Part shown: positions 1-28,261 of the stretch, in pieces
Layout of the letters: the number at the start of each line of letters is the position of its first letter
Numbering within the stretch: position 1 is the first letter of the stretch
Origin: a virus
Taxonomy: Duplodnaviria > Caudoviricetes
DNA: 28,261 bases
Strand: one strand, 5' to 3'
Virus record (IMG/VR): IMGVR_UViG_3300032225_000339
Coordinates: 1 to 28,261 of that record
The notes under the pieces: model-generated
The model's input: the letters and a program-made list of their open reading frames with translations, nothing else
The model's database searches: none
What the model was told of the DNA's origin: nothing
Translations under genes and position numbers: made by a program

Positions 1-884
1 GATGTGCCGTTGCTAGTGAAATCTGATGAATAAGTAATGTTAACTACAGTTTGATTTGTGCCATTAACTGAAATGTTGCCGCCACTCCAAACAATATACC
101 TAACCCCAGAACCGGTAGAAGTAAAAGTTCCGGCAGTTAATGTATTGCTGTTAAGGTCAAGTGAACCTGCGGTTAAACTACAGTTGCGAGTAGAACCAAG
201 AGTTAGTGATCCTAACAATCTCCAAGAGCCACCAGCACCATTAAACGTCCACGGATTATCAAAAGTTACACTAGCTGTAGTAATTGTGTATATAGTACCT
301 GTGGTTGACGAAAATGTGTATGTGCCACTACCGCCAGTTCTAGTCATTCCTGACGTAGAAGCTATAAAACCGCCATAGATTGTTAGCGTACTATTTCCTA
401 ATGCTCCACTATATCCAGTTGGATTGGTTCCATCAGTAAAATCTAAAGTACGAACGGAACCGCCCGTTGTAATTGTTAATGCACCAGCACCGGCAGCAAT
501 CCTAAATGAAATGCTGTTGGCTTGAGAAACTGCGGTTGGAGTGATTGTTGTTGTTGCGCTTGCGTTAGTAACAATAATAAGCGGCTCATCAGTGTAGTTA
601 ACGCTCATTGTTGTTGCGCCAGTAAACACCGTACCCGTGGTGTTTAGCGAGAGTGTATATGTAGCAAAGTTAAGCGTACCTGTAAAGCCCGTGCAGTTCA
701 ACGTTTGTATAGTTATGTTTGAGTCAAGCCTAACTATGCCAGAACCAGATGTGGCATTTAAAAATACAACATCACTGCTTCCTGGAGCAGAAAATCCCCT
801 TGTGCCACCTGATGTATCAGACCAATTGGATGTATCACTCCAAACATTTGTAGTACCACCGGTAACCCAATATCTATTTGCCAT
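1..884 (-). CDS. Tail fibre/adhesin-like virion protein (runs off the left edge; not in the ORF track)
   Basis: Hand translation from ATG at 884: MANRYWVTGGTTNVWSDTSNWSDTSGG..., open to the window edge; T/S/G-rich beta-solenoid-like repeats; downstream of the head genes. Confidence 0.7.
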   Translation of the reverse strand, partial: MANRYWVTGGTTNVWSDTSNWSDTSGGTRGFSAPGSSDVVFLNATSGSGIVRLDSNITIQTLNCTGFTGTLNFATYTLSLNTTGTVFTGATTMSVNYTDEPLIIVTNASATTTITPTAVSQANSISFRIAAGAGALTITTGGSVRTLDFTDGTNPTGYSGALGNSTLTIYGGFIASTSGMTRTGGSGTYTFSSTTGTIYTITTASVTFDNPWTFNGAGGSWRLLGSLTLGSTRNCSLTAGSLDLNSNTLTAGTFTSTGSGVRYIVWSGGNISVNGTNQTVVNITYSSDFTSNGT

Positions 885-886
885 GA

Positions 887-1105
887 TTACTCCGTAACGG
901 GTTCATCAACCGCAGGCGGTGGATTAGTAACAAAGTCGTACCACTTGTCGTACCGAGTTTGTTTCATGGCCTCAATCTCAGCGTCAGTCAATCCGTGGTC
1001 GTCAGCCAAGAGCAGCGTGTCAGAAAACACGTATGCTCCATTAAACTTATCAATGGTAAACTTTATTTCAATCATGCTAGGAATCTCAACTTGTACAGAG
1101 TACAC
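887..1105 (-). CDS. Small hypothetical protein next to the fibre gene
   Basis: 72-aa ORF packed in the late operon, ending 2 nt before the fibre ATG; the true start may be internal. Confidence 0.6.
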   Translation of the reverse strand: MYSVQVEIPSMIEIKFTIDKFNGAYVFSDTLLLADDHGLTDAEIEAMKQTRYDKWYDFVTNPPPAVDEPVTE

Positions 1106-1113
1106 AGTTATAG

Positions 1114-1476
1114 TTATACGCCCATAAGAGTTTCAACAACAGCGTTAGTTCCCGTAACGTTAGTGACACTAATACGAACATATCTCCAAGGACAAATAGT
1201 AGAAAACCCGTCTGTAGCCGTAGTGGTTCCAGACAAAGTAATAGTACCCATAGTAATCCAGTTAGACTTAATACCATTAAAGGTATCAGCTTCATTAGAT
1301 ACTTGTACAGCAACAGTTGCTGTTACAGTACCAGTTCCTGTAACAATTGATTGGAAAGTACCGTAAGGACTTTCTTTAAAAATAGGAGAAGAAGCTTGGT
1401 TAGTTGTTGTAGAGGTTACACCACTAAAAGCAAAGTAGCGAGGCTGCTCACCACTTTTAATAAATACATCACTCAT
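1114..1476 (-). CDS. Hypothetical virion protein (Thr-rich, beta-sandwich-like)
   Basis: 120 aa, GGAG RBS, start 1 nt after the upstream stop. Confidence 0.7.
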   Translation of the reverse strand: MSDVFIKSGEQPRYFAFSGVTSTTTNQASSPIFKESPYGTFQSIVTGTGTVTATVAVQVSNEADTFNGIKSNWITMGTITLSGTTTATDGFSTICPWRYVRISVTNVTGTNAVVETLMGV

Positions 1477-1477
1477 A

Positions 1478-1855
1478 TCACACTCCCATTTTGCTAATGT
1501 CTAGCACTATAAAGAATGAGCCAGTTCCTTTGAACACCATATCAATCTCATGTCCAATAAGGCCACCAACCCAACCTAAATCAATCTTGCTACGACCTTC
1601 TAGTGGAAGAACGTAAGGTTGATTTCGGTAATTAATTTGAACTTTCAATCCAGACTCAACCATAAATACAATTGAGTCCAGACGAATGTTGCTAGGATTG
1701 CCCGACAATCTAGACACATCAACAATGTCAAACACAGAGTCATCCTCGTGTTTAATTGTTCCTGTTACTAAGAACACAGTATTTTTGCCACCATCGCTAA
1801 CGATGGAAACATTAATATTGTCGTCAGTGTCTTTGTGTACTAGTTTAGCGTGCAT
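1478..1855 (-). CDS. Hypothetical late protein
   Basis: 125-aa ORF tightly packed in the late operon. Confidence 0.7.
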   Translation of the reverse strand: MHAKLVHKDTDDNINVSIVSDGGKNTVFLVTGTIKHEDDSVFDIVDVSRLSGNPSNIRLDSIVFMVESGLKVQINYRNQPYVLPLEGRSKIDLGWVGGLIGHEIDMVFKGTGSFFIVLDISKMGV

Positions 1856-1860
1856 AGTTA

Positions 1861-2586
1861 TTAACGAGATACTTCTTGAGCAGCCAGTACAAAGTCAACA
1901 GTTAACGTATCCGTTGCAGTTGGGGTAATTTGAAACACTGGTGCGATCAAAGCGTTGGTCAAATTAGTTCCACTAGAACCAATAGTTACAGAAGCAATAC
2001 GCGCATCTGGTCCCATGTTACTAGCATTAGTACCAGAATAAACAATTACATCTGTACCGTCGTAGTAGAACGCCACTTCAACAAACGTATCTGCTACAGC
2101 AGTTGCTACACCAGTTACCAAAGTAGTAGCAGTGCTTCCAACAGTAGACACTAAATTAATAGAAGTAGATGCAGCAGCTTTAGCAAACCAAATGCCATCA
2201 GTTGCACTAGAGCCATTACGCATACCTACGTAATAGGCAACGTTACCTGCTACAGCAGACGTTTTAAAACGGCAAACAAACCATGCACGATTGCCTGAAA
2301 CAAATTGAAAAAACAAGCCATTTTTGTAGGCAGCACTTGCAGTAGTAGCTCCACCGGGAGTAAGAGTAGCCAAACCACCAACACCACTAGCAAGAGCAAA
2401 AGCAGAAGATGTTCCAGTAACAGTGTAATCAGTACCTATCAACGTATTAAAATCGTTGACGTAAGTAGAACTACCAATGTTAGCGGTGCTGCCAGTGTGG
2501 AAAGGATCTGGGAAGGGAAACGAATAGAGGGGTTCGTTAGAGTAAGCAGTGGCAACACCGCTATACAGACGGGTAGGATTAGACAT
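1861..2586 (-). CDS. Virion structural protein (decoration/minor capsid-like)
   Basis: Start reassigned to MSNPTRL (ATG at 2586, AAGGA RBS); A/T/S/G-rich; first large gene after the MCP terminator. Confidence 0.7.
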   Translation of the reverse strand: MSNPTRLYSGVATAYSNEPLYSFPFPDPFHTGSTANIGSSTYVNDFNTLIGTDYTVTGTSSAFALASGVGGLATLTPGGATTASAAYKNGLFFQFVSGNRAWFVCRFKTSAVAGNVAYYVGMRNGSSATDGIWFAKAAASTSINLVSTVGSTATTLVTGVATAVADTFVEVAFYYDGTDVIVYSGTNASNMGPDARIASVTIGSSGTNLTNALIAPVFQITPTATDTLTVDFVLAAQEVSR

Positions 2587-2650
2587 AAAAATTCCTTTGA
2601 CGTTGTTTAAGTTAAACAACGCTCAGTTAAGAGCGTCATCGGACAGGTGC

Positions 2651-2676
2651 ATTCTATAACAAATTAACACTTGTGT
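2651..2676 (-). promoter_or_regulatory. Putative internal late promoter
   Basis: Minus-strand -10 TAGAAT (2651-2656) just downstream of the MCP terminator, with ACACAA 14 nt upstream as in the promoter at 10920. Confidence 0.4.
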
Positions 2677-2732
2677 GGGGTTTTACCGGGATCAGGACGT
2701 TTGCCCTTTTCTTTTTGTCGTTCAAAACTCAT
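2664..2732 (-). CDS. 22-aa basic peptide MSFERQKEKGKRPDPGKTPHKC
   Basis: Hand-translated; AGGA RBS about 8 nt upstream of ATG. Confidence 0.4.
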   Translation of the reverse strand: MSFERQKEKGKRPDPGKTPHKC

Positions 2733-2751
2733 GATATGTTCCTAGTAACAT

Positions 2752-2790
2752 TAAAAATAAACCCCCCTAGACTTGTAATCTAAGGGGGTT
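2752..2790 (-). terminator. Rho-independent terminator after the major capsid gene
   Basis: Minus strand CCCCCTTAGAT-loop-GTCTAGGGGGG followed by a T-rich tract. Confidence 0.85.
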
Positions 2791-2813
2791 GCTTAGTTTA
2801 GCTTGCGCTAATC

Positions 2814-3734
2814 TTAGGGACCATTAACGCCCCACACAGCACGAGCATCAGACCAACCGAACGAATAACGCTCATAGCCTTTAGCTTTAGCATTCATCGT
2901 ATCAAAGTCATTGTCTTGATCGAACATAATGGAATGACGCTCATAGTACTTCATACCAGTACCACCAGGAATGGTGTTACGAATAAACCAAGCGTGAGGG
3001 CTTGAGAAGTAGTGGTTCACTTTGAAGCCACCGGGCAGGTAGTTGCCAGACTTAATGACGTTGATGTCATTGTTGGCATTACCAGTTTGGTAGCTAGAGT
3101 GCAGAATGCGTTGAGCATTAAACACTTCTTGACGAGCAATGTGCAAGTCGTTTGGTTGAATAGCAACTAACAAACCACGGTCATTTTGCAGACCCATGAT
3201 TGCAATCACTGCATCTTCCAAAGCAGCCTCGGACAAGTCCACATCAACCGTAGGCTTGTTAGCCCAAGTACCACCAGTAGTGTTAACGTGAGCAGTCGAG
3301 CAAAGCTCAACACCGTCACCACCCTTGTAGGTGCTATTGAAAGCACGGTTGTAAACGTTAGCAGCAACGTTCTCTTTCGTTTGACGGAAAGACATAGCCA
3401 GAGCTGCGGCACGTTTCTTGGAGATTTGCTCGTAGAGGTTATCGTCCATTTCTTCTTTAGTCACAATGTAACCCATTGCATACGCAACGTGCGTATAGCG
3501 AGTTACATAACCTTGCACCTCAGAATCGTACTGAACGCCAGAGCCTTGCGACTTGACGGGCACAAGACCAAAGCCAGTCAACTGAACATCTTCTTCGTAG
3601 TTTTGAGTAGAAGTGTCTTTGTCAAACAGGTCTACATACTCTTCAGGATGTTCGTTGTAAGTTTGTCCCCACCAAGCTTTAATACCGGGCCACAAGGCCT
3701 TCGGATGGGAACTGGTTGTGATAATTCCAGCCAT
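2814..3734 (-). CDS. Major capsid protein
   Basis: 306 aa; LWPG...Y N-terminus and ERYSFGWSD..GP C-terminus of a widespread aquatic-phage MCP family; AGGAG RBS; followed by a terminator. Confidence 0.88.
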   Translation of the reverse strand: MAGIITTSSHPKALWPGIKAWWGQTYNEHPEEYVDLFDKDTSTQNYEEDVQLTGFGLVPVKSQGSGVQYDSEVQGYVTRYTHVAYAMGYIVTKEEMDDNLYEQISKKRAAALAMSFRQTKENVAANVYNRAFNSTYKGGDGVELCSTAHVNTTGGTWANKPTVDVDLSEAALEDAVIAIMGLQNDRGLLVAIQPNDLHIARQEVFNAQRILHSSYQTGNANNDINVIKSGNYLPGGFKVNHYFSSPHAWFIRNTIPGGTGMKYYERHSIMFDQDNDFDTMNAKAKGYERYSFGWSDARAVWGVNGP

Positions 3735-3749
3735 TATCTATTCTCCTAA

Positions 3750-4352
3750 TTAAATGCCAGCAGTGCCAGTACCGGCGCTGTAGACATGGTTATTGATACG
3801 TACCAACAGTTTGGCATATTGACCCGGCGCATTGTCCACACGCTGAGTAAATCCCAAAAGTTTCAGGTTAGCAGTGGTGCTATCCGTAAGAGTAGCAGCA
3901 GTAGTAGTACCTGAATCACTGTAAACGGTTGCACCAGCAGCAATCAAGAAATTGGTATTACGACCAATGTCAGTGACAGCAGTAGGAGTAGTTTGACCGT
4001 CTTGAATTTCAAAAACCAAGTTAGCGTCATCTGCAATCAAAGCATACTGCACAGCAGTAGAGCTAGGTTGAATGCTACGAATAGTAAGGTCAATGTTGGT
4101 AGCAACCAAGCTTACGCCCGGAGGAGAAACCAAGAAACCAACTACAACACCAACAATAGCCGAACCAGCAACGCCAATAGCGATACCAGCCAAACCATTA
4201 ACGTCGGCGCTACCACTCAAGGTAACGGGATCACCGATATACAGTGCAGCACTGCTTGTCGGAACAGAGTACAACCGAGCTTGTCCCGAGTACGGGGCTC
4301 CGTTGAGATAGCTGACGGGCTTTAGACCGCCAGGACGATTTACGTTTGCCAT
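3750..4352 (-). CDS. Capsid-associated (decoration/stabilising) protein
   Basis: 200 aa, MANxxxPxGLKPV start, directly upstream of MCP; AGGAG RBS. Confidence 0.65.
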   Translation of the reverse strand: MANVNRPGGLKPVSYLNGAPYSGQARLYSVPTSSAALYIGDPVTLSGSADVNGLAGIAIGVAGSAIVGVVVGFLVSPPGVSLVATNIDLTIRSIQPSSTAVQYALIADDANLVFEIQDGQTTPTAVTDIGRNTNFLIAAGATVYSDSGTTTAATLTDSTTANLKLLGFTQRVDNAPGQYAKLLVRINNHVYSAGTGTAGI

Positions 4353-4369
4353 AGGAAACTCCTAATAGA

Positions 4370-4873
4370 TTAAGTGAGTTTGATTCCACCCTTAGGAACA
4401 TAAAAGGCTGAGTTTTCCCCAGTAACTTTACCACCCCTAATCGCGTCATCAATACGATTATTTTTAGCTTGCAGTTCGGCTTGATCTTCCTCATACCACT
4501 CTAACCGCTGTTTCATCAAGTAACCATATTGCTCTGAGCCTTCTGCCCGAGGATTTACAAGATACCTGATTCTTTCTCCTAGGTCGCCATTACGACTAAC
4601 CACATTCTCACTCACACCTCCGATCTCATCGGGGCGCACAAACTCGTAGCCACTATCCATAGCTTCTTGGATACGACCACCTGTATCCGTAAATACATGT
4701 AGATGGTATCCGGGAATCTGTTCTCGCACACCTAGCTTAGCCTCTGTACCATTAAACACATTACGGCGTTTACGTGTTGCGCCATCTGATGCTGTAGATG
4801 GTACAGATTCTTTTACTTGCTGCGCTGCTAGATTGCGTTCACGCTTTTCTTCATAAGTAAGGGCTCGTGGCAT
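4370..4873 (-). CDS. Head-module hypothetical protein
   Basis: Start reassigned to MPRALT (AAGGA RBS); lies between the scaffold-like and decoration genes. Confidence 0.7.
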   Translation of the reverse strand: MPRALTYEEKRERNLAAQQVKESVPSTASDGATRKRRNVFNGTEAKLGVREQIPGYHLHVFTDTGGRIQEAMDSGYEFVRPDEIGGVSENVVSRNGDLGERIRYLVNPRAEGSEQYGYLMKQRLEWYEEDQAELQAKNNRIDDAIRGGKVTGENSAFYVPKGGIKLT

Positions 4874-4895
4874 AGTATATTCCTTTTTGTTAAGT

Positions 4896-5735
4896 TTAAG
4901 AAGTCCAATCAAAATCTGCGACGTATTGTTCTCGGGTCATAAGCTTTTGCTTAACAAACCGATCACATGCAGCTTTGGCATCTGGGGGTAAGTTATCGTA
5001 ACTTTGACTATTGCTTCCACTACGACCAGCACGACCCGACCCAGATTCAACACGGCTATTAGGAGCAGATTTTTTAGAACCACCAAACTTATCTGGAAAT
5101 TCTTCTTGCAATACCTCGTCTAACTTATCAAGAAAAGGTTGCCCTTTAAGACCAGGAAATTCCAAACGAAGGCTTTCACCAATGCCGTTAGCAATGCTAG
5201 TCATGCGTCTGTCTTGACCAAACCAAGTATTGCGATCCAACCAAATTTGCAGGTTAGGGTCTACAGTATTAGTAGATGTGTCTTCAACAGTCGTGGTACT
5301 AGTAACATCTTTAACAGCTTGTTTAGCTTCTTTAAGGTTATCCTTTGCCTCATCTAGTGCATCATCAAGCGCAATAACTTTCTGTCCGTCACCATCACTA
5401 ATGGCTTGGGCACGACTTTCTTTAATTTCTTGAATACGTTTTTCGTAATCACTAGCTTTGCGTTCGTAAGCTTCACGTTGGAATGTTTTAAATTCTTCGG
5501 CAGCTTGACGAAACTCTTTTAGTTGTTCCTTTGTTTGGTTCAAGTCCTTCATAAGGTTCTCATTATTCTTACGCAGAATAGGAAGAATCTCACGACCTCG
5601 TTTTACAAAAGTGTCAGCATCAACCCAATCTTGTTCGTTACCACGGAAGCGTTCTTTAGGAACCCAACCTTGTGACGAAGCTTCTTGGATTATTTCTGGT
5701 GCTATTTCATTTGTGACAACTTGTTCTTCACTCAT
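4896..5735 (-). CDS. Probable head scaffolding protein
   Basis: 279 aa, charged central coiled coil, short helical C-terminal domain, between portal and MCP. Confidence 0.6.
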   Translation of the reverse strand: MSEEQVVTNEIAPEIIQEASSQGWVPKERFRGNEQDWVDADTFVKRGREILPILRKNNENLMKDLNQTKEQLKEFRQAAEEFKTFQREAYERKASDYEKRIQEIKESRAQAISDGDGQKVIALDDALDEAKDNLKEAKQAVKDVTSTTTVEDTSTNTVDPNLQIWLDRNTWFGQDRRMTSIANGIGESLRLEFPGLKGQPFLDKLDEVLQEEFPDKFGGSKKSAPNSRVESGSGRAGRSGSNSQSYDNLPPDAKAACDRFVKQKLMTREQYVADFDWTS

Positions 5736-5753
5736 ACTTTACTCCTAATTAAC

Positions 5754-6101
5754 TTAATGTTTAGCTAGGTAGGGATCTACCAAGTCTACGTCTGCATCTA
5801 GCGTACCCGTAATATCGTGATCGTTAATCATGCGGTAGTCTTGTCCGTCTTTACCTTTGTAGAGCAAACCAGCGTACTTAGCAAAAATAACTTTATCACC
5901 AACTTCACACCACGCAGTAGCATCTTCAAGGTAACAACCGTCACCCATTGCAATTACTACACCAGTAGTGTTTCCCATCTGCTCACGAGCAGCAGTAGTT
6001 TCAGTTGTCAAAAGAATCCCGCCTTTAGAAACTGTGGCAATCTCACGGGGTTTAACAAGGATACGATTACCAACTGGGTTGATTCCAGATTCATTACTCA
6101 T
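5754..6101 (-). CDS. groES: GroES/Cpn10-like co-chaperonin
   Basis: PVGNRILVK, mobile loop KGGILL, GVVIAMG, VGDKVIFAKYAG, final DI motif. Confidence 0.92.
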   Translation of the reverse strand: MSNESGINPVGNRILVKPREIATVSKGGILLTTETTAAREQMGNTTGVVIAMGDGCYLEDATAWCEVGDKVIFAKYAGLLYKGKDGQDYRMINDHDITGTLDADVDLVDPYLAKH

Positions 6102-6112
6102 TTAATTTTTCC

Positions 6113-6328
6113 TTACTGTGGTTGGAATAGGTCTTCATATTGGGTATCAAGGATGACAGCAATTACACGGCATCGGCCTTTAATCTCTAGCTCATCATCA
6201 AACGACCCATTTGCTAAACCTTCTTTCATCATTTCCCGATCTTGCTTAAGTTGTTTCATAAACTTAATAGTGACTGGGTGATGTTTCCATTCTTCAAAAC
6301 TTTCTTTGGTTACTTGCTCTAACGCCAT
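6113..6328 (-). CDS. Small hypothetical protein after portal
   Basis: 71 aa, AGGAG RBS. Confidence 0.75.
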   Translation of the reverse strand: MALEQVTKESFEEWKHHPVTIKFMKQLKQDREMMKEGLANGSFDDELEIKGRCRVIAVILDTQYEDLFQPQ

Positions 6329-6347
6329 TTTTACTCCTAGTTAAAGA

Positions 6348-8450
6348 TCATAGTGCTGGTTGCTCCATTCCCCCCATAGATCCACCCATGCTTTGCATGT
6401 CCGGCATTTGAGGTTGTTGTTGCCCTTTTTGGTCGCCCATCATAGATGCCATGACCTTATTCATTGTGTCGATAGAGCCAAGAATGCCTTCTCGACGTTC
6501 ACGCTGCAAACCAATCTGCGTGTTAATTTCTTGTAGACGAAGTTTTTCACCTTCGTGCAACACACCAATCTTAAGGACTTCAGCTTCTGCTTCAAGTTTT
6601 TTAATTTTGGCTTGGTTAAGTTCTGCATCAGCCATAAGTTTAAGCAAGCCCATTTTCATAGTTAATTCAACTTCAGCTTGCTTGCTCTTAATTTTCATCT
6701 CTTCAATTTGAAGCTTAATGTTTGGTGGCTGCGGAATAGCATTAGGACCCTTAGGATCAGGCAACAGCTTTTCAATGTTTGTAACCTTCATTGCTTTTAA
6801 GAAAGTACGTTCAGCTTCATAACGGTTATACAAACCGGGGGTAGCAGCTACTCGTTGAGCAATTGCAGCAGCTTGGTTTAAACGTTGAGCATCAGAAGTA
6901 ACGCTTGGATCAGCAGTAGGCATAACGTCTGTTACCGGACCAGAATAGTCAGTAGCCAAAACAATACCTTCGCTTTTAGCATTAGATACGTACTGGGTGT
7001 TCTCAGTAACAAAGATTTGATTCAAACGGTACAGTTTACGGAACTCTTGTTTCAAACTACGGTGAGTGCGTTTAAAGATGCCGTTAAAGATTTTCATACC
7101 CTGCTCTGCCATAGTGCGGGTAGTTTCAGCAGGAGTGTTTTGTCCAGGATTTTGTCCAGACAGAATATCTACAGACCCACCAATACGTTCACCATAATTA
7201 ATCAACAAGTTTAGCAGGGTGAAGAGTACTTGAGAGGGTTCACGGACTGGCAGAGGGACAATACCTTTTCGTAGATCGTCGCCAGTGGTGTCAACATGTT
7301 TCCACTCCAAAGGACGGAAACTAGACTCCCCACCACGAAGCTTGATACCACGACTAAGAAAACCACCAGCAGTAACCGCCATAGTGCCAGCATCAACCAG
7401 TTGGTTAAGAATGGTATTAATTGATTCATTAAGGGGGCCAAGAAGAACACCGAAACCCAAGTCATAGAAACCACCATCAGGAGAAGGAATAAAAGGATAC
7501 TTAGTAAAGTATTGCTCAGCAGTAATACTAAGAATTACTTTCTTTTCGTTGTACTCAACATCTTTGTCTGTGTAGCGTGCAACAATACGAGCTACTTGTT
7601 TATTGTCTTTGCGTACATAAACAATGTATGGCTCAGCATAACCATCATCATCAAAGTCAATGTGGCAATGTTGTTCTAGGATTTCAATAGGAGTACTAGA
7701 GTCATTTAATTGTGGAGGAGTAATACCCTGAGCTTTGTCTTGGGCTGTTTGTAATCCATTGCCCATAACCCAACCAGAAGAACCTTGTTGATGGCTTTCA
7801 GAAATTTCACACCACAAACCACGGGCTACACGTTCATAGATTTCATTGCGAGACATTTGCAATACGTGAGTTACACGAGGTGCAGTCTCTAAGCTTTTAG
7901 TCCAGTAGTTAACAACTAAATCTTTAGCCAAAACATTTTCAGAAATGTTGTGTTTACGAACTGGGTCATAATAAGTTTTCTTAAAAGCACAACCAATAAT
8001 AGGTTGAGTAATAAGAACTTTATCCATTTCAGATTCCCAGTCTTCGTCTTCTTCAAGAAGCTGGTAACTCATGTGTTGTTCAACACGAGTAGCACGAAGA
8101 GCGTGTAGACCATCTTTGTCATCACCTACTACCCGACACTTAACAGGCAAATCACTGTCAATAAGTACAGGGTAACTACGAGCATGGTATTGCAGTGCAG
8201 CAATAGTGATAAGGGGAAACTTAACGTTACTGGCATTAGGCCAAGGAAAGTTTTTAGTTTCAGCAACTTGAAGAGCAAGCTTAAGAGAAGCTTCAGTGCG
8301 CTTTTCCCAAGAACTACGAGATTGAAGATCAGCATCAAAGTCTTTGACAACCTGAGTACCAATTGCTTCTAAGTCTGCTTTGCACAGCAGGTTAGCGATG
8401 TTGGCCTCGTACATGAGGTCTTTAATGTCAAACTTATCTTTGAGGTTCAT
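6348..8450 (-). CDS. Portal protein
   Basis: About 700 aa directly after TerL; FPWPNASNV, FYDLGFG, TTRTMAEQG motifs and C-terminal coiled-coil barrel; start 8450 or 8465. Confidence 0.88.
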   Translation of the reverse strand: MNLKDKFDIKDLMYEANIANLLCKADLEAIGTQVVKDFDADLQSRSSWEKRTEASLKLALQVAETKNFPWPNASNVKFPLITIAALQYHARSYPVLIDSDLPVKCRVVGDDKDGLHALRATRVEQHMSYQLLEEDEDWESEMDKVLITQPIIGCAFKKTYYDPVRKHNISENVLAKDLVVNYWTKSLETAPRVTHVLQMSRNEIYERVARGLWCEISESHQQGSSGWVMGNGLQTAQDKAQGITPPQLNDSSTPIEILEQHCHIDFDDDGYAEPYIVYVRKDNKQVARIVARYTDKDVEYNEKKVILSITAEQYFTKYPFIPSPDGGFYDLGFGVLLGPLNESINTILNQLVDAGTMAVTAGGFLSRGIKLRGGESSFRPLEWKHVDTTGDDLRKGIVPLPVREPSQVLFTLLNLLINYGERIGGSVDILSGQNPGQNTPAETTRTMAEQGMKIFNGIFKRTHRSLKQEFRKLYRLNQIFVTENTQYVSNAKSEGIVLATDYSGPVTDVMPTADPSVTSDAQRLNQAAAIAQRVAATPGLYNRYEAERTFLKAMKVTNIEKLLPDPKGPNAIPQPPNIKLQIEEMKIKSKQAEVELTMKMGLLKLMADAELNQAKIKKLEAEAEVLKIGVLHEGEKLRLQEINTQIGLQRERREGILGSIDTMNKVMASMMGDQKGQQQPQMPDMQSMGGSMGGMEQPAL

Positions 8451-8454
8451 ATCT

Positions 8455-9975
8455 TTAGTATCCACAAGTTACAGAGCGTCCTTCAAACGCCCCATTGTTT
8501 TCGGCCTTATAAGCTTCGTACTCTTCGTCTTCAAGTTCTTTTTCAGTAGGAGCTTCCCACATCCTATCAAGCATTAAGCCCAAGTAAGCCCAAGCATCTA
8601 CTTGGTCATCATGCCTGTCTCTAGGAAAACGTAAAAGCTCATCTTCAAAATCCTGATACCACTCAGTGTCTTTATCAAACCGGCAAGCTCCACTTCTCAT
8701 ACGAGCTTGAATACTTCTAGCACGGGTAAGTTTATCGCCGCTTGGTTTTAACAATACAGTGTTGATAAACTCTCCGCGTTTAAGCATCTCCTCATTGAGA
8801 TACGGACCAATAGCCTTTTGAATAGTACCTTGCTCAAGTCCAAAGAGTACGGGCTTATAAATCTTTTGTAGCATCAGGATTGTATCCACAATTTCTAATG
8901 CGTCCATACGTTGTTTAACAACGTGTACTCCGTACAGTTTTCCGTCTTCATCCATACCGCCAATTACAAAAGCAGAATAGTCTGCCCGTTGACTTTGAGA
9001 TACAGCTAAGTCACAAGCTGCATAGTAAATCAATTTTTTCTTTTTGTCTTCAGGCTTCATGGGCACAAAATCTGACTTCTTAAAGAAAGTGTCTGTTATG
9101 TCCATAGGAATGTTTAACATCTCTTGGGAGTAAACATCAGCTAAACCTTGACGAACAAAGTCGTCTTTCATCATCCTAAACTCTTCAGCAGACTTCATTT
9201 CAGGCCACAAAAGAGCTTTAAAGTCATCTGTATGAGCACGGTACTTAATTGATTTCCAAGGCAAAAGATTAAAAGAATATTCTTTTAAATCTTCTTGTAT
9301 AAGACTTTTAACACCTCTATGGCTACTAAGTAAAGAAGCTGGCATTAAATTCTGAAGCAAACTATCTAGGTGAAGAATAGTTCCAACTATACGAATCTTG
9401 CCTGAAGAAGATACACAAGGAATTAAAGCACCATAAAACCAACGTTTAAATTTCATGCGTCGGTCTTTGTTCATAACAATCTCGTCATTCTCCATATCAT
9501 CCCCAATGACTAGATCAGGACGAAGGTTAGCCCACTTCAAACCCCGTAGCTTCTGTTCAGAACCTTTAGCTTGGATACGGAAGGTATGCCCATCTTCCAT
9601 TTCAACTATTAAGTCATCCTCAGTGTCTTTGGGGAATGGCCCAGATTTAATACCAAACAAAGAACGCAGATCATCGTTGTCTAGTAATTCTTTTTTAATG
9701 TCCCCAAGAAACTGGACTGCTTGTGTAACGGTATCTGAAACAATTAAAACGTACCTAGACTCCCGAAACAATACTGAAGCAAGTGTGTAAGCGTGAGTAA
9801 CAGCCGTACTTTTAGCGTGATACCGAGGAGCAGCTATAGCCACTTGTTTACTGTTACTAGTAACAAGTTCCCAAATCTCTTTATGAAACTGGGGAGTAGG
9901 AGCAGGCTTGTCAAAGTTCTTTCTAAGAACTGAATTAACAAACCCTTCCATGACCTCGGCATTAAGCTTGGTCAA
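8455..9975 (-). CDS. terL: Terminase large subunit
   Basis: Walker A APRYHAKST, Walker B LVIGDD, RNase H-fold nuclease motifs DLA and HDDQVDA. Confidence 0.93.
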   Translation of the reverse strand: MTKLNAEVMEGFVNSVLRKNFDKPAPTPQFHKEIWELVTSNSKQVAIAAPRYHAKSTAVTHAYTLASVLFRESRYVLIVSDTVTQAVQFLGDIKKELLDNDDLRSLFGIKSGPFPKDTEDDLIVEMEDGHTFRIQAKGSEQKLRGLKWANLRPDLVIGDDMENDEIVMNKDRRMKFKRWFYGALIPCVSSSGKIRIVGTILHLDSLLQNLMPASLLSSHRGVKSLIQEDLKEYSFNLLPWKSIKYRAHTDDFKALLWPEMKSAEEFRMMKDDFVRQGLADVYSQEMLNIPMDITDTFFKKSDFVPMKPEDKKKKLIYYAACDLAVSQSQRADYSAFVIGGMDEDGKLYGVHVVKQRMDALEIVDTILMLQKIYKPVLFGLEQGTIQKAIGPYLNEEMLKRGEFINTVLLKPSGDKLTRARSIQARMRSGACRFDKDTEWYQDFEDELLRFPRDRHDDQVDAWAYLGLMLDRMWEAPTEKELEDEEYEAYKAENNGAFEGRSVTCGY

Positions 9976-10480
9976 TTACATGTCCTTCTACGTTAATAGT
10001 CTTCATAGAAGCAAACCTAGCAAACTCTTCAGACAACCGTAGCAAACGATCATCAATAGTTTTCTCTAGTTCTTCTTTGATAGGAGCTTCTCGTAGTCGT
10101 TCTTGTTTAGCAAGCAGATCAGTTGTAATCTTAAGAGCTACGTGTGCCTTAACTGGCACTCTAGTAATCTCTCCAGTCTTTTGATCAAACTGAGCATCAC
10201 CTAGGTCTAACCTGTCTTCTACAGCCTTAAGAGCTTTGTCTACAACCCTTTTGAGGTTGGAGTCCATCTGCTGTACATCTTCAGTTTGTAGCTGAAGTGC
10301 AAACTCTTTAAACCAATCAGAGGTCTTCCAGATCTTTAGAGTAGGTAAGGGTATACCCGTAACAATAGCTGTTTCTGACAAGTTGCCTAGCATCAGGTAA
10401 GTACTGACAGCTTGCAGCTTTTGATTCTGAGTCCAGTGGGACTTCTTGTATCTACGGTCTGTAGATGACTTTCTTTTCAT
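9962..10480 (-). CDS. terS: Terminase small subunit (putative)
   Basis: N-terminal HTH (LSETAIVTGIPLPTLKIWK), helical middle, overlaps the terL start. Confidence 0.7.
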   Translation of the reverse strand: MKRKSSTDRRYKKSHWTQNQKLQAVSTYLMLGNLSETAIVTGIPLPTLKIWKTSDWFKEFALQLQTEDVQQMDSNLKRVVDKALKAVEDRLDLGDAQFDQKTGEITRVPVKAHVALKITTDLLAKQERLREAPIKEELEKTIDDRLLRLSEEFARFASMKTINVEGHVIDQA

Positions 10481-10481
10481 T

Positions 10482-10736
10482 TCAACACTTCCACTTTTTA
10501 AGTGCTTTGTTAATCCTGGAGTTAGGATCTTTAGCTTTAGCTGTACCCGTAAGCTTCTTCTTCATTCCACCCATGCGGGCACAAAATGAATTTTTACGAG
10601 AACCACCTTCAGGTTGAGGAGGCTTAAGGTTGTGTCCCTCTTTCTTAGCTGAAGCTCTACCTTTGGCATTAAGGCCCCCAGAAGGGGACTTACCTTCTTT
10701 ACGTTGCCATGCAGGAGATTTTTTACCTGTAGCCAT
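10482..10736 (-). CDS. Small Lys-rich phage protein (recalled as DUF6321-like, unverified)
   Basis: SPAWQRKEGK..GGLNAKGRAS, SFCARMGG, INKALKKWKC motifs. Confidence 0.7.
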   Translation of the reverse strand: MATGKKSPAWQRKEGKSPSGGLNAKGRASAKKEGHNLKPPQPEGGSRKNSFCARMGGMKKKLTGTAKAKDPNSRINKALKKWKC

Positions 10737-10748
10737 AATGCACCACTC

Positions 10749-10871
10749 TTATTTGTAGCTAGACTTCTTCTTAGCCATCTTTTCTTTCATCATTTCTTTT
10801 TTTTCTTTAGCCTTGTCAACCATCTTAGACATAGCTTCTTTTTTAGCTGGCATTGGTTTTTTCTTCATCAT
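10749..10871 (-). CDS. 40-aa Lys/Met-rich peptide
   Basis: Hand-translated MMKKKPMPAKKEAMSKMVDKAKEKKEMMKEKMAKKKSSYK; AAGGA RBS; first ORF after the late promoter. Confidence 0.65.
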   Translation of the reverse strand: MMKKKPMPAKKEAMSKMVDKAKEKKEMMKEKMAKKKSSYK

Positions 10872-10919
10872 GATTTTGTCCTTTAAGTAAAACAAGTTGA
10901 CGACAAGGTTGTCGGGGCG

Positions 10920-10949
10920 ACTATATCATCCTTTTACAAGTTGTGTAAG
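10920..10949 (-). promoter_or_regulatory. Putative late-operon promoter (extended -10)
   Basis: Minus strand TGaTATAGT (10920-10928) with TTACAC 17 nt upstream of the -10 hexamer. Confidence 0.55.
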
Positions 10950-10976
10950 TGTTGCTTAAATACAACACTACTGATG

Positions 10977-11007
10977 TTGACATGAGTTCTAGATCTGGGT
11001 GTACAAT
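10977..11007 (+). promoter_or_regulatory. Sigma70-like promoter with 19-nt spacer
   Basis: TTGACA (10977-10982), 19 nt, TACAAT (11002-11007). Confidence 0.5.
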
Positions 11008-11072
11008 CTTTATATTCTTTTTCTTTTTACCGTTTTTCTTTTTCTGGTCAGATATAGAGTGTTGTTAGTAGT

Positions 11073-11094
11073 AGGGCCGTAAGGCCCTTTTTTT
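11073..11094 (+). terminator. Rho-independent terminator
   Basis: AGGGCC-GTAA-GGCCCT followed by a T run. Confidence 0.8.
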
Positions 11095-11235
11095 ATGTCT
11101 GTCTCCTACACTCTGTTTGAGGTCATATGCGAGTCCTGTAAGGACGAGCATCAACCTAGATCTATCCCCCCCTTGTTTTAAAAAGTTGTGGCAGCGTTAT
11201 AAGTTGCTAGATGTAATAAATTAAAACAAAAACAT

Positions 11236-11450
11236 TTCCCCCCCTCTACCCCTACTACTACAGGAACATATAGGGTAAACCACTAGAACTACTACCTACT
11301 ACCTCCTGCTACTAGTAACACCTATATAGGGATATGTGTCAATACACAGGTGTATGTTTCACTATAAAAGTGTTGGTATATAGCAACACTATATACATCA
11401 ACAACTTAGCCCCCACTGATCATAGATGTATAGCCCACTGATCTATCCAT
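11236..11450. repeat. C-runs, CTA(C) short repeats, palindromes and a CCCACTGATC direct repeat; candidate genome-end region
   Basis: CTACTAC-type units 11245-11315; CCTATATAGG 11321-11330; AGTGTTG/CAACACT 11369-11390; CCCACTGATC at 11412 and 11434. Confidence 0.5.
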
Positions 11451-11628
11451 TGTTTGATGTGTCTGTAAGCCTCTAAATAGCCCATATCTGCTCTCGTTTG
11501 ATATAGGTTAATACCCGCACCTAGCTCTCGCTACATCGTGGCTCTAAGACGAGCTGGCTGACCTCCCTGATCTCCACCTGCTGACATGGTTTGAGAATAC
11601 CTGCTGGAGGGTCTCGTCGTCCCCAGTC

Positions 11629-11986
11629 ATCGGGGTTGTTGCGTTATCTCTCCCCCGTCACGTCGGGGCAGTCCGCGTGCGGCCTGCACTCCGTCGGGGG
11701 CTTGTTCAGCATTGTGTGCCCGATGCCTGTCGTCCTCCTCCTCGGGCTACGTGACAAGACTAGGGTATCGCAGTACTCCATTGTAAAGACTGATTGTTGT
11801 GTCGTCGCTAGCTACTGAGTAGCTGTCATCTGCTACTGCTTTAACCCTGTTGTCGCTCGACATAACCCGTCGGCGACCCACAAAATCACAGCCTACGGCT
11901 GCTCCGGTCTTGACAATGAAGCCTCCCAGCGATTCCCTTGCTATGTCACGCAGCGCACAGTGTGTTGCGGACGAAACAACCTCGAT
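11629..11986 (+). ncRNA. Large structured leader/ncRNA candidate 1
   Basis: 12-bp closing stem 11629-11640/11975-11986; ~45-nt imperfect inverted repeat 11747-11790/11907-11953; several internal hairpins. Confidence 0.6.
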
Positions 11987-11997
11987 AAGGAACTACC

Positions 11998-12324
11998 ATG
12001 AACAACCTTTGCTTCCATTCCATTCTCGCTTCCAACCAAGAAGTTGACTTCTTCACAGACATACTTCTCGACACCGGCATAGCTGGTGAGTTAGAGCACA
12101 GCTTGCTCGCAGAGCTAGAAGTCATTCCCGAACAAGCTATTTTTGATGAACAAGCAGAAGCTATAGTGGAACAATGGGACATCGAAATAGCTATTGAAGT
12201 GGAAGAAATAGAAAAGCTTGATCTTCCAAAAGATATGCTTACTTATGAATTTCACTACACTTGCGACATGAAAAACGAAATGTTACACATGGCTCAACAA
12301 GCAGCTCGTGGTATTGAATATTGA
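11998..12324 (+). CDS. Highly acidic first early protein (DNA-mimic candidate)
   Basis: 108 aa with 25 D/E and 4 K/R; AAGGA RBS. Confidence 0.8.
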   Translation: MNNLCFHSILASNQEVDFFTDILLDTGIAGELEHSLLAELEVIPEQAIFDEQAEAIVEQWDIEIAIEVEEIEKLDLPKDMLTYEFHYTCDMKNEMLHMAQQAARGIEY

Positions 12325-12499
12325 TCTACAAGGTGGTTGGTATGCAAATACCAACTACCTTTTTTTCTACTTCGCTGGTGTTACTAGGAACAGACGTTTC
12401 ACGACAGATTGGTATGCGGAGTACCACTCCTTTGTCGAACGTCTGATTGCTTACGGTCTGTGGTACTGCTTTATCTGGGCTAGGTCTATGACAGGTTGA
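12308..12499 (+). CDS. Aromatic-rich hypothetical protein
   Basis: 63-aa ORF overlapping the upstream stop; start uncertain. Confidence 0.4.
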   Translation: MVLNIDLQGGWYANTNYLFFYFAGVTRNRRFTTDWYAEYHSFVERLIAYGLWYCFIWARSMTG

Positions 12500-12596
12500 G
12501 GCATACGACCTCTATTGCGAGGACGTACCTCTCCGGTGACCTCTGTGGTGTGAGTAGCACTGTTCCAAGAATCCTAGACCTTCGGCCTGCGAGTCA

Positions 12597-12901
12597 TTGG
12601 TTGATGTTGATCTAGTTGTTTATGCTGAGTCATGTAGCTTTCCTATTCGTTACGGCGCTAGTTGTGTAGTTGCGTGGCGTGTGGGCGTTGGCGTCCTGTC
12701 GCGCCAGTCGCGGCGGCGCAAGCGCCTTGCTTTGTGTCACGCCCTGCCGCTGGGGGTGGCGGGTCTGCTCCGAGCGCCTCCACTTTTCTTGGTTGGCTCA
12801 GAGGAACGCGCCCCCCGCTGCGCTATGAGGGGGGCGGTTCCCCCTCGCTTAATCAACCAAGTAAGGAAAGCATCATGTCTCAAAACAACTTCGATTTCAA
12901 C
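12597..12901 (+). promoter_or_regulatory. Structured leader 2 with an antisense arm covering the RBS and start codon
   Basis: 12606-12644 is imperfectly complementary to 12864-12901; GC-rich hairpins in between. Confidence 0.55.
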
Positions 12902-13102
12902 GGTTTCAACGCAATGACGGAACGCAAGCCAGCAGGTCTTCAGATTTTCTTGGCTCAACAGTTGCTCTCAAACGCACTGTGGTCTATGGAGAAGTACGAT
13001 AACCCTCGTCAAGTCGAGGTTCGTGACGCTCTCAACGCTATCAAGACTCTTCGCTCTCAGATGAAAGCTGACGCAGCAGCCCGTGAAGCTGCTCAGCCTT
13101 AA
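12875..13102 (+). CDS. Early hypothetical protein (75 aa, helical)
   Basis: Start reassigned to MSQNNF with AAGGA RBS; followed by a terminator. Confidence 0.8.
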   Translation: MSQNNFDFNGFNAMTERKPAGLQIFLAQQLLSNALWSMEKYDNPRQVEVRDALNAIKTLRSQMKADAAAREAAQP

Positions 13103-13109
13103 TCTTCCC

Positions 13110-13143
13110 AAGGTAGTGGTTAACTCCACTACCTTTTCTTTGT
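13110..13143 (+). terminator. Rho-independent terminator
   Basis: AAGGTAGTGG-TTAACT-CCACTACCTT followed by a T-rich tract. Confidence 0.8.
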
Positions 13144-13161
13144 TCAACTTAGGAGATTATC

Positions 13162-13314
13162 ATGGATGATTTTGATATCACTAATGACGTATATCACAAA
13201 CGTAAACGTAGTATGTACGAATCTATCCTGGCATTAACTGGAGACATACTCGGAGCAAGCTTATTGATACTCGCTATTGGTATACCTTTTGCTATTTATT
13301 TCTGGAGAATGTAA
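13162..13314 (+). CDS. 50-aa single-pass membrane peptide
   Basis: Hand-translated MDDFDITNDVYHKRKRSMYESILALTGDILGASLLILAIGIPFAIYFWRM; AGGAG RBS. Confidence 0.75.
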   Translation: MDDFDITNDVYHKRKRSMYESILALTGDILGASLLILAIGIPFAIYFWRM

Positions 13315-13315
13315 T

Positions 13316-13600
13316 ATGTTCCACATAATATATCTTAACAATAACGCAGTATTGCGTCCTGCTAATCACGGTGTCAATAACAGCGAATGGGAACACGGAT
13401 GCAGGACTGTTCTTATTGCTGAAAAAACTTCCTATTCTGCTCAACGTTATGCAGAGTGTCTTGGCTTTGAACTACTTGACAAAGAAGAATGGAGCGAGTT
13501 CATAAGCTCACGAGATGATCCTACTGTTACTAGTAACGACCGTTACATCAACTCTCGTCCACGACCTGACAAATGGGACAACAGTCGGGAGATTTATTAG
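13316..13600 (+). CDS. Early hypothetical protein
   Basis: Start reassigned to MFHIIY (GGAG RBS, 1 nt after the upstream stop). Confidence 0.7.
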   Translation: MFHIIYLNNNAVLRPANHGVNNSEWEHGCRTVLIAEKTSYSAQRYAECLGFELLDKEEWSEFISSRDDPTVTSNDRYINSRPRPDKWDNSREIY

Positions 13601-13740
13601 TGTCTCACATAATCACTTTTATGAGACACATCGGAATGGTTGCTACGCTGTTCTGTGTAGTTGGCTACTTGTGGGCATCAACACCACCTGTAGCCATTAA
13701 AACTTGCAAACCAACTCTTATTGACAAGGTGTTCTTATGA
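13600..13740 (+). CDS. Small hydrophobic peptide
   Basis: GTG at 13600 (or ATG at 13621) ...MRHIGMVATLFCVVGYLWASTPP...; stop/start overlaps with both neighbours. Confidence 0.5.
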   Translation: MSHIITFMRHIGMVATLFCVVGYLWASTPPVAIKTCKPTLIDKVFL

Positions 13741-13952
13741 ACGAAAAGTACCTTCCTATTTGTACCTGCTGCTACGCAGTACGTGTTGAACCTCAACGAG
13801 CTAGGATAACTTGTCCTACTTGCATGGAGTGTGGGGAGATGTTGGCACAACGTGTCAAGCACACCATAGCACCAATGAATAAGAGCAACTACATGCTCTT
13901 CACAGATCCAGAGATGCTCAAGCAACTCAATCCCAAACGCACATCGTCCTAA
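13737..13952 (+). CDS. Small Cys-rich zinc-finger protein
   Basis: CTCC and CPTCMEC clusters, then IAPMNKSNY. Confidence 0.75.
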   Translation: MNEKYLPICTCCYAVRVEPQRARITCPTCMECGEMLAQRVKHTIAPMNKSNYMLFTDPEMLKQLNPKRTSS

Positions 13953-13960
13953 TGACGCTC

Positions 13961-14082
13961 AGCCCTAGCACCCCGAGATGCCAACCGCCAAGCGGTTTGG
14001 CATACGGGCTGCGGTGGGCTTCGCTTAAATAATGTTCCGGGCTTGCTCCCGGCCCTTACGGGGGGCCGTGAGGCTTCGCCCT
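13961..14082. other. GC-rich double-hairpin element (structured element 3)
   Basis: AGCCC/GGGCT, ATGCCA/TGGCAT, ACCGC/GCGGT nested stems; second hairpin CGGCCC/GGGCCG. Confidence 0.6.
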
Positions 14083-14118
14083 CTGTTGTTTTTTAACCAC
14101 ACATAGGAGATACCTATC

Positions 14119-14280
14119 ATGACCTTGTTTTACATAGAATCAAATGACTACGATGACGTACTTGTAGAGCTAAATCCAGAGGATACTAGAGACCTTTTCG
14201 ACGACGACAACAACAACGTCAAGCAACAAACTGGAGACACTGCTGAGTACTACAACTGGCTGCTCCATCATCCCAAGTAA
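14119..14280 (+). CDS. 53-aa acidic peptide
   Basis: Hand-translated MTLFYIESNDYDDVLVELNPEDTRDLFDDD...; 13 D/E versus 3 K/R; AGGAG RBS. Confidence 0.7.
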   Translation: MTLFYIESNDYDDVLVELNPEDTRDLFDDDNNNVKQQTGDTAEYYNWLLHHPK

Positions 14281-14289
14281 CACAACACT

Positions 14290-14315
14290 ATAGACCATTC
14301 ACACGAGTGGTCTAT
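14290..14315 (+). promoter_or_regulatory. RNase III-like processing stem
   Basis: ATAGACCATTC-ACAC-GAGTGGTCTAT, 11 bp with one T-G pair, intergenic, no U tract. Confidence 0.55.
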
Positions 14316-14349
14316 GTTGGCAATGTTGCCTACACTGTGGAGATAAATT

Positions 14350-14778
14350 ATGGGCTTAGATATGTACCTCAATGCAAAACGCTACTTGTGGGACGAATCA
14401 GACAGGCAAAAAGCTATCGGTGAATGCTTTCCTGAAATTAACGTCAAAATTAAACAAGTAGTAGCTGAAGCTGCATATTGGCGCAAAGCCAATGCCATCC
14501 ACGGATGGTTTGTAGACAACGTTCAAAATAAAAATGACGATTGTGGTGAGTATCACGTAACTAGAACACAACTTAAAAATCTTGTTGATTTGTGCAAAGA
14601 AGTTCTTAGTAACAAAAACAAAGCTCTTGAACTGTTAGCTCCAACCCAAGGGTTTTTCTTTGGAGCTTATGAGATTGATGATTGGTATATGCACAATTTG
14701 CAACTTACTGTAGACCAACTTGAAGAGTGTTTAACGTGGCCTGATGATTGGGACTTTACTTATTTAGCTTCTTGGTAA
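14350..14778 (+). CDS. Conserved phage hypothetical protein
   Basis: MGLDMYL...YWRKANAIHGWFV...GFFFG...Y.ASW, a recurrent phage family of unknown function. Confidence 0.85.
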   Translation: MGLDMYLNAKRYLWDESDRQKAIGECFPEINVKIKQVVAEAAYWRKANAIHGWFVDNVQNKNDDCGEYHVTRTQLKNLVDLCKEVLSNKNKALELLAPTQGFFFGAYEIDDWYMHNLQLTVDQLEECLTWPDDWDFTYLASW

Positions 14779-14784
14779 ATCTCT

Positions 14785-14817
14785 TTAATAGGGTTCTATG
14801 TTATAGAGCCCTATTGA
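14785..14817 (+). promoter_or_regulatory. RNase III-like processing stem
   Basis: AATAGGGTTCTAT-GTT-ATAGAGCCCTATT intergenic hairpin. Confidence 0.55.
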
Positions 14818-14845
14818 GGCAATTTTGCCTTTTTCGGAGTTAGTT

Positions 14846-15295
14846 ATGGATACACCAGTCTTATCGACTTTGTATGCTGCTGCTACTGAGTCATTGGTTT
14901 CAGACGCTAGTGCAACTAGTACGTTTGAGAAGATGATTGCGGAAGCATTTACGCATGGAACACTGGAGACTTTCACTAAAGATCTGCTTGACACTGAAAA
15001 ACAGATCAAAAAAGACTTTGAAGTCAAGTCTATGCCTAGCCCTTGGAGGTCTGCTAAATCAGTGCTTACAAGTGCTATGAAGCTTAACATCAAGCTTATA
15101 GATAGCAATGGGACCTACTTTGGTAAAACTGCACTGCAAAACAAAATCAAGGAATGCAAGGCTGATGTTAAAGAACCTATTACTTCTGAGGAGTATGCAA
15201 ACAAAATCATCAAACTTCTTATGGACATTCCAGGTGGTTTAGATAATGATGAAATTATCAAATCTGTTCGTGAATTTCTTAACACCGTTGACTAA
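14846..15295 (+). CDS. Hypothetical helical protein coupled to the VWA gene
   Basis: Start reassigned to MDTP (GGAG RBS); TAATG overlap with the next gene. Confidence 0.75.
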   Translation: MDTPVLSTLYAAATESLVSDASATSTFEKMIAEAFTHGTLETFTKDLLDTEKQIKKDFEVKSMPSPWRSAKSVLTSAMKLNIKLIDSNGTYFGKTALQNKIKECKADVKEPITSEEYANKIIKLLMDIPGGLDNDEIIKSVREFLNTVD

Positions 15296-17091
15296 TGCTT
15301 ACCCAAAGTATTGAAGTGATGAAATACATCCGAGCTAGTGCTGGCAGGGCTGGCATCTCGGTTGTATTTGAAGAAACAAACCAGCCTAGGCATGATGGCA
15401 AAACAATTTATCTGCCTAGGATCACTGGTAAAACAACTCTTGTTGAACTCAAACAGCTAATGGCATCTGTAGACCACGAGGTTGCACATGACCGTTTTAG
15501 CTGCTTTGACGTTCTTGCAGAGAAAAAACTTGATGGCAGTAGCATGTTAATGTTTGTTTGGAACTTCTTAGAAGACTCCAGAGTTAACATTATTGAAGCT
15601 AAAGAGTACAAAGGTTTTAAAGAAAATTGGGACGAATGCAGTTCTGCGTTAGTAAGCGACATTCTTAAACGAGCAAGCAAAGAAACATCTTCTGGTGCAA
15701 AGCTCACTTCTTCGTTGTTATGTTGGGAAAGCCACATATCTGCGGCCTATTTTCCAACAATTGAATTAGCTACTAGCAGATTCACACCTAACAAAAAGAT
15801 TACGGATGTTCTTAATAACTTTTCTGATTGTCTTGTTTCTTGTCATCAAATTCTCGACAAACGATTAGGCACTGAAGCAACTTACCAACTGGCTGTAGAC
15901 ATACTCAAAGAGCTAGGCAGTAAATGCAAAGAAGAGCTTAAAGAAACTACAAAACCTACTCCAACTTCAGGAGTTAAGAAAGAAAAAGAAACAACAGCAG
16001 AAAGCACAGACAAAACAAAACTTGGAGAAAAAGAATCCAAAGAGTCTAAAGATAGCACAAACGAAGAAGACGAATACAAAATCATCAAGGTAAAGCTTAC
16101 TAAAGAAGATTTAGAAAAGTTTTCTTTAACTATGCCGCAAGACGGAGCATCTATGGGTAAAGTTGGTATTAACTTTGATCCTGTAGCTTTGGGTTATCGT
16201 GAGTGGGATATGACTGACTACAAGGATTTTATTGTAGTTAATTACTCAAAAAAGATTGGTGAATCGCATTATTTTGAGACTAATGCCAAGACTCGTGCTT
16301 TTATAAAAGAGTATAGGTTGAGAGTTAGCGATAAATTAGTGTCTCAAGAAAACTTTGCTCAACAAGTTCGTAAGTTAATTCAAATCAAAGCTAAAGTACA
16401 AACTCAATATGGCACTAAACGTGGCAAGCTAGATCAATCTAGATTGTCTCGTATTTGCTTTGATGCTCCCGGTTTCAATGAGCGTGTATTTAAAACTCGG
16501 ATTGAAAACAAAACTTTAGATGCTGCCATCACAGTTTTAGTAGACATGTCTGGCTCTATGGGTGGAGATAAAGCATATTATGCTTTAGCTTCTACTCTAT
16601 TGCTTAATGAAGTGTGCTCAACTCTTAACATTCCATTAGAAATTATTGGTTTTACTGACGGATATAACTCCCACAGTAAAGTAGCCCCAATAATGTTTGT
16701 GTACAAATCTTTTTCTGATTTAAAAGTCAGTGAAGATGTTCTAGTTGAAAGCTTTTCATCAAGCAGCCGTTTTATGCAGGGCAATCCTGATGGGGAAAAC
16801 ATTCTTTGGACACATGATCGACTAGTTAAACGTAAGGAAAAAAAGAAAATCTTAGTTGTTATGTCTGATGGCAGTCCAGCAGCATCTAAAAGTTCTTTTG
16901 GACTAGAGGGGTTTACTCAAAAAGTAATTGAAGAAATACAGCAAAGTAAAAAAGTAGACATTTATGGTCTAGGTTTGTGCAGTGACTCTGTTAAGCACTA
17001 CTACAAAGCCAATGACGTTGTTTCTAAACCAGAAGAAATTCCGAGTAAGTTGTTATCTTTAATAGAAAGGAAGGTACTAAGCCATGTCTAG
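15295..17091 (+). CDS. CobT-like protein: HExxH domain, charged linker, C-terminal VWA domain
   Basis: DHEVAH and NFLEDSR; GKLD..RL; MIDAS DMSGS; SDG motif. Confidence 0.85.
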   Translation: MLTQSIEVMKYIRASAGRAGISVVFEETNQPRHDGKTIYLPRITGKTTLVELKQLMASVDHEVAHDRFSCFDVLAEKKLDGSSMLMFVWNFLEDSRVNIIEAKEYKGFKENWDECSSALVSDILKRASKETSSGAKLTSSLLCWESHISAAYFPTIELATSRFTPNKKITDVLNNFSDCLVSCHQILDKRLGTEATYQLAVDILKELGSKCKEELKETTKPTPTSGVKKEKETTAESTDKTKLGEKESKESKDSTNEEDEYKIIKVKLTKEDLEKFSLTMPQDGASMGKVGINFDPVALGYREWDMTDYKDFIVVNYSKKIGESHYFETNAKTRAFIKEYRLRVSDKLVSQENFAQQVRKLIQIKAKVQTQYGTKRGKLDQSRLSRICFDAPGFNERVFKTRIENKTLDAAITVLVDMSGSMGGDKAYYALASTLLLNEVCSTLNIPLEIIGFTDGYNSHSKVAPIMFVYKSFSDLKVSEDVLVESFSSSSRFMQGNPDGENILWTHDRLVKRKEKKKILVVMSDGSPAASKSSFGLEGFTQKVIEEIQQSKKVDIYGLGLCSDSVKHYYKANDVVSKPEEIPSKLLSLIERKVLSHV

Positions 17092-18205
17092 TACAGATAA
17101 AGTCGAGGATCTTGTTAAAAAGGCCCTCAAAGAAGCGTTAGACAAACGCAAAGTAGCTAAAGAAGATGTTCATCCATCAAGCTTTCTTACAGCATCGGTT
17201 GACGAAGTTGTTTCTAAAGCACCAACTCCTGTTTCTTTAGGCAGAATTTCACTAAAAGCTGACCAGGAATATTTTTCAGTTGTTACTAGAAACACATCAA
17301 TACCTGAGTCTGAAGATTTTCCAGTTTCTATCTTTGACAGCTACGATTGGGATGAGCGCATAGCGTCTTTTATTCCAAAGGTAGATCCCAACTACGTAAT
17401 TGACCCAGAGCTTGCAACAAACATTTTGCGTGCTTGGGAGATGGACGAGAAGGTGCTTTGTTTTGGCCCAACAGGTGCTGGCAAATCAAGTTTGATTGAG
17501 CAATTGTGTGCAATTACCAAACGTCCGTTTATCCGTGTTAACTGCACAGGTGACATGGACTCTTCTATGATCTTTGGTCAACTGACAGCTAAAGATGGTT
17601 CTACAGAATGGGTAGACGGTGCTGTAACAGAAGCTGTTAGGTATGGTGCTGTGTTTGCTTGGGACGAGTGGGATGTAACTCCTCCTGAGATTTCTATGGG
17701 TCTTCAATGGCTCTTAGAAGACGAGGGTAAACTGTTCTTAAAAGAAATGCCCGGTAGCACTAAAGACAAGCAAGTGATTCCACACCAGCATTTTAAGCTT
17801 GTGGCAATTGGCAACACGCAAGGTCAAGGTGATGAAACAGGCGCACATGCAGGCACTAACGTTCAGAACTCTGCTACACTGGATCGCTTTGGCACTGCTG
17901 TTTATGTTGGCTACCTCAAGCCAGAAGTAGAAGAAAAGATGATCCTAAACAAGTGGAGTTCCACTATCACACCCAAAGCTACTAAGGAGCTTGTCAAGCT
18001 TGCTAACTTGATTCGTCAAGGCTATCAAGCTGGTCAGTTTAACTTGACTATCTCTCCACGTTCGTTGTTCAGCATCTGTAAAAAGTTGTCATATGGTTCT
18101 ACCTTACGATCAGCTTACACGGTAGTGTATCTCAACAAACTCAACGAAACACAACGTAAAGTTGCTGATGAGTTGTTTGTTAAGATTTACGGCAACATAG
18201 TCTAG
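17084..18205 (+). CDS. MoxR/CobS-like AAA+ ATPase
   Basis: Walker A GPTGAGKS, RVNC, Walker B AWDEWD, ATLDRF arginine finger, SPR sensor 2. Confidence 0.9.
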   Translation: MSSTDKVEDLVKKALKEALDKRKVAKEDVHPSSFLTASVDEVVSKAPTPVSLGRISLKADQEYFSVVTRNTSIPESEDFPVSIFDSYDWDERIASFIPKVDPNYVIDPELATNILRAWEMDEKVLCFGPTGAGKSSLIEQLCAITKRPFIRVNCTGDMDSSMIFGQLTAKDGSTEWVDGAVTEAVRYGAVFAWDEWDVTPPEISMGLQWLLEDEGKLFLKEMPGSTKDKQVIPHQHFKLVAIGNTQGQGDETGAHAGTNVQNSATLDRFGTAVYVGYLKPEVEEKMILNKWSSTITPKATKELVKLANLIRQGYQAGQFNLTISPRSLFSICKKLSYGSTLRSAYTVVYLNKLNETQRKVADELFVKIYGNIV

Positions 18206-18260
18206 AACTACAAAACCATATAGCCTTCCCATTTGGGAGGGCTATTTATTTTGAGTTTTA
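18203..18260 (+). promoter_or_regulatory. RNase III-like interrupted stem (possibly also a weak terminator)
   Basis: Upper stem ATAGCCTTCCC/GGGAGGGCTAT, internal loop, lower stems CAAAA/TTTTG and TAGAACT/AGTTTTA. Confidence 0.55.
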
Positions 18261-18273
18261 CAAGGAGCTAATT

Positions 18274-18597
18274 ATGGCAGTAGATAACAGCACAGGCAAA
18301 AACAAAGAGTTTTATGAGCTTGGTAAAAAAATGTTTGATCGAATAAAACCTCTTAAACCTATCAAACCATACATTGATCCAATTCAAGCAGATATTGATT
18401 TGTTGTATAGCGCGTACATAGCAGACAATGATGCGTTAGAAGATGCAAAAATAACGTTTGATGTAATTAAAAAAGTAGACCCAGGTGTTTACGACGAAAT
18501 AATTGACTCATCTTTAGCATTAATAAACAAGGCGTTAAAAATAAGTTATAGCGATGCACTAGAAAGAATTGAAATTAGAGCAAAACGTAAATTATGA
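18274..18597 (+). CDS. Hypothetical protein
   Basis: 107 aa, AAGGAG RBS, ATGA overlap with primase. Confidence 0.75.
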   Translation: MAVDNSTGKNKEFYELGKKMFDRIKPLKPIKPYIDPIQADIDLLYSAYIADNDALEDAKITFDVIKKVDPGVYDEIIDSSLALINKALKISYSDALERIEIRAKRKL

Positions 18598-19415
18598 TTG
18601 ATCGAAAGCTAATCCTAACTAATGCTCCAACCAACTTAGGTGAACAAGTACATGTAAACCACGTTGGATGCTCTGCTGGTGAAGACAAAAAACAACGGTT
18701 GTATATTAAACGTACCTCTAAAGGTATCGTAGCGTATTGCCACCATTGTGCTGAAGCTGGTTTTGCTTCTGACAGCAGAAGTGGTAATCGTATGGCTACA
18801 TGGTTGACTGCCCCTGAAATACCACCTTTAAGGTCAATTAATGCAATGCCAATACTTTCAGGTTTAAGCATTGAAGCACAAGCATGGTTGCTTGAACATT
18901 ATTGCAACACAGGCTATTTTGGTTTTAACGGAGTTAAAGAAAAGCACAATCAAATTGCGCTTACACTTCGCAACCCAGAAACAGACGTTATTGGTTATCA
19001 GGTACGTAACTTGCTTCCAGGAGCTACACCAAAATATATAACCAGTTATATAAGCAATTGTTACAAAGGAGATTCTGCTTGGTTTCATTACCCCCGCAAC
19101 AAAACGCTTGTTATCACTGAAGACTATCTTAGTGCTTATAGAGTATGCCAAGACAATGTTGGAAATGTTAGCTCTTTGGCGTTACTAAGAACAACAATCA
19201 CAGACCGCACATTGCTTCAAATATATGAGCTAGGTTTTGAAAAAGTAATTATTTGGTTAGATCCCGATGAAGCAGGAAAAAAAGGAGCACTTAAAGCACA
19301 AAAAGAATTAACGCACTTCCTTTCTACAGACACATCTATTCAGTGCATAGACATTGGCAAAGAGCCAAAAGAATGCACAGTAGACGAATTACAAACAATC
19401 CTTGAAGGACTTTAA
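18594..19415 (+). CDS. DNA primase (zinc ribbon plus TOPRIM)
   Basis: HVGC...YCHHC zinc site; LVITEDYLSA and WLDPDEAG TOPRIM motifs; upstream of the helicase. Confidence 0.85.
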   Translation: MIDRKLILTNAPTNLGEQVHVNHVGCSAGEDKKQRLYIKRTSKGIVAYCHHCAEAGFASDSRSGNRMATWLTAPEIPPLRSINAMPILSGLSIEAQAWLLEHYCNTGYFGFNGVKEKHNQIALTLRNPETDVIGYQVRNLLPGATPKYITSYISNCYKGDSAWFHYPRNKTLVITEDYLSAYRVCQDNVGNVSSLALLRTTITDRTLLQIYELGFEKVIIWLDPDEAGKKGALKAQKELTHFLSTDTSIQCIDIGKEPKECTVDELQTILEGL

Positions 19416-20680
19416 TGGACTATGACGTTCTGTTTCTTTGCGCTGAAAGCAAAGAAAACTTACAAAAGTACAGGAGGCACATCAAGCCGCATGTAGTGGT
19501 CAAAGAGACCAACATCATCCTTGACGGGATGGAAAAATACTACAAAACATTTCCATCAGTAGCTACGTTTAACTGGGACGCTTTTAGTGCTTTCCTAATA
19601 GCAGACCAAAGCAAACGACTTACTGACGACGCAATTGTTAAGCTGCGTATGACTTTGACTAAAGCAAAGCTATACACACCACACATAGCACACGAAGAAG
19701 TTATTAAGAGCATTATTGAGCTTGATTATTTAGCTCAGATCATGGAAGAGTGTGAACGTGTTAAAGAAGGTTCTAGTGACCTTGAGCACGTACACATGCT
19801 TGCAACTGATGCTCTTAAAAGCGTGGAGAGGTTCATTGAAAAAGATGATTTATTTGTTTCTGCTGACCTATCTGGCATTGCAGATCGTATTAGTAGTACT
19901 GGCTATGAGTGGCGCTTGGATGTTCTTAATCGTTCTCTTGGTCCTTTACGTAGTGGTAATTTTGTCATTGTTGCAGCGCGTGTTGAGGTAGGCAAAACAA
20001 CATTTTTAGCGAGTGAGGTTAGCTACATGGCGCAGCAGTTGCCTAAAGATCGTCCTGTTGTGTGGGTTAACAACGAAGAAGAATCCTCTGTAGTGTTCTT
20101 TCGTATTGTTCAGGCAACACTTGGCATGACTTCTGCTGACATGATAGCTAGTTCTACTACTGCAATGGCTGCTTACGAAACACTTATGGATGGCGACAAA
20201 AACAAAATCCGTGTTACTAAAGACACCAATCATGTACGTGATCTGGAGACTTTGTTTAGAGAAGTCAATCCTGGACTCATTGTGTTTGACCAGCTAGACA
20301 AGGTAGATGGCTTTAACAAAGGAGATGAGCGTGAAGACATTAAGCTTGGCAAAATTTATAAATGGGCTAGAGAACTTGCCCGCACTTATGGCCCTGTCAT
20401 TGCAGCTTCTCAGCTTAGTGCTTCGGTTGTGGATCTTAAAGACCCTCCGTTTATCGGCATGGATGCTCTCCGTGGAAGTAAGACGGACAAACCGGGTGAA
20501 GCAGACGTTGTACTTACTATTGGCAAATACAAAGAACCCAAAAGCACCGAAGAAGAAATGATTCGGACTATCAATGTTCCTAAGAACAAACTACCCGGAG
20601 GAGGACCTAAACATGTAGAGTCAGATCGACACGGACAATTTCTAGTAACCATTGACCCAATTAGGGCAAGATTTGAATAA
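19415..20680 (+). CDS. DnaB/T7 gp4-like SF4 replicative helicase
   Basis: ARVEVGKTT Walker A, NEE, IVFDQLD Walker B, SQL, ADVVL. Confidence 0.88.
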   Translation: MDYDVLFLCAESKENLQKYRRHIKPHVVVKETNIILDGMEKYYKTFPSVATFNWDAFSAFLIADQSKRLTDDAIVKLRMTLTKAKLYTPHIAHEEVIKSIIELDYLAQIMEECERVKEGSSDLEHVHMLATDALKSVERFIEKDDLFVSADLSGIADRISSTGYEWRLDVLNRSLGPLRSGNFVIVAARVEVGKTTFLASEVSYMAQQLPKDRPVVWVNNEEESSVVFFRIVQATLGMTSADMIASSTTAMAAYETLMDGDKNKIRVTKDTNHVRDLETLFREVNPGLIVFDQLDKVDGFNKGDEREDIKLGKIYKWARELARTYGPVIAASQLSASVVDLKDPPFIGMDALRGSKTDKPGEADVVLTIGKYKEPKSTEEEMIRTINVPKNKLPGGGPKHVESDRHGQFLVTIDPIRARFE

Positions 20681-20709
20681 ACAATGATCAATACCATAGG
20701 TGGAAAACC

Positions 20710-22647
20710 ATGACCACTCCGCTATTCGTAGCTATTGACGTTGAGACAACACTCAACGGCAATGAAGAAATAGGACTAGCTCATCCTATGAGCCCCGATA
20801 ACAAAGTAGTGCTATACGGCATTACCAACACTATCGGTGTTCCTTACACAACTGACAATCCAAAAGACTTTAAACGGGCTATAGCTAACTTTATAGGTGA
20901 TGCTCCCACTTATTGTGGACACAACATATCTTTTGATCTGTTGTATTTGTATCGAGAAAGTCCTGCTCTTAAAGAAACACTTCAATGGCACAAAATTTGG
21001 GATACACAATTAGCTGAATACATTCTTACAGGCCAACGTAGCAAGTGGTCTAGTCTGGATGAGTTGTCTATCAAGTACGGCCTACCCGTTAAAGATGACA
21101 AGATTAAAACTTACTTTGAAGCAGGTTTAGGGTCTGACAAGATACCTCGTGAAGAGCTTGAGCCATACCTTAAACAAGACTTAGAAAACACTTTTGTTGT
21201 AGCTGGTCAACAGTACTTAGAAGCTGAAAAGAACGGTCAGCTTACGTTGATACTGTCTCAGATGGAAGCATTACACGCAACTACTGAGATGATGTTTAAC
21301 GGCCTGCACATCGACAAAGAAAAACTAGACGCATACACTGTTGAAGTAGTTAACAACTACGTTGATGTACAACTTGCCTTGACTGATCTTTCAGCAGGAC
21401 GAGTTGAAGACATTAACAGTCCTAAACAATGGAGCCAATTCTTTTTTGGTGGAACCAAGAAAGTTAAAGTCAAAGAAGAAGTTGGTGTCTACAAAAATGG
21501 CAACACTAAATACAAGCTTGTAGAAACGTTAGTCAAAATTCCAGCGTTTATTAAGTACGTACCTGATCCTGAAAAAGTTTCTGCTAAGACAGGTCAGATA
21601 AGTGTTGATGATGCTGTACTTAACGACATGCTTAATCACACTGTTGATGTTGCTGCAATTAGCATAATCAAAAAATTGTTGCAATACAGAGAGTTATCTA
21701 AACAGCTTTCAACGTATGTGCAAGGCTTGAGCAAACACATTATTGGTGATTTTATTCATGGCAAACTTAATCACACAGCAACCGTAACAGGTCGTTTGTC
21801 TTCAACCAGTCCTAATTTACAAAATATTAGTAATAACCCTATCAAACAAATCTTTAATTCCCGGTATGATAGAGGTTTGATTGTTGAAGTTGACTTCAAT
21901 CAGCTAGAAGTTGTTGCCCTTGCCCATGTTACTAGAGACAAGCAATTGATCAAAGACATTGGGGATGGAGCAGACATTCACTCAGAGTTATACAAAGACA
22001 TGTTTGGTAAGTACCCTACTAAAGAAGAACGTAAGCCGTTTAAGGCTAGAACGTTTCAACTTATCTATGGTGCTGGAGCCAAAGCTATTAGCAAACAAGC
22101 TGGATGCAGTTTGGACGAAGCTAAGAAGTTTATAGATGTTTTTTATACTCGCTATCCTAAAGTAGCAGACTGGCACAAAGACTTTGCAGCAAAAGTAGAG
22201 CGCTATGCTGTATACGGTAAAACCGCAGATGGCCTAACTGAAAAAGTTAGGACATACACACTATTCACAGAAACTGGTCGTAAGTTCTCATTTACTGAGT
22301 ACTACAACGAAAGCACTTGGTCTACAAGAAGCTACAACTTTAGTCCCACAGAACTTAAGAACTACCCAGTGCAAGGATTGGCTACGGGCGATATTGTCCC
22401 AATGATGTTGGGCATTATTTTTCGTAAGCTAGTAGGCAGGGATGATGTGAAGATGGTTAACACCATTCACGACTCCCTAATGTTTGACGTTCAAGGCGAT
22501 TCTGCCGCTAACTTTATATTGGAGATTACCGACATACTTAAAGACACACACAAGTATTTTGAAGAGATATTTAAAAAGCCCCTAGCTCTGAAGCTCAACG
22601 CAGGAGCTAGTTATGGTCCTAATTGGTTCAACATGGAAGAAATGTAA
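20710..22647 (+). CDS. polA: Family A DNA polymerase with 3'-5' exonuclease domain
   Basis: Exo I DVET, Exo II HNISFD, Exo III YLKQD; TGRLSS..PNLQN; motif A DFNQLE; motif B KARTFQLIYG; motif C IHDS. Confidence 0.95.
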   Translation: MTTPLFVAIDVETTLNGNEEIGLAHPMSPDNKVVLYGITNTIGVPYTTDNPKDFKRAIANFIGDAPTYCGHNISFDLLYLYRESPALKETLQWHKIWDTQLAEYILTGQRSKWSSLDELSIKYGLPVKDDKIKTYFEAGLGSDKIPREELEPYLKQDLENTFVVAGQQYLEAEKNGQLTLILSQMEALHATTEMMFNGLHIDKEKLDAYTVEVVNNYVDVQLALTDLSAGRVEDINSPKQWSQFFFGGTKKVKVKEEVGVYKNGNTKYKLVETLVKIPAFIKYVPDPEKVSAKTGQISVDDAVLNDMLNHTVDVAAISIIKKLLQYRELSKQLSTYVQGLSKHIIGDFIHGKLNHTATVTGRLSSTSPNLQNISNNPIKQIFNSRYDRGLIVEVDFNQLEVVALAHVTRDKQLIKDIGDGADIHSELYKDMFGKYPTKEERKPFKARTFQLIYGAGAKAISKQAGCSLDEAKKFIDVFYTRYPKVADWHKDFAAKVERYAVYGKTADGLTEKVRTYTLFTETGRKFSFTEYYNESTWSTRSYNFSPTELKNYPVQGLATGDIVPMMLGIIFRKLVGRDDVKMVNTIHDSLMFDVQGDSAANFILEITDILKDTHKYFEEIFKKPLALKLNAGASYGPNWFNMEEM

Positions 22648-22648
22648 C

Positions 22649-23173
22649 ATGGTAATGATGACAGGCGTTGTGGAAGCCGTATCCACTAAAGATGTAACTA
22701 CTAAGTTTGGTACAAAACCAACGTATTCCTTCAAAGTTAATGGAAGTTGGATTAAATGTGGGTTTAAGAATCCTAATGTTGATGTTGGCTACACTGTAGA
22801 TTTTGATGGTGTAACAGGTACGTATGGCATTGAGACTAAATCAGTCAACATCACTAGTCGTATAGCAACACCAGCAGTAACAACACCAACAACACCGGCA
22901 GCAACTAAGAGTTACGGTAGCAGCAGCTACAAAGAAAAAGTGTTTCCTATTCCAGCATTGCATGGTGATCGGGCTATTGTTCGTCAGAACGCACTAGCTC
23001 GTGCAACTGATCTGTACATTGCTGCTCGTGGTGCTAAACCATTTGAATTGGAAGCATCTACTCTTGATATGATTATTAAGTTTGCTCGTAAGTTTGAGGC
23101 TTATACCGCTGGTGATCTGGACATGGCAGAGGTTATGGCAGAAGACACAGCAGAACAAACAGTTTCATTTTAA
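22649..23173 (+). CDS. Probable single-stranded DNA-binding protein
   Basis: OB-fold-like beta N-terminus, T/P/A linker, acidic tail ending in Phe; follows the polymerase; start 22649-22658. Confidence 0.55.
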   Translation: MVMMTGVVEAVSTKDVTTKFGTKPTYSFKVNGSWIKCGFKNPNVDVGYTVDFDGVTGTYGIETKSVNITSRIATPAVTTPTTPAATKSYGSSSYKEKVFPIPALHGDRAIVRQNALARATDLYIAARGAKPFELEASTLDMIIKFARKFEAYTAGDLDMAEVMAEDTAEQTVSF

Positions 23174-23185
23174 AAGGAATCAGTT

Positions 23186-23383
23186 ATGCAAGAGCAAGTT
23201 AAACGTGGTCGAGGTCGTCCCCGTAAAGTAGCAGTAAAAGTTGCTAATAACATTGAGCCCAAAAAAGAAGATGCTTTGTTGTTTGAGATTAATCTTAAGT
23301 TTTTGGACACCTATGGTTTTCAATTAACTGAAACTCAAGCAAAAGCTTTTCTGTTGCACATGGTTCGTGTAGTTGAGTTGTAA
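23186..23383 (+). CDS. AT-hook-containing small protein
   Basis: KRGRGRPRK motif; AAGGA RBS. Confidence 0.75.
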   Translation: MQEQVKRGRGRPRKVAVKVANNIEPKKEDALLFEINLKFLDTYGFQLTETQAKAFLLHMVRVVEL

Positions 23384-23390
23384 GTTTTAT

Positions 23391-23484
23391 GGAAGCTGTT
23401 AAGCCAGCGTTCGAGGATGTCAACGTAGGAAGTTTTCTGGCTTTCTGTCCTACCTAGTTGAAGACCAAATCGAAGCTTCCACCA
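23391..23484 (+). ncRNA. Pseudoknotted ncRNA candidate with an acceptor-like stem and 3' ACCA
   Basis: GGAAGCT/AGCTTCC then ACCA; pseudoknot AAGCCAG/CTGGCTT; inner stems TCGA/TCGA, TCAAC/GTTGA, GTAGGA/TCCTAC. Confidence 0.6.
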
Positions 23485-23487
23485 TAC

Positions 23488-23513
23488 AGGTCAGAGGAGA
23501 AATCCTCTGGCCT
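23488..23513 (+). promoter_or_regulatory. 11-bp GAAA-capped hairpin (processing-type stem)
   Basis: AGGTCAGAGGA-GAAA-TCCTCTGGCCT. Confidence 0.55.
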
Positions 23514-23553
23514 ATTCGACTGCGGTCTATGCCGCATAACTTAGAAAGTAAAC

Positions 23554-24303
23554 ATGAAAGCACTAATCGACGGTGACATTGTGGTGTACAGAGCCGCAGC
23601 GTCAGCAGAAGAAGAAGAGCAGTGGGTAGCGTTAGCAAGAGCAGACAAGCTTATGCAAGACATTTTAGAGGAGACTACAGCAGACAGCTACAACGTGTAC
23701 CTCACAGGTAGCGGTAACTTTCGTAGAGAAATAGCTCCCAGCTACAAAGCTCAACGACCTGATGCTAGACCTAAACATTGGCAAGCAGTGCGAGAGTTCC
23801 TAGTAACACAGCACAAAGCTATTGTATGTGACGGATTTGAAGCTGACGATCAACTGGGTATAGACCAAGACAAGACTTATAAGTCAACAGTTATTTGTTC
23901 TATAGACAAAGATTTACTTCAGATCCCTGGCAGGCACTACAATTTTGTTAAGAAAGTGTTCCAGGAAGTAACACACGATGAAGGTATTAAGTTTTTGTAT
24001 ATACAAAGTCTTGTTGGAGATCGCAGTGACAACATCTTTGGTGTTCAGGGCATAGGCCCAGTCAAAGCAGCTAAAGCTTTAGACGGACTGCTTCCAGAAG
24101 AGTACTACGACAAATGTCGTGCTATGTACGATGACGATGCTAGGTTTCATCTCAACATGCAACTGCTATACATCTGGCAAAAGCCTAACGACATGTGGCA
24201 ACCGCCCAACAGCCGCGAAGCGGAACCCACAGCAGCCAAAGCTTCCCCTTACGGGGAAGGTTTGGAAACACAACTAACAGAACAAGGCGGCAACAATGCC
24301 TAG
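23554..24303 (+). CDS. 5'-3' exonuclease (T7 gp6/FEN-like)
   Basis: LIDGD, YKAQR, EADD, DKDLLQIPG, GDRSDNIFGVQGIGP helix-hairpin motif. Confidence 0.92.
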   Translation: MKALIDGDIVVYRAAASAEEEEQWVALARADKLMQDILEETTADSYNVYLTGSGNFRREIAPSYKAQRPDARPKHWQAVREFLVTQHKAIVCDGFEADDQLGIDQDKTYKSTVICSIDKDLLQIPGRHYNFVKKVFQEVTHDEGIKFLYIQSLVGDRSDNIFGVQGIGPVKAAKALDGLLPEEYYDKCRAMYDDDARFHLNMQLLYIWQKPNDMWQPPNSREAEPTAAKASPYGEGLETQLTEQGGNNA

Positions 24304-24697
24304 ACCTAAACTACACAACCCAGCAGGTTACAGAAGTGGTTTGGAATCTAAATTCCAAGCTGCTTGCGTAGCTAAAGGTTGGGTGTTGGGATATGAACAA
24401 GACAAGATTAAGTACGTTATCCCGGCAAGCAACCACACATACACACCAGACTTTACTGTTACTAAGAACGTTTACATAGAAACCAAGGGTCTATGGACAG
24501 GAGCAGACAGAAAGAAAGCAGTGCTAATTAAACAACAGCATCCAGAATTAAAAATTCTTTATGTGTTTCAACGCAACCAAGGCTTGTCTAAGAAAAGTAC
24601 TACAACGTATTTAGATTGGGCAGCTAAGAATGGTTTGGATGCTTGTGTGTTCTCAGACACAACACACTGGACAGAATACATCTTGCGACACATTTGA
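24296..24697 (+). CDS. T7 endonuclease I-like Holliday junction resolvase
   Basis: YRSGLE, YTPDF, IETKG motifs. Confidence 0.9.
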   Translation: MPRPKLHNPAGYRSGLESKFQAACVAKGWVLGYEQDKIKYVIPASNHTYTPDFTVTKNVYIETKGLWTGADRKKAVLIKQQHPELKILYVFQRNQGLSKKSTTTYLDWAAKNGLDACVFSDTTHWTEYILRHI

Positions 24698-24701
24698 CAC
24701 C

Positions 24702-24872
24702 ATGACGATTAAGCAAAACAAACACAGCAAGTATTACCAGTCTACAGAGGAAAGACTTGCTAAAAAAGATTGGAGTAATCGTAAACAAGTTAACAAACAA
24801 AAAGTATTACTAGACGCTAAACGTAAAGCATTGCTTTACAAAAATTATTTAAAAGAAGAAGGAAATTTATGA
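24702..24872 (+). CDS. Small basic hypothetical protein
   Basis: MTIKQNK..., ATGA overlap with the MazG-like gene. Confidence 0.55.
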   Translation: MTIKQNKHSKYYQSTEERLAKKDWSNRKQVNKQKVLLDAKRKALLYKNYLKEEGNL

Positions 24873-25171
24873 CTTATGCAGAAATAGAAATGAAGATTGT
24901 TCAGTGGGCTGAAGCTCGCAAAATTGTTCCTAATAGCACGCCAGCAACTCAGTTGTTAAAAGCAATGAGTGAAATGGGCGAATTGGCTGATGCCACTATT
25001 AAGAACGACAAAGCAGGAATTGTTGATGGTGTTGGAGATGTGATGGTTTGTTTAGTTGTTTATTGTGCGTTGCATGATATTAGTCTTGTTGAGTGCATGT
25101 ATGCAGCATATGACGAAATCAAACACCGCAAAGGTACGTTGCTACCTAACGGAGTGTTTGTTAAGGAGTAA
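24869..25171 (+). CDS. MazG-like nucleotide pyrophosphohydrolase
   Basis: KAMSEMGELA...DGVGDV, YDEIKHRKG, GVFVKE. Confidence 0.85.
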   Translation: MTYAEIEMKIVQWAEARKIVPNSTPATQLLKAMSEMGELADATIKNDKAGIVDGVGDVMVCLVVYCALHDISLVECMYAAYDEIKHRKGTLLPNGVFVKE

Positions 25172-25173
25172 AC

Positions 25174-25443
25174 ATGAAGCTTGACCGAGGCAACCCTAAT
25201 CTTATGAAACAAAAAGCGTTGCGTGTAAATCCATACATGGCGCTAGAGTCTTTTGGTAACAAAACAGGAGACAGGGGACAAGCCAATATGCGTAAAGGTT
25301 ATGTCCCTCCGGTGCGTGACCCAGATGTAGTGCCACCCGCTACAAACTCGCTATGGGCGCAACCCGTCTATGTGTCTCCAAAAAACGAATACGTTCGTCC
25401 AGGGGCTGAAGATCATTTGAGATACAAAAGCAGGGGGATGTGA
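25174..25443 (+). CDS. Hypothetical protein
   Basis: AAGGAG RBS, operonic overlap. Confidence 0.7.
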   Translation: MKLDRGNPNLMKQKALRVNPYMALESFGNKTGDRGQANMRKGYVPPVRDPDVVPPATNSLWAQPVYVSPKNEYVRPGAEDHLRYKSRGM

Positions 25444-25790
25444 TGACAGGCTACAACAGTAAGCGCCAGATGGCGCAGGACAAAGTGGCACAGCCATCGC
25501 AGGAGCCTGTGGCGTGGATGAACAACAAAGATTTTGAACCAATGCGAGTACGCATCATGCAAGAAGCATACGAACTTGCAGACCGTAATGATTCAGAAGG
25601 CTATAACGCAATCAAAGTAATGTGCGGTGATGTTCAAAGGATGTTGCCACCACAGCGACCGTGGGTAGGGCTGACGCGCAATGAAATACTAGAACTGCTC
25701 AACGGGTTTTACGAAGGCGGCAGAAGCGAGCGTGAGATAGCGTTTGCTAGGGTGATTCAAAGGGCGCTCAAGGAGAAGAACAATGAATAA
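25440..25790 (+). CDS. Modular phage hypothetical protein
   Basis: QEPVAW...PQRPWVGLT...LKEKN module. Confidence 0.7.
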   Translation: MMTGYNSKRQMAQDKVAQPSQEPVAWMNNKDFEPMRVRIMQEAYELADRNDSEGYNAIKVMCGDVQRMLPPQRPWVGLTRNEILELLNGFYEGGRSEREIAFARVIQRALKEKNNE

Positions 25791-26145
25791 AGACGAAGCA
25801 TTGAAGCTGGCGCTTGATGCGCTGGAAACCTGCGGAGACGATGAGTGGCACACCGATGAAGACTTTGGGATGATGCAAATTTATGACGCCGACAAAGTAG
25901 CTCAGGCCATCACCGCCATCAAGGAAGTCTTGGCAAAGATAGCGCAAGGGGAAACAATGAATACCTACTACGGTCAAGAAGTGCGTAAAGCACTCGGTAA
26001 TAGCCTAGATAGTGTTTTTGTCATGAAAAAGCTGGCTTACTTTGCTGACAGCGTCCGTGCCGATGAGCGTGAGGCAATTTTAAAGCTGGCAGATTCTTTG
26101 GGTTGGGTTAATGTTGATGCCATCAGAGCAAGGGAGAATACATGA
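25783..26145 (+). CDS. Modular phage hypothetical protein
   Basis: EALKLALDALE and RADEREA...AIRAR modules. Confidence 0.7.
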   Translation: MNKDEALKLALDALETCGDDEWHTDEDFGMMQIYDADKVAQAITAIKEVLAKIAQGETMNTYYGQEVRKALGNSLDSVFVMKKLAYFADSVRADEREAILKLADSLGWVNVDAIRARENT

Positions 26146-26384
26146 GGAAATCCAACCAGCCTTTGATACGCAAGCTGCTGCGTGAACACCCAGACGGGCT
26201 TACTGTAGCCCAGTTGGTAGAGCTGATGGGCGGCATTAGGCTATCCATCATGGCGTCACTCAAGTGCATGCCAGACGCTTACATTGACCGCTGGCAGACC
26301 GCCGGTATCCGCAAGTACTACAGCGCCGTATGGTGCGTGGTCGTGCCCCCAGAGAACTGCCCTAAACCCAACCAAAAGGACTAA
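26142..26384 (+). CDS. Small winged-HTH-like protein
   Basis: IRKLLREHPDGLTVAQL...DAYIDRW. Confidence 0.65.
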   Translation: MRKSNQPLIRKLLREHPDGLTVAQLVELMGGIRLSIMASLKCMPDAYIDRWQTAGIRKYYSAVWCVVVPPENCPKPNQKD

Positions 26385-26385
26385 C

Positions 26386-26679
26386 ATGACCTCAAACGAA
26401 AAAATTATCAACGACTGCGTGTCTCCGTTCAATGAGACACAACGCGCCAAGCTCAAGGCACTATGTAAACTGCAACCCAAAGGCAGTGAGTACCCACCCA
26501 ACGCTGCGCTGGGTGCGTATATTGACCAACTCAGAGCGTTGTATCCTGAGATGTTCCACAACAAAAGCACACTGAAAGACCGCGTGTTTATGGACACACC
26601 AGCTAGCATCATTCCTTTCGCCCGTGCTGTACGCACGTTAGACCAATCCCCTCACCGTATCCGCATCGTACCTGTATGA
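26386..26679 (+). CDS. Hypothetical protein
   Basis: Start reassigned to MTSNEK (AAGGA RBS). Confidence 0.65.
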   Translation: MTSNEKIINDCVSPFNETQRAKLKALCKLQPKGSEYPPNAALGAYIDQLRALYPEMFHNKSTLKDRVFMDTPASIIPFARAVRTLDQSPHRIRIVPV

Positions 26680-26858
26680 CCAAACAACTTAAAGACACAC
26701 CTAATTTTGCAGCGTGGAGCAACAAGAACCTAGCTGACTTCGCAACCGAAGCGTACATCCGTATGCAGGAGATGGCGTACGACTTGGAGCAAGAGCGCCT
26801 CAACACCAAGGCTGCGCTGGAGATGACACGTAAACTGATGAAGGAGAACGACAAATGA
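26676..26858 (+). CDS. Small coiled-coil hypothetical protein
   Basis: 60 aa, ATGA overlaps on both sides. Confidence 0.7.
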   Translation: MTKQLKDTPNFAAWSNKNLADFATEAYIRMQEMAYDLEQERLNTKAALEMTRKLMKENDK

Positions 26859-27016
26859 GCGACTTCGGTAAAGCCCCAATCAAAAGGGAGGGCGGCATCG
26901 CCGACCCCGATGCGTTTGAGTGGCAGTGTGGGTGCCCCGACTGCGAGAAGAAGTACTACAACTGGAAAGCTGACTACGACAACGAGCAGGCGCAGCATGA
27001 GGAGAAGCAAGAGTGA
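26855..27016 (+). CDS. 53-aa protein with CxCxxC motif
   Basis: Hand-translated MSDFGKAPIKREGGIADPDAFEWQCGCPDCEKK...; ATGA and GTGA overlaps. Confidence 0.65.
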   Translation: MSDFGKAPIKREGGIADPDAFEWQCGCPDCEKKYYNWKADYDNEQAQHEEKQE

Positions 27017-27327
27017 CCCCCGAAGGCAAGGTCAAGGCCGCTGTACGCAAAGTGCTGGATGCCGAGGGGGTGTACTACTTCAGCCCTGCGGCCAATGGCT
27101 TCGGACGTGCGGGTATCCCCGACATCATCTGCTGCGTGCGGGGGTTCTTCCTAGCCATCGAGCTGAAGGCAGGCAAGGGTAAGACAACAGCGCTGCAAGA
27201 CAGAGAGATCGCAGCGATTAACGACCACGGCGGGCAGGCTATGGTCGTCAACGAAAACAACATCAACGAAGTGAAGGAGATAGTCACATGGATAAAAGCG
27301 AATTTCAAAACATCAGTGCTGTCATAG
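27013..27327 (+). CDS. VRR-NUC domain nuclease
   Basis: TPEGKVK, GIPD, IELKA PD-(D/E)xK motif, TALQ. Confidence 0.88.
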   Translation: MTPEGKVKAAVRKVLDAEGVYYFSPAANGFGRAGIPDIICCVRGFFLAIELKAGKGKTTALQDREIAAINDHGGQAMVVNENNINEVKEIVTWIKANFKTSVLS

Positions 27328-27575
27328 ACGGCAGGCTAGCAGCAATAGGCATTGAAGGGGCTATGCACATGTTGCGCGTATTCGAGATGATCTCGGCGAG
27401 CTTTGCCCGTGAAGAAGACCGACCTAGCGTACTGATACACGGGTCAGGCAAAAAGCTTGTTGTGTTGTCGATTAACGTCGACGAATTAGAAACGGTAAAC
27501 ATACTAGCGACAGCGTACGCAAAGATGCACGACACTTTTATTGGCGACATACCGCCCAAGGAGAAAATGAATTGA
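27288..27575 (+). CDS. Hypothetical protein
   Basis: AAGGAG RBS; operonic. Confidence 0.65.
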   Translation: MDKSEFQNISAVIDGRLAAIGIEGAMHMLRVFEMISASFAREEDRPSVLIHGSGKKLVVLSINVDELETVNILATAYAKMHDTFIGDIPPKEKMN

Positions 27576-27922
27576 CTGAACATCCAGCCTGTTTCAGCAG
27601 CAACGACCAGTACAAAGAGTGGAAGCTGCTGGCCATCAAGAGCAGCTACAAAAGCCTGTTCATTTGCACCGACTGCACGCCTGAGTACCAAGCGGAAATG
27701 ATAAAGGTCGGGCGCTGCGAAGCGCCTTATGTCAACGTACGGCTTCTTCAGTTGCGCGAGATGGAGGATGACCTGCGCCGTGAGATTGTGCAAGCCAAAA
27801 CCGAGGAGCTGGGGACTTTCACCGACCCGTGGTCAAAGATGATTACCGGACTGGTGTTCGTACCGCCGCCAGTTGTTAAAAAAACACGCACTAAGAAAGG
27901 CAATAATGAGCCAACCGTTTGA
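27572..27922 (+). CDS. Cys-containing hypothetical protein
   Basis: PACF...CTDC...GRC; TTGA overlap. Confidence 0.65.
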   Translation: MTEHPACFSSNDQYKEWKLLAIKSSYKSLFICTDCTPEYQAEMIKVGRCEAPYVNVRLLQLREMEDDLRREIVQAKTEELGTFTDPWSKMITGLVFVPPPVVKKTRTKKGNNEPTV

Positions 27923-28261
27923 CCGCATACTGACAATCGACTTTGAAACCAGATGGGACAGCAAGGACTACACGCTGTCCAAGATGACAACCGAGGAGTA
28001 CATACGTGACGATAAGTTCTTGGCTTACGGAGCCTGTATACACGAGTACAGCAGCGACAGCGTCACTCAATGGTATCGAGGAGATGAGCTTCATAGAATC
28101 CTACCGACATACGACTGGGGACGAACGGCAGTCTTGGCACATAACGCCCAATTCGACGTGTCCATACTCTCTTGGAGGTACGGAGTCAAGCCCGCGTTCA
28201 TCTTCGACACCCTATCAATGGCGCGAGCTTTACGAGGCGTGGAAGTTGGCAATTCCCTCGC
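27906..28261 (+). CDS. N-terminal 3'-5' exonuclease domain of a probable second family A DNA polymerase (truncated by the window)
   Basis: Hand-translated MSQPFDRILTIDFETRW...MTTEEYIRD...LAHNAQFD...DTLSMARAL; Exo I and Exo II motifs. Confidence 0.8.
   Translation, partial: MSQPFDRILTIDFETRWDSKDYTLSKMTTEEYIRDDKFLAYGACIHEYSSDSVTQWYRGDELHRILPTYDWGRTAVLAHNAQFDVSILSWRYGVKPAFIFDTLSMARALRGVEVGNSL

What the first reader, a model, noticed from the sequence alone, without database searches (positions are those of the whole stretch)
23391..23484. Compact pseudoknotted RNA with a 7-bp acceptor-like stem ending in ACCA
GGAAGCT (23391-23397) pairs with AGCTTCC (23474-23480), followed by ACCA as in a tRNA acceptor arm, but there are no D, anticodon or T arms. 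Instead a one-sided loop carries AAGCCAG (23401-23407), perfectly complementary to CTGGCTT (23437-23443) in the apical loop of a long irregular hairpin (TCGA/TCGA, GG/CC, 3x3 loop ATG/AGA, TCAAC/GTTGA, GTAGGA/TCCTAC). A processing-type stem starts 3 nt after the CCA. Most of the 94 nt can pair. It is a candidate ribozyme, riboswitch or tRNA-mimic decoy. The ACCA could be coincidental.
Basis: partly seen in the sequence, partly recalled or inferred. Interest (0 to 1): 0.8.

Follow-up and report, generated by a model that had tools for sequence, protein, structure and literature searches.

The report
Phage pseudoknot RNA, Agrobacterium At1 relative
This 90-base stretch is a conserved knotted RNA fold carried by hundreds of unrelated phages and distantly related to two unexplained small RNAs of Agrobacterium plasmids; it is likely released as a stand-alone RNA that would bind a host molecule through its conserved core, and its tRNA-like CCA end is not conserved.

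Summary
The fold is real. In 309 distinct phage copies every main helix covaries, and the pseudoknot shows 407 double changes against 6 broken pairs. CCA is not conserved (8 of 309) and the closing stem varies in length, so a tRNA mimic is unlikely; only an NCC overhang is enriched (84 of 309). The window has no Rfam hit, but the family is a compact, distant branch of Atu_At1 (RF02496): a phage-only model hits At1 at 39.5 bits and Ti2 at 28.9, and a true At1 member sits in the same kind of SSB-exonuclease slot of another phage. Rfam's At1 model lacks the pseudoknot. Flanking genes are unrelated to each other, orientation is sometimes reversed, and close relatives carry a bare terminator instead. 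At1 and Ti2 were seen as ~113-nt RNAs on Northern blots. Best reading: an accessory, trans-acting stable RNA of mobile elements, embedded in a terminator stem, acting through its tertiary core. Its partner is untested. New variant of a known orphan kind; interest 0.62.

The parts
23391..23480 (+). Whole RNA motif (90 nt), compact phage branch of the At1/Ti2 fold
   Evidence: G-U wobbles 212 against A-C 5 fix the + strand as the folding strand.
23391..23397 (+). P1 closing stem, 5' strand (pairs with 23474-23480)
   Evidence: 7 of 7 pairs with double changes. Length varies, mostly 5-9 bp. Similar stems occur in bare terminators of relatives.
23398..23408 (+). Basal mini-loop: lone pair G23398-C23408 enclosing UU and the pseudoknot strand AAGCCAG (23401-07)
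   Evidence: G-C in 306 and A-U in 4 of 310. The 3-bp local hairpin drawn by Rfam and RNAalifold has no covariation beyond shuffles (462 of 500 reach it).
23411..23414 (+). P2 5' strand (pairs with 23470-23473), contiguous with P1 on the 3' side
   Evidence: 3 of 4 pairs with double changes. The A-U pair next to the core is G-C in At1-type copies (30 AU, 9 GC).
23415..23419 (+). Conserved GGAUG strand of the core internal loop, opposite CCAAA (23465-23469); register unresolved
   Evidence: Invariant in 49 of 49 copies found through the protein without a DNA pattern. Later scans fixed it by pattern. More variable in rhizobial plasmid copies.
23420..23432 (+). P3 (TC/GA 23463-64; AAC/GTT 23457-59) and P4 5' strand (23425-32, pairs with 23446-53)
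   Evidence: The bulge 3' of P4 is expanded in 17 of 309 phage copies, by a hairpin in those inspected, and carries a hairpin in At1-type RNAs.
23433..23445 (+). 13-nt apical loop UUUU-CUGGCUU-UC; 23437-43 pairs with 23401-07
   Evidence: 47 pseudoknot sequence types in 310 copies. 407 double changes, 19 one-sided, 6 broken of 2,163 cells.
23481..23484 (+). 3' overhang ACC(A): NCC is enriched in the family, the last A is not
   Evidence: NCC 84 of 309, NCCA 8 of 309, U-tract 151 of 309.
23488..23513 (+). Separate hairpin of a terminator family, here without a U-tract; not part of the motif
   Evidence: Similar hairpins with a U-tract fill the slot alone in L012, L038, L042, L044, L046. Fold.
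22613..23173 (+). Putative single-strand DNA-binding protein (inferred from position after the DNA polymerase and its acidic tail)
   Evidence: Only hit is the unknown family phrog_18140; no Pfam hit.
23186..23383 (+). Small optional ORF with a weak AT-hook match, ending 7 nt before the motif
23554..24303 (+). 5'-3' exonuclease gene downstream
   Evidence: phrog_107 E 2e-60; PF02739.

Best explanation
The motif is a conserved kissing-loop pseudoknot RNA of phages and plasmids, homologous to the Agrobacterium small RNAs At1 and Ti2, that is likely released as a stable stand-alone RNA and would act in trans by binding a host molecule, most likely a protein, through its conserved core. Shown: the fold, the homology, the unrelated and sometimes reversed gene context, and its replacement by a bare terminator in relatives. 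Shown by others for At1 and Ti2 only: RNAs of about 113 nt accumulate. Inferred: the 3' end is made by termination at P1 plus U-tract (about half of the copies) or by trimming back to P1 plus an NCC-type tail; the 5' end comes from the RNA's own promoter or from cleavage at the base of P1, possibly by RNase P; the paired ends and the pseudoknot make it stable; the conserved unpaired bases (GUYA, GGAUG, UUUU..UUC, CCAAA) form the binding surface. The partner is not identified. A decoy for a host stress or defence factor is my guess, because all copies found sit in viral contigs, unassigned metagenome contigs or plasmids.
For: Fold. Free exchange of the pseudoknot sequence shows that the loop is structural, not an antisense guide (47 types). 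Homology: sub-threshold RF02496 hits for 2 of 20 phage loci (29.9 and 26.9 bits). The phage-only model R2 hits 10 of 13 rhizobial plasmid loci at the matching place, 5 of them at E<1e-4, At1 at 39.5 bits. The pseudoknot, which R2 does not score, pairs 6-7 of 7 in the 14 At1-type copies the script parsed, of 16 given. Four viral contigs are true RF02496 members (78-89 bits, cut-off 60), and L765 lies between an SSB and a Cas4-type exonuclease gene. Independence from neighbours: 202 upstream and 181 downstream proteins each fall into 69 clusters, including SSBs, capsid, terminase, endolysin, polymerase and Dps-like proteins. Of 199 classifiable loci, 34 have a convergent gene downstream and 17 a divergent gene upstream. 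HMMs confirm reversal inside an SSB-exonuclease pair (L364) and before an endolysin (L130, L139). Five of 228 loci have a same-strand tRNA 3-59 nt away. Optional cassette: present in 49 of 80 exonuclease loci; 28 of the other 31 hold a plain terminator hairpin, some with nearly the same stem. Expression of relatives: PMC3384568 (passages) gives At1 113/115 nt and Ti2 113 nt, the most abundant Ti-plasmid transcript under induction; its tabulated 3' end falls at P1 plus ACCC. PMC3738593 (passages) validated At1 by RACE.
Against: No binding partner, phenotype or expression is shown for any phage copy. The one RNA run gave contigs only. 120 of 199 loci have same-strand genes on both sides, which a cis element would also show. 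PMC3738593 reads Ti2 as possibly part of a 207-nt 5' UTR and measured At1 at about 140 nt on its Northern. Deleting Ti2 had no effect on tumour formation (data not shown in PMC3384568). The window itself gets no RF02496 hit. Only 27% of copies have NCC. The -10 enrichment in reversed or divergent copies (8 of 19 against 12 of 108, p=0.002) rests on related copies and AT-rich flanks. The host-genome searches were weak, so restriction to mobile elements is not proven.
Confidence: 0.5

Rival explanations
1. A cis-acting conditional terminator or leader: the core sits in the loop of an intrinsic terminator and tunes read-through into the next genes, possibly on binding a general signal such as a nucleotide messenger or ion.
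For: P1 is followed by a U-tract in 151 of 309 and is interchangeable with a plain terminator. 120 of 199 loci are intercistronic. At1 lies 5' of ligD and Ti2 5' of the atu6155-virK operon. Terminator-embedded aptamers exist (PMC6478431, abstract). The topology recalls c-di-GMP-II (recalled).
Against: Downstream genes share no theme. 34 of 199 loci have no same-strand gene to control. Half lack a U-tract. I saw no conserved alternative fold, but did not search for one systematically. No riboswitch family scored on the motif.
Confidence: 0.2
2. A constitutive mRNA boundary element: a nuclease barrier or processing mark that stabilises the neighbouring message.
For: It usually lies within 40 nt of a stop codon (126 of 228). 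NCC tails and U-tracts. It often follows SSB, capsid or endolysin genes.
Against: A plain hairpin fills the slot in 28 of 31 relatives, so a conserved tertiary core needs another reason. At1 has a divergent gene upstream. Reversed copies protect no sense message.
Confidence: 0.1
3. A tRNA-like decoy that is CCA-completed and engages tRNA-handling or tRNA-cutting enzymes.
For: P1 and P2 are contiguous on the 3' side, like acceptor and T stems. NCC is enriched. Five loci abut tRNA genes.
Against: NCCA in 8 of 309, variable P1 length. The UUCGA look-alike is part of the covarying P2 helix, not a T-loop. ARAGORN finds nothing.
Confidence: 0.07
4. An unrecognised self-cleaving ribozyme.
For: Compact pseudoknot with many conserved unpaired bases and a context independent of gene function.
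Against: At1 and Ti2 are listed with one full-length Northern size each on denaturing gels (PMC3384568 Table 2). No ribozyme family scored.
Confidence: 0.07
5. A small mobile or single-stranded-DNA element rather than a functional RNA.
For: Both orientations at similar gene junctions, patchy presence, and G-T wobbles do not by themselves exclude single-stranded DNA.
Against: One copy in the window and never two in a locus. No transposase among the flanking families scanned, though an IS5 lies near one plasmid copy. Relatives are abundant RNAs.
Confidence: 0.06

Closest known systems
Atu_At1 (Rfam RF02496), including Agrobacterium At1 and Ti2 (Wilms et al. 2012, PMC3384568)
   Same: Same order of elements: closing stem, GUYA plus pseudoknot strand plus C, P2, GGAUG, P3/P4, UUUU-pseudoknot-UUC loop. 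Found on plasmids (208 records) and on phage contigs. No assigned function found.
   Different: About 90 nt against 108-113; mostly lacks the extra 3' hairpin; A-U instead of G-C at the top of P2; scores below the Rfam cut-off. Rfam's model has no pseudoknot and draws a local hairpin that my phage alignment does not support.
RNase P substrates with a terminal stem and RCC(A) tail, such as pre-4.5S RNA (PMC11143913, passages)
   Same: G-rich terminal stem followed by an NCC overhang in 84 of 309; the review states that discriminator-C-C are the residues that pair with RNase P RNA.
   Different: The tail is optional. There is no SRP-type core. Cleavage is untested. The likeness to the ends of E. 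coli 4.5S RNA is recalled, not from a call.
c-di-GMP-II riboswitch (RF01786)
   Same: Recalled topology: a basal 5' loop strand pairs with the apical loop of a bent arm. Ligand binding at a triple helix is described in PMC7583470 (passages).
   Different: No Rfam score. The bulge-adjacent pairs are covarying Watson-Crick pairs, not the G-A pairs of a kink-turn. No 3' junction strand between P2 and P1.
HMP-PP (thiS) terminator-embedded aptamer (PMC6478431, abstract)
   Same: Structured element bound up with an intrinsic terminator stem.
   Different: No consistent downstream pathway; much larger core; half of the copies lack a U-tract.
Phage RNA decoys such as pseudo-ToxI (PMC3475682, search listing and start of abstract)
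   Same: Precedent for a phage RNA acting by mimicry against host defence.
   Different: No repeat array, no linked toxin and no match to a ToxI family in the Rfam scans.

Membership tests
Atu_At1 (RF02496) | Score at or above the Rfam gathering cut-off (60 bits) | tested here: not met
   Window: no hit at E<=10 or E<=3. Best compact members score 27-30 bits.
Atu_At1 (RF02496) | Homology by a reciprocal profile search | tested here: met
   Phage-only R2 hits At1 at 39.5 bits, E 1.4e-7 in 68 kb, and Ti2 at 28.9 bits. E-values are rough and the loci were pre-selected by likeness to At1.
Atu_At1 (RF02496) | Shared core motifs and pseudoknot complementarity | tested here: met
   6-7 of 7 pairs in 14 At1-type copies parsed of 16 given; alignment A4.
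Atu_At1 (RF02496) | Extra hairpin 3' of P4 and length of about 108-113 nt | tested here: not met
   The window has a 3-nt bulge; 17 of 309 phage copies are 100 nt or longer.
Atu_At1 (RF02496) | Expressed as a discrete small RNA | tested here: inconclusive
   The only RNA run is stored as contigs, which cannot show ends or level.
tRNA / tRNA mimic | Conserved 3' CCA | tested here: not met
   8 of 309.
tRNA / tRNA mimic | Fixed 7-bp acceptor stem and a T-loop | tested here: not met
   P1 lengths 5-9 bp in 51, 49, 80, 43, 53 copies; UUCGA lies in covarying P2; ARAGORN 0.
tRNA / tRNA mimic | Aminoacylation or CCA addition | not testable with these tools
   Needs a bench assay.
Riboswitch (c-di-GMP-II or other) | Match to a known aptamer model | tested here: not met
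Riboswitch (c-di-GMP-II or other) | Consistent position 5' of functionally related genes | tested here: not met
   69 downstream clusters among 181 proteins; 34 of 199 loci convergent.
Riboswitch (c-di-GMP-II or other) | Ligand binding and switching | not testable with these tools
   Needs in-line probing and termination assays.
Self-cleaving ribozyme | Match to a known class | tested here: not met
Self-cleaving ribozyme | Site-specific self-cleavage | not testable with these tools
   Single full-length Northern sizes of At1 and Ti2 argue against it indirectly.
RNase P substrate (4.5S-like) | Terminal stem with RCC overhang | tested here: inconclusive
   Met in the window; NCC in 84 of 309 across the family.

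The most novel reading that the evidence does not exclude
A class of RNA decoys shared by phages and plasmids: a kissing-loop aptamer, released in bulk from strongly expressed operons, that soaks up a host defence or stress signal (a nucleotide second messenger or a sensor protein). Agrobacterium Ti2, the most abundant virulence-induced Ti-plasmid transcript, would be the same device.
Probability: 0.2. Interest if true: 0.88.

Novelty: new variant of a known kind. Interest (0 to 1): 0.62.

Why it matters
At1 and Ti2 have stood as unexplained Agrobacterium small RNAs since 2012, with a database structure that misses their pseudoknot. This finding supplies a covariation-backed fold from 309 phage sequences, a minimal 90-nt version suited to probing and structure work, and a short list of conserved bases to mutate. 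It also ties a virulence-induced plasmid RNA to an RNA that many unrelated lytic-type phages carry, which points to a job shared by mobile elements rather than a plant-specific one. A cultured host with native copies exists, so the function is directly testable.

Tried and rejected
1. The single scan of genome contigs used too loose a pattern: about 3,500 matches estimated, and none of the 120 fetched was a true copy. Prophage hosts were therefore not found, and the host of these phages is unknown.
2. Host chromosomes. R2 found 0 of 150 genomes in the family of G002, with only 26 candidates scored per genome and one genome not scored. A strict pattern found 0 of 401 in its class. RF02496 found 0 of 5 and 0 of 151, with no positive control ringing. 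A loose pattern matched 20 of 401 genomes in the class of G001, and none of the 22 sites was supported by R2 (best E 0.12 and 0.48). These mean 'not found in those searched', not absence.
3. Cultured phages: blastn with five queries gave only short matches (for plasmids with the window copy). The Curvibacter phage match lacks the loop. The nearest polymerases are about 35% identical.
4. R1, built from close copies only, did not hit At1; only the diverse model R2 did.
5. RNA run X1: two contigs carry motif copies, one ending at 23482, but contigs cannot show ends or expression.
6. An antisense guide, including the resemblance of the loop to the reverse complement of a cobalamin-riboswitch segment (recalled): rejected because the pseudoknot sequence varies freely with compensation.
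7. CsrA site, kink-turn, T-loop, pistol, twister and HDV-like folds were considered from recalled consensus and rejected on covariation or missing elements.
8. QfsR is a different RNA, at other coordinates (10.1101/533729, first two of five parts).
9. My first two parsers missed long-arm copies; one search is the corrected one. One mis-parsed row (L647) was dropped, 310 to 309.
10. The family of the downstream hairpin pair was not scanned across collections.

Full report
Setting. The window is a 28-kb virus record, 62% complete, with head genes on the minus strand and a replication block on the plus strand. The finding lies between a small ORF (23186-23383), which follows a putative SSB gene, and a 5'-3' exonuclease gene. 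Rfam at gathering thresholds and ARAGORN find nothing in the window. The four sub-threshold Rfam hits near the site are weak and unrelated.

Observation. The minimum free energy is unremarkable (z -1.38), while a perfect 7-bp loop-loop match arises in 9 of 20,000 shuffles. Fetching loci through the exonuclease protein, with no DNA pattern, gave the motif in 49 of 80. Four pattern scans added more: estimates of about 490, 640 and 740 stored stretches in IMG/VR and about 1,100 in metagenomes. These count stretches, overlap each other and include some chance matches. A descriptor parsed 473 of 561 loci into 310 distinct copies; one mis-parse was dropped.

Structure. In 65 equal-length copies all seven helices hold (96.1% of cells paired). 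The pseudoknot looked invariant while my pattern fixed it. Scans that left it free showed strong covariation: 47 sequence types, and 407 double changes, 19 single and 6 broken cells among 309 copies. The parser demands 6 of 7 pairs, so I checked its misses: of 240 hits failed, of which 20 have an intact pseudoknot by eye and 2 are chance matches. In 55 representatives, 6 of 7 pairs covary. A lone G-C pair closes the basal loop (306 G-C, 4 A-U), so the contact is a loop-loop kiss at a three-way junction. G-U wobbles outnumber A-C by 212 to 5, which fixes the strand. The register of the GGAUG/CCAAA loop is unresolved. Counts are of sequences, not of independent events.

The CCA. NCCA follows the stem in 8 of 309 copies, NCC in 84, and a U-tract in 151; CC at seven other offsets occurs 1-31 times. 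P1 length varies. A review states that the discriminator and two C residues pair with RNase P RNA (PMC11143913, passages). The tail therefore fits an optional processing signal better than tRNA mimicry. This is inference.

Context. Neighbouring proteins fall into 69 upstream and 69 downstream clusters. Representatives (81 scanned, chosen as clusters of two or more or long singletons) include SSBs, exonucleases, capsid, terminases, endolysin, polymerases and methyltransferases. Of 228 loci with long flanks, 29 were too short to classify; of 199, 120 are same-strand on both sides, 34 have a convergent downstream gene and 17 a divergent upstream gene. This classification uses ORF length, so I checked 51 ORFs by HMM. 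It holds for L364 (reversed between SSB and Cas4-type exonuclease), L130 and L139 (reversed before an endolysin), five loci convergent on an endolysin and six on other genes; several loci gave no hit either way. L608 and L419 lie antisense inside a tRNA array, and 5 of 228 loci have a same-strand tRNA 3-59 nt away. Among the 31 close relatives that lack the motif, 28 carry a plain terminator hairpin at the slot by my reading of the printed segments (8 were printed as identical to an earlier one), one carries a different structured RNA, and two show none. Filled and empty sites share the stem (L045 against L020; L122 against L061). The hairpin after the window's CCA belongs to one of these terminator families.

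Link to At1 and Ti2. Two of 20 divergent loci gave sub-threshold hits to RF02496. At1 on pAtC58 lies 5' of ligD and scores 115 bits; blastn finds relatives in 208 plasmid records, including the Ti2 position on pTiC58, which scores 80.5 bits. A model built from phage copies alone hits 10 of 13 rhizobial loci, At1 at 39.5 bits; a model of close copies did not. The unscored pseudoknot pairs in the At1-type copies, and the top pair of P2 changes from A-U to G-C. A further viral scan (82 of 120 hits with a pseudoknot) gave four full RF02496 members, one between an SSB and a Cas4-type exonuclease gene. Rfam's local basal hairpin has no covariation support in the phage alignment. Plasmid neighbours are also mixed: ligD, RtcR, HlyD, CsbD, VapC and others (three records carry no annotation there). 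By the Rfam cut-off the window is not a member; by profile, core motifs and context it is a homologue.

What the papers say. PMC3384568 (passages): At1 113 nt by sequencing and 115 by Northern, strongest at high density; Ti2 113 nt, VirA/VirG-dependent, the most abundant Ti transcript; the authors leave open premature termination or processing; deletion did not change tumour formation. Its tabulated 3' end maps to P1 plus ACCC, with the precision of 454 read ends. PMC3738593 (passages) validated At1 by RACE, sized it at about 140 nt on Northern, and suggests that Ti2 may be part of a 5' UTR. PMC10690425 (first of five parts; supplements) lists two viral clusters as matching RF02496, so the presence of At1-like RNA in viruses is on record in a table. 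Its alignment files could not be read, so this compact branch may be among its candidates. A full-text search for 'Atu_At1' found no paper. Searches, and term look-ups in PMC11109978, PMC5737381 and a 2026 preprint, showed no description of the pseudoknot or of a function. bioRxiv supplements were closed.

Mechanism. A cis regulator should keep a fixed orientation and a thematic target; this RNA keeps neither. A plain terminator already does the boundary job in relatives. An antisense guide should keep its loop sequence; this loop is free as long as it pairs internally. An efficient ribozyme should not accumulate at full length, as At1 and Ti2 do. What remains is a stable RNA whose conserved unpaired bases build a binding surface and which rides on strong transcription, ended by its own stem. 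I put this at 0.5, a conditional terminator or riboswitch at 0.2, a nuclease barrier at 0.1, and tRNA decoy, ribozyme and mobile DNA at 0.06-0.07 each. The partner is not identified. A host defence or stress factor is a guess from the distribution, and my host-genome searches were too weak to prove restriction to mobile elements.

Verdict. Real and strongly supported as a structure. New variant of a known orphan family, with a corrected fold and a much wider range. Function open but directly testable. Interest 0.62.

Noticed in passing
L077:2255-2335: A different structured RNA (G-rich closing stem, an internal loop with GAAA opposite GAGUA, ACC then U-tract) fills the same terminator slot; z -2.25, no Rfam hit. 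Similar starts are seen near L190 and L445.
   Followed up: partly
window 23488-23536: Hairpin, short linker, then a second hairpin (z -5.68). The two-hairpin arrangement recurs in L003, L004, L036 and L057 with different stems; it may be a decayed terminator plus another element.
   Followed up: partly
L097, L121, L123, L143, L596, L599, directly 5' of the motif: A recurring element of the form CGCAUG.GGAUUG ... CAGUCY.CAGCCGUG abuts the motif in terminase-region copies, sometimes twice; no Rfam hit. Possibly another uncatalogued phage RNA.
   Followed up: partly
L683 (pAtC58), L685, L686, upstream of the RNA: A GGAAC-N15/16-(C/G)CTT-like promoter lies just 5' of At1-type copies and resembles the recalled general-stress sigma factor consensus; several neighbours are stress genes (ligD, CsbD, HWE kinase).
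   Followed up: no
L684:2499-2609 (pTiC58): Ti2 and At1 are paralogues in one family (80.5 bits to RF02496); the passages read from the 2012 paper treat them separately.
   Followed up: yes
L608, L419: The motif lies antisense between tRNA-Arg and tRNA-Gln genes of a tRNA array, with a TATAAT just upstream.
   Followed up: partly
window 10737-14349: A 3.6-kb region between the divergent head and replication blocks holds only short ORFs without PHROG hits, and no Rfam or tRNA hit; likely the control and host-takeover region.
   Followed up: no
window 5754-6101 and 15295-18205: GroES co-chaperonin gene among the head genes, and a CobT-like / CobS-like pair before the primase.
   Followed up: no
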